In this document: piece after piece, positions 1 through 64,000 of the stretch
Numbering within the stretch: position 1 is the first letter of the stretch
How the letters are laid out: every line of letters begins with the position of its first letter
From: Vicinamibacterales bacterium
GTDB lineage: Bacteria; Acidobacteriota; Vicinamibacteria; Vicinamibacterales; UBA8438
Assembly: GCA_965262925.1 (NCBI GenBank)
Contig: CBDHGC010000004.1
Span: 6,481,112 to 6,545,111 of the forward strand
Direction: 5' to 3'
Length of the DNA: 64,000 nt
The notes under the pieces: generated by a model
Told to the model about the DNA's origin: nothing
Database searches by the model: none
The model's input: only the letters and a program-made list of their open reading frames with translations
Made by a program: the position numbers and the translations under genes

Positions 1-85
1 TCAAAGAGTGGACCATCCTCCGGCCCGTCGGGTTCAGCCAGTCGGCAAGTCTCCTCGGTCGCTGATGTTGGGGTCTTTCACTCAT
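1..85 (-). CDS. First 28 codons of the retroelement ORF (putative RT/maturase), partial
   Basis: ATG at 85-83 lies 8 nt after GAGGTGG. Translation is MSERPQHQRPRRLADWLNPTGRRMVHSL..., still open at the window edge. Too short to confirm an RT domain. Confidence 0.3.
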   Translation of the reverse strand, partial: MSERPQHQRPRRLADWLNPTGRRMVHSL

Positions 86-1136
86 GGAACTGTCCACCTC
101 AGCGCCCTTGCTCATCTCACCGTCCTGTCTGGTCCCGACCGTCTTCGCCGGCCGCCTTCCCCAACCCACTCGGTTGCCGCCCCCTGACGGTCACGCGGCT
201 TTCACCGCGCTTCAGGTACTATTCGGCCGTCCGACTCCTCGACGAGCATCCCTTCCCACTTCGCTCTCGCTTATAGGGTCAGTTGCCGCGGCGCCACCCG
301 CGGACCCGCCGAGGTCTCCCAGGGTCACGCACTGGTCTTCCATACCGTGCCGCCCGCAAACACCTTGGTGCGGTGGGTGGATGAGATCGCCTTCGCCTCT
401 GTAGTGCAGGCTCGACCTTGCCCCACCTTTGGCCGACCGGTTCGTCATGGGGTCGCCCCCTCGACTACGGCCCGGTACTGCTCCGCAAACCCTTCGGACC
501 CCACCTCACGGTGGGCGCCCTGTCCTCCGCAGTTCCGTCGTGGCGGCTCCAGGTCCACCTTGGCTGTGTCCGGCTTTCGCCTGCGTGCCCGTGTAGGTGT
601 CTCCATACCTGCCACCTGCGGCCGGCGAGGCATTACCCCCGCCTTTGGATACGGCCCCCCTCATCCGGGGGCCGGAGGGACTTCAACCCTCCTGACCAGT
701 GCGCTGCCTGGCGCACACTACGGGCCTCTCCGCCACCCTCGCCGGCCCGACCTGACCCTCACGGGCTGTCGGTTGGCACCGTGCCACGCCGCCGGCAGGG
801 CTTCCCGTGTTGCGTCCATTCCCCTCTTCCATGCGTGCCGCCGCCAATACCCCGGCGGAACCGGCCGGTGCTTCCGTCGCTCGCTTCCCGGCCCGTGGCA
901 GCCTTCCCCGTATTGTGGGCGGGTCGGCTTCCGCATTCGACGTTTCGAGGCCTGCTCGGCGTTCACTCGCGTTGCGGCCCGCATGGTCGCTGAGCCGCCC
1001 AATGGCGACCCGTGTCGTCGGAGTGCTTCAGGCGATGTCGTTGCCTCCATCGTCCGCTCCGACTGCTACCGGCTGGAACGACAGTTGCCGGGCGGGATTC
1101 GCACCCGCTGAGGAATGGCGCCTTCGCACGGCGCAC
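1..1136 (-). mobile_element. Group II intron-like retroelement, 5' part (ribozyme domains plus first codons of the intron-encoded ORF); continues beyond window start
   Basis: About 1 kb has no credible ORF. The minus strand is GC-rich with many GNRA-capped hairpins (GCGAAAGC, GGTGAAAGCC). GTGCG motifs (group II 5' consensus GUGYG) lie at 1136 and 716. A Shine-Dalgarno (GAGGTGG) plus ATG at 85 opens an ORF that leaves the window. The element interrupts the LuxR HTH reading frame at ~1137-1150. Domains V/VI and the RT body are off-window, so class and identity are unverified. Confidence 0.5.
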
Positions 1137-1891
1137 CACAATGATGTCGTGCACCCCTTGCTGACGCCCGCCTTGCGGTAGATGTTCTTCAGGTGGTAGC
1201 GGACCCCCTCGTACGAGATGCCCAGGCGACCGCCTATCTCCTTGCCCCGCAGACCGCGTGCCGCCTCCGACAGCACGTCCAGCTCGCGCCTCGAGAAGAG
1301 TTGCCGGTCGCTGGCCGAGTCGATGCTGACGACAATGCCTTCTCGCGGTTCCGCTCGAGATCGAGCTCGATCAGCAGCACGTCGGTGCTCACCGTGAGGC
1401 AGGGATTGGAGGAGAAGAACTTCCGGACTCCCCGCCGCGCCCGGCGGTATCTTCGGCCGGCCTCCTCCACACGTCCCTGCGCCATGGCCGCCATACCCAG
1501 GCAGGTATCGACGAAGACCTCTCCGAACCGCGTGTCCTCGGTAGAGCAGGCCTGCGCCTGCAGACCGTGCCGGCGGCTCTCCTCGAATCGGGCGCGCTCG
1601 TAACACGCGACGCACAGCAGGGTGTGCCGGGCACAGGCCAGCGTCCGGCACATCCGCCAGCACCGTCGTCTTGCCGAATCCGGCGGGTGCCTGCAACACC
1701 GTCAGCCGCCGTTCCAGCACCCCCTCGAGGCGCTGCAGCAACGATGCACGGCTGACGTATCCTGCGGGCAACTCCGGCGCCAGCACCTTCTGCTGCAGCA
1801 GCCAGGACCCGCCGCTCGGCGCCGAGACGCCAGGACCGCCCGACCTGCGGAGACCGAACGTCACCTTGGATGGAGATGGCTGGGGGCGCAT
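1137..1891 (-). pseudogene. LuxR/MalT-family regulator remnant
   Basis: Three pieces lie in different frames: a P-loop N-terminus (LTVLQAPAGFGKTTVLADV), a TPR-like piece (frame of ORF 1234-1653) and a LuxR HTH (LSRRELDVLSEAARGLRGKEIGGRLGISYEGVRYHLKNIYRKAGVS). Only ~250 of the ~900 aa expected remain. The HTH is cut right after KAGVSKG by the retroelement. Confidence 0.6.
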
Positions 1892-2157
1892 GAACGCCAA
1901 GAAGCTCCTGCTACCTTGAGTTCCTGCTCGTTGGCAACCATGAACGACATAATCGCAGCGCGCAACCCTACTACGAAACGCAGCACGGGCGCGACGGCAA
2001 AATTCCTCATGCCTCACGCTAGCAGAGCCTGGGACCTTGGCGCTCTCGCTAAATTCCTCTACGCTGAGCACTGAATGAGAGAAGGCCTTGCATGGTCGGA
2101 ACCGCCTGCTCGGCATGCGCGATTTGCCAAGTTTGGCCTCCATACTCTTTGCAGACG

Positions 2158-3099
2158 ATGTCTCTTCCTGATTTTCCACCCCTCAACGCGCTGCGCTTCT
2201 TCGAGGCGGCCGCGCGCCACGGCAGCTTCGCTGCGGCTGCTCGGGAGTTGCGCGTCACGCCAGCCTCCGTTTCGTATCGCGTCAAGACCGTCGAGAGACA
2301 TCTTGGAACGACCCTGTTCTTGCGATTCGCACACGGCGTGCGTCTGAACCCGCAGGGCAAAGCCTATCTGAAGGATATCCAACGCATCTTCGCGGATTTC
2401 AATCACGCGACCGAGCGCCACCGCCACCGCCGCAAGACGCCGCTTCTGAAACTGGTTGCTATCGAGGTGGTTGCCGAGAAATGGTTGATGCCGCAGCTTG
2501 CCCATTTCAAGACCCTGCACCCCGACATCGCCATCGAGTTCGAAGTCGACCACGGCGACGTCGACCCCGATCGGCGGGATTTCGACGTTTGGATAGCCTT
2601 TGCCGACGAGGTACCCGACACGGTTCATTCGGAGAAGCTGCTCGAGGAGACACTGTTTCCCGTCTGCAGTCCGAGCCTGCTCCAGGCCCGGGGCCGGCCC
2701 CGGAAACCAAAGGATTTACATGCCTGGCCGCTCGTTTACGACCTTCACTGGACCACCGACTGGTCCCACTGGTTCGCTCATCACGGCGTGGCATCCGCGG
2801 ACTTGTCTGAGGCCTCCGGGTTTCGTCTCTACACGATGGTCGTTCAGGCTGCGCTCGACGGTATCGGCGTGGCTCTCGGCCACTCATTGATGATCGCCCG
2901 CGAGCTGGAACAGGGAACACTTGTCACGCTGTTCGACTCTCCGGTCGCCGCACCCGCCCCGTATTTGCTCGTGACCGCTGAGGCCTCCCGCGAGAAACCG
3001 CAGGTCGTGGCGTTCCGCAACTGGATCTTCCGTCAAGCGTCCTCGAAGACGCTCGATTTCCATACAGGGCCGATAGCACCGGTGACGCGACATGTCTGA
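2158..3099 (+). CDS. LysR-family transcriptional regulator (GcvA/AmpR-like)
   Basis: N-terminal wHTH LNALRFFEAAARHGSFAAAARELRVTPASVSYRVKTVE followed by a LysR substrate-binding domain. ATG 2158 is preferred to the upstream ORF start at 2092. Confidence 0.9.
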   Translation: MSLPDFPPLNALRFFEAAARHGSFAAAARELRVTPASVSYRVKTVERHLGTTLFLRFAHGVRLNPQGKAYLKDIQRIFADFNHATERHRHRRKTPLLKLVAIEVVAEKWLMPQLAHFKTLHPDIAIEFEVDHGDVDPDRRDFDVWIAFADEVPDTVHSEKLLEETLFPVCSPSLLQARGRPRKPKDLHAWPLVYDLHWTTDWSHWFAHHGVASADLSEASGFRLYTMVVQAALDGIGVALGHSLMIARELEQGTLVTLFDSPVAAPAPYLLVTAEASREKPQVVAFRNWIFRQASSKTLDFHTGPIAPVTRHV

Positions 3100-3179
3100 G
3101 TGGTTCTGTCCGAGTCCAGGCAGATCGATGCCGCCGCGAACGCCCACCGCGCGCTCATGCATCCCCTCATTTTGCAGCA

Positions 3180-3362
3180 TCAGATCACGCCGAAAACCTC
3201 CCGATACACCCGCTGTTCCATGAGCATGCTTCCGAACGTCTCCATCAACGGACGAATCCGATCCTCGGGCCAATTGGGGAGATGGTGGTACAGCATCAGC
3301 CCCTGCCGAAACAGCGAATGCGTCCGCCGCTTCACCGTGTTCGCCTTCAACCAGCGGTCATA
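3180..3362 (-). pseudogene. 3'-terminal remnant of an unidentified gene, truncated at the AT-rich IS flank
   Basis: Open frame without a start: YDRWLKANTVKRRTHSLFRQGLMLYHHLPNWPEDRIRPLMETFGSMLMEQRVYREVFGVI*. It begins directly after a stop at the GC/AT composition break at ~3363. Family not recognised. Confidence 0.25.
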
Positions 3363-3415
3363 TTAATAGGGTCATTGGTTGCCTGACAGCATACAGGTAA
3401 TTTCCGGTTTGATTT

Positions 3416-4573
3416 CCTCATATTTCGGCATACTGTGAGGTCAGGATACTTATTTCCAGCTTAATAACCGATGCGCTCGCCAGCCGCACCCAGCAACGAC
3501 AGAACGGCGATCGCCAACGCGCTGATCAACAACAGACGGTCCCGCCGGTCCGGGCGCGAAACATGCATCGACGAGAGTCCCATCCCGAAGCGCATGTCCT
3601 TGATGTCCCGAAAGCCCGCCTCAATCCCCCAGCGCTTGCCGTAGTACCGAATCAGGACCCGCGTCGGGACTGTCGCTTCGCTGGCCACCAGGCACCACGG
3701 TTCGTCCATCTTCGGATCCTGTACGCACACGACCACGCCGACCGGCAGCTCGTACGCGTCGGTCACCCGAGCACCCACCAACCGCCGCGCACGCCCCTTG
3801 TCGCCGACCCACGCGGCGGCCGCTCGCCGCTCGCCGCGCGCATTCGTCACATAGATGTCTCCACGCAGCCGAATCACGTATTCGAAGGCCAGCTCCGTCG
3901 TCAACGCGTAGAACAGCTTGCAATCCGCAAAGCCCCGGTCCGCCACGACGGTGACTTTCACCCCGGCCGGCAGCACCTCCCGCAACCGGCACAGCACCTC
4001 GTACTCATAGCGCCGCTGATTACCCTTCAGCGTCGAGGACGCCACCGTCTTCCACAGCAGGGGCGTCGCGCGCCCATGGCCAGTCACCATCGACAGCACG
4101 ATCGTGTCCTGCCCGTCGGCCGCAAAGCTGGTCCAATCCAGCGCAACGATCACCTCCGTGCGGGCGCCGACGATGAACGGCGTCCAGTATGCGAAAAAGG
4201 TCCAGACGTCGACGCCTCGATTGCTCAGGAGCCGATCCACCTGCTTCACACCATGCTTGGTCAACGTACCCAGGGCCTGGGCCAAGCCGCGGCCCACTGC
4301 ATGGATTGCCAGCGAAGCGCTCGTCAGCACGCCCAGGGTGGCGTTGGCCAACGACAGCACCCGTTTGGCATGCAGGTCGCCTTCATACAAGGTGGCGATG
4401 AAGTTCAGGAGGTCGTGTCTCCGGAGCGATTGCCCGGATGAGGCCGGCAGATCTTGATGTAGATGCATGCAATATTATTCTAATTCAAAGTGCGCCACCT
4501 TGCAAACTTTTCTAATGCGAGATGTCTGTTCAAGAAGGGTTTCTTCTTATTGATTTCATATGGCAAAATGAGG
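3416..4573 (-). mobile_element. IS4-family insertion sequence (approximate ends)
   Basis: AT-rich flanks contrast with the GC-rich surroundings. Imperfect terminal inverted repeat: CCTCATATTTCGGCATA (3416-3432) versus the reverse complement of CATATGGCAAAATGAGG (4557-4573). Encloses one DDE transposase gene. No clear target duplication seen. Confidence 0.55.
3461..4468 (-). CDS. IS4-family DDE transposase
   Basis: DDE signature VALDWTSF ... VVADRGF ... YGKRWGIEAGFRDIKD, matching the IS4 Y-x2-R-x3-E-x6-K motif. 335 aa. Confidence 0.85.
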   Translation of the reverse strand: MHLHQDLPASSGQSLRRHDLLNFIATLYEGDLHAKRVLSLANATLGVLTSASLAIHAVGRGLAQALGTLTKHGVKQVDRLLSNRGVDVWTFFAYWTPFIVGARTEVIVALDWTSFAADGQDTIVLSMVTGHGRATPLLWKTVASSTLKGNQRRYEYEVLCRLREVLPAGVKVTVVADRGFADCKLFYALTTELAFEYVIRLRGDIYVTNARGERRAAAAWVGDKGRARRLVGARVTDAYELPVGVVVCVQDPKMDEPWCLVASEATVPTRVLIRYYGKRWGIEAGFRDIKDMRFGMGLSSMHVSRPDRRDRLLLISALAIAVLSLLGAAGERIGY

Positions 4574-4996
4574 GGATCTCTGAGCACCGCGCGAGCGCAT
4601 GGCGCGTCACGTTGGCGACACGGAGCTTGGCGAGACCGGGCGTCGATTCTGCGGCGGTCTCACGCGCCGGGCAGTGAAGTTGGATCGCCCCCCGCCGTCT
4701 TGCGCGCGGGATACGGAATCTCTACAGTTCGGGTATGACCCGAACCGAGGAATGGGTCGCTTTCGGCACTCTCGCCCTGACGATCATCGGGGCCGTGCGG
4801 AAGTGTCGGGCGTGGACGGCGAGCCCGGCCGCGTCCCACAGGTGATTCTGGCGCCCCTCGATTTACTTCCACCGGAGTTTCCCGCGGTCGATGAAGAGGC
4901 CTGTTGCCGAGCTGCGAAGTTCTGAAGGAAACTGGACTCCGGTCGACCGCAAGATGTTGTGGTTACCGGCGGCATCGTCAAGCCAACAGCGTGCGC

Positions 4997-5080
4997 GTGC
5001 GCGGAGCCGGCGTCAAGGCGCGTCGCTTCGCTCCGCCCCCGCTCCGCGGGGCTGACGGCCCTGACGCCGGCTCCGCGCAC
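4997..5080. repeat. Perfect 19-bp inverted repeat with nested hairpin (REP/MITE-like or terminator-like)
   Basis: GTGCGCGGAGCCGGCGTCA (4997-5015) and its exact reverse complement TGACGCCGGCTCCGCGCAC (5062-5080), 46 nt apart. Inner hairpin CCCCGC-TCC-GCGGGG. Confidence 0.6.
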
Positions 5081-5346
5081 GCTCGTCCAGACTGGCTCTT
5101 GCTGACGATGCCCACTCATACGCCCCCTACATGTTGTGGTCGCCCGTCCTGTCCAGGATGACACGCTTTCCGGAGACCGTTGACAAGGCCTTCTGAGGCG
5201 CACATCTCGCCGATCTCCGACCGGGTGCGTCTCTCGCCCCGGATCATCATCGACCGGCAGCGTACCACGTCGCAGGCGTGCTCGAAATCCACCCGGAGCC
5301 CGCCCAGGAGCCAAGAAAACCGCTTAGAGCGGCAGTTTCTGGACCG

Positions 5347-7085
5347 CCTAGCCCGGAAAATTCGTGGCGTGTTCTGATTCCGGTACAGACACAAGAGCCC
5401 CCGTGTGGTACAAGTGCAGTGTTAACAACCACTTGCGCCACCACGGAGGCCCTTGCGTGACGACCGACACTGTACCACAGACTGTTCTGTTCCCGGATCT
5501 GTTTGACAAGCCGCTGTTCGCCCAGTTCAACCAGGAGCAGGCCAGTTCCGACGGCGGGGCGATCCTGCTGAAGGCCGCCGAGCGCATCTACGGCCTGGTC
5601 AAGGCGTTCGCCGGGTGTCTGTTCGACAAGCGGGCGCCGGACAAGACCCGGCACTCGCTCGCGGACCTGATCGGCCAGCGCATCTTTGGCATCGCCTGCG
5701 GCCATCCCGACTGCAATGATGGCGACCGTCTCGCCGACGACCCCATCCACAAGCTGCTGCTCGACAGAGACCCGGTTTCGGGCGAGCGCCTGGCGTCGCA
5801 GCCGACGCTGTCGCGGTTCGAGAACGCGGTCAACGGCTGCGCGCTCTACCGCATGGCGGACGAGTTGGCCACGCGGGTCATCGCGCGGCATCGCCGCCGC
5901 CTGGACGGGCGGGCGCGGTGCATCACGATCGATCTGGACCCGACGGACGACCCGACGCACGGGGCGCAGCAGTACACGCTCTTCAACGGCTACTACGACA
6001 ACTGGTGCTACCTGCCGCTGCTTGGCTTCCTGACCTTCGACCGCGAATCCGAGCAGTATCTGTGCGCGGCGCTGTTGCGGCACGGCAAGGCGGTCGCCTC
6101 GGAGGGGACGGTCGGGCTGTTGTCGCGGTTGCTGCCGCGGCTGCGCCGGGCGTTTCCGCGGGCGCGCATTCTCGTTCGGCTCGACGGAGGCTTTGCCAGC
6201 CCGGCGGTCTTTGCCTTCCTGGAGGCGCAGCCGCGGCTCGATTACGTGATCGCGATGGCGAAGAACGCGGTGTTGGAGCGGTACGCCGAGCCGGCCATGC
6301 TGGTGGCGCGGGCGCGGACGTGGCGCAGCGAACAGACCGAGCACGTCTACACCGAGACCAACGAGTACCAGGCCGGCACGTGGAACCACGCGCGCCGCGT
6401 GGTGATCAAGGCCGAAGTCGTCCGCCACCGAGACCGCGAGCCGCGGGACAATCCGCGCTTCGTCGTGACCAACATGCGGCAGACGCCGCGTTTCCTCTAC
6501 GAGAAGGTCTACTGCGCCCGCGGGGACGCCGAGAACCGGATCAAGGAACTGAAGGCCCTACAGATCGACCGCACGAGTTGCCAGGCGTTTTCGGCGAATC
6601 AGTTGCGCGTCCTGCTGACGGCGGCGGCCTACGTGCTGATGCAGGAGTTGCGGCTGCGCGCCGCAGACACCGCGTGCGCCCGCGCGCAGGTGCCTTGGCT
6701 GCGCGACCGGCTGCTGAAGCTCGGCGTCCAGGTGGTGTGCTCGGTGCGTCGCATCGTCCTGCGCCTGCCGCGCGCGACACCGGACCTGGCGGCGTGGCGA
6801 CACATTGCGTTCGCGCTCGGGGCGCGCGCCGGATAGCCGCTCAACGAGCATCGCATCGCTGCCGGCCGGAGGGCTGTCAACCGCCTGACGGGTGGAACTG
6901 TCGTTGCCCGCCTCTTGCCGCCCTCATCACTACGGCGGTCGGCCGCTTGACCACACCATCACCCGCGGTCGGCGACGTTCGAAGGGCCGCCCACCCGTCG
7001 ATCACCCTCTACCGGTGACCGAATCGGGTGCTGTCACCTCCTGCCGGTGACCGCGGCGGGGTCGCCGTGAATAATCCAGGCTAGA
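5347..7085 (+). mobile_element. IS1380-family insertion sequence
   Basis: Terminal inverted repeats CTAGCCCGGAAAATTCGTGGCG (5348-5369) and the reverse complement of CGCCGTGAATAATCCAGGCTAG (7063-7084) match at 17/22. Size ~1.74 kb fits the family. Single transposase gene. Confidence 0.75.
5457..6836 (+). CDS. IS1380-family (DDE group 1) transposase
   Basis: Family-typical blocks: DGGAILL, QPTLSRFEN, IDLDPTDDPTHGAQQ...FNGYY, VRLDGGFASP, YCARGDAENRIKELK. GTG 5457 gives the usual N-terminus (TTDTVPQTVLFPD); the ORF track also allows 5364. Confidence 0.85.
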   Translation: MTTDTVPQTVLFPDLFDKPLFAQFNQEQASSDGGAILLKAAERIYGLVKAFAGCLFDKRAPDKTRHSLADLIGQRIFGIACGHPDCNDGDRLADDPIHKLLLDRDPVSGERLASQPTLSRFENAVNGCALYRMADELATRVIARHRRRLDGRARCITIDLDPTDDPTHGAQQYTLFNGYYDNWCYLPLLGFLTFDRESEQYLCAALLRHGKAVASEGTVGLLSRLLPRLRRAFPRARILVRLDGGFASPAVFAFLEAQPRLDYVIAMAKNAVLERYAEPAMLVARARTWRSEQTEHVYTETNEYQAGTWNHARRVVIKAEVVRHRDREPRDNPRFVVTNMRQTPRFLYEKVYCARGDAENRIKELKALQIDRTSCQAFSANQLRVLLTAAAYVLMQELRLRAADTACARAQVPWLRDRLLKLGVQVVCSVRRIVLRLPRATPDLAAWRHIAFALGARAG

Positions 7086-7181
7086 GGGCGAAAGTCTCCC
7101 GATCAGCAGCGGATCGGCCGATCCGGCCAATGCGCACGAGCCTGGATTCCGCCCGCGCCGCGAATCTGCTGCCGCCTAGCT

Positions 7182-9637
7182 CTGCCCGTGCCCCATATTT
7201 TTTCGCTGAACTTCATGCAGCCACTTCGCTACGGTGGCCGGCATGGAGATTCAGAATCAGGTCTCACGTATTCTACGGGACAACCTCGCCCGCCTGCGCG
7301 ACGTGCTGGACGGAGCGGTGTCGCAGAGCGTCGGCAGCCTCGGGCAGGTCGCCGACCGCGTCTGTGAAGCGTTCGATTTCCGCGACGGGCGGGGCCGGTG
7401 GCAGCGCGCGAGCTGCTGCCGGGCGTTGTCCGACCTGCAAGCGGCCGGCCACGTTTCGCTGCCTGCGGGCCAGCCGGCTCGCGGCGTTGGGGGCCGGGCG
7501 CGGGTGCTTCCGCACCCGATGGCGCCGGCCGTGGACGTGCCGGGCACGGTCGGCAAGGTTGCGGGTCTGACCCTGGCGCTGGTTGAGACCGACGCGCAGC
7601 GCCAAGTCTGGAACACGCTGATGGCGTACGAGCACCCGCGCGGCGCCGGTCCGTTCGTCGGCCCGCAACTGCGGTATCTGGTGGGTTCGGCGCATGGTTG
7701 GCTGGGCGGCGTCGGGTTCGCGGCGAGTGCGCGGCGGCTGCGGTCCCGCGACGCCTGGGTCGGGTGGGACGACACGGGCCGGCGCGCGCACCTGCACCGG
7801 GTGTTGGGACTGTGCCGGCTGCTGGTGCGCCCCGGCATTGTGTGTCGCAACCTGGCCTCGCACGTGCTGGGCCGGGTCGTCCGGGCAGTCGGCGACGACT
7901 GCGAGGGTCTGTATGGCTATCGCCCCTGGCTGCTGGAGACGTTCGTCGACGAGACCGAACAGACGGGGGCGAGCGTGCGCGCGGCCAACTGGGTTCGGGT
8001 GGGCGCAACCTGCGGTCGCGGTCGCGGGGACCGCAGGCACGCGGCACTGGAAACGCGCAAGGCGGTGTATATGTATGCCTTGGAGCCGGCGTGGCGCACC
8101 CGCCTCGCGGCGCCCGCAGCGGTCGTGGCGCCGCTGGCGGTTGGCGACGGTCTCGACGCCGCGGTCTGGGCGGACCACGAGTTCGGCGGGGCGCGGTTGG
8201 GCGACGCGCGTCTGAGCGCGCGGCTGGTACAGAGCGCGCAGCAAATGGCAGAGTCTCCGATGCGCGCCATCACCGGCGCCGCCCACGGCGCCCGCGCCCT
8301 GGTCAAGGGCCATTACCGGCTGATCGACCAGCCCGCCGACAGCGCGGTGACGGTCGGCAACATTCTCGCGCCGCATCGCGAGCGCACGCTGCGCCGGATG
8401 CAGGCGCACGACACGGTGCTGTGCATCCAGGACGGCACCCGCCTGAACTTCACCCGGCGCGGCCGGACGCAGGGGCTGGGGGCCATCGGCTCGAACCAGA
8501 CCGGCGCGGTGGCGCGCGGCCTGGAGTTGCACACGACCTTGGCCGCCAATCCCGACGGGGTGGCGTTGGGCGTGCTGCGGGCCGCCTTCGACGCGCCCGC
8601 GTCCCCGAACCCCGCGGCGGAAGGCGAGCCGCCCCCGAAGCCGCGCGAGGAGCGCAAGTCGTTCCGTTGGATCGAGGGACTGCGCGACTGCGCGCAAGCG
8701 GCCGAGTCATTGTCCGAGACCCGCGTGGTGTGCGTGATGGACCGCGAGGCCGATTTCCTCGACCTGTTCGTCGAGCACCGCGCGGCTGCCCCGCAGGTCG
8801 ACCTGTTGGTCCGCGCCAAGGCCGACCGCGTCCTCGGCAGGGAGCAGACGCCCGACGGGCAGACAGTCTCGCGCCGTCTGTTCGATACGGTGCGCAACGC
8901 GCCGGCCCGAGGCGCCGCCAAGGTCGAGGTGCAGCGGCTGAGCGCGCGCGTGAAGGCCAGCAAACAGGCCCGCAAGGACCGCCGCGAGGCGCGTGTCGCC
9001 GACGTGACGCTGCGCTACCAGCAGGTGGCGCTGCCCTGCCCCGGCGCCGCGCCGGTCGAACTGTGGGTCGTCCATGTACGCGAGCAACAGCCGCCGCCTG
9101 CGGCCGAGCCGCTGGAGTGGTTCCTGCTGACCACGTTGCGTGTGAGCAGCGCCGCTGACGCCACGCGCATCCTGCAATGGTACGCTCGGCGCTGGCGCAT
9201 CGAAGAATACTTCCGGGTGCTCAAGTCGGGCTGCAGCGTCGAGGAGTTGCAGCACCACACGGCCGAGCGGCTCGAACGCGCCATGGCCATCAAGATGGTC
9301 ATCGGGTGGCGCATCCAGTTGATGGTTCAACTCGGGCGCGAAGTGCCCGACCTGCCGGGCGACCTGCTGTTCTCCGATGGCGAGTTGCGCGTGCTCGCCA
9401 CCTTCGCCCGCTCACGCAAGCTGCCGCCGCCGGCGCGCCTCGGCGACGCTGTCGGTCTGGTCGGGCGCCTCGGCGGTTGGCTCGGACGCCAACGCGACCC
9501 GCCCGGCGCACAGTTGATGTGGCACGGCTACACCCAACTGGTTGCCATGGCCTTCGCCTTCGAACTACGGGACGAATTCGGGTGACCTCCTGCTCATTAC
9601 ATTACAGTTCAGCCTCGGACATCCGGGGCACGGGTAG
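7182..9637 (+). mobile_element. Tn5/IS50-like (IS4 family) insertion sequence, 2456 bp
   Basis: IRL is CTGCCCGTGCCCC...CTGAACT (7182-7212). IRR (reverse complement of 9606-9637) is CTACCCGTGCCCC...CTGAACT. Flanks are nearly identical: GCCTAGCT (7174-7181) versus GCGTAGCT (9638-9645), consistent with an 8-9-bp target duplication. Confidence 0.8.
7234..9585 (+). CDS. Tn5-like DDE transposase with ~300-aa N-terminal DUF4338/DruA-like extension
   Basis: The C-terminal 470 aa resemble Tn5 Tnp: WADHEFGGARLGDARLSARLV..., VLCIQDGTRL, VCVMDREADF, WYARRWRIEEYFRVLKSGC. The N-terminal block has LRYLV...GWLGGVGF..RD.WVGW...RNLASHVLGR...YGYRPWLLETFVD, recalled as the DUF4338 pattern. Not HMM-verified. Confidence 0.85.
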   Translation: MAGMEIQNQVSRILRDNLARLRDVLDGAVSQSVGSLGQVADRVCEAFDFRDGRGRWQRASCCRALSDLQAAGHVSLPAGQPARGVGGRARVLPHPMAPAVDVPGTVGKVAGLTLALVETDAQRQVWNTLMAYEHPRGAGPFVGPQLRYLVGSAHGWLGGVGFAASARRLRSRDAWVGWDDTGRRAHLHRVLGLCRLLVRPGIVCRNLASHVLGRVVRAVGDDCEGLYGYRPWLLETFVDETEQTGASVRAANWVRVGATCGRGRGDRRHAALETRKAVYMYALEPAWRTRLAAPAAVVAPLAVGDGLDAAVWADHEFGGARLGDARLSARLVQSAQQMAESPMRAITGAAHGARALVKGHYRLIDQPADSAVTVGNILAPHRERTLRRMQAHDTVLCIQDGTRLNFTRRGRTQGLGAIGSNQTGAVARGLELHTTLAANPDGVALGVLRAAFDAPASPNPAAEGEPPPKPREERKSFRWIEGLRDCAQAAESLSETRVVCVMDREADFLDLFVEHRAAAPQVDLLVRAKADRVLGREQTPDGQTVSRRLFDTVRNAPARGAAKVEVQRLSARVKASKQARKDRREARVADVTLRYQQVALPCPGAAPVELWVVHVREQQPPPAAEPLEWFLLTTLRVSSAADATRILQWYARRWRIEEYFRVLKSGCSVEELQHHTAERLERAMAIKMVIGWRIQLMVQLGREVPDLPGDLLFSDGELRVLATFARSRKLPPPARLGDAVGLVGRLGGWLGRQRDPPGAQLMWHGYTQLVAMAFAFELRDEFG

Positions 9638-9679
9638 GCGTAGCTCGGCGCGGACCCGCGCGACCTCGAAGAGCGACCT

Positions 9680-9898
9680 TCGCCTCTCGAGGCCAAATGA
9701 AGCGAAAGCGGAATTCTCAAAGCAGGGATTCGAGCCCGGAGCCGCGGGAGCGGCGGAGCGCCTGAAGCCCACTCTCGCCGCCAAAACACACGGCAGGCAA
9801 CGGCGGAATTCTCAAAGCAGGGATTCGAGCCCGGAGCCGCGGGAGCGGCGGAGCGCCTGAATCCCACTCTCGCCGCCAAATGAAGCGAAAGCGGAATT
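9680..9898. repeat. tRNA-Ser(GGA) 3'-end-derived palindromic tandem repeats (~2.3 units, period ~95 bp)
   Basis: Units are anchored on GGGATTCGAGCCC at 9725 and 9820. Each contains CCTGAA(G/T)CCCACTCTCGCCGCCAAA, the sense copy of the tRNA 3' end, on the strand opposite the gene. The array directly abuts the tRNA 3' end. Confidence 0.85.
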
Positions 9899-9991
9899 TG
9901 GCGGAGAGAGTGGGATTCGAACCCACGGTAGGAGGATTACCCCTACACACGCTTTCCAAGCGTGCACCTTCAACCTCTCGGACATCTCTCC
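9899..9991 (-). tRNA. tRNA-Ser (anticodon GGA), CCA encoded
   Basis: GGAGAGATGTCCGAGAGGTTGAAGGTGCACGCTTGGAAAGCGTGTGTAGGGGTAATCCTCCTACCGTGGGTTCGAATCCCACTCTCTCCGCCA. 7-bp acceptor stem, anticodon loop TTGGAAA, long variable arm, T-loop TTCGAAT. Confidence 0.92.
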
Positions 9992-10081
9992 GCGCGCATC
10001 GGCATCCGATGCTCTTGACAGTCTACCAGCCCGGCGGATGACTCAGGCAGCGCAACGCACGCGGACCGCGGCCGGCAACCG

Positions 10082-10762
10082 TCAGAATTCCCGTAGGCGC
10101 GACGACACGATGACATCCATCGCGCGGATATCCCTCTGCTGCACGAGGAGAGCCTTGTACGCGTGGTTGTACGCCTGCAGCATGTAGCCGAGCCGGGTCG
10201 TCCGGGCCAGACGGATCAGTCCTCCCCCGGAAGCGAGTTCCACGTAAACCTCGTCGCCGTCCTGCACCCGGCGGCTCGGGACTGCGATCGCGACGGTCTT
10301 CGGCCGGTGAGCTGGAACCATCGAGTCGCCACTGATCAGAATCCCGTAGGCGTCCGGATCGCGCAGGTCTCTCGGCCGGGACACCCAGTGCACGACGCCG
10401 GTCCGCTCTGCCCCCCGGTCGTCCCACGAGAGACCCGCCGGCGAAGCATCGCCCTCTGCCACCACCGGAATGCCGGCGGGTGTCACGATCGGGGATTCGA
10501 TACGCTCAGGTGCCGCACCAGCCACTCCGCACGCCTCCCGCACCCGGTCGTAGTCCGGATCGACCCCTACGAGCAACTCATCGACTGAGCAGCGGAGACC
10601 CTTCGCGATCTTGACGAGAGTCAGCGTTTCCAGGACGGAATAGCGGTCATTCTCCCAGTCAGAGACCTGGGGCTGCGGGACGCCCAGCAGGTCGGCCAAC
10701 GCCTTCTGCGTGTCAAGCCCCGCGTCCCGGCGCAACCGCCTGATGTTCTGGCCCAGCGACAC
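10082..10762 (-). CDS. XRE-HTH / S24 (LexA/CI-like) repressor, paralog A
   Basis: N-terminal HTH QKALADLLGVPQPQVSDWENDRY. C-terminal S24 fold with GDSM serine motif. The position aligned to LexA K156 (Ser+37) reads LIRLA, i.e. Arg. GTG start. Confidence 0.85.
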   Translation of the reverse strand: MSLGQNIRRLRRDAGLDTQKALADLLGVPQPQVSDWENDRYSVLETLTLVKIAKGLRCSVDELLVGVDPDYDRVREACGVAGAAPERIESPIVTPAGIPVVAEGDASPAGLSWDDRGAERTGVVHWVSRPRDLRDPDAYGILISGDSMVPAHRPKTVAIAVPSRRVQDGDEVYVELASGGGLIRLARTTRLGYMLQAYNHAYKALLVQQRDIRAMDVIVSSRLREF

Positions 10763-10872
10763 AAGAGACAGATTACCGCACCGACGACCAAACGTGAAAG
10801 AACTTACACGCGCGGAATCAATCAGTTAACGTAGAACCTGCCGTTCGTCCGACGAACGTCGCGAGGGCCTCG
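10763..10872. promoter_or_regulatory. Control region upstream of repressor A with ACGT-core boxes and a conserved leader box
   Basis: AT-richer spacer with AAACGTGA, TAACGTAG and GAACGTCG. The leader ACAGATTACCGCA (10768-10780) is identical to 11558-11570. A CGTTCG-N5-CGAACG hairpin (10842-10858) follows the stop of paralog B. Confidence 0.3.
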
Positions 10873-11559
10873 TCAGAAGTCCCGGCGGCGCGAGTACAGA
10901 ATGACGTGCATGGAATGAATGTCTTTCGCCTTGACGAAGCGCGCCGTGTAGACGTGATTGTACGTCTGCAGCATGTAGCCGCCGTGGGTCGCGTACGCCA
11001 AGCGGACCAGACACTCGCCGGACGGCAACCTGACGTAAACCTCGTCACCGTCCTGCACCCGACGGCCGGGAGACACGATCACGATGGAGCTCGGCCGGTG
11101 CGCCGGGGCCATCGAGTCGCCACGGATCTGAACGCCGTAAGCGTTCGGATCACGCAGATCCCCGGGGCGCGATATCCACTGCACGATGTCGGCTCGCTCT
11201 CTGCCCCGGTCGTCCGAGGTGACACCGTCCGGCAACGCCTCGCCTTCCGCCACCACGGGAATGTCAACGGGCACTTCGACCAGGAGATCGACGCTGGCAG
11301 CCTCGCGGACGGCGGCGCCGGTAGCCTCCCGAACCCGGTCGTAGTCCGGATCGATGCCCGCAAGCAACTGGTCCACGGAGCAGCGGAGGCCTTTCGCGAT
11401 CTTGACGAGGGTCAGGGTTTCCAGGACCGCGTAGCGGTCGTTCTCCCAGTCGGACACCTGGGGTTGCGGGACGCCCAGCAGGTCTGCCAGCGCCTTCTGG
11501 GTCTGGAGACCGGCCTCCCAACGCAGCCGCTTGATGTTCTGACCGAGCGACACGACCAC
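10873..11559 (-). CDS. XRE-HTH / S24 (LexA/CI-like) repressor, paralog B
   Basis: About 65-70% identical to paralog A, with a nearly identical HTH. Has GDSM; the Lys-equivalent position reads LVRLA (Arg). Start is GTG 11559 or GTG 11553. Confidence 0.85.
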   Translation of the reverse strand: MVVSLGQNIKRLRWEAGLQTQKALADLLGVPQPQVSDWENDRYAVLETLTLVKIAKGLRCSVDQLLAGIDPDYDRVREATGAAVREAASVDLLVEVPVDIPVVAEGEALPDGVTSDDRGRERADIVQWISRPGDLRDPNAYGVQIRGDSMAPAHRPSSIVIVSPGRRVQDGDEVYVRLPSGECLVRLAYATHGGYMLQTYNHVYTARFVKAKDIHSMHVILYSRRRDF

Positions 11560-11674
11560 AGATTACCGCATTTGAGGGTTCACGTTCAAAAACGTACCTC
11601 AATTCAATCAATGACTTACCGCTCAAAAAAATAGTCTTTACACGTTACTCCCGACCACATATAGTCAGAACCCG
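11560..11674. promoter_or_regulatory. Divergent control region between repressor B and the Cro-like gene
   Basis: AT-rich 115 bp. Contains CACGTTCAAAAACGTAC (arms ACGTT/AACGT, 11581-11597) and CACGTTAC (11641-11648). ATTGATTGA-like -35 candidates are shared with the paralog A upstream region. Confidence 0.35.
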
Positions 11675-11926
11675 ATGCTCACCAAGCAGCAACTCGAGAT
11701 CCTCCGTTCCGAGCCCGGCACCAACCGCGTGGCGAAGGCTATCGCCCTGGCCGGAGTCACGCAGGTGACCGTCGCCGAGGGACTCGGTTTGCCGCAGCCC
11801 TACGTCAGCGACGTGGCGCGACAACGCTACAAGACTATTACCGTCGAGAACGCCAGAAAGTTCGCAAAATTTTTCGGCTGCTCGATCGAGGACCTGTTCC
11901 CGCCGGCCGACGGGGGCAACTCGTGA
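11675..11926 (+). CDS. Small XRE/Cro-type HTH protein
   Basis: 83 aa. HTH GVTQVTVAEGLGLPQPYVSDVARQRY shares the LG.PQP.VSD...RY signature with both S24 repressors. Divergently transcribed from repressor B. Confidence 0.75.
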   Translation: MLTKQQLEILRSEPGTNRVAKAIALAGVTQVTVAEGLGLPQPYVSDVARQRYKTITVENARKFAKFFGCSIEDLFPPADGGNS

Positions 11927-11963
11927 CCCGGCGCATCGTCCGGCGGCCGTCGCCGAGGCGCCC

Positions 11964-12290
11964 GTGACGAGCCCGGCTCAACGCGATCGCGAGTTCACCT
12001 TCGGAAGCACGCCCTGCTACGTTGTCGTCCGGGCAGGCACGCCGCCGACCACGAGCGCGGCGATCGCCGACGTCTTCATCGTCGAAGAAGGGGGACGGGC
12101 TCTCCGCCGGATCGCCAACGCCCAAGGTACGCCGAGAACATTCAATGCCGATGGCGCCGACGAGGCGCTCGCCCTCGCGGCCCTGTACCTGGAGCGCCAT
12201 TTCGGACCACTTCGAGACGCCCCGGTCCCCGTCCCCGAACACGGTCCCGCCCGCCCCGTTCGCGAGCCGCCCCTGCGCCGGACCGACTGA
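11964..12290 (+). CDS. Hypothetical protein (108 aa)
   Basis: GTG-initiated ORF with high third-position GC. Lies downstream of and co-oriented with the Cro-like gene. No recognisable motif. Confidence 0.35.
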   Translation: MTSPAQRDREFTFGSTPCYVVVRAGTPPTTSAAIADVFIVEEGGRALRRIANAQGTPRTFNADGADEALALAALYLERHFGPLRDAPVPVPEHGPARPVREPPLRRTD

Positions 12291-12329
12291 CGGAACCGGC
12301 GAGTCCAGCGCCGGCAAGCATGGACGGGG

Positions 12330-12801
12330 CAAGGGATTCGTGCCCGAAGCGGCGCGAGCCGCGCAGCGCCTGAATCCCACCCTCTCCGCCAAATGGAGCG
12401 AATGCGGAATTTGGCGAAAAAACGAGCAGGGATTCGTGCCCGAAGCGGCGCGAGCCGCGCAGCGCCTGAATCCCACCCTCTCCGCCAAATGGAGCGAATG
12501 CGGAAATTTGGCGGAGAAAACGAGCAGGGATTCGTGCCCGGAGCGGCGGGAGCCGCGCAGCGCCTGAATCCCACCCTCTCCGCCAAATGGAGCGAATGCG
12601 GAAATTTGGCGGAGAAAACGAGCAGGGATTCGTGCCCGGAGCGGCGGGAGCCGCGCAGCGCCTGAATCCCACCCTCTCCGCCAAATGGAGCGAATGCGGA
12701 AATTTGGCGGAGAAAACGAGCAGGGATTCGTGCCCGGAGCGGCGGGAGCCGCGGAGCGCCTGAATCCCACCCTCTCCACCAAATGGAGCGAATGCGGAAT
12801 T
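12330..12801. repeat. tRNA-Ser(CGA) 3'-end-derived palindromic tandem repeats (~4.8 units, period 96-98 bp)
   Basis: GGGATTCGTGCCC anchors at 12333, 12429, 12527, 12625 and 12723. Each unit carries GAATCCCACCCTCTCCGCCA, the last 20 nt of the adjacent tRNA, on the opposite strand, plus a degenerate antisense arm TTTGGCGGAGAAAACGAGCAGGGATTC. Ends exactly at the tRNA 3' end. Confidence 0.9.
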
Positions 12802-12892
12802 TGGCGGAGAGGGTGGGATTCGAACCCACGTGCCGGTTTCCCGACAAGACGCTTTCGAGGCGCCCCCGTTACGACCACTTCGGTACCTCTCC
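12802..12892 (-). tRNA. tRNA-Ser (anticodon CGA), CCA encoded
   Basis: GGAGAGGTACCGAAGTGGTCGTAACGGGGGCGCCTCGAAAGCGTCTTGTCGGGAAACCGGCACGTGGGTTCGAATCCCACCCTCTCCGCCA. Anticodon loop CTCGAAA, long variable arm. Confidence 0.9.
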
Positions 12893-12933
12893 GCGTGGTG
12901 GCCTTCCATTGTACGCCGGCCGGCGTCCCCGCG

Positions 12934-13413
12934 TCAGCCGGCCGGCGCATCCGCCGCGTGCCGCCGCGCGCTGAAGAACGCCTGCATCCTGCCGCGGCAC
13001 TCGTCGCCGAGGACGCCGGCGACCACCGCCACGCGATGATTCAGCGCCGGATGCTCGAGCGCGCGCATCACGGAACGCACGGCTCCCGCCTTCGGCTCGG
13101 GGGCGCCGTACACCAGCGTGCCAATCCGCGCATGAACCAGCGCACCGGCGCACATCAGACACGGCTCGACGGTCACGTACAGCGTCGCGCCGGTCAGCCG
13201 GTAATTGCCCGCGCGACGGGCCGCGTCGCGCAGAGCCACGACCTCGGCGTGCGCCGTCGGATCGACCTCCCCGATCGGGTGGTTGAAGCCGCGGCCGATG
13301 ATGCGCCCCGTGTCGCGCTCGACCACGACGGCGCCCACCGGCACCTCGTCGCTGGCCATCGCCCTGGATGCTTCCGCCAGGGCCTCCCGCATGTACGCCT
13401 CGTGCTCGACCAT
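12934..13413 (-). CDS. tadA: tRNA-specific adenosine deaminase
   Basis: CDA zinc motifs HAEVVAL and [15 protein letters not shown] at 13413 ([12 protein letters not shown]) is preferred to the long ORF start at 13560, which would overlap the next gene. Confidence 0.9.
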
Positions 13414-13468
13414 CGGAATCGCGGGGGCGGCGGTTCGCCGATGCAGCCCGCTATGATTATCCTCCACG

Positions 13469-14533
13469 ATGAAGGGACTCATCCTCAGCGGCGGCAGGGG
13501 CACGCGCCTGCGGCCGCTCACGTTCACCAGCGCCAAGCAGCTCGTCCCGGTGGCGAACAAGCCGGTGCTGTTCTACGGCATCGAAACGCTGGCCGCGGCC
13601 GGGATCCGCGAGATCGGCATCGTCGTGGGCGATACGCAGGCGGAAATCGAGGCAGCGGTCGGCGACGGGTCGCAATGGGGGGTGACGGTCAGCTACATTC
13701 CGCAGGACGCGCCGCGCGGACTCGCGCATGCCGTGCGGATCGCCGAACCGTTCATCGGAGACGATCCCTTCGTGATGTACCTGGGCGACAACCTGCTCGC
13801 GAAAGGCATCGTCCCGTTCGTCGAGGAATTCGCGGCGACGCGGCCGGCGGCCCAGATTCTGCTCACGCCGGTGCCGCACCCGGAGCAGTACGGCGTGGCC
13901 GAGACCGACGGCGACCGGGTTGTCCGGCTGATCGAGAAGCCGAAGATCCCCAGGAGCAACCTGGCCCTGGTGGGCGTCTACATGTTCGGCCCCGCGATCT
14001 TCGAATCGGTCCGGCGGATCGCGCCGAGCCTCAGGAACGAGCTCGAGATCACGGACGCGATACAGGACCTGATCGACCGCGGTCTGGAGGTCCGCCGCCA
14101 CATCGTCGACGGGTGGTGGAAGGACACCGGGCGCCTGGAGGACCTGCTGGAGGCCAACCGGCTGATCCTCGACACCCTGACCCGGCGGATCGACGGCGCG
14201 GTGGACGCTGAATCGCGTGTCGAGGGCAAGGTCGTGGTCGAGCCGGGCGCGGTCATTTCGGGGTCGGTGGTCCGCGGCCCGGTCATCATCGGACATGATG
14301 CACGCATCCGCGACGCGTACATCGGGCCGTTCACCGCGATCATGCGCGACGTGGAGATCAGCGGGTCCGAGATCGAGCACAGCATCGTGATGGAGGGCAG
14401 CCGCATCACGGACCTGACCGGCCGCGTCACCGACAGCCTGATCGGCCGCAGCGTCACCATCGCCCGCCATTCCGGCAAGCCGGCGGCGCTGCGGTTCATG
14501 CTCGGCGACCGCTCGGAAGTGGGCCTTCGCTGA
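13469..14533 (+). CDS. Glucose-1-phosphate thymidylyltransferase, long form with left-handed beta-helix C-terminus
   Basis: [30 protein letters not shown] nucleotidyltransferase signature. 354 aa. Sits in the rml gene context. Confidence 0.85.
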
Positions 14534-14559
14534 GTTCCGCGCCCGGAAAGGAACTACTC

Positions 14560-15051
14560 GTGGCCGATCCTGTCAAGTACGCCACCGTCCATCGCGAGCC
14601 GATCGACGGCGTCCGGACGAAGGCGTTGCGCCTGATCCCGGACGAGCGCGGCTGGTTGATGGAGGTCCTGCGCGCCGACGACGCGCTCTTCGAGAAGTTC
14701 GGGCAGGTGTACGTGTCCGGCACGTATCCCGGCGTGGTCAAGGCGTGGCACTACCACCGGCGCCAGGTCGACCACTTCGCCTGCGTCGCCGGCATGATCA
14801 AGCTGGTGCTGGTCGACACGCGGGAGGACTCGCCGACCCGGGGACGCGTCAACGAGTTCTTCATCGGCGCCCAGAACCCCACGCTGGTGCGGATACCGAG
14901 CCTCGTCTACCACGGCTGGAAGTGCATCGGCCGCGATGCGGCGCTCGTCGTCAACGTACCGACCGAGCCCTACCGGTACGACGATCCCGACGAATACCGC
15001 CTGGAGCCTCACGGCTCCCTGCCGTACGACTGGAGCCGCAAGGATGGTTGA
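14560..15051 (+). CDS. dTDP-4-dehydrorhamnose 3,5-epimerase-like cupin (RmlC family)
   Basis: DERGWLMEV...VKAWHYHRRQVDHF...GWKCIG cupin motifs. GTG start. Overlaps the rmlB start. Confidence 0.75.
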   Translation: MADPVKYATVHREPIDGVRTKALRLIPDERGWLMEVLRADDALFEKFGQVYVSGTYPGVVKAWHYHRRQVDHFACVAGMIKLVLVDTREDSPTRGRVNEFFIGAQNPTLVRIPSLVYHGWKCIGRDAALVVNVPTEPYRYDDPDEYRLEPHGSLPYDWSRKDG

Positions 15052-16057
15052 GGTAGTCGTCACGGGCGGGGCCGGCTTCATCGGCAGCAACTTCGTCCAC
15101 CACGCGCTCGACGCGCACCCCGACTGGCGCGTGACGACGCTGGACAAGCTGACCTACGCCGGCCGGCGCGAGAACCTGCAGGACCTCGACACCCATGCGC
15201 GGCACCGGTTCGTCCACGGGGACGTCGCGGACGCCTCGGTCGCGTCCCCCCTTGTTCGCAACGCGGATCTCGTGGTGCATTTCGCGGCCGAGACGCACGT
15301 CGACCGCTCTCTGATGAGCGCCGCGGAGTTCATCCGGACCGACGTGCACGGCACGTTCGTGCTCCTCGACGCCGCCCGTGAAGCCCCACGCCTGCGCCGC
15401 TTCGTGCAGATCTCGACGGACGAGGTCTATGGCAGCGTCCCGGACGGGGCCAGTCGGGAGACCGACGAGCTGCGGCCGCGCAACCCCTACGCGGCCAGCA
15501 AGGCGGGGGCGGACCGCCTCGCCTACAGCTACTGGGCCAGTTATCGAGTGCCGGTGGTGATCACGCGCGCCTCGAACAACTACGGCCCCCGACAGTACCC
15601 GGAGAAGATCATTCCGCTGTTCATCACGAACGCCATCGACAAGCGGCCGCTCCCGCTCTACGGCGACGGCTTGAACGTCCGCGACTGGCTGCACGTCGAC
15701 GACCACTGCCGAGCGCTCGATCTGCTGATCGAGAGGGGCCGGCCCGGCGAGACCTACAACATCGGCGGTGGAAACGCGGTGACGAACCTCGACCTGACGC
15801 ACCGCATCCTGGATCGGCTCGAGCGGCCCGCCGCCCTGATCCTGCCGGTGGCGGATCGACCGGGTCACGATCGCCGCTACTGCCTGGACACCGCGAAGCT
15901 GCGTGCGCTGGGCTGGGAGCCGCGGACCGCCTTCGAGGCCGGCCTGAACGCCACCGTCGACTGGTACGCGACGAACGAATGGTGGTGGCGGCCGATCAAG
16001 GAGGACAGCGAGGCCTACAGCGCTTACTACGACCGGCAGTACGCCCGGCGCGGATGA
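15044..16057 (+). CDS. rmlB: dTDP-glucose 4,6-dehydratase
   Basis: VVVTGGAGFIGSNF Rossmann motif, YAASKAGAD (YxxxK), extended SDR fold. ATG 15044 overlaps the preceding stop. Confidence 0.9.
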   Translation: MVEVVVTGGAGFIGSNFVHHALDAHPDWRVTTLDKLTYAGRRENLQDLDTHARHRFVHGDVADASVASPLVRNADLVVHFAAETHVDRSLMSAAEFIRTDVHGTFVLLDAAREAPRLRRFVQISTDEVYGSVPDGASRETDELRPRNPYAASKAGADRLAYSYWASYRVPVVITRASNNYGPRQYPEKIIPLFITNAIDKRPLPLYGDGLNVRDWLHVDDHCRALDLLIERGRPGETYNIGGGNAVTNLDLTHRILDRLERPAALILPVADRPGHDRRYCLDTAKLRALGWEPRTAFEAGLNATVDWYATNEWWWRPIKEDSEAYSAYYDRQYARRG

Positions 16058-16085
16058 ATGGCCGGCGGTCGCCGGCGCGTGTCCG

Positions 16086-18836
16086 TCAGCGTTCCCCGGA
16101 CGGCTGCAGGTCGAGGACGTCGGGATTGGCTTCCTCGCCCGGGGTCGGTTCCGGACCGCCGATCACCGGCGGGCGCCTGATCAACGGGCGGGTCGATTCG
16201 GATCCCGCGGCCGGCGCCCTGGCCGCCAGCTCCTTGCCGCGCATCACCAGCATGCCGTGCTGGCCCGCCACCTCCGTGACTACCGCGCGCACGCCCGCGT
16301 CGACCTGCGCGATCCGGCGGCACATGCCGGCGGCGGCGGCCAGGCCGCTGCCGAGGAACAGCGCCGCGGTCAGGCCGGCGTCGAGAACCAGGCTCGCCGC
16401 GAGCCCGGCGCCGGCCAGCATCCCCACCGTGGCGCCGAAGGGGGCCAGCCGGTGGCGCGCGCTGACGCGGAACAGACAACGGCCCTCCTCGTGTTCTTCC
16501 AGCAACGTCCGCAGGTCGAGCCAGCCCCAGCGGCCGGTCGCCACGGCCAGATCGCGCTCCTGCTGCCAGGTGTCGTGCGCGTCTATCGCACGCCCGACGG
16601 CCCGCGCCTGAAGGCCGCGGGTGATACGCGTCAGCAGGGCGGCGCGGTCGACCCACCGCTCGCTCCAGAGCGCCATCCGGTCCTGCCCACGGCACATCAG
16701 GCGGATCGCCCGGCCGATCTCCAGCCGCTCACCGGCGCCGCGGCTGCGGGTCGCGGCGGCGGCGCGCCGGGTGCCGATGTCCGGGGGCCAGAGCTTGCCG
16801 CGCAGGCGGCCCCAGCCGCGCGCGATCGGCTGCAGCAGGTGCAGCCAGGCGATCGTCGTCCGGTAGAGGACACGACTCGCCAGGGGACCGAACGGACCGA
16901 CGGCGGGAAGGCCCCGGACGTCCGTGCGCCGACCGTAGCCGACGCACTTCAGAAGCGTGGTGGCCAGACCCGCGACGGCGCCCAGGCCCGCCGCGACGGC
17001 CAGCGCCGGCTGGCCGAACCAGACGCTCGCGCCGGCGGCGCACGCCAGCAGGACGGACCCGAGCTGCCACTCCATCAGATGCGGTGCGTAGGTCATCGAC
17101 GGAATGTGGGCGCTGTACACCGAGGGAAACGCCGCCGTGCCCCACACCCCCGCGTTGACGCGGACCCGGGAGATGGCGCGGACAAAGGGCAGCGAGCTGT
17201 AGATCCGCCCCTTCCAGACCGCGTGGCCGTTCAGGAAGCGTTCCGGGTGGTTGTCCATCAGTTGGGTCTCGGCTTCGCCGTAGCCCACCTGCTGGCGCCA
17301 GTAGCCCCGCATCGTACGGCGATGGCGATGCCAGACAATCGCCGACGGCGCGAAACCGATCTGCTGGCCGCGCGCCTGCAGCCGCCAGCAGACGTCGACG
17401 TCGTCCCCCGCGGCGTGGTAGGCGGGATCGAACCCGCCGATGGCCAGCAGCGCATCGCGGCGGTAGGCCATGTTGCAGCCCGGCACGTGCTCGGCCGCCC
17501 GGTCGTCGAGCAGCACGTGGGTCGGCGCGCCGGGCGACCGGGCGACGCATTGCGCCATCCAGGGATCGTCCTCCGGCACCACGTTGGGGCCGCCGGCCCC
17601 GACGACGTCGGACCGCAGGAACGGCTGGACGAGGTAGATCAGCCAGGACGGATCGACGCACACGTCGGCGTCGGTGTACGCGACGATCGAACCGCTCGCG
17701 CGAACCAGCGCCGCGTTGCGCGCCGCACTCAGTCCGCCGTGCGGCGTATCGATGACCGTCACCCGCGCGTGTCCCCGTGCGATCTCCCCGGTAGCGTCGG
17801 TCGAGCCGTCGTTGACGACGAGCACCTCGTAGTCGGGATAGTCCAGTTCCCCGACCGAGCGCAGGCACTCGTCGAGGGTCTCGGCCGCGTTGCGGGCGCA
17901 AATCAGTACGGACACCTTCGGCCAGTCGCGACGGCGGTCCGGCGGAAAGCCGGCATCCGCGAACTCGAGCGCCACGTCGGCCAGGGCGGGCTTGGGACGG
18001 CGCAGCTCGTCGGTCAGTCCGAACCGCCAGTCGTCGACGGCGTGGCCGCCGCGCCACCAGTCGTCGGTCCAGGAAAACGCGACCGCACCGCAGGCGCCCT
18101 CCTCGAACGCGATGCGGATCTGCGCCGCGGTGAGCGCGGCCTGCCCCTCCTCGCCCTCGCGCAGACTGTCGGCGCCCCCCTCGGCCAGCAGCAGGGGCCG
18201 ATTGCCGGCCACGACCTGCAGATGCGCGAGGTACTCCCGCAGATCGTCGCCGCGATGCAGGTAGACGTTGAACGCACAGAGATCGAAGAACGACAGATCG
18301 AGGTAGTCCGTCGGCGGGTAATTGACGTAGGTGAGCAGCGCGTCGGGCGCGGCCTGCTTCGCGTCGTCGTACACGTCCCGCAGGAACCGTTCGATACGGG
18401 ACGCGCCGTGCCAGCGCACGACGCCGGACGGAATCTCGTTGCCGATGGCGATGAGCAGGGTCGCGCGATGCCCGGCGAGCTGCCGGACCTCCCTGACGAG
18501 GTCCCGCCGCACGGCGCGGGCGAGCCTGCGGTCGTCGAGAAAGGCGACATGCTGCGCCCACGGAACCCCCGCCGCCACGCGCAGCCCCTGGTCGGCCGCC
18601 GCGTCCAGCAGCTCCGCCCGCGGCACGGTATAGGTCCGCACCGTGTTGATGCCGGACTGCTCCATCAGCGCGAAGTCCTCGGCGACCCGGGCCAACGGCG
18701 GAAACTGGTAGCCGCCCGCGTCGGGAGCGAACGTGCCGTAGGCCACGCCCTTGATCAGGAAGCGCTCCGAGCCGACCCGGAGGAACTTGCCGACCACGCC
18801 GGGAAACGGTGCGACGGCTGCGTTCTTGGGCGACAT
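16086..18836 (-). CDS. Fusion protein: N-terminal TIM-barrel glycoside hydrolase-like domain + family-2 glycosyltransferase + C-terminal transmembrane region
   Basis: GH-like block FLIKGVAYGTF...GNEIP...LLAEGGADS. GT2 block VSVLICARNAAETLDECLRSV..YEVLVVNDGSTD...DAD. Hydrophobic helices after residue ~650. ATG 18836 (MSPKNAAV) chosen. Confidence 0.8.
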   Translation of the reverse strand: MSPKNAAVAPFPGVVGKFLRVGSERFLIKGVAYGTFAPDAGGYQFPPLARVAEDFALMEQSGINTVRTYTVPRAELLDAAADQGLRVAAGVPWAQHVAFLDDRRLARAVRRDLVREVRQLAGHRATLLIAIGNEIPSGVVRWHGASRIERFLRDVYDDAKQAAPDALLTYVNYPPTDYLDLSFFDLCAFNVYLHRGDDLREYLAHLQVVAGNRPLLLAEGGADSLREGEEGQAALTAAQIRIAFEEGACGAVAFSWTDDWWRGGHAVDDWRFGLTDELRRPKPALADVALEFADAGFPPDRRRDWPKVSVLICARNAAETLDECLRSVGELDYPDYEVLVVNDGSTDATGEIARGHARVTVIDTPHGGLSAARNAALVRASGSIVAYTDADVCVDPSWLIYLVQPFLRSDVVGAGGPNVVPEDDPWMAQCVARSPGAPTHVLLDDRAAEHVPGCNMAYRRDALLAIGGFDPAYHAAGDDVDVCWRLQARGQQIGFAPSAIVWHRHRRTMRGYWRQQVGYGEAETQLMDNHPERFLNGHAVWKGRIYSSLPFVRAISRVRVNAGVWGTAAFPSVYSAHIPSMTYAPHLMEWQLGSVLLACAAGASVWFGQPALAVAAGLGAVAGLATTLLKCVGYGRRTDVRGLPAVGPFGPLASRVLYRTTIAWLHLLQPIARGWGRLRGKLWPPDIGTRRAAAATRSRGAGERLEIGRAIRLMCRGQDRMALWSERWVDRAALLTRITRGLQARAVGRAIDAHDTWQQERDLAVATGRWGWLDLRTLLEEHEEGRCLFRVSARHRLAPFGATVGMLAGAGLAASLVLDAGLTAALFLGSGLAAAAGMCRRIAQVDAGVRAVVTEVAGQHGMLVMRGKELAARAPAAGSESTRPLIRRPPVIGGPEPTPGEEANPDVLDLQPSGER

Positions 18837-18933
18837 GATGGTCCCTGTAATGGTACCAGCACCGGAGGAACGCTGCCGGGCGGCGGGCGCACGGCGGCCC
18901 CGCCGGCCACTGCGACGTATAATCCGGCCGCCC

Positions 18934-20034
18934 ATGCCTCGCCCGTCCGAACATACGGCGCTGTCGGCCGGCGGTGGCCTCGTCCTGCTCTTCCTGGCCA
19001 TGGTGGCGCCCGCGATAGCCCAGCAGCAGGCGACGCTGCTGGCCGACGTTGCCATCTACGGCGACAACACCGAGTTCTTCAACCCCTTCCGGGACGGCGA
19101 GACGCTGCTGGGGGCGGCCGCCACGGTGGGAGTCGACCTCGAGCTGACGGACCAGGCGAGCCTTCGCGGCGGGCTGTTCCTGAACCATCGGTACGGCTCC
19201 GCCCGAATCGCCGAGCAGTGGCGGCCGGTGATCAGCCTGACCGTCGAGAGCGGGCCGTCGCGTTTCGTGTTCGGCACGCTCGACACCGTCCCCCACGACT
19301 TCGTGGCCGCCCCCGACCTCGGCGGGCCACACGGCCTGCTGCCGCCGCTGCAGGTCGAGACGCTGGCGTTCACGCGTCCCTACGAGGGGGGACTCCAGTG
19401 GCAGGTGGCGGCGGAGCGGTTCGCGCAGGACGCCTGGATCGACTGGCAACGCCTGAACACCGCCGAGCACCGCGAGCGCTTCGACGCCGGCTTCCGCGGC
19501 CGCCTGGCCTTCGGAGCCGAATCATCGGTCGCGCTCGGGTACCAGCTTCAGATCGTGCACGAGGGCGGACAGCTCTTCGATCCCGGTCCGGTCAACGACA
19601 GCGTCGCCGGGGGGCCGGGGCTGGTGATCGAGCCGCGCATCGACTTCTTCGACGCCACGTCGATAGAGGCCTACATGATGTGGTCCAGGCACGTCCCGGA
19701 TCGGGCCGCGTCGGAGCTGAGCAGCCATGGCCACGGTCTCTTCCTGCGCGCCGCCGCATCGAAGCACGGCTGGCGCGGACACGCCATCTTCTGGAACGCC
19801 TGCCTGTGGCTGAAGGAGGAAGGCGACCTCAACTACGGCTCGCGCCTGCAGGACGGCACCGTGTTCCGGCCGACCCGCCGCTACGGAGAAGTCGGGCTGT
19901 CGAAGGCGTTCTACGAGGCAGACGGCGTCATGCTCGCCGGCTCGCTGCGCGTGCATCGCGTAGAGCAGGCCTACAACTACTCGTTCCGGATCCTCGCCCA
20001 CGTCGGCGTTGCGCTGCCGCTCTTCACGCGTTGA
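18934..20034 (+). CDS. Secreted hypothetical protein, possibly beta-barrel
   Basis: Signal peptide GGLVLLFLAMVAPAIAQQ, then alternating beta-strand-like pattern. TATAAT at 18918-18923. Divergent from the GH-GT2 gene. Confidence 0.6.
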   Translation: MPRPSEHTALSAGGGLVLLFLAMVAPAIAQQQATLLADVAIYGDNTEFFNPFRDGETLLGAAATVGVDLELTDQASLRGGLFLNHRYGSARIAEQWRPVISLTVESGPSRFVFGTLDTVPHDFVAAPDLGGPHGLLPPLQVETLAFTRPYEGGLQWQVAAERFAQDAWIDWQRLNTAEHRERFDAGFRGRLAFGAESSVALGYQLQIVHEGGQLFDPGPVNDSVAGGPGLVIEPRIDFFDATSIEAYMMWSRHVPDRAASELSSHGHGLFLRAAASKHGWRGHAIFWNACLWLKEEGDLNYGSRLQDGTVFRPTRRYGEVGLSKAFYEADGVMLAGSLRVHRVEQAYNYSFRILAHVGVALPLFTR

Positions 20035-20122
20035 GTGCCGCCGCGGGGCACGAACCGCCGCCGGAGGCCGGCACCGGGTCGCGAGAGCTGAGCCGGGGGC
20101 CGGAATGGGCAAGAACAAGAAG

Positions 20123-20199
20123 TGGCGCGCCCTGCAGGATTCGAACCTGCGGCCTCCTGGTTCGTAGCCAGACGCTCTATCCAGCTGAGCTAAGGGCGC
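20123..20199 (-). tRNA. tRNA-Arg (anticodon ACG), CCA encoded
   Basis: GCGCCCTTAGCTCAGCTGGATAGAGCGTCTGGCTACGAACCAGGAGGCCGCAGGTTCGAATCCTGCAGGGCGCGCCA. Anticodon loop CTACGAA. Confidence 0.92.
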
Positions 20200-20435
20200 G
20201 TTCGTACGCGGCGGAACATTTCATTATACCCGACTGGTGGCCGTATCAGCGCGGGCAGTCTCTTCCAATGACACATGAGCCTGAACGAGGAGTTGTTTCC
20301 AACGACACATGAGTATCCATGTTGTCAAGGGTCCGGATCGAGGGAAGAGCTCGTCCGCCGCGGGTGGTGTGAGGTGGTCTCGGTTTTTCGGACAACCGGC
20401 TAAGGTGTATTCCAGGGCCTTGGGGAGGCACTGGG

Positions 20436-20723
20436 ATGACGACGAAACGGCGCCGCCGGTTCACGGCGGACTTCAAGAAACGGGTGGCGCTCGAGGCGTT
20501 GCGGGGGGACCGAACGGTGCAGGCTATCGCGGCCAAGCACGAGGTCCATCCGAACCAGGTGGGCACCTGGAAGCGGCAGGCGGTCGAGGGGTTGGACGAG
20601 GTGTTCGCCCGCGGCGGATCGCCCGGCCCGTCGGAGCACGAGGCGACGATCCGCGACCTGCACGCGAAGATCGGCGAGTTGACGATGGAACGGGATTTTT
20701 TTCAGCGGGGGTTGCAGCGCTGA
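20436..20723 (+). CDS. IS3-family transposase OrfA (HTH)
   Basis: [41 protein letters not shown] plus a leucine-zipper-like tail, typical of IS3 OrfA. Confidence 0.85.
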   Translation: MTTKRRRRFTADFKKRVALEALRGDRTVQAIAAKHEVHPNQVGTWKRQAVEGLDEVFARGGSPGPSEHEATIRDLHAKIGELTMERDFFQRGLQR

Positions 20724-21556
20724 GCCGGCCGGCGCGGCGGAACCTGGTCGACCGGGCCGGCGCGTTGAGCATCAGGCGGCAATGCGCGCTGCTGGGCATC
20801 AGCCGCTCATCGGTGTACTACGCGCCGCGGGGAGAGAGCGCGGAGAACCTGGCGTTGATGCGGCGGATGGACGCCTTGTCGCTCCAGTACCCGTTCTACG
20901 GCAGTCGGCAGATGGCGCGCCACCTGCGGCGCGAGGGCGTGGCGGCGGGGCGCCGTCGAGTCCGGCGCCTGCTGCGCCTGATGGGCCTGGAGGCGATCTA
21001 CCGCAAGCCGCGCACGAGCGACGCGCAGCCGGATCACCACGTCTACCCGTACCTGCTGCGCGAACTGACGATCGACCGTCCGGACCAGGTGTGGTGCGCG
21101 GACATCACGTACATCCCGGTGACGACCGGCTTTCTGTACCTGGTCGCGATCATGGACTGGGCCAGCCGACATGTGCTGTCGTGGCGGTTGTCGAACACGA
21201 TGGACAGCAGCTTCTGCGTCGAGGCTCTGGAGGCGGCGCTGCAAACGGGGACGCCCGGCATCTTCAACACCGACCAGGGGTCGCAGTTTACGAGCGCGGC
21301 GTTCACCGACCGTGTCCAGGCTGCGGGCGCGCGGTGCTCGATGGACGGCCGCGGTCGGTGCCTGGATAACGTCTTCATCGAGCGGCTCTGGCGGTCGCTG
21401 AAGTATGAAGCGGTGTATCTTCACGAACTGTCGGACGGGTTTGCGGCCGAGCAGGTGATCTCGGAATGGATGACGTTTTACAGCGACGTGCGTCCGCACT
21501 CGGCGCGCGGCGGACGCACGCCGGCCGAAGCCTACCGCGAGGAGCGGGCGGCGTGA
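20436..21556 (+). CDS. IS3-family transposase OrfAB (programmed -1 frameshift fusion)
   Basis: OrfB is in the -1 frame relative to OrfA. It carries the rve DDE core: [36 protein letters not shown]. Confidence 0.8.
20696..20702 (+). promoter_or_regulatory. Slippery heptamer T TTT TTT for -1 frameshifting
   Basis: A run of seven T in the orfA/orfB overlap. Shifting -1 here joins ...ERDFF to [11 protein letters not shown]... of OrfB. Confidence 0.6.
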
Positions 21557-22103
21557 ACACGCGGGCAGCGGGGCGTGGGACCACCACGGCGGGCATCGCG
21601 GCCACGACCGACGCCGTGACGACCGTGGCAGCCGCCGGCGAGCGTGGGAGGCAAGGGACGAGGCGGGGCGTGATTTACCAACCGGGGTACACCTTGACCA
21701 AGTCCGCGACCTTTCCGGAGAACCGGACCACGTCGGTGAGCCGGTTGTTGACCGGCTCCAGCACGGTCCCGTTTCATCGGGGTGGACGGTGTTTCGTCCG
21801 GCTACCGGTGAGCCGGTCGTTGACCGGCTCCAGCACCGTTCCAGTTCATCGAGAAGGAGGAAGCCGTCAGCGCATGAGCGGACCGAGCACCATGTCCCAC
21901 CCGGCACTGTGGACCTGCCCGGCCTGTGGACGCCCGCTCACCGTCGCGCTGAATCCGGAGGGAGGCGAGGCGGGCGCCCACAGGCCGTTGGAAATCTCGC
22001 GGGCGAGCGCCGCCGCCCATGCCTGCACACCGGCCGCGAGATTCCCACAGCTCCACAGCGCATCATCATCATCGATAACCGGGTACGAACCGGCCTCGTG
22101 CCA

Positions 22104-22215
22104 ACCGTGGCAGCCGCCGGTCAGTGCAGGAGCAGAGGACGACGAGGGCGTGATTTCGCAATCGGAATACACCTTAACCAAGCCCTCGAGTTGTCCAAAC
22201 CACCGGGACCACGTC
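22104..22215 (+). mobile_element. Solo right-end remnant of a second IS3-family copy
   Basis: About 112 bp collinear with 21624-21735 of the intact IS (ACCGTGGCAGCCGCCGG ... CGTGATTT ... ACACCTT.ACCAAG ... GGACCACGTCA). Ends in the canonical CA. Confidence 0.65.
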
Positions 22216-22530
22216 AGTGAATCCGTACATTCGGGCACCGGCGCCGACCTGTACGTACGATGGTCGAACGTCGCGGCCAATCCCGACGTCACCTCCGGTG
22301 AGCGTACGTACCGACAGGGGAGTGACCGTCCCTGCGCGGGGCTCCGATGGCCGCGCACGGCGAACCCGGCGTCCCGCCAATCCTTGCACTTGCCGAGCGC
22401 GCTCCATGACGCGCATCCTCTGTGGCGGACTCCGAAAATCCGGACAGTCATCGACATCGAGGTCGTGAGCCAGCATGCGAACGCTGCCGACGTGACGACG
22501 GCACAGCGCGGCGTTCCACTGCAAGCGTTG

Positions 22531-22705
22531 CAGGCACGGGCGCCGACGACGATTCCGTCCAGCCGCCGTCGACCCTCTCACAGCTCCTCGCGTAGTAACG
22601 CTCGGCCAAATCCCCGCCGTGGTCGTGCGCTCGGCTACCGCGCTACGCGCACGCCCGCAGACGGACGTGCACTTCACTTGGTCTTCTGCTGCTCGAATCC
22701 GACCC
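22531..22705 (+). repeat. Structured repeat R (copy 1)
   Basis: About 75% identical to 25461-25645. Contains hairpin CACGCCCG-CAGA-CGGACGTG (22650-22669). Weaker similarity extends upstream to ~22232. Confidence 0.7.
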
Positions 22706-22730
22706 GCGAGGCGTGGAGCCCACGGACTGG

Positions 22731-23717
22731 TCATGCGGCGACGAACGGCGCGCTTCCCGCCGGCGCCGCCGCGCTGCCGCGCCCGGGCCGGTCGGGCAAC
22801 CAGGAGCGGTTCTGTTCGAGCAGGGCGTTGGCCAGCAGGAGGAGCTTGCGCATGACGGCGGTCAGAGCGACCTTCGGCGGCTTCCCCAGGCCGCGGAGCT
22901 GGCGGTACTTCGCACGCAGGCCAGGGTTGCAACGGATCGCCGCCAGGGCCGGCATGTAGAGAAGCCGCCGCACCCGCGGCCGGCCGCCCTGGATGAAGCT
23001 GCGGCCCTGCCAGGCGCCGGACTGGCGCGTGACCGGCGCGAGACCCGCCAGGCTGGCGACCGCCTTGGCGTCGAGGCGGCCGAGTTCGGGCATCCGGGTG
23101 AGCAGGCCCGCCGCGGTGATGCTCGACACGCCCGGGATCGAGGTCAGGATCTCGGTCCGGCGGGCCAATACCACATCTTCGGCCAACCCCTTGCCGATTG
23201 CGGCATCGACGGCGGCCAGATGCCGGTCAATCTGGGACAGCCGCGTCTTGCTCTGCTGCTTCAGCAGCGGATGTCGAAGGTGCTTCTGGCGGTTCCGTGC
23301 GGCGGTGCGGTCCGTGACCAGCGCGTCGCGCGCCACTTGCAGTTCCTCGAGGGCGCGCCGCGCCGGCGGCGACGCCGCGGTCGGCCGCAGAGGCAACGCT
23401 GTCCCCATTTGCGCCAGCACCCGCGCGTCTACGGCGTCGGTCTTGGCGCGCTGTCCCATCGCCTGCGCAAAACGCCGCGCCTGCAACGGATTGGCTCGCG
23501 CCAGCGGCAGGCCCGCCTGCAGGAGCGCCTCCTCGAAGGCGCGGTGCCAAGGTCCGGTGGGCTCGTACACGACCGAGCGGACCGGCTGGTCGATCCACGC
23601 GATCAGCGCGTTGAATCCCGCCGAGTCATTGGTGAATCGCGCGGCCTTGCCGGCAGGAGCCATGCAGGCATCGAGATGCGTCTTCGAAATGTCAACACCT
23701 ACGGTACAATCGGGCAT
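22731..23717 (-). CDS. IS110-family DEDD recombinase/transposase
   Basis: N-terminal RuvC-like DEDD block (VGVDISKTHLDAC, YEPTG, KTDAVDA). C-terminal Transposase_20-like block (IPGVSSITAAGLL...LAGLAPVTRQSG). Confidence 0.88.
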   Translation of the reverse strand: MPDCTVGVDISKTHLDACMAPAGKAARFTNDSAGFNALIAWIDQPVRSVVYEPTGPWHRAFEEALLQAGLPLARANPLQARRFAQAMGQRAKTDAVDARVLAQMGTALPLRPTAASPPARRALEELQVARDALVTDRTAARNRQKHLRHPLLKQQSKTRLSQIDRHLAAVDAAIGKGLAEDVVLARRTEILTSIPGVSSITAAGLLTRMPELGRLDAKAVASLAGLAPVTRQSGAWQGRSFIQGGRPRVRRLLYMPALAAIRCNPGLRAKYRQLRGLGKPPKVALTAVMRKLLLLANALLEQNRSWLPDRPGRGSAAAPAGSAPFVAA

Positions 23718-23900
23718 CTTTTCCTTCTCCTGTGCTTGTCTTGCGAGCCTTCACGCTCATGTATCCATTCAGGACGTAGGAAAAGACGGTGGCGACCAAA
23801 CTCATGTACGGCCCTGATCGGCCTGGCCTGACGCGGTCCGACCACCGTCACCCCTTGGCGTCCCAACCGGATGCCAGGGGGTGAACCTCTCCCGAAGTCC
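23718..23900 (-). ncRNA. Candidate IS110 bridge-RNA region (5' non-coding flank); hypothesis only
   Basis: About 180 nt of non-coding leader upstream of the recombinase. It has an 11-bp stem (CACCCCTTGGC...GCCAGGGGGTG, 23849-23883). IS110-group elements are known to encode a ~150-250-nt bridge RNA in this flank. No covariance model was run and the element ends are unmapped. Confidence 0.2.
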
Positions 23901-23958
23901 ACGGCGGCAAAACTAACAGACAAGCCTGAACGGGGGCCGGGTCGAGGATCATCGGAGG

Positions 23959-25209
23959 ATGATCGTGAGACTCGACACGCACCGTCTGCAGACCCTGGAT
24001 CAGGTTCGGGAATTCCTCGACGGAAGCGAGCAGGTCGACCTGCAACCACAGACCCGCGCCGACTCCTACGCGTTCGTGGCGAAAACCGTGCGACGGTTCG
24101 ACTACGCCCTGCGGGGGAAGGCCGACAAGGGCCTGCTGCGCCGCTTCCTGGCCAAGGTGGCCGGCCTGTCACGGGCCCAGATCACACGCCTGTTGCAGCA
24201 ACACCGGACCACGGGAGAGATCGCCGACCGCCGCGACACCCCGCGCCGACCGTTCCCGCGCCGCTACTCCAACGCCGACATCGGGCTGCTGGCCGAGCTC
24301 GACGTTCTCCACGGCACGCTGTCCGGTCCGGCCACGCGCAAGCTCTGCGCCCGCGCTTTCCATCTGTTCGGCGACCGCCGCTTCGAACGCCTGGCCGGCA
24401 TCTCCAACGGCCATCTGTACAACCTGCGGCACACGACAAGCTATCAACGGCGCCGCGGAACGACGCCGCTGCCGACGCGCCCGGTGCATGTCGCGATCGG
24501 GGAACGCCGCCGCCCGCAGCCGTTCGGACAACCTGGCTGGGTGCGGGTCGATACCGTCCATCAAGGCGACCTGGACGGCATCAAGGGCCTCTACCACGTG
24601 AACCTGGTGGATGAGGTCACCCAGTTCCAGTGCATCGGCTCGGTCGAGCATATCCACGCCGCCTGCCTGGCCCCGGTCCTCGACGCTCTGCTGCGGGCGT
24701 TCCCCTTCACGCTCCACGGCTTCCACGCCGACAACGGCTCGGAGTTCATCAACCGCGAGGTCGCGGCGCTGCTCCAGGGGCTGCACATCGACGCATTCAC
24801 CAAGTCCCGCGCCCGTCGCAGCACCGACAACGCCCTGGTCGAGAGCAAGAACGGCTCGGTCATCCGCAAGCAGCTCGGTCACGGCCACATCCCCAGCCGC
24901 TGTGCCGCGCAGGTCAACGCCTTCACCCAGCAGGTCCTCTCGCCCTATCTCAACTTCCACCGCCCCTGCTTCTTCCCCACCGAGGAGGTCGACGCGCGCG
25001 GCCGAGTACGCAAGCGCTACCGCGACGCCGACATCATGACCCCCTACGAGAAGCTCAAGTCGTTACCCAATGCCGCCGCCTGCCTGAAGCCGGGAACCAC
25101 ATTCGTAAAGCTCGACGCGGCCGCGTTCGCGATGAGCGACAACGAGGCCGCGCAGGCGCTCGACGAGGCCCGCACGCGGTTGTTCCGGTCCATCGACCCG
25201 GCGGCCTGA
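23959..25209 (+). CDS. rve (integrase-core) DDE transposase, IS481/ISNCY-like
   Basis: DDE spacing VRVDTVHQGD ... FHADNGSEF ... NALVESKNG, about 37 aa between the second D and the E. 416 aa. Confidence 0.8.
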   Translation: MIVRLDTHRLQTLDQVREFLDGSEQVDLQPQTRADSYAFVAKTVRRFDYALRGKADKGLLRRFLAKVAGLSRAQITRLLQQHRTTGEIADRRDTPRRPFPRRYSNADIGLLAELDVLHGTLSGPATRKLCARAFHLFGDRRFERLAGISNGHLYNLRHTTSYQRRRGTTPLPTRPVHVAIGERRRPQPFGQPGWVRVDTVHQGDLDGIKGLYHVNLVDEVTQFQCIGSVEHIHAACLAPVLDALLRAFPFTLHGFHADNGSEFINREVAALLQGLHIDAFTKSRARRSTDNALVESKNGSVIRKQLGHGHIPSRCAAQVNAFTQQVLSPYLNFHRPCFFPTEEVDARGRVRKRYRDADIMTPYEKLKSLPNAAACLKPGTTFVKLDAAAFAMSDNEAAQALDEARTRLFRSIDPAA

Positions 25210-25314
25210 AGGTTTGCTCACGGCCGCTACCGCCGTCTGTCGGTCGTCGTGTTGTTGACGAGCAGGCGCGAGGAAGCTCGAACACCGGACGTACCAACTC
25301 GCGCGGGCGCTGGC

Positions 25315-25426
25315 GAGCCCGGATCGCCGGCGCCGACTCGCGTCGTCACCGGCTGCGGTCGAATACCGACGGACAGCGATGTCGTCGAGCCCGGATCGCC
25401 GGCGCCGACTCGCGTCGTCACCGGCT
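25315..25426 (+). repeat. Two identical 40-bp direct repeats (period 72 bp)
   Basis: GAGCCCGGATCGCCGGCGCCGACTCGCGTCGTCACCGGCT occurs at 25315-25354 and 25387-25426. Confidence 0.85.
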
Positions 25427-25460
25427 TCAGCACCACCGAAAGGCGGAAACGCGACGCCAT

Positions 25461-25645
25461 CAGGCACGAGCGCCGACGACGATCCATCCAGCCGTTGCCG
25501 GCCGTTTCACAGCCCCTCGCGTAGTCACGTCCAGCCCCTCTGCTGCCGGTTCCGCGCTCGGCTACCGCACTCCGCAAACGTCCGCAGACGGACGTTCGCT
25601 CCGCTTGGTCTCCTGCTGTTCAGAACTCGGCAAACCAGACCCTCA
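25461..25645 (+). repeat. Structured repeat R' (copy 2)
   Basis: Homologous to 22531-22705. Its hairpin AACGTCCG-CAGA-CGGACGTT (25577-25596) shows a compensatory C-G to A-T change relative to copy 1. Confidence 0.7.
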
Positions 25646-25891
25646 CCGTTCGGTTGCCACGGCAGCGGCTACAGAACCTTCGCCCTGAACCACGACGCGC
25701 CCAGCGCCGCGTCGTACACCGTAACGGTTCCGCCGCCATGAGCGATAATGCTGCGGTCACGCGCGCCCTCAACGCGGCCCGCGCCAGGACCTGTTTCGAT
25801 CCGTCGGTTCGGTCGCCTGACAGGCTCGGCTCACGTGCCCCGCTTCAGGCTCATTTCTGGATTGGAAAGGACTCGGGCGGCCGAAACACCA

Positions 25892-27769
25892 CTACCCGCC
25901 GAAGCGGATCAACCCGTGCCCGGCCGGGAGGCCCTCGTCGAGACCGACCGGCAACCGCCCCCGAATCGGAATCTCCCCGGCGATGGCCTTCACCGCCGTC
26001 ACCTCCGACACCCCGCGGTAATCGTAGGTCAGGAGCACCGACGGCAGCTCGGGCAGGGACCGCGTCACGTACGGGTTGCCGAAGAGGACGACGACGAGCG
26101 GCTGGCCGCGCTCCGCCGCATCGCCGGCCAGGTCCCGTAGAAGAGCAACGAGGTCGTCGTCCAGATCCATCCGGCCGCTGAACGAGGCGGTACGCACGAA
26201 GACGCCGGCGACGATGGCGTCGTAGCGCGAAGCCGTCTCGCGCACGAACTCCAGGTCGGACGGCGGCGTCCGGTCCGACAGCTCGATAGCCGTCACGTCG
26301 GGCCAGCGCTCCCGGAGCTCGGGAATCAGGAAGCGGCTCGGCGCGCCGATGCCCCAGCCCGACGGGTAGTCGAGAACCGAGAGATAGAGGATCGACCCGG
26401 CCCGCGGCGTCCGCAACGGCACGTTCTCGGGGCGGTCCCTGATCAGCGTGATGGATCGCTCGCTCACCTCGCTGGCGACGGCGGCGTGCGCTCGGGCGCC
26501 GACGATCTCCGGCAGGAGGTCGAGGTCGACCCGGGAGCGGCGGTGCAGGCCGAGCCGCGCCTTCGCCTCCAGGACGCGGCGCACGGAGCGGTCGAGCTGC
26601 GCCATGCCGATCGTCCCGTCGGCCACCGCCGCCTTGACGCCGGCGAGGGCGGCCCGATCGTCCGGCGAATGAAGGACCACGTCGTGCCCGGCCGCCACCG
26701 CCCGCGCCGCCGCCGCTGCCGGCGGCAGCATGCGGGTGATGGCGCGCATGCGCATCGAGTCGGTGAAGACCAGGCCGCCGAATCCCATCTCGTCCCGCAA
26801 CAGCCCAGTCGTGATCGGCCGGCTGAATGTCGCCGGCCTGCGCACGTCCGGGTCGAGCGCCGGCAGCGCGACGTGCGCCGTCATCAACCCGCCCGCCCCG
26901 GCCGCGATACCCGCCCGGAACGGCGGCAACTCGACCGATTCGAGGCGCTCCCGCGGGTGGCGGAGGATCGGCAGCGCGAGGTGCGAATCGACGTCGGTGT
27001 CGCCGTGGCCCGGAAAGTGCTTCACCGCGGCGATCATCCCGCCGGCCGCAAGTCCCTCGATGTACGCCGCCGCCAGCCGGCCCACCGTCGCCGGATCCTC
27101 ACCGAACGACCGGGTGTTGATCACTGGATTGCGCGGGTTGTTGTTGACGTCGACCACCGGGGCGAAGTTCACATGGATGCCGATCGCCCGCGCTTCGATC
27201 GCCGTGATGCGGCCCGCCTCGAAAGCCAGCCGCGGATCTCCTGCGGCCCCGAACGCCATGGCGCGGGGGAAGTTCGTGGCGCCGGCCATCCGGAACCCGA
27301 CCCCCGTCTCGAAATCGGAGGTGACCAGCAGCGGGATCTCCGCCGCCGCCTGCAAGCGGTTCAGAAGCGACGCGGCGGCCAGAGGCTGGCCGAGGACGGA
27401 CCGCGCGTACGTCGGGTTGAGCAGGACATCCGGCGTCGCCCGCCGCGCCCCGAACACGTGCACGCCGCCGACGCGGAAGTCCTGTAAGAGCTCGGCCAGA
27501 TCGTCGTAGGTCGCGCTGTCGGTGCTGGTGTAGACCGACCGGAACGAGGGCGTGACGAGCTGGCCGACCTTCTCGTCGACGGTCAGCCGGCCGAGCGTCT
27601 CCTCGACCCAGCGCCGCGCGGGCGGGTCCAGATCGTCCTGGGCCAGCAGGCTCCCGATGCCGAGGGTCGCTAGCAGGAACGCGGCGACCGCCAGCGGCAC
27701 AGCTCGCGAGCGCGACCCCGACGCCGGCGCTCCCGGGAAACGCCGCCGCGCGGGTTCGGTCCGCATCAC
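25892..27769 (-). CDS. Glycoside hydrolase family 3 (beta-N-acetylhexosaminidase/beta-glucosidase-like), secreted
   Basis: KVGQL, NFAPVVDV, KHFPGHGDTDVDSH motifs. N-terminal signal peptide. Confidence 0.88.
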   Translation of the reverse strand: MMRTEPARRRFPGAPASGSRSRAVPLAVAAFLLATLGIGSLLAQDDLDPPARRWVEETLGRLTVDEKVGQLVTPSFRSVYTSTDSATYDDLAELLQDFRVGGVHVFGARRATPDVLLNPTYARSVLGQPLAAASLLNRLQAAAEIPLLVTSDFETGVGFRMAGATNFPRAMAFGAAGDPRLAFEAGRITAIEARAIGIHVNFAPVVDVNNNPRNPVINTRSFGEDPATVGRLAAAYIEGLAAGGMIAAVKHFPGHGDTDVDSHLALPILRHPRERLESVELPPFRAGIAAGAGGLMTAHVALPALDPDVRRPATFSRPITTGLLRDEMGFGGLVFTDSMRMRAITRMLPPAAAAARAVAAGHDVVLHSPDDRAALAGVKAAVADGTIGMAQLDRSVRRVLEAKARLGLHRRSRVDLDLLPEIVGARAHAAVASEVSERSITLIRDRPENVPLRTPRAGSILYLSVLDYPSGWGIGAPSRFLIPELRERWPDVTAIELSDRTPPSDLEFVRETASRYDAIVAGVFVRTASFSGRMDLDDDLVALLRDLAGDAAERGQPLVVVLFGNPYVTRSLPELPSVLLTYDYRGVSEVTAVKAIAGEIPIRGRLPVGLDEGLPAGHGLIRFGG

Positions 27770-27802
27770 CGGATTCTACAGCCCATCGCTATAATCGCCC
27801 CT

Positions 27803-28306
27803 GTGAGCCACGTAGCCCACCGCGCCGCGGCGCCGAAGACCACCCGTTGCCGCGTCGTCACGGTCAGCGACACCCGGACCGAGGAGACCGACCGCGGCGG
27901 CGGCGCCATCATGGAGTTGCTGGCTCGGGACGGTCACGACGTCGCGGGCAAGACCATCGTGCCGGACGATCCGGAGCGGGTGCGCGAAGCGCTGCAGGTG
28001 GGGATCGAGAGTCCGGACGTCGACGTCGTCATCGCCACCGGCGGCACGGGCATCACGCGGCGCGACGGCACCTACGAGGTGGTCTCCGCACTGCTCGACA
28101 AGCGCATCGACGGCTTCGGCGAGCTGTTCAGGGCCCTCAGCTACGAGGAGATCGGACCTGCCGCGATGCTCAGCCGCGCCTGCGCCGGCCTCGCCGCCGG
28201 CACCATCGTCATCAGCCTGCCCGGCTCCGAGAACGCGGTGCGGCTGGCGATGACGAAGCTGATCCTGCCCGAGCTCGGTCACCTGGTCCGCGAGGCGCGC
28301 CGGTGA
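27803..28306 (+). CDS. moaB: Molybdenum cofactor biosynthesis protein B (MoaB/MogA family)
   Basis: VVTVSDTR...DVVIATGGTGITRRD...SLPGSENAV motifs. GTG start. Confidence 0.88.
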   Translation: MSHVAHRAAAPKTTRCRVVTVSDTRTEETDRGGGAIMELLARDGHDVAGKTIVPDDPERVREALQVGIESPDVDVVIATGGTGITRRDGTYEVVSALLDKRIDGFGELFRALSYEEIGPAAMLSRACAGLAAGTIVISLPGSENAVRLAMTKLILPELGHLVREARR

Positions 28307-28344
28307 CCGGCGACGGGCCTGGCACGAACGGGCGCGGCACCAGG

Positions 28345-29556
28345 ATGCGTCCCTTCCGGGAGACGATCCCGATCGTCGAGGCGCTGCGCATCGTCCACGA
28401 CGCGGCCCGGCCGCTGGACCGCACCGCGCGGGTCGGGCTGGCCGCGGCAAACGGCAGGGTGCTCGCCGCCGGCATCGTTGCGGACCGCGACGTGCCGCCG
28501 TTCGACCGCGCGGCGATGGACGGCTACGCGGTGGTGGCGGCCGACACGTCCGGCGCAAGCCGGGAGGAACCCGCGCGGCTCCGTTGCGTCGCCACGCTCC
28601 ATACCGGCGAGGTCGCGACCCGCGCCGTCGGCCGCGGGGAATGCATCCAGATCGCGACCGGGGCGCCGCTTCCCGACGGCGCCGACGCCGTGGTGATGGT
28701 CGAGCAGACCGACCGCCGCGGCGACGCGGTCGACGTGTTCACCGCGGTCCACGCGCGCCAACACATCGGCCGGCGGGGCGCCGACATCGCGGCCGGCCAG
28801 ACCGTGCTCCACTCCGGCGACGTGCTGACCCCGAGCCGCGTCGGCTCGATCGCCGCCCTCGGCATCCCGGAGGTAGAGGTCTACGATCGGCCGCGGATCG
28901 GCATCGTCTCCACCGGCGACGAGATCGTCGAGCCCGGGCAGCCGCTCGCACCGGGCCAGATCTACGACATCAACCGCTTCACCCTGGGTGCGGTCATCGC
29001 CGAGCACGGCGGGGTCGCCGCCGCACATCCCATCACCGGGGATTCCCTCGCGGCGCTCGGCGCCGCGGTCGACGCCATCATCGCGCAGGGAACGGATGTC
29101 CTCGTCTTCTCGGGCGGCAGCTCCGTCGGCGAGCGCGACCTGACCCGCGACGTCCTCCGCCAGAAGGGGAACGTGGCGTTCCACGGCATCGCGGTCAAGC
29201 CGGGCAAACCGACGGCGTTCGGCCACATCGGATCGACGCCCGTGCTCGGCATGCCGGGCTATCCGACTTCGTGCCTGTCGAACGCCTACCTGCTGCTCGT
29301 CCCGCTGCTCCGACGCATGGCGCACCTGCCCCCGCTCCGGACGCGGACGGTCACGGTGCCGGCCGGGCACCGCTTCGTCTCGGTCGGCAATCGACACCAG
29401 TTCTACACGGTGCGTGTGGTCGACGGCGCCGCCGTCGGCGCTTTCAAGGCCTCGGGCGACATCACCAGCATGTCGCAGGCCGATGGGTACATCGAGATCC
29501 CGATGGGGGTCGACGCGGTGGAGGAAGGCGAGCGGGTCCACGTCACGCTGTTCTGA
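28345..29556 (+). CDS. moeA: Molybdopterin molybdenumtransferase
   Basis: PPFDRAAMDGYAV, TGAPLP, VLVFSGGSSVGERD, GMPGYPTS motifs. An alternative GTG start at 28303 overlaps the moaB stop. Confidence 0.88.
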   Translation: MRPFRETIPIVEALRIVHDAARPLDRTARVGLAAANGRVLAAGIVADRDVPPFDRAAMDGYAVVAADTSGASREEPARLRCVATLHTGEVATRAVGRGECIQIATGAPLPDGADAVVMVEQTDRRGDAVDVFTAVHARQHIGRRGADIAAGQTVLHSGDVLTPSRVGSIAALGIPEVEVYDRPRIGIVSTGDEIVEPGQPLAPGQIYDINRFTLGAVIAEHGGVAAAHPITGDSLAALGAAVDAIIAQGTDVLVFSGGSSVGERDLTRDVLRQKGNVAFHGIAVKPGKPTAFGHIGSTPVLGMPGYPTSCLSNAYLLLVPLLRRMAHLPPLRTRTVTVPAGHRFVSVGNRHQFYTVRVVDGAAVGAFKASGDITSMSQADGYIEIPMGVDAVEEGERVHVTLF

Positions 29557-29558
29557 GC

Positions 29559-30137
29559 TCAGTCCACCTCATCGACGACGAAGGACTGCGCCATGTCGAT
29601 CTGAAACAACGGAACCGTAAGAGGCGGGAATTCCAGACGGGCCAGCGACGAGTGCACGAACTCTCGCCAGTATCCCCAAACGTGAAACGGGCAGTAGTGC
29701 AGCGCAAACGTCTTCAACTGCTCATCGCTAAAGTCCGGCGAACCATCCTTGAGCGCGTACGAGGCTTCCAGCGTCGCCTTGACGACGACGCATGGCTCGC
29801 TTTCGTCCCGCTGCTCCGAAGAGGGTGCCGGGGCATCCAGTCGAAACACCAAGGTGCTCGTCGCCTTGAACCCGGCGTTCTTCCCGTCGCCGGCCGAATC
29901 GACGCTTGGCGTGCGGAAGTTGGTTGATGCCCGCAGACGCGCGTCAATATCGACTTCCTCTATTGCCATCCGTGCGTGCGCCGAGAACCCAGAGAATCGG
30001 ACGCGTTCCAGGCGGGTATGAGTCACAACCTCGTTCGCCGCCTGGATCGGGGTCGGTTTGCGCTTCGACGCGCGAGCGGGCGCCGACCCCGTCTTCGGTC
30101 TGCCGTTGGTCGCTGAACCTGGGGTCTTCCTTGCCAT
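29559..30137 (-). CDS. SecB-like chaperone (TA-associated)
   Basis: C-terminal half aligns with E. coli SecB: LKTFALHYCPFHVWGYWREFVHSSLARLEFPPLTVPLFQID versus [41 protein letters not shown]. ATG 30137 overlaps the antitoxin stop (TGATG). Confidence 0.75.
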   Translation of the reverse strand: MARKTPGSATNGRPKTGSAPARASKRKPTPIQAANEVVTHTRLERVRFSGFSAHARMAIEEVDIDARLRASTNFRTPSVDSAGDGKNAGFKATSTLVFRLDAPAPSSEQRDESEPCVVVKATLEASYALKDGSPDFSDEQLKTFALHYCPFHVWGYWREFVHSSLARLEFPPLTVPLFQIDMAQSFVVDEVD

Positions 30138-30697
30138 CACGCTGCCAGGGGACTCTCCTGGGTGACCACTGAGTCGCTCCAAGAATCAGAACCGCGGCCC
30201 AACGAACTGACCGCCACACGTCGAGTCGCGTGGCCGAAGGCATCCAACTCGAACACTGAACGCGCGAGCGCATCGCGCGTCATGGCAACACGCGCCAGAC
30301 GCGCACGCAACTCACTGACCGCTCTTTCCGCATACTGAAGGTCCGCCCGCAGTCGAACCAGACGGTCCAACGCCTCCGTCTGAATCTCTCCCCGCCGCCA
30401 GCGCTTGAGCGTTGCGATGCCGACGGAAACGTAGCCGGCGAACTCCGGCCACTTCATGTCCAACTTGCGGCGCAGGCTCTCGATCTCGTCAATCGTCAGC
30501 AAGCCGACCTTTCGGCGGTACGCGTCGGAAACCGCCCGGTGGTAAGCCCGAACATGCTTCCCAAGAATTACGACTTCACCGCAGTTCGCACACTGTGGTG
30601 CGTTCAACTCCACTGAAACGTGCTCGCCCTTCAGTTCCGCTTCAACAGTTCTGGGCGCTTCCGGTTCAACATCGTGCCCACACGCTATGCACTTCAT
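30137..30697 (-). CDS. MqsA-family antitoxin (Zn-ribbon + HTH) with ~65-aa C-terminal extension
   Basis: MKCIACGH...QCANCGE zinc ribbon. HTH LDMKWPEFAGYVSVGIATLKRWRRGE. 186 aa versus ~131 aa for E. coli MqsA. Confidence 0.8.
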   Translation of the reverse strand: MKCIACGHDVEPEAPRTVEAELKGEHVSVELNAPQCANCGEVVILGKHVRAYHRAVSDAYRRKVGLLTIDEIESLRRKLDMKWPEFAGYVSVGIATLKRWRRGEIQTEALDRLVRLRADLQYAERAVSELRARLARVAMTRDALARSVFELDAFGHATRRVAVSSLGRGSDSWSDSVVTQESPLAA

Positions 30698-30718
30698 CCT
30701 GCATACCCCAGCGAGAGT

Positions 30719-31102
30719 CTAGAAGTCTACGTTCTTGGTGGATTCATGAAAGCTCACGATGATCAGCCGCTCGTTGAACAGCGAGAACTTCAGGTACATC
30801 CTGCGCCCGACGTGCGCAGAGAACCACGCGGCCTCGTACAGATCGTGTCCCTCGCACAGACCGTCGTACCCTGGATCGTCTCGGGCGTGGAGATCCTGAA
30901 CCGTGATCTCATTGAGACACTCCCGGAGGGCAACGGTGATGGTCGGCTCGCCGCGGATGCCGATCTCGTCGCAGTGTTGACGAAGACGGTCGTAGTGGGC
31001 CCGCGACGCCTGCCAGCCATCCCCGCGTCGGATACACGAACGGGCCGCCTCGAGTACCGCACCAAGGTCGCCTCGGCCATCGGGCCTGGACTCGTCCGCC
31101 AT
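30719..31102 (-). CDS. MqsR-family toxin
   Basis: C-terminus YLKFSLFNERLIIVSFHES matches MqsR YLKITVIHDVLIVSFKEK. The middle block CDEIGIRGEPTITVALRECL matches ADELGLDFDGMCNVIIGL. Confidence 0.75.
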   Translation of the reverse strand: MADESRPDGRGDLGAVLEAARSCIRRGDGWQASRAHYDRLRQHCDEIGIRGEPTITVALRECLNEITVQDLHARDDPGYDGLCEGHDLYEAAWFSAHVGRRMYLKFSLFNERLIIVSFHESTKNVDF

Positions 31103-31165
31103 GGAGACAACGCAAGCCTAGTCGACAACTGGACCCTCAGGACCGTCCCCGGCCCGAAGCCCCAT

Positions 31166-31181
31166 GGTATCAATCGATACC
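31166..31181. promoter_or_regulatory. Palindrome GGTATC-AATC-GATACC upstream of mqsR (candidate operator)
   Basis: Lies 64-79 nt upstream of the toxin start. The half-site GGTATCAAT recurs at 31240-31248. Confidence 0.25.
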
Positions 31182-31312
31182 CCTCGGGTCAAGCCAGACC
31201 GCCGCCGGCTGCTCCGGCGGGGGGCACCACGAAGTCCGTGGTATCAATTGGCGTCTCCAAGGCCCACATCGGCGAGCGGCGCGTGGTTGAAACCGGCCGG
31301 AGTAGAGCAAGG

Positions 31313-31777
31313 TTACCGCTTGCCCATCCGCCGCGCCCACTCCAGCTCGAGTTCGTCCGCCGTGTGGAGGTCGAAGACGTCCCCGCTCCGCCGCTGGTCG
31401 CCGCGGAACTCGGTATGGCAGCGGTAGCACACCTCGAGGTCGGGCAGTCGGCCGTAGACGATGAGGTCGAGCAGCGCGGCGCCGCCGAGCACGCCGTAGG
31501 CGACCAGGTCCATCTGGTACCAGTAGAAGCCGGCGCTGATGAGCGCGCCGGTGATGATCACGGCCAGGCCGAGCTTCGGGTCGAAGTCCTTCCGGACGTA
31601 GACTTCGCCGCCCTCGCAGACCGGACAGACATCGACCTCCTCGCCGGCGCGGACCTTGTCGCTCACCGCGAGCGAGATCGCGCGGTCGCACCCGCCGCAC
31701 AGGACGGCGGTCGGCGCTTCGGCCGCGGCGATCGGCAGGCGGCTCGCGCACTCAGGGCAGATGATGGTCAGATTCAT
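31313..31777 (-). CDS. Membrane protein with four CxxC pairs (double zinc ribbon flanking two TM helices)
   Basis: CPEC...CGGC...CPVC...[two hydrophobic helices]...CYRC. The start overlaps the stop of the upstream gene. Confidence 0.6.
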   Translation of the reverse strand: MNLTIICPECASRLPIAAAEAPTAVLCGGCDRAISLAVSDKVRAGEEVDVCPVCEGGEVYVRKDFDPKLGLAVIITGALISAGFYWYQMDLVAYGVLGGAALLDLIVYGRLPDLEVCYRCHTEFRGDQRRSGDVFDLHTADELELEWARRMGKR

Positions 31778-32574
31778 AGCGGCACCCGCTGCGAGATCAG
31801 CAGGTACTTCGCGAGCACCTCGCCGACGATGACGGTGAAGAAATCGACGTACAGGATGCCGGTAGCCGACTGCGTGGAGCGGATCTTGGCCGTCTCCCAC
31901 GTCAGGTAGGAAAGGACGGCCGGCCCGAGCAGCCCGAACAGCACCCGCTGCCACAGGAAGACCCCCTCTATCGACAGCGCGTAGCGGTCGAAGCCGGCCC
32001 CCGACGGCGCCTGCCAGGTCGCGAGCGCCCACAGGGTGACCGCGCCGACGACCGCGATCCGCACGGCGGTCGACGCGATGTGGAACTTCACGATCCGCTG
32101 CAGCAGGGAGACGTCCATCGACGGCAGCACGAGGTACCAGTGACCCAGGATCATCGCCGTGCAGCTTCCCCCGAGCAGCGCCGCCGACGAGAGGAAGCTG
32201 GCGGCGGTGAGCCACGCGGACGGCCCCGCCTCGACCACCGACCAGCTCGCCGCCTGCGCCACCAGCGCGGCCCCGCCCCCCAGCGCCGTGGTCCAGAGCA
32301 ACAGCGGGCGCAGCCGCGCGAGCGCGCGGCCGATCGTAGCCCAGTAGACGAGCAGAGCGCCCGTCGCCACGAGCAGGGCGCCGAACCCGAAGGCGGCGGC
32401 CGGCGCAGCGGCCGGCGGGTCGGGCCGGAACGCCAGCGCGATCAGCAGGAGGATGGCAGCCAGCCCGGCGTTGAAGCGGAAGAACTTGACGCCCGCCGTC
32501 TGCCCTACCAGCAACAGCGACGCGGCGATGCCGACCGCGAGGTGGGCGAGAAACAGGAAGAGCACCGAGGCCAT
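31774..32574 (-). CDS. Polytopic integral membrane protein, unknown function
   Basis: 266 aa with ~8 hydrophobic segments. Translationally coupled to the zinc-ribbon membrane gene. Confidence 0.6.
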   Translation of the reverse strand: MASVLFLFLAHLAVGIAASLLLVGQTAGVKFFRFNAGLAAILLLIALAFRPDPPAAAPAAAFGFGALLVATGALLVYWATIGRALARLRPLLLWTTALGGGAALVAQAASWSVVEAGPSAWLTAASFLSSAALLGGSCTAMILGHWYLVLPSMDVSLLQRIVKFHIASTAVRIAVVGAVTLWALATWQAPSGAGFDRYALSIEGVFLWQRVLFGLLGPAVLSYLTWETAKIRSTQSATGILYVDFFTVIVGEVLAKYLLISQRVPL

Positions 32575-32657
32575 GACGCGGCGATCTCCTCCTGGTCCCC
32601 TCTATGTCGCAGAGCTGCGAGCGTCTCGCGGATTTCCGTCGAGCGTCTCGTCGCGGG

Positions 32658-33257
<600 letters not shown>

Positions 33258-33353
33258 GAACTGAATCTCTCCTTGGGGATCGGATCGCCCAGCCTCATCG
33301 AGCGCCGGGCGTTGCGGTGCAGCCAATGAGTCTAGCAGACGGCATGGGAGCCG

Positions 33354-34484
33354 CTAACGGATCTCCAACATGCGGTCGAGGGCCACGCGGGTCCATTCCT
33401 TCTCGCGCTCCGGGACGACGATCCGGTTGTGGACAACGCCCTCGCGCAGCGCGTCGAGCACCCAGAGCAGGTGGTTGGGCGACACGCGGAACATGGTCGA
33501 GCAGAGGCACCCGATCGGGTCGAGGGTCAGGATGGTGCGCTCGGGGGCGAGCTCGGCCGCCAGCCGGCTGACGAGGTGGATCTCGGTGCCTATCGCCCAG
33601 GTGGATCCGGGCGGGCTGCCGGCGACCTTGTCGATGATGTACTCCGTGGAGCCGCTGTCGTCGGCCGCCTGCACGACGTCCCAGGTGCACTCGGGGTGCA
33701 CGATGACCCGCGCGCCGGGATGGCTGCGCCGCACGTGCTCCACCTGCGGGACGGTGAACCGGGTGTGCACCGAGCAGTGCCCCTTCCACAGGATCATCCG
33801 GGCGTTGCGCAGCGCGTCGGACTCCACCCCACCGTACGGCAGATCCGGATCCCAGACAACCATCTCGTCGAGCGGCACCCCCATCCGCCAGGCGGTGTTG
33901 CGTCCCAGGTGCTGATCGGGCAGGAACAGGATCTGCCGCCCTCGCGCCCACGCCCAGCGCAGCGTCGGCTCGGCGTTGCCCGACGTGCACACCACCCCGC
34001 GCCGCTCGCCGCAGAACGCCTTTATGGACGCCGCCGAGTTGATGTACGTCACCGGAACGACGTCGGTGGCGCCCAGAGCCTGCAGCTCGTCCCAGCAGAC
34101 CTCGAGCTGATCCGCGGCCGCCATGTCCGCCATCGAGCAGCCCGCGGCCAGATCCGGCAGTATCACCTGCTGGTGCGGCGCGCTCAGCACGTCGGCGCTC
34201 TCCGCCATGAAGTGGACGCCGCAGAACACGATGTAGTCCGCGTCGTGCCGGCCGGCCGCCTGCCGCGCCAGCTTGAACGAGTCGCCCGTGCAGTCCGCGA
34301 ACCGGATCACCTCGTCGCGCTGGTAGTGGTGGCCCAGGATCAGCAGGCGCTCGCCGAGGTCCGCGCGGGCCTGCGCGATCCGCTCGGCCATCTCGTCGTC
34401 GGAGAGCCCCAGATAACGGTCCGGCAAAGGCTGCCGCTCTCCGATCTCCGTGTTCTCGAACCGGGTCAGTTGCTCGACGTCCAT
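33354..34484 (-). CDS. nadA: Quinolinate synthase
   Basis: LILGHHYQ, FCGVHFMAE, MILWKGHCSVH, VIVHPEC family blocks. ATG 34484. Confidence 0.88.
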   Translation of the reverse strand: MDVEQLTRFENTEIGERQPLPDRYLGLSDDEMAERIAQARADLGERLLILGHHYQRDEVIRFADCTGDSFKLARQAAGRHDADYIVFCGVHFMAESADVLSAPHQQVILPDLAAGCSMADMAAADQLEVCWDELQALGATDVVPVTYINSAASIKAFCGERRGVVCTSGNAEPTLRWAWARGRQILFLPDQHLGRNTAWRMGVPLDEMVVWDPDLPYGGVESDALRNARMILWKGHCSVHTRFTVPQVEHVRRSHPGARVIVHPECTWDVVQAADDSGSTEYIIDKVAGSPPGSTWAIGTEIHLVSRLAAELAPERTILTLDPIGCLCSTMFRVSPNHLLWVLDALREGVVHNRIVVPEREKEWTRVALDRMLEIR

Positions 34485-34516
34485 CTCCGTGCTCCGTGCT
34501 CGATTTTGCGCTCCAG

Positions 34517-34536
34517 CTTGTGAAATTTTTCTCAAG
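34517..34536. promoter_or_regulatory. 20-bp imperfect palindrome upstream of nadA (box 1)
   Basis: CTTGTGAAATTTTTCTCAAG is self-complementary at 16/20 and lies 33-52 nt upstream of the nadA start. It is part of a ~47-bp direct repeat with 34648-34694. Confidence 0.3.
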
Positions 34537-34647
34537 CCGGCGTCGACAAAAGGCGCCGACCCCATCCCGGGAGTCGACGCCAAGCGTCCTTCTAAGGCCG
34601 CCCGCCGCGTTTCCTGCTGTCAGCTTCGGCAGGTTGCCGCTGTCAAC

Positions 34648-34667
34648 TTTGTGAAAAGTTTCTCAAT
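34648..34667. promoter_or_regulatory. Second copy of the nadA-upstream box (box 2)
   Basis: TTTGTGAAAAGTTTCTCAAT matches box 1 at 16/20. Both copies are followed by CAAAA(A)GGC...CCCC. Confidence 0.3.
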
Positions 34668-34843
34668 CGCAGGTCATCAAAAAGGCCAAGCCCCACTGTG
34701 GAACCTGACGCTGTCTTGAATTTTACCACGCATCCCCACCTGCCCTGTCGGCTCCGGAGTGCGCCGTGCATCATCGCGACCCTCACGGCCCCGGCGGCCA
34801 CCGACGTGCCGGGGAGTGCGAGAGGCGCGCGGCGCGGCGACGC

Positions 34844-35944
34844 TCACGCCGGCTGCGAGACGACGTTGTAGAGGGTGTCGCGCTCGACCGGCTCTCGGCC
34901 GGCGATGCGGATCAGGCGGCTGATCTCCGCCGGGGTCATCGCCTCGGGAGTCGGGGCGCCGGCCATGTGGTAGATGCGCTCTTCCTGCACCGTGCCGTCG
35001 AGGTCGTCGACCCCGAACCAGAGGGAGGTCTGGGCGACGCCGACGCCGGTGGCGATCCAGAACGCCTTGACGTGGGGCACGTTGTCGAGCATCAGGCGGG
35101 CGACGGCGTGGACGCGCAACGTGTCGGCCGCGGTCGGGGCGGGCAGCTTCTCCATCCGGTTGTTGTCGGGATGGAACGCCAGCGGAATGAACGCCTGGAA
35201 GCCGCCGGTCTCGTCCTGCAGGGCGCGGGCGCGCAGCATGTGGTCGACCCGTTCCTCGTCGGTCTCGATGTGGCCGTAGAGCATCGTCACGTTCGAGCGC
35301 ATGCCGAGTCCGTGGGCCAGCCGGTGGATCGCCAGGTAGCGGTCGGCGTCCGCCTTGTCGTGGCAGATCTTGCGGCGGACGCGTTCGGAGAAGACCTCGG
35401 CCCCACCGCCGGGCAGCGAGTCGAGTCCCGCGTCCATCAGGTCGCGGAGTACCTGCTCGTCGGTCATCCCATAGAGCTCGGCGAAGAACGCGATCTCGAT
35501 CGCCGTGAAGCACTTCAGGTGGATGTCGGGCCGGATCCGCTTGAAGCCGCGCAGCAGCTCCAGGTAGTAGTCCCAGGGCAGATCCGGGTGCAGGCCGTTG
35601 ACCACATGCACCTCGGTCAGGGGCCGGTCGGCCCGCTCGCGCAGCTTGCCCCAGGCCTGCTCGTGGCTCATGGTGTACGCGCCCACGTCGCCCGGCTGCA
35701 GGCGGGCGAACGCGCAGAACAGGCAGCTCGCGACGCACACGTTGGTCGCTTCGAGGCGGATGTTGTGGTTGAAGAACGTGCGGTCGCCGTGTCGTTTCTC
35801 GCGCTCCCGGTTGGCCAACCACCCGACCGCCAGCAGGTCCGGAGCGTCGAACAACCGGATCCCGTCATCGAGGTCGAGGCGGATGCCGCCGTCCAGCTTG
35901 TCGGCGACGTCCCGCAGCCCCACCGAGGCAATCCGCGCGTACAT
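34844..35944 (-). CDS. Radical-SAM menaquinone (futalosine pathway) enzyme, MqnE/MqnC family
   Basis: CVASCLFCAF radical-SAM cluster motif and CofH/MqnC-like length (366 aa). Adjacent to mqnD. Confidence 0.8.
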   Translation of the reverse strand: MYARIASVGLRDVADKLDGGIRLDLDDGIRLFDAPDLLAVGWLANREREKRHGDRTFFNHNIRLEATNVCVASCLFCAFARLQPGDVGAYTMSHEQAWGKLRERADRPLTEVHVVNGLHPDLPWDYYLELLRGFKRIRPDIHLKCFTAIEIAFFAELYGMTDEQVLRDLMDAGLDSLPGGGAEVFSERVRRKICHDKADADRYLAIHRLAHGLGMRSNVTMLYGHIETDEERVDHMLRARALQDETGGFQAFIPLAFHPDNNRMEKLPAPTAADTLRVHAVARLMLDNVPHVKAFWIATGVGVAQTSLWFGVDDLDGTVQEERIYHMAGAPTPEAMTPAEISRLIRIAGREPVERDTLYNVVSQPA

Positions 35945-35965
35945 GGCTCCCCCTGCGCCCTCCCG

Positions 35966-36793
35966 TCAGTCGACGAACTCGACCGGCACGGGTGCAGGAA
36001 TCACCTTTCGATCGTAGGCGTCGGCGAACAGGCGCTCCACCGCGGCGCGTCCCCGATCTCCGTAGTCGAGAGTCAGACCGTTCACGTACATGCCGACGAA
36101 GCGGTCGGTCCGTTCGACGTCGAGGCCCCGGCCGAAGTCGAGCGCGTATTCGATCGCGGCCTCGCGGTGATCGAGCGCGTGCGCGATGCTCGCCCGCAGC
36201 AGGCGCGACACCTCGCGCATCGGGCCGGCCCCGAGATCGCGCCGGATGACGTTGCACCCGAGCGGTAGCGGCAGACCTGCGGTCCGGTCGGCCCACCAGA
36301 CGCCGAGGTCGACCAGGCACCGCAGCCCATCGTCGCCGTAGGTCAACTGCCCTTCGTGGATCAGCAGTCCTGCCTCCACCGTGCCGTCGACGACCGCGGG
36401 CTGAATCTCGTCGAACGGCATCACGCGGTAGGCGACGCCGGGATGGAACAGTTGCAGCGCGAGATACGCCGTCGTCAGCTCGCCCGGAATGGCAACCGTC
36501 ACGCCGTCGAGCGAGCGCGGGCCATCCGCCTGCGTCACCACGATCGGCCCGTAGCGATCACCCATGCTGGCGCCGTGCGGCAACAGGGCATAGCGGTCGA
36601 GGAGGTGGGCGTAGGCGTGAAACGAGACCGCGGTCACCTCGTAGCGCCCCTCGAAAGCCGCGCGGTTCAGGCTCTCGATGTCGGCCAGCACCTGATCGAT
36701 TTCGAACCCGTCCGCGGCCACCGCGCCGCAGGCGAAGCCGTAGAACATGAACGCGTCGTCCGAGTCGGGACTGTGAGCAACCGTGATACGCAT
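35966..36793 (-). CDS. mqnD: 1,4-dihydroxy-6-naphthoate synthase
   Basis: MRITVAHSPDSDDAFMFYGF...VTAVSFHAYA...GPIVV closely follows the MqnD N-terminal pattern. An alternative start lies at 36838. Confidence 0.8.
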   Translation of the reverse strand: MRITVAHSPDSDDAFMFYGFACGAVAADGFEIDQVLADIESLNRAAFEGRYEVTAVSFHAYAHLLDRYALLPHGASMGDRYGPIVVTQADGPRSLDGVTVAIPGELTTAYLALQLFHPGVAYRVMPFDEIQPAVVDGTVEAGLLIHEGQLTYGDDGLRCLVDLGVWWADRTAGLPLPLGCNVIRRDLGAGPMREVSRLLRASIAHALDHREAAIEYALDFGRGLDVERTDRFVGMYVNGLTLDYGDRGRAAVERLFADAYDRKVIPAPVPVEFVD

Positions 36794-36824
36794 GAGAGAT
36801 GAAAGGGAATGCCGCGCGCCGGGC

Positions 36825-37319
36825 TCAGGCGTCGTCATCCTCGGATACGGCGTAAGGCGTCGCGGTCTGTCGCACGACGATGGTCATGCCGAACAGCACG
36901 ATGACGCCGGCCGCCGCGAGCGCCAGATAGCCGCCGGGCGCCATCGTGGGGTCCGGCAACGCGACGGCGGTCCGGCTGCCCTGCACGATCGCGCGCGCCT
37001 GCGACTGCGCCCAGACCTGATCGGCGGTCGTCCGCTCCATCCACTGCTCGCTGACCAGGATGACCCCGAACGCCGCCAGGCCGACCAGCAGTAGCGGATG
37101 GCGAGAGTTCTTGCGGGTGATCACGCTCAGGATGGCCAGGACGGCGGCCAGAATCCCGAGCCCGAGGACCCATAGCCCGGCGATGTTCGGGAAGCCTCCG
37201 AGACCGCGCCCGCCGACGAGCATCCACGGCATGAAGGCGCTTCCCGCCAGCACCAGCCCGGCGGTGAGAGGGAGGTAGTACGCGCGCATGCTGTGCGAGA
37301 GAACGCCGGCCGCAGCCAT
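36825..37319 (-). CDS. Small integral membrane protein, unknown function
   Basis: 164 aa with 4-5 hydrophobic helices. Confidence 0.55.
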   Translation of the reverse strand: MAAAGVLSHSMRAYYLPLTAGLVLAGSAFMPWMLVGGRGLGGFPNIAGLWVLGLGILAAVLAILSVITRKNSRHPLLLVGLAAFGVILVSEQWMERTTADQVWAQSQARAIVQGSRTAVALPDPTMAPGGYLALAAAGVIVLFGMTIVVRQTATPYAVSEDDDA

Positions 37320-37349
37320 CGTCGGAGTCTAGCACGGCGCCGCGGCAGC

Positions 37350-38888
<1,539 letters not shown>

Positions 38889-38939
38889 GACCGAGCAACG
38901 GCGGTGGACAGCAGACCCGCGACGGCGTCCGGCCCCCGG

Positions 38940-39263
38940 CTACACGTCGAACGACAATCCGCACCCGCACTCGCTCTTGGCGTTCGGGTTGCGGAAGATC
39001 AACGACTGCCCGAGCATGGACGCATCGCAGTCGAGGACGGTGCCGCACAGGTACTTGTAGCTCTTCGGGTCGACGAAGATCTTCATCTCGTCGCCCTCGA
39101 AGACCTCGTCGTCCGGCCGGGGCTCCGTCTCCCACCGGAACACGTAGCTGAAGCCGGAGCACCCGCCCGCCTTGACGCCGACCCGCAGCCCACCGTCGGC
39201 CACGCCGTCGCTCGCCATCGCCTCGCGGATCCGCTTTGCCGCCGCTGCAGTGACCTCAATCAT
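38940..39263 (-). CDS. A-type Fe-S cluster carrier (IscA/HesB/ErpA family)
   Basis: GGCSGFSY ... CGCGLSFDV conserved cysteines. 107 aa. Confidence 0.9.
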   Translation of the reverse strand: MIEVTAAAAKRIREAMASDGVADGGLRVGVKAGGCSGFSYVFRWETEPRPDDEVFEGDEMKIFVDPKSYKYLCGTVLDCDASMLGQSLIFRNPNAKSECGCGLSFDV

Positions 39264-39302
39264 CGTCGGGCACTCCAGTGTACCCGATTGCCCGCGGCGG
39301 CG

Positions 39303-40472
39303 TCAGGCGGCGTACGGCGACAACTGACGGAGGCGGACGACCAGGCTGGCCACCTTGTCGACCGCGTAGTCGACATCCTCCTGCGTCGTCGTGCGCCCGA
39401 GACCGAAGCGGATGGAGGCATGGGCCAGCTCGTCGCCGACCCCGATGGCGTTCAGCACGTGCGACGGCTCCGGGTTCACCGACGTGCAGGCCGCCCCCGA
39501 GGAGACGGCCACGTCGTCGAGTCCCACGAGCAGCGACTCGCCCTCGATGCCCTCGAAGCTCACGTTGAGGTTGTGCGGCAGGCGCGCGGCCAGCGACCCG
39601 TTGACGCTCACGCCGTCCAGGCGCTCGCGCAACCCCGCCAGCAGCCGGTCGCGCAGCCGTCCCACGCGGGCGCCCTCCGCCTCCAGATCGGCCCGGCAGA
39701 TCGCGGCCGCGGCGCCGAAGCCGACGATGCCCGGCACGTTCAGCGTCCCCGAGCGCAAGCCCTGCTCGTGTCCCCCGCCGTCGACGAGCGGAACGATTGC
39801 CAGGCGCGGTCGGCGGCGCCGGACGTACAGTGCGCCGATCCCCTTCGGGCCGCACATCTTGTGCGCCGTCAGCGACAGCAGGTCCACGCCGAGCTCGTCG
39901 ACGTCGACCGGCACCTTTCCGACCGCCTGCGCCGCGTCGGTGTGCAGCACGATGCCGCGCGGCCGCGTCAGCTCGGCTATCCGCGCCACCGGCTGGAGGA
40001 CCCCAATCTCGTTGTTGGCGGCCATCACCGACACGAGGCGGGTGTGGGGCCGCAGCGCGCGCTCGACGTCGGCCGCGTCGCACAGCCCGTCCGGCCGGGG
40101 CGCGACGCGCGTCACCTCGACGCCCTCGCTTTCGAGCCGGCGGCACGGATCGAGCACCGCGTGATGCTCGGTGGTCATCGTCACGACGTGCAGCGGCCGG
40201 CGCGGATCCGCCGCCACCACGCCCCGCACCGCGAGATTGTCGGACTCGGTGGCACCGCTCGTGAAGCAAATCTCGCGCGGGTCGGCGCCGATCAGCTCGG
40301 CGACCTGCCGGCGCGCCGCCGCCACCGCGTCGCGGGCGGTCCAGCCGAACGCGTGGTGGCGACTCGACGCGTTCCCGAAACGCTCGGAGAAGAACGGCAG
40401 CATCGCCTCGACCACCCGGGGGTCGACGGGCGTCGTCGCGTGGTGATCCAGGTAGATGGGCAACTCGGGCAT
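39303..40472 (-). CDS. Cysteine desulfurase (IscS/NifS class)
   Basis: [32 protein letters not shown] (PLP lysine) and SSGAACTS (active-site Cys) motifs. An alternative GTG start lies at 40511. Confidence 0.9.
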
Positions 40473-40587
40473 GGCGCGTTTCGCTTCGGGTTTCCGGAGA
40501 GCCGGCGGCACCGGATCCCGCGGTAGGAGACGGAATCTAGCCCGAAAACCGTCGCCTGCGGCTCCGATTTCCGCCCAACCGGGCCTG

Positions 40588-40620
40588 TCTAGGAGTCTGC
40601 GCCGTTTCTACGGCGCAGAC
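40588..40620. promoter_or_regulatory. Repeated box TCTAGGAGTCTGCGCCGT plus 11-bp-stem hairpin between the Rrf2 and desulfurase genes
   Basis: The box at 40588-40605 recurs at 41144-41161 (one mismatch). Hairpin GTCTGCGCCGT-TTCT-ACGGCGCAGAC lies at 40595-40620, immediately after the Rrf2 stop. Confidence 0.35.
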
Positions 40621-40622
40621 GC

Positions 40623-41108
40623 CTAGCGACCGGCCGCGGCCGGCGTGGAGAACGCGGACTCGGCGGGCCGGCGCGCCACGGTGAGCGGCAACGGCTCGGA
40701 CCCGTCGTCGCTGACCAGCTCGTCGACCGTGAAGGCAGCCAGCGACTGCACGATGCGATCCTTGAGCCGCCAGAGGGGATCGCGCACATTGCATTTGGCG
40801 TACTGCTCGCAGCTCTCGTCCTCGTCCGAGCAGGCGGTCACCAGGACCGGCCCGTCGATCGCCTGGATCACGTCGGCGACCGAGATCAGGGTCGCATCGC
40901 GCGCGAGCTGGTAGCCGCCGCGCGTCCCTTGGTGCGAGGCGACCATCCCCATCCGGACGAGCCGCTGCAGCACCTTGGCCATCAACTCGACCGGGATGTC
41001 GTAGCGGCCGGCGATCTCGCGGGCGTTGGAAGAGCTTCCGGGAGGACCCGACGCGAGATCCTTCAGTGCGATGAGCGCGTAGTCGGCCTTCTTCGAGAAT
41101 CGCAGCAT
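40623..41108 (-). CDS. Rrf2-family transcriptional regulator (IscR-like)
   Basis: MLRFSKKADYALIAL...RGGYQLAR wHTH. Cysteines are CSDEDESCEQYAKC. Confidence 0.88.
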   Translation of the reverse strand: MLRFSKKADYALIALKDLASGPPGSSSNAREIAGRYDIPVELMAKVLQRLVRMGMVASHQGTRGGYQLARDATLISVADVIQAIDGPVLVTACSDEDESCEQYAKCNVRDPLWRLKDRIVQSLAAFTVDELVSDDGSEPLPLTVARRPAESAFSTPAAAGR

Positions 41109-41143
41109 CGGGAACCCGCCGCGGACGGAGAGCTACCGGTCAT

Positions 41144-41161
41144 TCTAGGAGCCTGCGCCGT
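41144..41161. promoter_or_regulatory. Second copy of the box TCTAGGAGCCTGCGCCGT, upstream of the Rrf2 gene
   Basis: Lies 36-53 nt upstream of the regulator start. 17/18 identical to 40588-40605. Confidence 0.35.
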
Positions 41162-41321
41162 AGAACGCAACGGAGTGAGTTCCGCGGCGCAAGCTCCTGG
41201 GGCGGTGGGGGCTGGGGCCAAACACGGAGCCCTGCGACGCGTTTGGCGGCGCTAGATCGCGCCGGCCGGTGCGCCAAACCGGGCGCAAAGAAGGACCGAC
41301 GCTGTAGTACTGTCGGCCGGC

Positions 41322-41738
41322 ATGGACGTCGAACGGCACCTTCTTGCCTTGCGCCAATCGGTCGCCGCGCTGCGCCGGCACGGCGACCTGTCCTCGCTGA
41401 GGCTTCTCTTCGACGCCAGCCGCCGCAGGTCCGTCGAACGCGGCCTGCAGCTCTGCGCCCGGAGCATCTTCGAGCTGAGTCGCCGGATCGGTCCCGCCGC
41501 CGGCCGCAATCCGGCGGTCTACCGGTCGTCCATCGAGTGCCTCGTCGCCTCGAAGGTACTGCCGCCGGACCTCGGCGAGCGGCTCGGGACCTTCGCCGCC
41601 GTGGGGGATGCGTTCGGAAGCGGCAGGGCCAGACTCGGCCGCAAGGAGATGGCCCGGGTGCTGGCCGAGCACCTCGACGACTTCGACGAGCTGGCAGACC
41701 ACGTCGAGCGGTGGCGCACGGAGCGCCGCACTCAGTGA
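41322..41738 (+). CDS. DUF86/HepT-like (HEPN) protein, apparently degenerate and without an MNT partner
   Basis: Length and helical layout resemble DUF86 (LRRHGDL...GLQLCARSIFEL...VLPPDLGERLGTF...LDDFDEL). At the expected R-x4-6-H position the sequence reads VGDAFGSGRARLGRKEM. Confidence 0.45.
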   Translation: MDVERHLLALRQSVAALRRHGDLSSLRLLFDASRRRSVERGLQLCARSIFELSRRIGPAAGRNPAVYRSSIECLVASKVLPPDLGERLGTFAAVGDAFGSGRARLGRKEMARVLAEHLDDFDELADHVERWRTERRTQ

Positions 41739-44735
41739 TCGTGCTGCCGCAGATAGGCCAGCAGGTCCGCGAGACCGTCCGCGTCGAGCCCCTGCTCGAG
41801 TCCGTCCGGCATCAGGGACAGACCTTCCGCCCGCAGCTCGCGGATGCGGCTGCGCGGCACCGTGTCGGTCTCGCCGTTCGCCCGCGACAGCGTGACCGCG
41901 GCGTCGGTCTCGGCGGCGAGGATTCCGTTGAGCAGCTCGCCCTGCTCCGTCTCGACCAAGTAGTTGGCGTACTCGGGCGCAAACGCCGCGCTCGGATCCA
42001 GGATCGAGGTCAGCAGATCCTCCTCCCCCCGGAAGAACGACATGTCGAGACTCGGACCGACCGGATGGCCGGCGCCGCGGAACCGGTGGCACTGGGCGCA
42101 GAGGTTCCGAAAGTGCGCTTCGCCGCGCTCGGCGCTGCCCCGTCCGCCGACCACCTGCGGCAACCACTCGTCGACTACCGCCTGCCGGTTGCCGAATTCG
42201 TGGTCGGTGAAGAAGGCGGCGGCCCGGGTCTGCACGTCCTCGCTGGAGCGGCGCAGCAACCGGCGGCGCTGTCCGAAGTCGAGATCCAGCTCGCCAGCGG
42301 TCAGATCGCCGTTCTCCAACGCCTCGATCAGGAGCACGTGGAACGGCTGGTTCCCCAGCAGCATCTCGATCACGATCTCCTTGACCGCCGGCCCGTAGCG
42401 GCGCCAGCGAACCAGCGACTCGGTACCGCGCGCGGGGTCGTCCAGACCGGCCACGGCGCGGGCCGCTTCGACCTGGACCGCCGGCGGCGCCTGCGGCTCC
42501 ATCAGCGCCAGCAGCGTGTCGCCGACCTGTGCGTAGGAGCCCAGGCCAAGCAGTGCGATCTCCGCGGTACGGGCCTCGACCGCCAACGCCTCGTCCAGGG
42601 CGCGGCCGCGGGCGCGGGCGATCGCCCGGTCCACCGTGGCGAGATCCGTCGTTCCGGCGGCGGAGACGACCCGTAGCGCAGCCCTGACGATCCCGGTGTG
42701 GTCCGAATCGAGAAGTCGCGAGACACTGCGCGCTGCCCGGGCGGCGGCGGCCGGCTCCGGATTGGCCCGCTCCAAACCGTCCGCGAGCCCGTCGAGCAGC
42801 GCTGCCCGCGCCGCGTCCCCCAGGGTCGGCCGGACAGCCAGACCGACCAGGCCGCGGAGTTCCTCCGCACCGCCGGCGGCAACCGCCATCGCCGCGAGAT
42901 GACGCACGGCGTCCAGCAGTCCGGCCGTGTGATCGGGCGGGCGCAAGCGGCTATCCGAACCGAGCAGCCCGTCGAGCACCTCCGCGTGGTCCTCTTCGAT
43001 GCCGGCCAGCACCGCGTAGCGCGTCCAGTCGTGGTGCGCGTCCTCCCGGAGAACCCACTGCAGCGCTTCTCTCGCCTGCGTCGTGTTCACGCCGGCCAGC
43101 GCCAACGCAGCCTGCATTCGGACGCGCGCGTCCGAATGCAGGCCAGTTGCGTGACCAGGTCGACAACGCTCGGATCGTCCGGGTAGTCCGCGGCCAGCAC
43201 CGCGGCGTTCTCGCGCGCCCCGCTCGGCCCCGGCTGCACGGCCAAACGGAGATCGCCCACCTCCAGCGCATCCAATCCCCGTAGCGTCCAGAGGGCGTGC
43301 AGCCGCGCGAGCGGGTCCCGGCTGTCGCGGAACACGTAACGCAGCGGCGGCACGGCGGCCGCATCGCCCCGCTCCACCAGGATGCGTTGCGCCGTGTCGC
43401 GCCACCACTTGTTGGGACGGGCCAGGCCGTCGATCAGCGCCGGCACGCCGGCGTCGGCCAGCTCCGGGCGCACCGTGGGCAATCCCTCGTGGGGGACGAT
43501 CCGGTAGATCCGCCCCTTGTCGTCGCCGGCCCGCAGGTCGAGCGTCTCTTCGACCGTGTCCGGAATCCACTCCGGGTGCTCGATGACCGCCCGGTGCATG
43601 TCGACGACGTAGAGCGCCCCTTCGGGTCCGGTCGCCACGGTGACCGGCCGGAACCAGTTGTCCCGCCCCGCCAGCAGCTCTGCCCCGTCGACCCGGCGGC
43701 TCGCCGTGAAGCTGGGCCCGTCCGGCGTCAGCACGTCCTGGTGCACGACGTTGACGACCACGTCGTTCACGAGGAGGCTGCCCTCGTACGCTTCCGGCAG
43801 GGCGCCGCCGCCGTAGTACGCGATCCCGGATCCGCCCGAGAAGTGCCCGGACTGATCCGGGTTGTTGACGCGGGTCTGCGCATCGGACACCTGGAAGAGT
43901 TGCGCCGAGCGGCCGTGGTCCGAGATCGTGTCGCGCGTCGTCGGCAGCGCCAGCCCCGGGTTGCTCCGCAGCCGGCGGATCGGGAACACCATGTGCTGGA
44001 CGTGGTTGACGTTGTGGGTACCGAACATCCGACCCCAGGCGTCGAACGCGATGCCGTGTCCTCCGGTGGTCTCGTACGACGTCTCCAGCTCCCCGGTGTC
44101 GGGCCGGAAGCGGAAGTCGGCGCCGCGGATCGAGACCGCCGCCCCGGGCCGGCCGGCCGGATGGCCGCTGCCGTGGTTGCCCCCGTTGGCCGCGTAGACC
44201 CAGTTGTCGATGCCCCAAGTGAGGCCGTTGATGTTGTGCTGCGTGTTGGCGACCGGGAAGCCGGTGAAGAGCACCTCGCGCAGGTCGGCCACCCCGTCGC
44301 CGTCGGGGTCGCGCAGGTGGACGACGTCGGGCGGTGCGGTCACCAGCACGCCGTCCCGTCGCGCCAGGGCAGGACCGACGTCGGGTAGGGCAGCCCGTCG
44401 GCGAAGAGCGTCCAGGTCTCGTAGTAGCCGTCGCGGTCCGCGTCGACCAGCCGCTTGACGCGGCCTCGCGGCGGCGATCCCTCCGGCCGCTGCGGGTAGC
44501 CGCCCATCTCCACGACGAACATCCGGCCGTCGGCGTCGAAGGCGACGCCCACCGGATCGACGACGGCGGGCTCGCTGGCCGCCAGCTCGAGCCGGAGGTC
44601 GTCCGGAAGCTGCGCCGTCGCGATGAACTCGTCTGGATCCAGCGACACGCCCCGGACGTCGCCGTGCAGGCACCCCGAGACGGCCAGGACGAGCGCGAGA
44701 AAGCCGGCCGACCGACCGAGCATGATGGTTCGCAT
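41732..44735 (-). pseudogene. Membrane-bound-dehydrogenase-domain / HEAT-repeat / cytochrome c protein, interrupted by two frameshifts
   Basis: One homologous protein is spread over three frames. Signal peptide and beta-propeller start run 44735-44345, the propeller 44350-43145, and HEAT repeats plus CAQCH haem motif 43145-41732. The shifts lie at ~44352 (WRDG|VLVTAPP) and ~43145 (VTQLA|LHSDARV). Confidence 0.65.
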
Positions 44736-44767
44736 ACGTCTGCTCCGGCGGAGGACGCCCGGTCGCC

Positions 44768-46018
44768 TCACGGCGTCCCCCGTCCCTTCCAGGTTCCCTG
44801 CGCCACCGCCGGCACGAACGCGTCGAGTCCGTCCGGCCGAAACGGCAGCGTCCGCCCCTGCTCGGCGCTCATGTAGGCGGTCATCAGCAGCTCGACCACC
44901 TCGACCCCGTCGTCGAACGTCACGTCCGGGGTCTCCTCGCGCAGGAACGCCCGCACCATGTGGCGGTTCTCCGCGGTGTAGCCGTACTCGGCCGTCTCGT
45001 CGACCACCACCGGCATCAAGCCGACCTCGGCGTTCTGCTTCTCTACCAGGTCCTCGCCCGCCGCGCCCCGCACCTCGCGGCTGAAGAACAGCTTCACGCC
45101 ACTGTCGAGCGAGTTGACGGCCAACGAGTACTCGGGACCGAGCAGCTCCATGCTCAGCCGCAGCCCGGCCCCGACGTAGCTCCACGAAGTGCTGGCCTCC
45201 CCGATCAGCGGCGCCCCGTCGTCCGCCTCGTACTCGATGGTGACGCCGGCGAAGTCTTCGGCCGGCCGGGTGGCGTAGTCGACGGCCGCCCCCATGGTCC
45301 GCCGCAGCCGGTCGCTGTACTCGGGTCGGCTCCACTTCAGCGACGCGATGCGTCCGGTCACACCCCGCGGCCGGATGGAGGCGCGCGGCGCGCCGGGCGC
45401 GGTCAGCAGGTGCCGCACCACCTCGACCGAGTGGCACGCCATGTCGTTCAGCACCCCGCCGCCCTGCAGGTCGCCCCGCCAGAACCACGGGCTGTGCGGC
45501 CCGCTGTGCTCCTCGGCGGCGCGGGCCAGGTACGGCCGCCCGGTCAGGGCGGCGCCGCGCCGCCAGATCAGCTCCCGGCCGCGAGTCACCGCCGGCGCGA
45601 AGAGTTGATTCTCCAGGTAACCGTGCCGCAGACCCGCCCGCTCGGCCAGCGCGAGCATCCGCTTGGCCTCGGCCACAGTGCGCGCGAGCGGCTTCTCGCA
45701 GGCGACGCCGCGCAACGACGCGCCAGCGGTCACGGCGGCGCAGACCGCCTCCAGGTTCGCGACCCGCGCGTGGTTCGGCCCGCAGATCCAGACGGCATCG
45801 ACCGTCGGATCGGCCACCAGCGCCTCGATGGACGGAAACGCGCGTGCCTCCCCCACGTCGAGCTCGCGCGCCAGCGCCGCGGCCGACTCGGCGTGCCCGG
45901 CGTTCGGGCTCCAGCATCCGCGCACGTCGGCGTCACGTACCCCGACCAGGGACCGGATGTGAAAGCGGGTGATGAACCCGCTGCCGATGAAGCCGATGCC
46001 GAGGCGCCGGAAGGTCAC
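44768..46018 (-). CDS. Gfo/Idh/MocA-family oxidoreductase
   Basis: IGFIGSGFITRFH Rossmann N-terminus and ACEKPLA motif. 416 aa. Confidence 0.88.
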   Translation of the reverse strand: MTFRRLGIGFIGSGFITRFHIRSLVGVRDADVRGCWSPNAGHAESAAALARELDVGEARAFPSIEALVADPTVDAVWICGPNHARVANLEAVCAAVTAGASLRGVACEKPLARTVAEAKRMLALAERAGLRHGYLENQLFAPAVTRGRELIWRRGAALTGRPYLARAAEEHSGPHSPWFWRGDLQGGGVLNDMACHSVEVVRHLLTAPGAPRASIRPRGVTGRIASLKWSRPEYSDRLRRTMGAAVDYATRPAEDFAGVTIEYEADDGAPLIGEASTSWSYVGAGLRLSMELLGPEYSLAVNSLDSGVKLFFSREVRGAAGEDLVEKQNAEVGLMPVVVDETAEYGYTAENRHMVRAFLREETPDVTFDDGVEVVELLMTAYMSAEQGRTLPFRPDGLDAFVPAVAQGTWKGRGTP

Positions 46019-46052
46019 GTCGCGGACAGGCTACTGCAGGGGAGCGGCGCGC

Positions 46053-46204
46053 TCAAGATCCGACCCGGCGCGCCGACTGTCGATCGTTGCTGTAGATCTC
46101 CGTCAGCCCATGCTCGCGGGCAGACAGCAGGTGGACGACACCTGCTCCCAGCCCGGCTCCGCGACGTAGCACTTGAGTACGTACGCCGTGTCGAAGTACG
46201 TCAT
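46053..46204 (-). pseudogene. VapC (PIN) toxin remnant with internal deletion
   Basis: N-terminal MTYFDTAYVLKCYVAEPGWEQV (ATG overlapping the antitoxin stop) and, in another frame, C-terminal VVHLLSAREHGLTEIYSNDRQ. Only ~50 of ~130 codons remain. Confidence 0.6.
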
Positions 46205-46443
46205 CCGCGATCCCGGTCGTCGGACACGTCAGCCGTAGAATCGCCGGGGACCGCGGGCAAGGCTTCGAACTCGGGCAGTAGAATGCGGTCGCGAAACGAC
46301 CGGCCCGCATCACCCTCGCGAAACGGAACCAGAGACGCCACGGGACGCCCTCGCTCGGTAACGACAACGCCCTCGCCACGCGCTGAGCGGCGCACCCATT
46401 CGCCCGTCTTCATGTGCAGGTCGCGAATCCCGATGCGCTCCAT
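46201..46443 (-). CDS. Phd/YefM-type antitoxin
   Basis: MERIGIRDLHMKTGEWVRRSARGEGVVVTERGRPVASLVPF, the typical Phd N-terminal fold signature. 80 aa. Confidence 0.75.
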   Translation of the reverse strand: MERIGIRDLHMKTGEWVRRSARGEGVVVTERGRPVASLVPFREGDAGRSFRDRILLPEFEALPAVPGDSTADVSDDRDRG

Positions 46444-46541
46444 TTGCACCAATGTGATACATCGTGCCGAACGGGTCAACGTGCCGAGGTCCCGCCGGAT
46501 GCGGCCTTGCTCCGACCGAAGCGATACCGCATGATGCGGAC

Positions 46542-46727
46542 ATGGAACCCGGGCAGGCCGACCGGTCGCTCGTGGAGCGCGTGAAGCGGGCGCTGGAGCC
46601 CCGGGTAGAGATCCTGGAGGCCTGTCTGTTCGGTTCGCACGCCCGCGGGGATGCGCACGGCCAAAGCGACATCGACATCGCCGTCTACGTCGACGAAGCC
46701 CGCACCGAGGCCGGTCAATTCGGATAA
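46542..46727 (+). pseudogene. MNT-type minimal nucleotidyltransferase (antitoxin-like), 3'-truncated
   Basis: GSHARGDAHGQSDIDIAVYV motif. The frame ends after ~60 aa exactly at the GC-to-AT composition break at ~46720. Confidence 0.6.
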
Positions 46728-47262
46728 AGCCCTCGTCAAAGCGCTTGGTGAGGTCGTGCATGAACCACTTGAAGTCCCCCTGAAAGACGACGTGCCTGTG
46801 CTCTTCCGGGTTGAGCGGCACGGTATACGAATTGATGCGTCGGAATGTCTCACGAATCTGGTCCGGAGTAGCCCCAACCATCAGATCGACGGCTAGTCCG
46901 TAGTCAAGAAAGCGTTTACGGTCATCCTCTTCGAGCTCCTCCAGACTACGACCTGCAAACCTGTCTTCTTCACTATGCCTCGAAATCCGGAACTCTCCGT
47001 CAAAATACGACAGGATGGCCCGGCTTCTCTGCTGACCATCCACAATCTCCTTGTGAGACCGTCGTGTCCTCAGGTCCGTGTGCTGCGAGAGAAGCAACTT
47101 CGGGATAGGATAGTCGAGAAGAATCGTTTCGATCAAGAAGGACTTGGCAGCCGGTGGCCACACTTTGTCACTTCGCTGGTAGTTGCGATTTATCCGTACT
47201 TCGTTCGACTTGATGTCATTACAGAAATCGACGACCGGTATTCGTTGATTGTTTATGTTCAC
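46716..47262 (-). pseudogene. DUF262 (ParB-like nuclease, GmrSD/type IV restriction-like N-domain) gene, 3'-truncated
   Basis: AAGGAG then GTG at 47262. NYQRSDKVW...LIETILLDYPIPKLLL...IVDGQQRSRAI (DGQQR motif). Homology stops at ~46716, where it abuts the truncated MNT gene. Lower GC than the surroundings. Confidence 0.65.
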
Positions 47263-47508
47263 AAGACCTACTCCTTGCACCCCACAGGCAAACTTTACCA
47301 CACAGCAGTTCGGCCGCCAAGTGCAACGATGCGGCCAAGAGTGGATACAATGAAATCCAACACAGCCCTGAACTTGGTCGCCACAAGCCCGAAGATCTTC
47401 GAGGTCTACGGCGTTGTAAGACTCTCGCACACGACATCAGCCGCTTCGGAGCCAGCACGAGTCGTAGTGCCAGTCACTCGGTGGAGCACCTCGCACGGTT
47501 CATGCTGG

Positions 47509-48475
47509 TTAGTGCCTGCCTCGACTCTCGCATGGGTCGGCAAACCTCCGGTTTCTGGGCCGCAGACGCTGCAATCCCTGTTCGAAATACACAGGGTCGA
47601 CCTCGATTCCGAGGGTGTTCCTGCCGCACGCGGCAGCAGCCACTTGCGTGGAGGCCGTTCCGGTGAAGGGGTCGAGCACGGTGTCTCCCACGAAGCTGAA
47701 CATCCGAATGAGACGATCGGCCAGGGCGACCGGATAGGGGGCGGGATGGTCCCTCGTCGACGCCCCTGCGATGTCGGTCCAGATCTGTCGGAACATGGTC
47801 CTGAAGCTCGCCTCCGACAGCAGGCTGAGGGTACGCGAAGGACGGCTCGGGCGCCGGTAGCCGCCCGGCTTCCGCTGCATCAGGATGAACTCGACGTCGT
47901 TCTTTATCACGGCGTTGGGCTCGTACGGCTTGCCCAGGAAACCGCCGGTGCCCCGCTCCACCTCGTGCGCCGCGTTCGCGATCTTGTGCCAGATGATCGG
48001 CGCGAGGTTGTCGAACCCGAGCGCCCGGCAGCGCTCCTGGATGGAAGCGTGTAGGGGAACGACGGTATGCCGGCCGCCGTTCCTTCTCCTTGACAGGCAG
48101 ACATCACCGACGACGCAGATCAGCCGTCCCCCGGGCACCAGCGCCCTGTGACACATGCGCCAGACCTCGTCGAGCTGGTTCGAGAAACTCGTCGTAGTCG
48201 GCGACCCAGCCCAGTTGGCCCGCCGAACGGCGGTACTCCTTCAGGGTCCAGTACGGCGGCGAGGTCAGGACGAGGTGGACCGACTCCGACGGCAGAACGG
48301 CGCGGCGGGCGTCTCCCAGCAACAGCCGGTGACGCGTCGGCACCTGCGCCACCGCAGCCCCGATCTTCGCCATCGCGGAGGGATCCTTCGCGAGCCGCGG
48401 CAGATCCCGCGCCGGGTCCTCCAGATGCCGGTACGGCTCCGAGACGAAAGCATCGATTGGCGCGTCGGCGTTCAT
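47509..48475 (-). pseudogene. Beta-class DNA methyltransferase (SPPY motif; N4-C or N6-A), one frameshift
   Basis: N-part VHLVLTSPPYWTLKEY...DYDEFL (frame of ORF 48104-48508). C-part HRALVPGGRL...DPFTGTASTQVAA (FxGxG-like) in the frame of ORF 47509-48156. The frames switch at ~48150-48170. Confidence 0.65.
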
Positions 48476-48530
48476 GTCGCTTGCGTCCCAGGAGCCCGAT
48501 CGACCCAATACTCCGCCGAACGTCGGGGCC

Positions 48531-49700
48531 TCAGTACTTCGGCAGCGACGAGTCGACGGCGTCGATCCAGCGCAGAATGCCGCCGCGCAGGTTCTTCGCC
48601 TGCGCGAAACCCGCCTCGCGGAGCAGCTTGACCGCCTTGGCGCTGCGCACGCCCGACTTGCAGTGGACGATCATCTCGCCGCGCCCCTCGAGCTCGTGGA
48701 GGCGGCTGGGGAGGTCGCCGAGCGGGATCAGCGTCGAGCCGGGTATGGCGCAGATCTGGTACTCCTGCGGCTCGCGCACGTCGAGGATGAAGACGCCGTC
48801 GCGGCCGTCGAGGCGCGCCTTGAGTTGCTCGACCGTGGCGTCGTCCGCGGCGCCGGCGGCCGGCTCGGGAGCCGGGGCGGACGGGGTGATGCCGCAGAAC
48901 TGCTCGTAGTCGATCAGCTCGGTGACGGTGGGGCTGTCGCCGCAGACCGGGCAGTCCGGGTCCTTGCGCAGCTTCAGCTCGCGGAAGCGCATGCGGAGCG
49001 CGTCGTAGACCAGGAAGCGGCCGACGAGCGGCTCGCCGACGCCCATGATCAGCTTGACCGCCTCGGTCGCCTGGATGGTGCCGACCACGCCGGGCAGGAT
49101 CCCGAGCACCCCGCCCTCGGCGCAGCTCGGCACGAGACCGGGCGGCGGCGGCTCCGGGTAGAGGCAGCGGTAGCACGGCCCGTCCTTGGCCGCGAAGACC
49201 GAGGCCTGCCCCTCGAAGCGGAAGATGCTGCCGTAGGCGTTCGGAATGCCGAGGATCACGCAGGCGTCGTTGACCAGATAGCGGGTCGGAAAGTTGTCCG
49301 TGCCGTCGACGATCACGTCGTAACCGCGGAGCACGTCGAGCGCGTTGCTCGACGAGAGCGCCACGTCGTGGGTCTCGATGTGCACCTCGGGATTGATGGC
49401 GTTCAGCGTGTCGCGCGCCGAATCGAGCTTCGAGCGCCCCACGTCCGGCGTCCCGTGGATCACCTGCCGCTGCAGATTGCTGTAGTCGACCACGTCGAAA
49501 TCGACGATGCCGAGCCGGCCGACGCCGGCCGCGGCCAGGTACATCGCCACCGGCGAGCCGAGCCCCCCGGCGCCGATGCAGAGCACGCTGGCCGCCTTCA
49601 GCTTCAACTGCCCGTCCATGCCGACCTCCGGCATGATCAGGTGGCGGCTGTAACGGGCGACCTCCTGGTTGCTGAGCGCCGGCGGCGCGGCGACGGTCAT
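48531..49700 (-). CDS. MoeB/ThiF-type adenylyltransferase fused to rhodanese (MoeZ-like)
   Basis: YSRHLIMPEVG..GQ..L, CIGAGGLGSP, CYRCL...CPVCG, then a rhodanese domain with HCKSGVRS. Confidence 0.88.
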   Translation of the reverse strand: MTVAAPPALSNQEVARYSRHLIMPEVGMDGQLKLKAASVLCIGAGGLGSPVAMYLAAAGVGRLGIVDFDVVDYSNLQRQVIHGTPDVGRSKLDSARDTLNAINPEVHIETHDVALSSSNALDVLRGYDVIVDGTDNFPTRYLVNDACVILGIPNAYGSIFRFEGQASVFAAKDGPCYRCLYPEPPPPGLVPSCAEGGVLGILPGVVGTIQATEAVKLIMGVGEPLVGRFLVYDALRMRFRELKLRKDPDCPVCGDSPTVTELIDYEQFCGITPSAPAPEPAAGAADDATVEQLKARLDGRDGVFILDVREPQEYQICAIPGSTLIPLGDLPSRLHELEGRGEMIVHCKSGVRSAKAVKLLREAGFAQAKNLRGGILRWIDAVDSSLPKY

Positions 49701-49981
49701 GACCGCACCCCCCCCGCCACCGACGGGATGATGCTGACGGTGTCGCCGTCCTTGAGCGGCGTCGCTTCCCTCTCCAGGAAACGGATGTCGTCGTCGTTGA
49801 CGTAGATGGCGACGAAGCTGCGCAGCTTGCCTTCCTCGTTGTAGAGGTGCTTGCGCAGATCCGAGTATCGCGCCGTCATGTTGGCGAGCAGCTCCCCGAC
49901 CGTCGCGCCCTCCGCCTCGACGACGTCCTGCTTGTCGGCGTAGACGCGCAACGGCGTCGGAATCAGAATCCTGGTTGGCAT
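49697..49981 (-). CDS. ThiS/MoaD-family sulfur carrier (CysO-like) ending ...AGGVRS
   Basis: 94 aa with beta-grasp pattern. The diglycine is followed by three extra residues. The start overlaps the JAMM gene and the stop overlaps the MoeZ-like gene. Confidence 0.8.
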   Translation of the reverse strand: MPTRILIPTPLRVYADKQDVVEAEGATVGELLANMTARYSDLRKHLYNEEGKLRSFVAIYVNDDDIRFLEREATPLKDGDTVSIIPSVAGGVRS

Positions 49982-50406
49982 GGTGTTTCCTCGATAGCGA
50001 CCTGCTCTTCGTCGAACGCCGACCGATCCTCGCGCAACCGCCACGAGGTCAGCGCGCCCGGCTCGCCGCCCGCGACCGCGACGATGACGTAGGCGAACAC
50101 CGGCCAGGCGTGGTCGAGGTCGTACTGCGACGGACGCGCCGGATGGTCCGGGTGCGAGTGATAGAAGCCCAGCAGGTCGGCGCCCAGCGCATCGGCCCGC
50201 TGCTCCGCCGCGCGGTAGTCGGCTGGCCGCACCCGGAACCGGCGCCGCGATCCCTCCTCGGTGGTGTTGGGCAGGGCCAGCGCCTCGACCACCCGGTCGT
50301 GCCGGCCGATGAGCGCCCCGCAGCACTCGTGCGGGTACGTCTCGCGGCCATGGCGCCGGATGCCGGCGTCGGCCTCGGCGCAGAGCGTCAGCATCGGTCG
50401 CCCCAC
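49963..50406 (-). CDS. JAMM/MPN+ metalloprotease (Mec-like)
   Basis: HECCG (Glu) and HSHPDHPARPSQYD (H-x-H-x7-S-x2-D) JAMM motif. Confidence 0.88.
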   Translation of the reverse strand: MGRPMLTLCAEADAGIRRHGRETYPHECCGALIGRHDRVVEALALPNTTEEGSRRRFRVRPADYRAAEQRADALGADLLGFYHSHPDHPARPSQYDLDHAWPVFAYVIVAVAGGEPGALTSWRLREDRSAFDEEQVAIEETPCQPGF

Positions 50407-50412
50407 GTCCGC

Positions 50413-51765
50413 TCAGTCCGACTCCGGCCCGGACTCGGTGACGAAGCCCTTGTCCCGCCACGCCAGCGTCCCGCCGGTGATGCTCCGCACGTTGCGATAG
50501 CCGAGCGACTTCAGGAACAGCAGCCCCGAGAGCGAGGCGTTCCCGCGCTGGCAGACGCTGAGAATCGGCGCGTCGCGATCCTCCGGGAGCCCGGCGTGAT
50601 TGTCCGGAAGCTCGGCGAGCGGCCGGTTGACGGCGCCCGGCACGTGCGCCTCCTCGTACTGCTTCCGCGGCCGGACGTCGAGCACGAAGGGCCTTCCGTT
50701 CTGCAACTGCGCGTGGGCCGCCTCGACGCCGATGGTCAGGTCGGGGTTGCCCCGCACGTTCTCCACCATGGTGTCGAGCAGCGGGTTGCGGGCCGGCGCG
50801 GCCGGCTTCGCCTCCTGCGCCACGAGCCCCGGCAGGTGCTTGACCACCGACGACGCGTACTTGAAGGCGTTGTCCGGGAAGATCACGACGACGACGCTCC
50901 CCGGCTCGTCCGGCACCAGCTCGAACGCCCCCTGCAGGGCCATCGCCGAGCTCGGTCCCGCGACGATGCTCTCCTCCCGGTTCAGGCGCAGGCAGAGATC
51001 GAACGCGGCCTGGTTGTGGACCTCGACCATGTCGTCGTACTCGTCCGGAAAGAACAGCTTCGTCTGCTTGAGTTGCCGGAAGCTGCGCACACCGGGAATG
51101 TCGTGCCCCTCGTTCGGATAGACGCCGAGCACCTTCACCTCCGGACGCCGGGCCTTGAGAAAGCGGCCCGTGCCCGTGATGGTGCCGCAGGTGCCGAGAC
51201 CGGCGACGAAGTGCGTGACGCTGCCCTGCGTCTGTTTCCAGATCTCCGGCCCCGTCGTCTTGTAGTGCGCCTCGGGGTTCGCCTCGTTGACGTACTGGTT
51301 GAGCATGTGAAAATCGGGACGACCCCCGATCTCCATCGCCTTCGCGATGGCCCCCTCCGGCGCCCCGGGAGCCGGACACAGGGTGTCGGCCAGCTCCATC
51401 ACGTCGGCGCCGAAGAACCGCAGCATGGTCCGCTTCTCGAGCGGGATCTCGCTCGACAGCGGCGTCGTCAGCGAGTAGCCCCTGGCGTTCGCGATCATCG
51501 CCAGCGCCATGCCGGTGTTCCCCGACGTCGGCTCCACCAGCTTCTGCTTCTCCTGCACCGTCTGCCGCGCCTCGCCGTCCGCGACGAGGTTGGCCGCGAC
51601 GCGGTCCTTGACCGCCCCGAACGGGTTGTACCACTCCAGCTTGCCGTAGACCCGCGTGTGGCGGAAGGGCGTCACCCGGTTCAGGCGGACCAGCGGCGTC
51701 GGATTGTCGGCGCCGGAAAGCAGACCGAGAATGGAGTCGTAGACGCGCAGCCCGTGGTCATCCAT
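50413..51765 (-). CDS. PLP-dependent cysteine synthase (CysM/CysK family) fused to C-terminal rhodanese
   Basis: NPFGAVKDR (PLP Lys), PTSGNTG, GLGTCGTITG. C-terminal rhodanese domain with CQRGNAS. Confidence 0.85.
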   Translation of the reverse strand: MDDHGLRVYDSILGLLSGADNPTPLVRLNRVTPFRHTRVYGKLEWYNPFGAVKDRVAANLVADGEARQTVQEKQKLVEPTSGNTGMALAMIANARGYSLTTPLSSEIPLEKRTMLRFFGADVMELADTLCPAPGAPEGAIAKAMEIGGRPDFHMLNQYVNEANPEAHYKTTGPEIWKQTQGSVTHFVAGLGTCGTITGTGRFLKARRPEVKVLGVYPNEGHDIPGVRSFRQLKQTKLFFPDEYDDMVEVHNQAAFDLCLRLNREESIVAGPSSAMALQGAFELVPDEPGSVVVVIFPDNAFKYASSVVKHLPGLVAQEAKPAAPARNPLLDTMVENVRGNPDLTIGVEAAHAQLQNGRPFVLDVRPRKQYEEAHVPGAVNRPLAELPDNHAGLPEDRDAPILSVCQRGNASLSGLLFLKSLGYRNVRSITGGTLAWRDKGFVTESGPESD

Positions 51766-51924
51766 ACCCCCCTGATCCTACCCGATCGCGGGGCCGGACC
51801 ACGCTCCCGGCGACCGCCTGCGCGGGACGCTCGGGGGCGAGGGCGGACCGGTGGCCGGGCGCAATATCGACGGTGCGCAACCGGCTCGGTTGGCGTATGG
51901 TACGGGCAACCAAGGAGAGTGACC

Positions 51925-53031
51925 ATGCGCGAGTGCCCGCACCGTTCCGCAACCGTGACGCGTCGCGACGCACTGAGACGGATCGGCGCCGTCGGCATGG
52001 GGATCGTCGCGGCTCCGGGGCTGACGGCCGCTCCCCTGTCTGCGGCGCGCCGGCAGGGCGGCGAGGGCGTGACGTTCCCCGACGGGGCGATCATCCGCAC
52101 CGTGCTCCGCGACATCGATCCCGAGGAGCTCGCCGGCGGAGCGACTCTCTTCCACGAGCACCTGTCCATCGGCGACCCGCTTCCACCCTGGGTGACTCCG
52201 CCGGAGGACCCCCGGTCGCCCTTCACCGCCGACCTCGACCTGATGGCCGACGAGGTGAACGCGACGGCGCAGGAAGGTGTGAGCTGCATCGTCAACGGCG
52301 GAACGAAGGACCTCGGCCAGAACTTCGAGCGCCTGCGCGCGCTGGCCGGGCGGGTGAACCTGCACATCGTCATGGCCGGCGGACTGTGGACGCAGCCGCG
52401 GTATCCACCGGAGATCGCGCGGCAGACCGAGGAGGAGGTGGCGGCGGACTTCCAGCGCGACGCCGTGGCGGAGCGCTGGGGCGGCATCGGCGAGATCGGC
52501 TCGTCGATGACGATGCATCCCGACGAACGGAAGGTGCTGCGCGCCAGTTGCCTGGTCCACCAGCGAACCGGGCTGCCGCTCTTCACGCACACCCCGCACG
52601 ACGGCTGCTCGTCGTGCGCGGTCGAACAGCTCGACATCATCGAGGAAATGGGCGTGGATCCGCGGCTCACCTGCATCGGACACCTCGCCGACATCCGGGA
52701 CGACCCGGGCGCCGAGGTGCACATCGCGCTGGCCCGGCGCGGCGCCTTCCTCGGCTTCGACACGGTGGGCCACCAGATCACGCAGGGCGACGCGGAGAAG
52801 GTGCGGATGATCGTGTCGGTCATCGACGCGGGGTACGAAGACCACGTGCTGCTGTCCGCGGACTTCGCCCGCGAGGCGGAGCTGAAAGCGAAGGGCGGCG
52901 CGGGCTATTCCTCCGTCGTGACGATCTTCGTGCCCAAGCTGCGCTACGCGGGGGTGCCGGAGGAGACGATCCAGAAGATCCTGGTGGACAACCCGCGACG
53001 GTTCCTGGCTTTCGTGCCGCAGGACGCGTAA
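51925..53031 (+). CDS. Phosphotriesterase-family metal hydrolase with Tat-type signal
   Basis: AAGGAG then ATG 51925. TRRDALRRIG twin-arginine signal. TLFHEHL metal-binding motif. Confidence 0.82.
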   Translation: MRECPHRSATVTRRDALRRIGAVGMGIVAAPGLTAAPLSAARRQGGEGVTFPDGAIIRTVLRDIDPEELAGGATLFHEHLSIGDPLPPWVTPPEDPRSPFTADLDLMADEVNATAQEGVSCIVNGGTKDLGQNFERLRALAGRVNLHIVMAGGLWTQPRYPPEIARQTEEEVAADFQRDAVAERWGGIGEIGSSMTMHPDERKVLRASCLVHQRTGLPLFTHTPHDGCSSCAVEQLDIIEEMGVDPRLTCIGHLADIRDDPGAEVHIALARRGAFLGFDTVGHQITQGDAEKVRMIVSVIDAGYEDHVLLSADFAREAELKAKGGAGYSSVVTIFVPKLRYAGVPEETIQKILVDNPRRFLAFVPQDA

Positions 53032-53101
53032 GGCGCAGTCGTGCCGTGACGGCCGAGTCGAAAGCACCGCTGCAGGAAGCCCGTTGTTTCAGGAGATGAC
53101 C

Positions 53102-54916
53102 ATGCCGAACCGATACCTGACTTTCGCGAGCCTGCTTCTCGGCTTCGCCGTCCTGTCCTTCTCGCCCCTGCTGAGCGCCCAGCAGGGCGAGACGATCACC
53201 CGCGAGGTGCGGCCGTTTGTACCCGTCACGGACGAGATGCTGCGCGATCCCGACCCCGGGGATTGGCTGATGACCCACCGGACGTACGACTTCCAGGCCT
53301 ACAGCCCGCTGGACGAGATCAACCGGGACAACGTGCACCAGTTGCAGGTGGCCTGGATGCGGGCGATGGACGACGGGCCGCAGCAGACCCAGCCGCTCGT
53401 CCACGGCGGCGTGATGTACCTCGCCAACAACGACGACCATATCCAGGCGCTCGACGCGACGACCGGCGACCTGCTCTGGGACTACCGGCGGCGGCTGCCC
53501 GACGACCTGCGCCAGTACGTCACGCTGGGCAACCGGACCCGGAACCTGGCCATCTACGGCAACCACATCTACCACCTGACCGCCGACGCGCACCTGCTGG
53601 CTCTCGACGCGCGCACCGGCGAGGTGGCCTTCGACACCGAGATGGCCGACTACCGCGCGGGGATCACCCACTCCTCGGGCGCCATGATCATCGATGGCAG
53701 GGTGCTCGCCGGACGCGCCTGCTTCCCCACCGAAATCCCGGCGCGCTGCTTCATCTCGGCCCACGATGCGGACACCGGTGAGGAGCTCTGGCGGGTCTAC
53801 ACGGCGGCCGGCGCGGACGACCCCGGCGGGCAGACCTGGGGCAACGTGCCGACGTCGCAACGGGGCCACGTGTCGGCGTGGGGCTCGCCGGGCAGCTACG
53901 ACCCCGAGCTCGGGCTCATCTACTGGGGCATCGCCGTCCCGATGCCCTACACCCGGATCATGCGCCGCGGCACCTGGGACGTCGGAGACCGCACCCCGTG
54001 CGAGCTGTACTCGAACTCCACGGTCGCCCTCGGCGTCGAGACCGGCGAGATGGAGTGGTACTACCAGCACCTGCCGTGCGACGACTGGGACCAGGACTTC
54101 GTCCAGGAGCGCACCCTCATCGACACGGTGGTCGCCCCCGACCCCGAGTCGGTGATGTGGATCAACCCGCGGATCGCCGGCGCCGCCGAGGAGCGCAAGA
54201 TCGCGGTCACAATAGGAGAGCCGGGCGGGCTGTTCGTGCTCGACCGTGTGACCGGCGAGTTCCTGTGGGCGACGCCGCTGCCCTACGAGAGCACCGAGCG
54301 CTTCGTCATCCGGGACATCGATCCGGCGACCGGGCAGGTCTTCATCAACATGGACCTGGTGGCGCGCGAGGTCGGCCAGCAGTTCGTCATCTGCGGACAC
54401 AACGTGAAGGGTTGGTGGTCGTGGTCGTACAGCCCGCGGACCGGGCTGCTCTACATCCCGATCAATCGCTCCTGTCTCAACCAGACCGCCAACGATCGGT
54501 CGGCCACGGGAACCGGCCCGAGGTTCACGCAGCCCGAACCGGGGCTCGAGGAGGATGGCCACCTCACCGAGGTGCGGGCTCTCGACATCTCGACCGGCCG
54601 GGAGGCGTGGCGCTACACGCAGCGGGCCCCGAACGCGGGGTCGACGCTCGCCACCGCCGGCGACGTCGTCTTCCATGGCGATCTCAACCGCCGCTACCGG
54701 GCCTTCGACGCCGAGACCGGTGACGTGCTGTGGGAGACGATCCTGGGCAGCCAGATCACCGGCTTTCCGGTCACCTATACGGCGGGCGGGAGGCAGTACC
54801 TGACCGTGCCGGTGGGTGGTGCGGCGATTTTTCGAATGAACAACTACGCGCCGGAGCTGGAGGCGCCGATGGGCAGCAACATGCTCGTCACGTTCGCGCT
54901 GCCGCCGGCGCCATGA
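53102..54916 (+). CDS. PQQ-dependent dehydrogenase (quinoprotein alcohol dehydrogenase family)
   Basis: Signal peptide and eight-bladed propeller W-motifs (DATTGDLLW, DARTGEV, DADTGEELW, DAETGDVLW). Confidence 0.85.
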   Translation: MPNRYLTFASLLLGFAVLSFSPLLSAQQGETITREVRPFVPVTDEMLRDPDPGDWLMTHRTYDFQAYSPLDEINRDNVHQLQVAWMRAMDDGPQQTQPLVHGGVMYLANNDDHIQALDATTGDLLWDYRRRLPDDLRQYVTLGNRTRNLAIYGNHIYHLTADAHLLALDARTGEVAFDTEMADYRAGITHSSGAMIIDGRVLAGRACFPTEIPARCFISAHDADTGEELWRVYTAAGADDPGGQTWGNVPTSQRGHVSAWGSPGSYDPELGLIYWGIAVPMPYTRIMRRGTWDVGDRTPCELYSNSTVALGVETGEMEWYYQHLPCDDWDQDFVQERTLIDTVVAPDPESVMWINPRIAGAAEERKIAVTIGEPGGLFVLDRVTGEFLWATPLPYESTERFVIRDIDPATGQVFINMDLVAREVGQQFVICGHNVKGWWSWSYSPRTGLLYIPINRSCLNQTANDRSATGTGPRFTQPEPGLEEDGHLTEVRALDISTGREAWRYTQRAPNAGSTLATAGDVVFHGDLNRRYRAFDAETGDVLWETILGSQITGFPVTYTAGGRQYLTVPVGGAAIFRMNNYAPELEAPMGSNMLVTFALPPAP

Positions 54917-54951
54917 ACGGGCCCGTTCCGCCGGAGAGAAGGAGAACGGCA

Positions 54952-56907
54952 ATGCCGGCATTCCGAGTGTCGTTGGCGGGATCCTGCGTCCTCGGCGCGC
55001 TCGTGCTGTGGGGAGCTCCTCCCGTGGCCGCGCAGCAGGGAGCGGCGGGCGGAGAATGGCGCAGCTACACGGGCGAGTCGGGTGGCACGAAGTACTCGAC
55101 GCTGGATCAGATCGGCCCCGACAACGTGCAGGACCTCCACGTCGCCTGGCGGTGGCGATCGGTCGACTACGACTTGGTCGACGAGGACCCCGACCTGCGT
55201 TTCAATCCGACGCTGCTCGCCACGCCGCTGATGGTCGGCGGCCGGCTGTTCATGGGCACCAACCTGGGGCAGGCGGCCGCCATCGACCCGGCCACCGGCG
55301 AGACGGTGTGGACCTACCGCGCGCTCGAGGACGGCGCCGGCCGGCCGCGCGGGGGCCCCACCCGCGGCGTCGGCTACTGGGAAGACCCGGAACGCGACGA
55401 CGAGCGGATCTTCATCGTGAGCGGCGAGCACCTCGTCGCCCTCGACGCCCGGACCGGCGATCCGCTGCGCGAGTTCGGGCAGGGAGGCAAGATCGACCTG
55501 ACGCAGGGCGTGCCCCACCTGGACGAATATCGCTGGACGGCGGCCCCGCTGGTATGCCGCGACACCATCATCGTCGGCATCTTCACCAGCGACCGCTTCG
55601 AGCAGCGGGAGCAGGCGCCCGGCTACATCCGGGGTTTCGACGCCGTCACCGGGCGACTGAAGTGGCGCTTCAACCCCGTCCCCCAGCCGGGCGAGTTCGG
55701 GAACGAGACGTGGGAGGACGGATCCTGGGAGCACACCGGGGCCAGCAACGTCTGGACGGTGATGAGCGCCGACGAGGAGCTGGGCTACGCGTATCTCCCG
55801 ACCGCCACGCCGACCCACAACTGGTACGGCGGACACCGGCCGGGCGACAACCTGTTCGCCGAGAGCCTGGTCTGCCTCGAGTGCGAGACCGGGCGCCGCG
55901 TCTGGCACTACCAGATGATCCATCACGGCATCTGGGACTACGACACCGCGTCCACGCCGATCCTGGCCGACATCACCGTGGACGGGCGGCCGATCAAGGC
56001 GGTGGTGCAGGTCACCAAGCAGGCGTTCGCGTACGTCTTCGACCGCGTCACGGGCGAACCGGTCTGGCCGATCGAGGAACGGCCGGTCCCGCAATCCGAC
56101 GTGCCCGGCGAGCGAACCTCGCCGACGCAGCCGTTCCCGACCCGGCCGGCGCCGTTCGACCGGCAGGGGATCACGGTCGACGACCTGATCGACTTCACGC
56201 CGGAGCTGCGGGCCGAGGCGCTCGATATCTTCAACCGCTACCGCTCGGGGCCGATCTTCACCCCGCCGTCCCTGCGCGACGAATCGCCGGGCGGCACGCT
56301 GGGGACGCTGCAGCTTCCCGGCTGGGTCGGCGGCGCCAATTGGAACGGCGCGGCGTACGACCCCGAGACGCAGATGCTCTACGTGCCTTCGATCACCGCA
56401 CCGATCCAGATCTGGCTGCGCGAGGCCGACCCGGAGGCGTCGCCGTTCCGGTACCTGCAGGGACCGAGCAGCGTCTGGATCGACGGGCCGCGGGGTCTGC
56501 CGCTCGTCAAGCCGCCGTGGGGACGGATCACGGCGATCGATCTCAATACCGGCGAGCACGTCTGGATGCGGCCCAACGGACCCGGACCGCGTGACCACGT
56601 CGCCCTACAGGACCTGCCGCTCCCGTGGCTCGGGGCCCCCGGACGGGCGGCGCCGCTGCTGACGAAGACGCTGCTCTTCCTGGGCGACGGCTCCCGGTCG
56701 ATGCAGGTGGTGCCGCCCAACGGCGGCGGACGCATGTTCCGCGCCTGGGACAAGGCGACCGGCCGGGTGTTGTGGCAGACCGAGCTGCCCGCCGGCACGT
56801 CCGGCGCTCCGATGACGTACCTGCACGACGGCACGCAATACGTCGTGGTCGCCGTGAGCGAACGCGACCACGAGGGCGAGCTGATCGCTTTTTCGGTGCA
56901 GCAGTAG
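54952..56907 (+). CDS. PQQ-dependent dehydrogenase, second paralog
   Basis: GAAGGAGAA then ATG 54952. Signal peptide. Repeated D..TG...W propeller motifs (DPATGETVW, DARTGDPL, DAVTGRLKW, ECETGRRVW, DLNTGEHVW, DKATGRVLW). Confidence 0.85.
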   Translation: MPAFRVSLAGSCVLGALVLWGAPPVAAQQGAAGGEWRSYTGESGGTKYSTLDQIGPDNVQDLHVAWRWRSVDYDLVDEDPDLRFNPTLLATPLMVGGRLFMGTNLGQAAAIDPATGETVWTYRALEDGAGRPRGGPTRGVGYWEDPERDDERIFIVSGEHLVALDARTGDPLREFGQGGKIDLTQGVPHLDEYRWTAAPLVCRDTIIVGIFTSDRFEQREQAPGYIRGFDAVTGRLKWRFNPVPQPGEFGNETWEDGSWEHTGASNVWTVMSADEELGYAYLPTATPTHNWYGGHRPGDNLFAESLVCLECETGRRVWHYQMIHHGIWDYDTASTPILADITVDGRPIKAVVQVTKQAFAYVFDRVTGEPVWPIEERPVPQSDVPGERTSPTQPFPTRPAPFDRQGITVDDLIDFTPELRAEALDIFNRYRSGPIFTPPSLRDESPGGTLGTLQLPGWVGGANWNGAAYDPETQMLYVPSITAPIQIWLREADPEASPFRYLQGPSSVWIDGPRGLPLVKPPWGRITAIDLNTGEHVWMRPNGPGPRDHVALQDLPLPWLGAPGRAAPLLTKTLLFLGDGSRSMQVVPPNGGGRMFRAWDKATGRVLWQTELPAGTSGAPMTYLHDGTQYVVVAVSERDHEGELIAFSVQQ

Positions 56908-56910
56908 CTC

Positions 56911-57141
56911 TCACTCGACCGCTATGAGGTCCTCGTAACCCAGTAGATCGAGGTACTCCCGGACCTGCTGCACTGCATCCGCCGCCGACGGCGCCGTGAG
57001 GGAAGCCGTAACCGGCGGCATGTCGTCGTCGAGCACGAGGAAGGCTTGCGCTTCGAACGTCTGGTCGGCGATGCCGCTTGGCTGCGGGTTGCACGCGATC
57101 TCGATGCGATGCGGTCCGGACTGGTAGCGCAGTGCGTCCAT
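56911..57141 (-). CDS. Small hypothetical protein (76 aa)
   Basis: ORF MDALRYQSGPHRIEIACNP... convergent with the PQQ gene. No motif recognised. Confidence 0.3.
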   Translation of the reverse strand: MDALRYQSGPHRIEIACNPQPSGIADQTFEAQAFLVLDDDMPPVTASLTAPSAADAVQQVREYLDLLGYEDLIAVE

Positions 57142-57350
57142 TCGTCTCCTCCGAATGACGGCGGCCCGTTCGGGTGCGAGGCGCGGCCCCCGCGACCGGA
57201 TCCCACCCGCAGGCGCGCGGTCCCATCGGTTCCCGTTATCGGACCGACACGAAGTCTCCGACACCCCCGCCGATCTCCGCGGTTCCGCGCCGTCCGATCC
57301 GCGTTGTACGATCGGCTGCCAGCGGGCAACCAGAATTGCGAGGTCCGGCC

Positions 57351-58508
57351 ATGAGAATCCCCCCCTTCGAGCTCGAGCGCTTCCAGTCGGTCCACGAGCA
57401 CCGGGTCGAGATCAACCTGACGGAGAGCGGCGTGGAGCCGCTGGAAGTGCGTGAGCTCCTCGGCCCGGACGCCGCCGGCGTGCTGCTGGACCAGCCGCTC
57501 GCCTACACCCAGTCCAACGGCACGCCGGAGCTGCGCGCCGCCGTCGCGGCCACCCTCCCCGGCGCCACCGAAAACCACGTGCTCGTCGCCAACGGCGGTG
57601 CGGAAGCCAACTTCGTCGCCTGCTGGCGCCTGATCGAGCCGGGCGACGAGGTCGTGGTGATGCAGCCGAACTACGGGCAGGTGCAGGGGCTGGCCGAGGG
57701 GTTCGGCGCCATTGTACGGCCCTGGCCGCTACGCGAGGAGCGCGCCGCCCCAGCATCCCGCTGGGCGCCCGACATCGACGAGCTGCGTGCGCTGGTGACG
57801 GATCGTGCGAAGCTCATCGCCGTCTGCAACCCGAACAATCCCACCGGGGCGCGGCTGACCGAGGCGGAGGTGGCCGCGGTCTGCGAGGTCGCGGGGCGTC
57901 ACGGCGCATGGGTGTTGTCGGACGAGATCTATCGCGGCGTCGAGCGCGACGGCGTCGAGACACCGACGGTGTGGGGACGGACCGAGCGGGTGATCGTCAC
58001 CGGGGGCCTGTCGAAAGCCTACGGCCTGCCCGGCCTGCGTATCGGCTGGGCGGTCGCCGCCCCGCCCATGGCCGCCGAACTCTGGAGCCGCCGCGACTAC
58101 ACGACGATTGCACCGAGTGCGCTGAGCGACCGGCTCGCCCGCCACGCCCTGGCCCCGGACCGCCGGACGGCGCTGCTGGAGCGCACCCGACGGATGATCG
58201 CCGCCAACTTCCCGATCGTCGTCGCCTGGCTCGACGCGCACGCCGGGAATCTCGCGTGGGTGCCCCCCGAGGCCGGCGCCATGGCGTTCGTCCGCTACCA
58301 CCAGGACATCGGCTCCACCGCGCTCGCCAATCGGCTCCGCGAGACCGAGGGCGTGCTGGTCGTTCCCGGCGACCACTTCGGTCTCGACGGCTACCTGCGG
58401 ATCGGGTACGGCGGCCGCGCCGCGTCCCTGCGGGAAGGACTGGCCCGGCTCGACCGCGTGCTGGCCGATCTGCCGCAAGCGGCCGCCCGATTCCCGGCCG
58501 GCGCCTGA
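57351..58508 (+). CDS. Class I/II PLP aminotransferase
   Basis: NPNNPTG and SLSKAYGLPGLRIGW (PLP Lys) motifs. ATG 57351. Confidence 0.88.
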   Translation: MRIPPFELERFQSVHEHRVEINLTESGVEPLEVRELLGPDAAGVLLDQPLAYTQSNGTPELRAAVAATLPGATENHVLVANGGAEANFVACWRLIEPGDEVVVMQPNYGQVQGLAEGFGAIVRPWPLREERAAPASRWAPDIDELRALVTDRAKLIAVCNPNNPTGARLTEAEVAAVCEVAGRHGAWVLSDEIYRGVERDGVETPTVWGRTERVIVTGGLSKAYGLPGLRIGWAVAAPPMAAELWSRRDYTTIAPSALSDRLARHALAPDRRTALLERTRRMIAANFPIVVAWLDAHAGNLAWVPPEAGAMAFVRYHQDIGSTALANRLRETEGVLVVPGDHFGLDGYLRIGYGGRAASLREGLARLDRVLADLPQAAARFPAGA

Positions 58509-58536
58509 CATCGAAAGTAGAATCACGCCACTGACA

Positions 58537-59745
58537 ATGACAGAGTCACAGACCGCTACGCCCGGCGCCCTCGACGGCCTGACCGTCCTCGACCTGACCC
58601 GCGTGCTCTCCGGCCCCTACTGCACGATGATGCTCGCCGACATGGGCGCCCGCGTCATCAAGGTGGAGCAGCCCGGCAAGGGCGACGACACCCGCGCCTG
58701 GGGGCCTCCGTTCCAGGACGGCGAGAGCGCCTACTTCATGAGCATCAACCGCAACAAGGAGAGCATCACGCTCAACCTGAAGCATCCGGACGGGCGGCGG
58801 GTGCTGGACGCACTGATCGAGCGGGCGGACGTCCTGGTCGAGAACTTTCGGCCCGGCACGCTGGACCGGATGGGGCTCGGCTACGCGGATCTGTCGAAGC
58901 GGCGTCCGGGTCTCGTCTACTGCTCCATCTCCGGCTTCGGCCAGACCGGCCCCCGGCGGCGCGAGCCGGGCTACGACGCGGTCATGCAGGGCGAAGGCGG
59001 TCTGATGAGCATCACCGGCGCACCGGACGGCCCCGGCTACCGGCTGGGAGTGGCCATCGCGGACATCGCTTCCGGGATGTTCTCGGCCTTCGGCGTCGCC
59101 GTCGCCCTGCTCGCCCGGCACCGCACCGGCCGCGGGCAGCTCGTCGACGTCGGCATGCTGGACTCGGTGGCGGCGCTGCTCACGTATCAGGCGGGGATCT
59201 ACTTCGCCACCGGCACACCGCCCGGCCGGCTCGGCAACCTGCACCCGACGATCACGCCCTACGAGACCCTCGAGGCGGCCGACGGCGATCTGGTTGTCGC
59301 GGCCGGCAACGACCAGCTCTGGCGGACGTTCTGCGGCGTGATCGGCCTCGAGGCGCTGGCCGACGACCCGCGCTTCCGGACCAACAAGGACCGGGTCGGC
59401 GCGCGCGAGGCGCTGCGCCCGCTGCTCGTCGAGCGGCTGCGCACGCGGCCGGCCGGGGAATGGTTGACGGAGCTGAAGGCCGCCGGGGTCCCCTGCGGCG
59501 GCGTCCGGGACTTCGAGCAGGTGCTGACCGACCCGCAGATCGTCGAGCGCGCGATGGTGATCGCGCTCGACCATCCGGTAGCCGGCGCGATCCGCCAGCT
59601 CGGCGTCCCGGTCAAGCTGGGCGACACGCCCGGAGCGGTCCGCACCCCGCCGCCGGTGCTCGGGCAGCATACCGGCGCCATTCTCGGCGAGCTCGGCTTC
59701 CCGGACGCAGAGGTGGAACGCCTGAAGCGCGACGGCGCGGTCTGA
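58537..59745 (+). CDS. Family III CoA-transferase (CaiB/BaiF)
   Basis: LDGLTVLDLTRVLSGPYCTMMLADMGARVIKVE and ENFRPGTLDRMGLGY motifs. Confidence 0.9.
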   Translation: MTESQTATPGALDGLTVLDLTRVLSGPYCTMMLADMGARVIKVEQPGKGDDTRAWGPPFQDGESAYFMSINRNKESITLNLKHPDGRRVLDALIERADVLVENFRPGTLDRMGLGYADLSKRRPGLVYCSISGFGQTGPRRREPGYDAVMQGEGGLMSITGAPDGPGYRLGVAIADIASGMFSAFGVAVALLARHRTGRGQLVDVGMLDSVAALLTYQAGIYFATGTPPGRLGNLHPTITPYETLEAADGDLVVAAGNDQLWRTFCGVIGLEALADDPRFRTNKDRVGAREALRPLLVERLRTRPAGEWLTELKAAGVPCGGVRDFEQVLTDPQIVERAMVIALDHPVAGAIRQLGVPVKLGDTPGAVRTPPPVLGQHTGAILGELGFPDAEVERLKRDGAV

Positions 59746-59748
59746 TTG

Positions 59749-60177
59749 TCACCGCTCCACCATCGGGGTCAGCGCCGACAGCACGAAGGCCAGCAGGTCC
59801 TCCGCGGCGAGGTCGCCGAGGGCCGGGTGCTCGGCGACGACCCGCTCCTCGCTCAGCACGCGGCGGCCCCGCACGTACGCCATCCGCCCCATCAGCGCGG
59901 GCGGATGCCGGGTGGTGTCGAGGGCAAGCTCGATAACGTCCTCGCTCGCACCCCCGGGCGATAGGCGCACCGCTCCCGCCGGCGTCTCCACCGCGAAGCG
60001 GTAGCCTTCCGCCTTGAGCGCGGATGCCACGGTCCTGAAAAGCGGCGCCGCCACCGCGCGCAGGACTCTGTCGCCGTCCGCCTCGGCCGCCGCCGCGTCC
60101 TCGCGTCGCGCCCCGGCCCGCGCGCGCGCATCCTCTATGGTCCGCCGCACGCGGCGCTTGACGTCTCCGGTATCCAT
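59749..60177 (-). CDS. Hypothetical protein (142 aa)
   Basis: High-GC3 ORF, last gene of an apparent dtxR-led operon. No motif recognised. Confidence 0.45.
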   Translation of the reverse strand: MDTGDVKRRVRRTIEDARARAGARREDAAAAEADGDRVLRAVAAPLFRTVASALKAEGYRFAVETPAGAVRLSPGGASEDVIELALDTTRHPPALMGRMAYVRGRRVLSEERVVAEHPALGDLAAEDLLAFVLSALTPMVER

Positions 60178-60186
60178 GTCGCCCCG

Positions 60187-60615
60187 TCAGTCCCGCGGAC
60201 CGGCGCCCGCCTCGTAGATCCGCACCAGCTCGATCAGCTTGTAACCCCTGGTCTGGTAGGGCGGGATCACCCGCTGGGTGTACAGATACTGGATCATGCC
60301 CTCGTCCGCGTAGTCCGGCGCGCCCAGCTCCGGGTCGTCCGCCAGGGCGGTCTCGAGCGTCTCCATCGTCGTCACCTTCTCGGCCACGGTCCGCCGGACG
60401 GGGAAAACGCCCCACAGGCGGCGCCGCTCCTGCCGGTCGCGCGTACGGAAGCCGACGTAGATCTCGTTGCTGATGAAGTTGTAGTCGACCTCCGCCCGCG
60501 CCGCCACGGCGTCCTCGACCCGCAGGAAGACGATGTCGTCGCGCTCGGCGAGCCACGCCAGCAAGTGCTCCGTGAAGTCTCCCTCACCCGACCACTGCTC
60601 CCGGTCGATGTCCAT
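60187..60615 (-). CDS. Hypothetical protein (142 aa)
   Basis: MDIDREQWSGEGDFTEHLLAWL... ORF between dtxR and the 59749-60177 gene. No motif recognised. Confidence 0.45.
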   Translation of the reverse strand: MDIDREQWSGEGDFTEHLLAWLAERDDIVFLRVEDAVAARAEVDYNFISNEIYVGFRTRDRQERRRLWGVFPVRRTVAEKVTTMETLETALADDPELGAPDYADEGMIQYLYTQRVIPPYQTRGYKLIELVRIYEAGAGPRD

Positions 60616-60632
60616 CGCCTCCGCACCCGCAC

Positions 60633-61307
60633 TCAACCACGCGGCGCCACGAGCAGCTTCGCCGCCGCCCGCATGCCGATCATGACCGGACGATCCGGCG
60701 CGACGCGGACCTGCACGTGGTCGGCCGCCTCGTGACGCACCGCGACGCGGATCGACTGGCCGGGCGTCAGATCGTGGCTCTCCAGGAAACGGAGGAACTC
60801 CGCGTCCTGGTCGGTAACCCGGGCCAGAACGACCGGCGTGTCCAGCGGACAGGTCAGCAGGCTCTGGTACCGCGGCGTCGCGATGGCGCCGTCGGGGTCC
60901 GGAATCGGATCCCCGTGGGGGTCGACCGCGGGCCGTCCGAGCATGGCGTCGATCCGGTCGATGAGACGGTCGGACGCCGCATGCTCGAGCCGCTCGGCCT
61001 CGTCGTGCACCTCGGCCCAGCTCATGTCGAGCACCTTCACCAGGAACAGCTCGATCAGCCGGTGGCGCCGCAGCACCAGCGCGGCCAGCTTCTGTCCCGA
61101 CGGCGTCAACCGCACACCGGCGTACGGCTCGTAGCGCACCAACCCGGAGTCGGCCAGAGCCTTCACCATGGTCGTGGCGGTGCCGGGCACGACGCCCAGC
61201 GCGCTCGCGAGCCGCCCCATCGGCACCAGCGCGCAGTCGTCGCCGTGGGCGATTTCGGCCTGATAGATGGCCTTGAGGTAGTTCTCGACGGTGCTGGAAG
61301 GCGGCAT
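60633..61307 (-). CDS. DtxR/IdeR/MntR-family metal-dependent regulator
   Basis: VENYLKAIY, PGTATTMVKAL, LRRHRLIELFL, EAERLEH motifs, plus a C-terminal FeoA/SH3-like domain. Confidence 0.9.
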   Translation of the reverse strand: MPPSSTVENYLKAIYQAEIAHGDDCALVPMGRLASALGVVPGTATTMVKALADSGLVRYEPYAGVRLTPSGQKLAALVLRRHRLIELFLVKVLDMSWAEVHDEAERLEHAASDRLIDRIDAMLGRPAVDPHGDPIPDPDGAIATPRYQSLLTCPLDTPVVLARVTDQDAEFLRFLESHDLTPGQSIRVAVRHEAADHVQVRVAPDRPVMIGMRAAAKLLVAPRG

Positions 61308-61408
61308 GCGCGCAAAAGCGTACCACGGCGGCCGGCAGGCCGGACACGTGAAAGCTGCAACCCGTGTCGGTCACGCGTCGAGGGGTCGGGGGCTCTACGT
61401 CGGTCCAT

Positions 61409-62662
61409 CTACAACGAGTGGAGAAACGCTGCCAGCGCCTCCCGGTCGGCGGGGGAGAGCCGCTCGAAGCCCTCCCGCGCCAGGTTCGCCTCGTTGGCGT
61501 GCCGCCGGACCGCCTCGACCGCCGTCGCGGCGCTGCCGTCGTGCAGCAAAGGACGCCGGAAGCGCAGCCCCCAGAGTGGCGGGGTCCGGATCTCGCCGGG
61601 CTCGGCGCCGGCCTGCCGGATACCGTCGCCGGTACCGACGTCATGCAGCAGGAGGTCCGAGAACAGCGGCACCGGCCGGCGGTCGAACAGCGGATTGCTG
61701 CTCGGTCCGGTCGTGAGCGCCGGCGCGTGGCACGCCGCGCAGCCAATGGCCTCGAACACTTGGCGGCCGAGCGTCGCCAGCCGCGAGAGCGGACCACGGG
61801 CCGGCGGCGCCAGCAACCGCATGAACGACTCGAAGTTGTCGATGCCGCGCCGGCCGGTGGACGGCTCCGCGATGTCCTCGGGGTCCGGCGTCTCGTCGCA
61901 GAGCGCGAGCTGCCGCGCCGACAACCGAAACGTGAGCTCGGCCGGGAACAGGTCGTTCGTGATCCCCATCTCGTTCCGATAGGCGTCCGCCCCGAAATCG
62001 AGCAGGGTCGCCCGCTGCGACTTCCACCCGAAGCGGCCCACCCGCGGCTCGCCCGTCAGCAGGTCGAGGACGATCGGAGCCCGCCCGCTGACGCCGTCGC
62101 GGTCGAGATCGTCGGGATCGGCAAGCGCCTCGAGCGTCGCGTCGGGAATCGCCTCGATCAGGCCGGCCCCGAACAGCGGGACCGGAACCCGCTTGGCGAT
62201 GACGTTCGCCTCGGGCGGAATCACCGACTGGCAGGCGTGGGTCGGGATGGAGAAAATCTGGAAGAGCGAGCCGCGGCCCGGCTCGATGTCGCGGTAGTCC
62301 CCGTCCGGCTCCCGGATACCGGCGCGCGTCGTGGTCATCGGCGCTATCCCGCCGATGGCCGGCACGTTGTGGCAGCCCGCGCAACTCGTGTTGTTGTAGG
62401 CCGGACCGAGTCCTTCCTCGGCATCCTCGACCTCCAGGAAGTCGTCGAGGCCGAGCACGAACTCCTCGAACTCGACCGGGGTCAGGCCCGGCAGCGGATC
62501 GCCCGGCACGACCTGCTGCCGCGCAGCCGATTGCGTGACCGCCAGGAGAACAAGGGTTACCACCGCCGACCCCACCGCGCGCGGCCGGGTTCCGCGCTCA
62601 CGAGACATCGGGACTCGGCTCCGCTCGCTCCGCCGGACGCCCTGTCGCCGATGCCCGGCCAC
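61409..62662 (-). CDS. DUF1111 di-haem cytochrome c peroxidase-like oxidoreductase
   Basis: Two CxxCH motifs (CAGCH, CAACH), GRFGWK and PPLWG blocks. The likely true start is ATG 62608 (MSRERGT..., signal-like). Confidence 0.8.
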   Translation of the reverse strand: MAGHRRQGVRRSERSRVPMSRERGTRPRAVGSAVVTLVLLAVTQSAARQQVVPGDPLPGLTPVEFEEFVLGLDDFLEVEDAEEGLGPAYNNTSCAGCHNVPAIGGIAPMTTTRAGIREPDGDYRDIEPGRGSLFQIFSIPTHACQSVIPPEANVIAKRVPVPLFGAGLIEAIPDATLEALADPDDLDRDGVSGRAPIVLDLLTGEPRVGRFGWKSQRATLLDFGADAYRNEMGITNDLFPAELTFRLSARQLALCDETPDPEDIAEPSTGRRGIDNFESFMRLLAPPARGPLSRLATLGRQVFEAIGCAACHAPALTTGPSSNPLFDRRPVPLFSDLLLHDVGTGDGIRQAGAEPGEIRTPPLWGLRFRRPLLHDGSAATAVEAVRRHANEANLAREGFERLSPADREALAAFLHSL

Positions 62663-63122
62663 CGGCGCTTCTGCCCGGATCCGGGGTGTCCTCGACGACG
62701 ATCGCGCCCCGCATGAAGTTGTGGCCGGCGCCGCACAGCCGCGAGCACTCGAACGCGTACCGCCCGGCCTCCGTCGCCTCGAAGACCACCACCGCCTCGC
62801 CCTGCCGCCGCTTCGGCACCAGCAGGTTCACGCTGCGGCCCACGATGCGGAACCCGTGCATCGTGTCGTCGCTCCGAATGCGGAGCTCCAGCGTCACGCC
62901 ACGCGGCACGCGGATCTCGGACGGCGTGAAGCTGAACCGCTCGGCCAGGATCCGCACGACGCGGCGCTCGCCGTCAATCGGCCGGCCGGCCGCCGCGTGC
63001 ACGCCCGGACCGCCGGTCGGCTCCCCCGGCGCCGGCGCCGGGACCGGCCGGTACGCCCCGGCATCGACGCCGAGCAGGAGCACGCCCGCCACCAGGACAC
63101 CCGCTGCCGGACTTCCCCGCAT
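62598..63122 (-). CDS. Cupredoxin-fold protein (CoxII/plastocyanin-like)
   Basis: Signal peptide, then HGF...CSRLCGAGHNFM copper-ligand pattern. The start overlaps the porin stop. Confidence 0.75.
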   Translation of the reverse strand: MRGSPAAGVLVAGVLLLGVDAGAYRPVPAPAPGEPTGGPGVHAAAGRPIDGERRVVRILAERFSFTPSEIRVPRGVTLELRIRSDDTMHGFRIVGRSVNLLVPKRRQGEAVVVFEATEAGRYAFECSRLCGAGHNFMRGAIVVEDTPDPGRSAGGRASATGRPAERAEPSPDVS

Positions 63123-64000
63123 CAGAACCACCACCCCAACCCGACGTTGAAGGAGTTCGGCGCCTGGATGACGTTGCTCCGGTTGCGCAAAACCGTGTAG
63201 TCCACCTTGACGGCGACGTCGGGATCCGGGAACCACGTAGCGCCGACGATCCAGGCGGTGCGGTCGAACGCGGGCAGGGGCTCGAACCCGGCCGGCATCC
63301 GATGCTGCGTGTCGAAGTTCTCGTAGCGCAGGAACAGGGCCACCTCGCGCGGCGCGGGCCGCGGGACGATGAAGTACGACCCTTCCAGGTAGAAGCCGCG
63401 CATCTGCTCGGCGACGTTGGGGCCGACCCCCGTCAGGCGCTGCACGGCGCGGTTCAGCGCCCCCATTCCGTCGAGGAACGCGTGCGCGTATAGTCCGCGC
63501 ACGGCAAGCTCACCTCTGCGATAGCGCCCGTCGGCCTCGACCAGGGTCAGGCTCGAGTCCACGCGCGGAAACGCGAAGCCGGTGTCTCCGCTCCACACGC
63601 TGGCGCCGAGCACCAGGCCCGGCGTGCCGACGTACTCCACGCGGGCGGTTCCGGCGACGTTGCGGCCGTTCGCCTCGGCCCCCTTCTGCCGCCCGTCGCG
63701 CAGCCCCTCGTCGGCGCCGAACCGCGCCGCGTCGAGCGTCTCCATCGCGTACGCCCGGTAGCGGAAACCGCCGCGGAGCTCGCCGTGCACGCCGGCCCCG
63801 GCCCCGAACCAGGTGGTCGGGATGATCACGGTCTCCACGAACGGGCGCTCGACGCCGTGGAACACGGGTGGCTCGTGCCGCTCGTTGATGACGCCGACCG
63901 GCGCCAGCACCATCCCGGCCCGCAGGTTGAACGGCCGGCTGATGAGAAAGTCGACGTACGCCTGCTCCAGCTCCAGCTCCCCATCCGTCTCCGGCGACAC
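63122..64000 (-). CDS. Outer-membrane beta-barrel porin-like protein, N-terminus outside window
   Basis: Alternating beta-strand pattern and C-terminal ...FNVGLGWWF aromatic terminus. Confidence 0.7.
   Translation of the reverse strand: MSPETDGELELEQAYVDFLISRPFNLRAGMVLAPVGVINERHEPPVFHGVERPFVETVIIPTTWFGAGAGVHGELRGGFRYRAYAMETLDAARFGADEGLRDGRQKGAEANGRNVAGTARVEYVGTPGLVLGASVWSGDTGFAFPRVDSSLTLVEADGRYRRGELAVRGLYAHAFLDGMGALNRAVQRLTGVGPNVAEQMRGFYLEGSYFIVPRPAPREVALFLRYENFDTQHRMPAGFEPLPAFDRTAWIVGATWFPDPDVAVKVDYTVLRNRSNVIQAPNSFNVGLGWWF

Follow-up and report, generated by a model that had tools for sequence, protein, structure and literature searches.

Does a compact group of three genes in the window (the whole 64-kb stretch of Vicinamibacterales DNA analyzed here) encode a toxin-antitoxin-chaperone (TAC) system, and are its parts preserved well enough to work? 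A preliminary description had read the locus as an intact TAC consisting of an MqsR-like toxin, an extended MqsA-like antitoxin and a SecB-like chaperone. That core reading holds, through curated cutoffs for the antitoxin and through the folds of the toxin and the chaperone, and we conclude that the locus is very probably a functional, horizontally acquired TAC operon of the MqsRAC type.

Three genes and their products

The three minus-strand open reading frames (ORFs) were found where three tightly packed genes had been proposed (Table 1; the complete antitoxin ORF occupies 30137-30697). The toxin gene lies immediately upstream of the MqsA-family antitoxin gene both in the window and in the related loci (toxin-first), with a gap of 21 nt, and the antitoxin and chaperone genes overlap by 1 nt. 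Direct reading of the sequence confirmed this overlap, in which the antitoxin stop TGA (30139-30137) and the chaperone ATG (30137-30135) have one base in common (TGATG). All three ORFs are intact, their starts and junctions are conserved in relatives, and the antitoxin/chaperone overlap, or a near-overlap, is kept in related loci. The conserved architecture is thus directly observed, and so are the gene identities at the family or fold level, as follows.

Table 1 Positions of the module's features, numbered from the first letter of the window
Feature	Position	Strand	Remark
-35-like box TTGACC	31187..31192	-	part of the sole sigma-70-like site in 29300-31500
-10-like box TACCAT	31164..31169	-	TACCGT in most relatives
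16-bp palindromic candidate operator GGTATCGATTGATACC	31166..31181	.	presumed MqsA-family antitoxin site; spans the promoter spacer and overlaps the -10 box
Second operator half-site ATTGATACC	31240..31248	-	74 bp upstream of the first copy
Conserved 5'-UTR block GGTCCTGAGGGTCCAGTTGTCGAC	31121..31146	-	DNA-level conservation in most loci
Toxin, presumed mRNA endoribonuclease	30719..31102	-	127 aa; MqsR-like fold (RelE/BECR superfamily)
Antitoxin MqsA-family core (aa 1-127), Zn-ribbon + HTH	30317..30697	-	TIGR03830, PF15731, hhalign
Antitoxin C-terminal extension (aa ~128-186), ChAD-like, ...PLAA-COOH ClpX-type degron	30140..30316	-	past the end of the MqsA fold
SecB-like TAC chaperone, 192 aa	29559..30137	-	variable basic aa 1-29, helix 30-39, SecB core

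The antitoxin (186 aa) passed both curated MqsA cutoffs, scoring 74.9 bits against TIGR03830 (cutoff 61.8) and 38.5 bits against PF15731 (cutoff 30), which bears out its earlier assignment as an MqsA-like Zn-ribbon/HTH protein. Residues 1-129 of E. coli MqsA align to residues 1-125 of the antitoxin over both domains (hhalign, E 3.4e-6), and the cysteines C3, C6, C36 and C39, which make up the CxxC...CxxC Zn-ribbon before the HTH, are invariant in 35 sequences.

The toxin ORF ends ...MYLKFSLFNERLIIVSFHESTKNVDF, as had been stated, and its resemblance to MqsR was found in the fold. For the AF2 model (pLDDT 79), the best two matches were chains B and D of the MqsR structure 3HI2 (E 3e-4, prob 1.0; TM-score 0.69-0.72 on target, rmsd 2.6-3.0 over ~101 columns). 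The 3HI2 MqsR chains were the only matches with E<0.001, and RelE, YafQ and HigB came next at E>0.09. The MqsR-like identification is therefore borne out by the fold, whereas the significant HMM match that might have accompanied it is lacking: Pfam MqsR_toxin (PF15723) reached 12.3 bits (E 0.24) on the C-terminal 25 residues only, against a gathering threshold of 26.2 bits, and matched 0 of 94 toxin family members at E<=0.01. Two toxin family profiles, including a wide one, gave no match in the PDB sequences and did not find 3HI2, and hhalign against the verified E. coli MqsR covered the last 35 residues only, with a probability of 7.8%, placing the C-terminal hairpin of the toxin on MqsR 63-97. 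The attempts at a sequence-level bridge thus failed or reached the C-terminal hairpin only, and the fold search alone connects the two proteins. In the hhalign alignment, MqsR Tyr81 corresponds to Tyr103, which is near-invariant across the wide toxin family, and MqsR Lys96 corresponds to His119; the equivalent of MqsR Lys56 was not located, the sequence alignments leaving the Lys56 region uncovered. Clustering at 50% identity puts the family at 115 clusters in a set of 1.84 billion proteins, and Pfam, NCBIfam and PADLOC all miss it.

These results leave room for a reading in which the toxin falls outside the MqsR-type enzymes and represents a branch of the RelE/BECR fold of its own, dedicated to TACs. 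It would then be 'MqsR-like' in fold and partner only, its catalytic chemistry would differ (a Glu65/His119 pair plus Tyr103/Lys105), and so, possibly, would its RNA target. MqsR itself lacks the canonical Glu/His pair and depends on Lys56 and Tyr81 as its essential catalytic residues (PMC9636575), whereas E65, W93, S95, Y103, K105, F106 and H119 are near-invariant in the wide family here. His119 in place of MqsR Lys96, the failure of both the Pfam model on all 94 members and the wide profile on 3HI2, and a YLKF...SLH ending common to the toxin of an Acinetobacter baumannii (A. baumannii) plasmid TAC also point to a separate branch, but no other fold comes close to MqsR as a match, with RelE, YafQ and HigB well behind, the toxin retains both the Tyr81 equivalent and the YLK motif, and the partner antitoxin is a bona fide MqsA. 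We regard a separate branch as possible though on balance doubtful, and it would refine rather than contradict the MqsRAC explanation. A joint reading, which we consider rather unlikely, would make the toxin an undescribed TAC-dedicated branch of the MqsR/RelE fold in which the near-invariant Glu65/His119 supplement or replace the Lys56/Tyr81 chemistry, possibly with a different cleavage specificity, and in which the basic N-terminal region of the chaperone and the 5'-UTR block could be extra regulatory or sensing elements, undescribed for any TAC.

The third component of the MqsRAC-type module, the chaperone, has the mycobacterial TAC chaperone Rv1957 as its best PDB match (phmmer E 1.2e-4; profile E 3.8e-5 over aa 37-170). 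Its AF2 model (pLDDT 79.6) matched 5MTW with E 3.5e-10 and a TM-score of 0.83 on target, ahead of the canonical SecBs of E. coli and H. influenzae (E about 2e-7). As with the toxin, the claim of SecB homology stands by the fold and by the Rv1957 sequence match but not by a significant SecB HMM match, since Pfam SecB scored 17.2 bits against a cutoff of 26 and NCBIfam SecB likewise fell below its cutoff. The identities claimed for these two proteins hold because of the fold-level evidence, not because of HMMs, and none of the three module proteins matched a PADLOC defence model. The chaperone does carry a basic N-terminal extension, although it is shorter than the ~40 aa first estimated and consists of about 29 variable residues followed by a helix: aa 1-24 are modelled as disordered and a short helix at aa 30-39 precedes the first SecB strand. 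This basic ~29-aa region is clade-specific.

Promoter, candidate operator and 5'-UTR

The predicted promoter, the only sigma-70-like site between 29300 and 31500, has a 17-bp spacer and a TG upstream of the -10 box, and the TTGAC of its -35 box is invariant in 14 aligned loci. Between the two boxes lies the 16-bp palindrome that had been proposed as an operator. It occurs once in the 64-kb window (0 expected by chance) and recurs amid otherwise diverged sequence in 16/16 related loci, at -70 to -82 relative to the toxin start; the family form is GGTATC(A/G)ATTGATACC. The earlier 6-4-6 division of the palindrome did not hold up, as it is better described as an 8+8 inverted repeat, GGTATCGA|TTGATACC, with one central mismatch here and a perfect match in many relatives. 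Its presence in every locus and its overlap with the promoter make the operator proposal stronger than first claimed. The 9-mer ATTGATACC has exactly two copies in the 64 kb (31166-31174 and 31240-31248) against 0.06 expected, so the half-site repeat reported upstream is present; its conservation is limited to the closest relatives, as it is kept in L006, degenerate in L007 and missing from the more distant loci. The upstream half-site overlaps a small hairpin, ACCACG-GACTT-CGTGGT (31226-31242).

The candidate operator differs from the ACCT-N-AGGT type bound by E. coli MqsA, as had been pointed out, and reads GGTATCAATTGATACC. According to the statement in PMC5422877 that cites Brown et al., the base-reading residues of E. 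coli MqsA are Asn97 and Arg101. In the hhalign alignment, at 21% identity, Arg101 maps to the invariant Arg99 and Asn97 to the equally invariant Ala95. The predicted change from Asn97 to Ala95 fits the altered operator sequence.

The conserved 5'-UTR block between the promoter and the toxin gene is non-coding because an in-frame TAG is present and the relatives have no in-frame start; the same two observations rule out an N-terminally extended toxin. A long toxin gene call in L002 spans the promoter and the operator and is a mis-call. RNA structure in the block was also ruled out (RNAalifold -2.8 kcal/mol, no covariation).

Antitoxin tail, related loci and insertion

Beyond the MqsA fold, which ends at about residue 127, the antitoxin has the extra C-terminal segment that had been noticed, although it measures about 59 aa rather than ~65 aa. 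The tail varies in length and sequence across the family, most tails have a basic-then-aromatic segment, and the C-terminus is Ala-Ala in 30/35 family members, the antitoxin in the window ending ...SPLAA and distant ones ...ASAA and ...FAFAA. Val-Ala and Ala-Ala are ClpX degrons found at the ends of chaperone-addiction (ChAD) segments (10.1101/2024.02.24.581848, PMC8165232). In two loci without a chaperone gene, L013 and L018, the tail is frameshifted or replaced and the Ala-Ala end is absent. By comparative genomics alone, this observed co-loss of tail and chaperone indirectly supports the proposed chaperone-addiction model.

The toxin-antitoxin-chaperone (T-A-C) order was found in about 20 loci, very distant ones included, and together with tight junctions in 13/16 closely related loci. 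At 33% toxin identity, the distant locus L019 retains T-A-C, with a third gene that is SecB-like at E 3e-20. At 28% toxin identity, L020 and L021 each encode the toxin together with an extended, Ala-Ala-terminated MqsA antitoxin, and the third ORF of L021 gave no match to the chaperone profile. An A. baumannii plasmid bears the same T-A-C arrangement; its toxin was not detected by the toxin HMM despite the common ending, and tblastn found no relatives of the window's toxin on plasmids.

With its lower GC (0.56-0.65 vs 0.70-0.75 in the flanks), the module is a ~1.7-kb insertion that sits as a small mobile unit between two housekeeping genes. The flanks are common to L006 and L007 only. In an empty-site comparison, the TAC was present in 0/80 related loci, 53 of which have a convergent moeA at a median gap of 44 bp vs 1756 bp here. 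The chaperone stop lies 2 bp from the stop of the convergent moeA, and no direct repeat of at least 7 bp, as would mark a target-site duplication, was found between the two insertion junctions. The neighbors (GH3, MoaB/MogA, MoeA, Fe/Mn-SOD and NadA) rule out a defence-island context.

An inserted cassette could have decayed into an inactive remnant, with a catalytically dead toxin or a silent operon. In the comparison with L006, the nearest relative of the window, the toxin and the antitoxin domain each have an omega of ~1, but this value is based on only ~10 substitutions, and every deeper comparison gave 0.08-0.31 across the toxin (0.15-0.31), the antitoxin domain (0.08-0.26) and the chaperone core (0.19-0.26), directly indicating purifying selection. 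Decayed relatives do exist (L013, L018 and possibly a frameshift fusion in L012), and no intrinsic terminator was found after the chaperone gene; the module in the window, however, has three intact ORFs with conserved starts and junctions, an intact and conserved predicted promoter and operator, and conserved putative active-site residues. We therefore consider a remnant very unlikely. That the third gene is a housekeeping export SecB beside an ordinary two-gene MqsRA, with no role in controlling the antitoxin, is hardly credible: the Pfam and NCBIfam SecB models do match it weakly below threshold and the fold search also gave significant matches to canonical SecB structures, but its best sequence and fold match is the TAC chaperone Rv1957 rather than an export SecB, its start codon overlaps the antitoxin stop, and the gene accompanies the TA pair into genomic contexts that are unrelated, is missing from the empty site and is lost together with the antitoxin tail.

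Proposed mechanism and comparison with known systems

For the MqsRAC-type operon we propose the following scheme, in which toxicity, RNase activity, chaperone addiction, ClpXP dependence, operator binding and the trigger are inferred from characterized TACs. A single promoter (TTGACC-N17-TACCAT) would drive the toxin, antitoxin and chaperone genes, the latter two being translationally coupled through TGATG. The N-terminal domain of the antitoxin would neutralize the MqsR-fold ribonuclease toxin, and an antitoxin dimer would repress the operon by binding the palindrome over the -10 box. The ~59-aa tail, through its terminal ClpX-type Ala-Ala degron and its basic and aromatic segments, may destabilize the antitoxin, which would be protected when the SecB-like chaperone binds the tail. 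If unfolded clients or a phage protein titrated the chaperone away, the antitoxin would be degraded, and the freed toxin would shut down translation.

The module is a well-preserved, unsurprising new example of the already known MqsRAC-type TAC and opens no new mechanism. With it, the range of MqsRA systems under chaperone control grows to include soil and marine Acidobacteriota. The module also offers three clean features: a 16-bp candidate operator that is invariant, a putative Ala-Ala degron found family-wide on a fast-evolving tail, and natural variants that have lost the tail plus the chaperone. In this clade, neither the toxin nor the chaperone is picked up by standard annotation resources, and TACs of the MqsRAC type are therefore probably under-counted. 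To call MqsRA-based TACs rare and little characterized, as in the preliminary description, was an overstatement, because the antitoxins that accompany SecB-like chaperones come mainly from two families, MqsA being one of them, the MqsRA-TAC of Vibrio cholerae RC385 (Vcho-TAC) has been functionally tested (Bordes et al. 2016, PMC5105189), and the MqsRAC of E. coli C496_10 protects against phage T2 (Vassallo et al. 2022, PMC9519451). The ChAD/SecB-TA mechanism is likewise documented (PMC5105189, PMC6377645).

Among the known systems, the phage-defence TAC CmdTAC (PD-T4-9) shares a SecB-like chaperone, acting as the likely sensor, and an antitoxin with an Ala-Ala ClpX degron at its end (10.1101/2024.02.24.581848), but its toxin is an mRNA ADP-ribosyltransferase and its antitoxin is unrelated to MqsA. 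E. coli MqsR/MqsA (3HI2, 3GN5, 3O9X) shares the toxin-first order, the four-Cys Zn-ribbon and HTH of MqsA, the MqsR fold with the Tyr81 equivalent and the YLK...SF motif, and a promoter palindrome for autorepression (predicted here); it differs in having neither a chaperone nor a tail, in the MqsA and operator changes described above, and in its toxin, which has Lys96 at the position of His119 and is 29 aa shorter (98 vs 127), in line with the ~30 aa first estimated. The M. tuberculosis HigB1-HigA1-SecB^TA system (Rv1955-57; PDB 5MTW) supplies the best sequence and fold match of the chaperone and has a ChAD-type tail that also ends in a short aliphatic ClpX degron (Val-Ala in HigA1, Ala-Ala here), whereas it is built on a HigBA rather than an MqsRA pair, its ChAD sequence is unrelated, as is usual for ChADs, and the chaperones are 19% identical over the fold alignment. 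Closest in plan, as compared by description, Vcho-TAC and the C496_10 MqsRAC share the T-A-C operon with the SecB-like chaperone gene last, an MqsA-family Zn-ribbon/HTH antitoxin with a C-terminal extension, and a toxin longer than the E. coli MqsR. Unlike them, the module described here resides among housekeeping genes on an acidobacterial (Vicinamibacterales) chromosome, and, again by description, it has a toxin family that Pfam, NCBIfam and PADLOC do not recognize, a chaperone with a clade-specific basic N-terminal region, and a different operator.

Gene products of the module

The table lists the coordinates of the features. Three tightly packed ORFs occupy 29559-31102 on the minus strand. 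The preliminary description had read them as an intact toxin-antitoxin-chaperone (TAC) system with an MqsR-like toxin, an extended MqsA-like antitoxin and a SecB-like chaperone. The peptide strings it quoted are correct, the observation stands and its interpretation holds in all essentials: at the level of architecture, the module is in every respect a member of the MqsRA-type TAC class.

Features of the module and of the surrounding window
Feature	Position	Strand	Remarks
Toxin ORF	30719-31102	minus	127 aa
Antitoxin ORF	30137-30697	minus	186 aa; 21-nt spacer after toxin ORF
Chaperone ORF	29559-30137	minus	192 aa; ATG overlaps antitoxin TGA by one base (TGATG)
5'-UTR block GGTCCTGAGGGTCCAGTTGTCGAC	31121-31146	minus	DNA-level conservation in most related loci
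Hairpin ACCACG-GACTT-CGTGGT	31226-31242	minus	overlaps upstream half-site; no T-run
Upstream gene	31313-31777	minus	154 aa; two CxxC pairs, hydrophobic segment
Group II catalytic intron D1-D4 match (Rfam RF02003)	967-1110	minus	84 bits, E 6e-17
tRNA Ser-GGA	9899-9991	minus
tRNA Ser-CGA	12802-12892	minus
tRNA Arg-ACG	20123-20199	minus

The antitoxin passes two curated cutoffs, that of TIGR03830 (74.9 bits, cutoff 61.8) and that of PF15731 (38.5 bits, cutoff 30), corroborating its MqsA-like assignment, and both matches are confined to residues 1-118. With a 35-sequence family profile, hhalign aligned residues 1-125 with E. coli MqsA 1-129 (E 3.4e-6; the MqsA sequence used departs from 2KZ8/3GN5 by a single residue, which lies outside the stretch considered here), and all four zinc-ribbon Cys are invariant in this family. 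Because the MqsA match ends near residue 125, the antitoxin is genuinely extended, by about 59 aa rather than the ~65 aa first claimed. After a conserved helix, ADxxFLExAxxELxxRL, tails differ from one another in both sequence and length, but most of them contain a basic-then-aromatic segment (mostly RRRPxLEW; ARSVFELDAF in the window's clade) and 30 of the 35 family members have Ala-Ala as the C-terminal end. The window antitoxin terminates in ...SPLAA and distant antitoxins in ...ASAA and ...FAFAA. In known TAC antitoxins, the chaperone-addiction (ChAD) tails have a ClpX degron at their end, which is Val-Ala for Mtb HigA1 and Ala-Ala for CmdA, and Asp-Asp in place of the degron abolishes the chaperone dependence (10.1101/2024.02.24.581848; PMC8165232).

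Two Vicinamibacterales loci have lost the tail and the chaperone together, with full-length, uninterrupted toxin ORFs. In L013 (3404-4064), a frameshift lies exactly at the start of the antitoxin tail, the former tail can still be read in a different frame, and no chaperone gene is left; in L018 (3388-3897), an unrelated replacement tail lacks the Ala-Ala end and there is no chaperone. These natural variants agree with the tail-chaperone link known from the ChAD literature. In a third locus, L012 (3394-4521), a frame change inside the tail fuses the antitoxin and the chaperone into one 375-aa ORF. The fusion may be genuine, or it may stem from an indel error, the MAG being a long-read one.

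The chaperone falls below the cutoffs of Pfam SecB (17.2 bits, cutoff 26) and NCBIfam SecB, so the SecB-like label did not hold at the HMM level, but the M. tuberculosis TAC chaperone Rv1957 is its best match by both sequence and fold. Searches of PDB sequences put Rv1957 first both for the protein by itself (E 1.2e-4) and for a profile built from 33 sequences (E 3.8e-5, residues 37-170). By fold, the AlphaFold2 model (pLDDT 79.6, residues 1-24 disordered) is closest to Rv1957 in 5MTW, all four chains of which (E 3.5e-10, TM-score up to 0.83 on target) rank ahead of canonical SecBs (E about 2e-7). Chaperones of the window's clade always have a basic Pro/Thr/Ala-rich N-terminal region (aa 1-29; 30051-30137 in the window), which is variable in sequence (omega 0.4-0.8) and precedes a short helix, TPxxxANxVV, that is conserved.

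The toxin is also below the cutoff of Pfam MqsR_toxin (12.3 bits, cutoff 26.2). Toxin family profiles did not find MqsR among PDB sequences, and PF15723 had no match at E<=0.01 among 94 toxin family members whose identity reaches as low as about 20%. Against E. coli MqsR (identical to 3HI2_B), hhalign aligned the C-terminal hairpin only (85-120 vs 63-97, E 0.0044, probability 7.8%). The AlphaFold2 model (pLDDT 79.4, pTM 0.74), however, shows significant fold similarity to nothing but the two MqsR chains of 3HI2 (E 3-4e-4, prob 1.0, TM-score 0.69-0.72 on target); RelE, YafQ and HigB1 rank behind (E>0.09). Together, the sub-cutoff profile results and the 3HI2 match indicate that the toxin is MqsR-like in predicted fold and in partner, and that its sequence family lies outside Pfam's MqsR model; the MqsR-like claim thus stands by predicted fold and not by HMM. 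Tyr81 and Lys56 are essential in MqsR (PMC9636575). The low-probability hairpin alignment pairs Tyr81 with toxin Tyr103 and Lys96 with His119, and we sought but did not locate a Lys56 equivalent in the toxin, as the alignment spans only the hairpin. Across the wide family, E65, W93, S95, Y103, K105, F106 and H119 are near-invariant.

Promoter-like site, putative operator and 5'-UTR

The sole sigma-70-like site in the region, TTGACC-N17-TACCAT (31192 to 31164), has a TG extension, and its spacer is filled by the 16-bp palindrome at 31166-31181, which overlaps the -10 box. This proposed operator is indeed present, unique in the 64-kb window (0 chance matches expected) and conserved in all 16 loci, where the motif lies -70 to -82 from the toxin start; many loci have the perfect 16-mer GGTATCAATTGATACC. 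In 14 aligned upstream regions, the -35 TTGAC and nearly the whole palindrome are invariant while the surroundings have diverged. The 16 loci include L002, whose public toxin call (3977-4510; 169-177 aa) begins too far upstream, since both a TTGACA -35 box and the operator, here GTATCAATTGATAC, fall inside it; position 4112 has an in-frame GTG that agrees with where toxins of this family start. Judged from sequence, the position is as would be expected for autorepression by an antitoxin dimer. The putative operator is unlike the E. coli MqsA site. Of the E. coli MqsA residues with roles in base reading, Asn97 and Arg101 (PMC5422877), an alignment at 21% identity pairs the former with an invariant Ala95 in the module antitoxins, in keeping with the different operator, and the latter with Arg99.

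The 9-mer ATTGATACC occurs twice (31166-31174 and 31240-31248; 0.06 expected). The proposed half-site repeat at 31240-31248 is therefore present and exceeds chance expectation, but L006, the closest locus, is alone in retaining it, and the L007 copy is degenerate. The hairpin at this repeat lies ~70 bp past the stop of the upstream gene. The conserved 5'-UTR block reads ...GAGGATCCAGGTGTCGACCAC in relatives, in which GGTGTCGA is the left half of the operator with one mismatch. Folding gave no supported RNA structure for the block, which is not coding.

Relatives, selection and insertion site

Homologues were found for all three TAC proteins (49, 64 and 65 clusters), and the 13 genome loci obtained all belong to MAGs of Vicinamibacterales (Acidobacteriota). 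The toxin-antitoxin-chaperone order is kept in 13/16 loci, with overlapping or nearly overlapping junctions. An exhaustive toxin profile search returned only 115 clusters (50% identity) among 1.84 billion proteins, and we sampled the distant relatives at three loci. In L019, whose toxin is 33% identical, the next two genes encode an extended MqsA antitoxin and a SecB-like protein (E 3e-20, chaperone profile); in L020 and L021, 28% identical toxins precede an extended MqsA antitoxin, the third ORF of L021 does not match the chaperone profile, and no third ORF was called in L020. The 8.4-kb A. baumannii plasmid pA52-3 (NZ_CP034095.1 2828-4447) encodes a 166-aa 'hypothetical protein' terminating YLKFAL...SLHDD, with a YLKF...SLH motif common to the window toxin, a 198-aa MqsA-family antitoxin, and a 'preprotein translocase subunit SecB' that matches the chaperone profile (E 2e-16) and lacks the basic N-terminal region. 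This trio looks like a TAC with an unannotated toxin and a chaperone misnamed as an export factor. Comparable SecB matches occur on further Acinetobacter, Vibrio and Shewanella plasmids.

Purifying selection is evident from pairwise dN/dS, which is 0.15-0.31 for the toxin, 0.08-0.26 for the antitoxin domain and 0.19-0.26 for the chaperone core. The ratio is higher in the tail (0.30-0.96) and the chaperone N-terminus (0.40-0.79), implying weaker constraint there; with so few substitutions, the closest pair gives no usable value.

The module lies among housekeeping genes (GH3, MoaB/MogA, MoeA, Fe/Mn-SOD, NadA). The upstream zinc-ribbon membrane gene has no Pfam match and >200 metagenomic relatives, almost always convergent with moeA. 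Between this gene and convergent moeA, at the intergenic site that holds the module in the window, some metagenomic relatives have other small inserts: L083 (4160-5235) carries a 211-aa ORF and a 75-aa membrane ORF, and L090 (515-1120) a 134-aa ORF. Insertions may recur at this site.

GC is 0.56-0.65 inside the module vs 0.70-0.75 outside. The window's flanks are common only to L006 (89-97% amino-acid identity of flanking genes, which places the window in Vicinamibacterales) and L007; the remaining copies are located elsewhere, that of L002 directly downstream of IS110, Tn3 and rve transposase genes. No TAC was found in 80 metagenomic loci carrying the zinc-ribbon gene, and in the 53 with a convergent moeA the median gap is 44 bp (<=100 bp in 39), compared to 1756 bp in the window. 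The low GC, the rarely shared flanks and the short gap of TAC-free loci therefore identify the module as a ~1.7-kb insertion; a search for direct repeats flanking it found none.

Comparison with known MqsRA-TACs

The preliminary description overstated the rarity and obscurity of MqsRA-based TACs. MqsA ranks among the two main antitoxin families occurring with SecB, and two systems have been tested: that of V. cholerae RC385 is functional and chaperone-dependent, with a transferable ChAD (PMC5105189), and MqsRAC of E. coli C496_10 protects against phage T2 (PMC9519451). Titration of the chaperone by a phage protein is an established trigger of other TACs (10.1101/2024.02.24.581848). The module described here is set apart from the known MqsRA-TACs by its host phylum and its operator, by a toxin sequence family that escapes current HMM libraries and in which His aligns with Lys96 of MqsR, and by a basic extension at the chaperone N-terminus that is specific to this clade and is modelled as disordered over aa 1-24.
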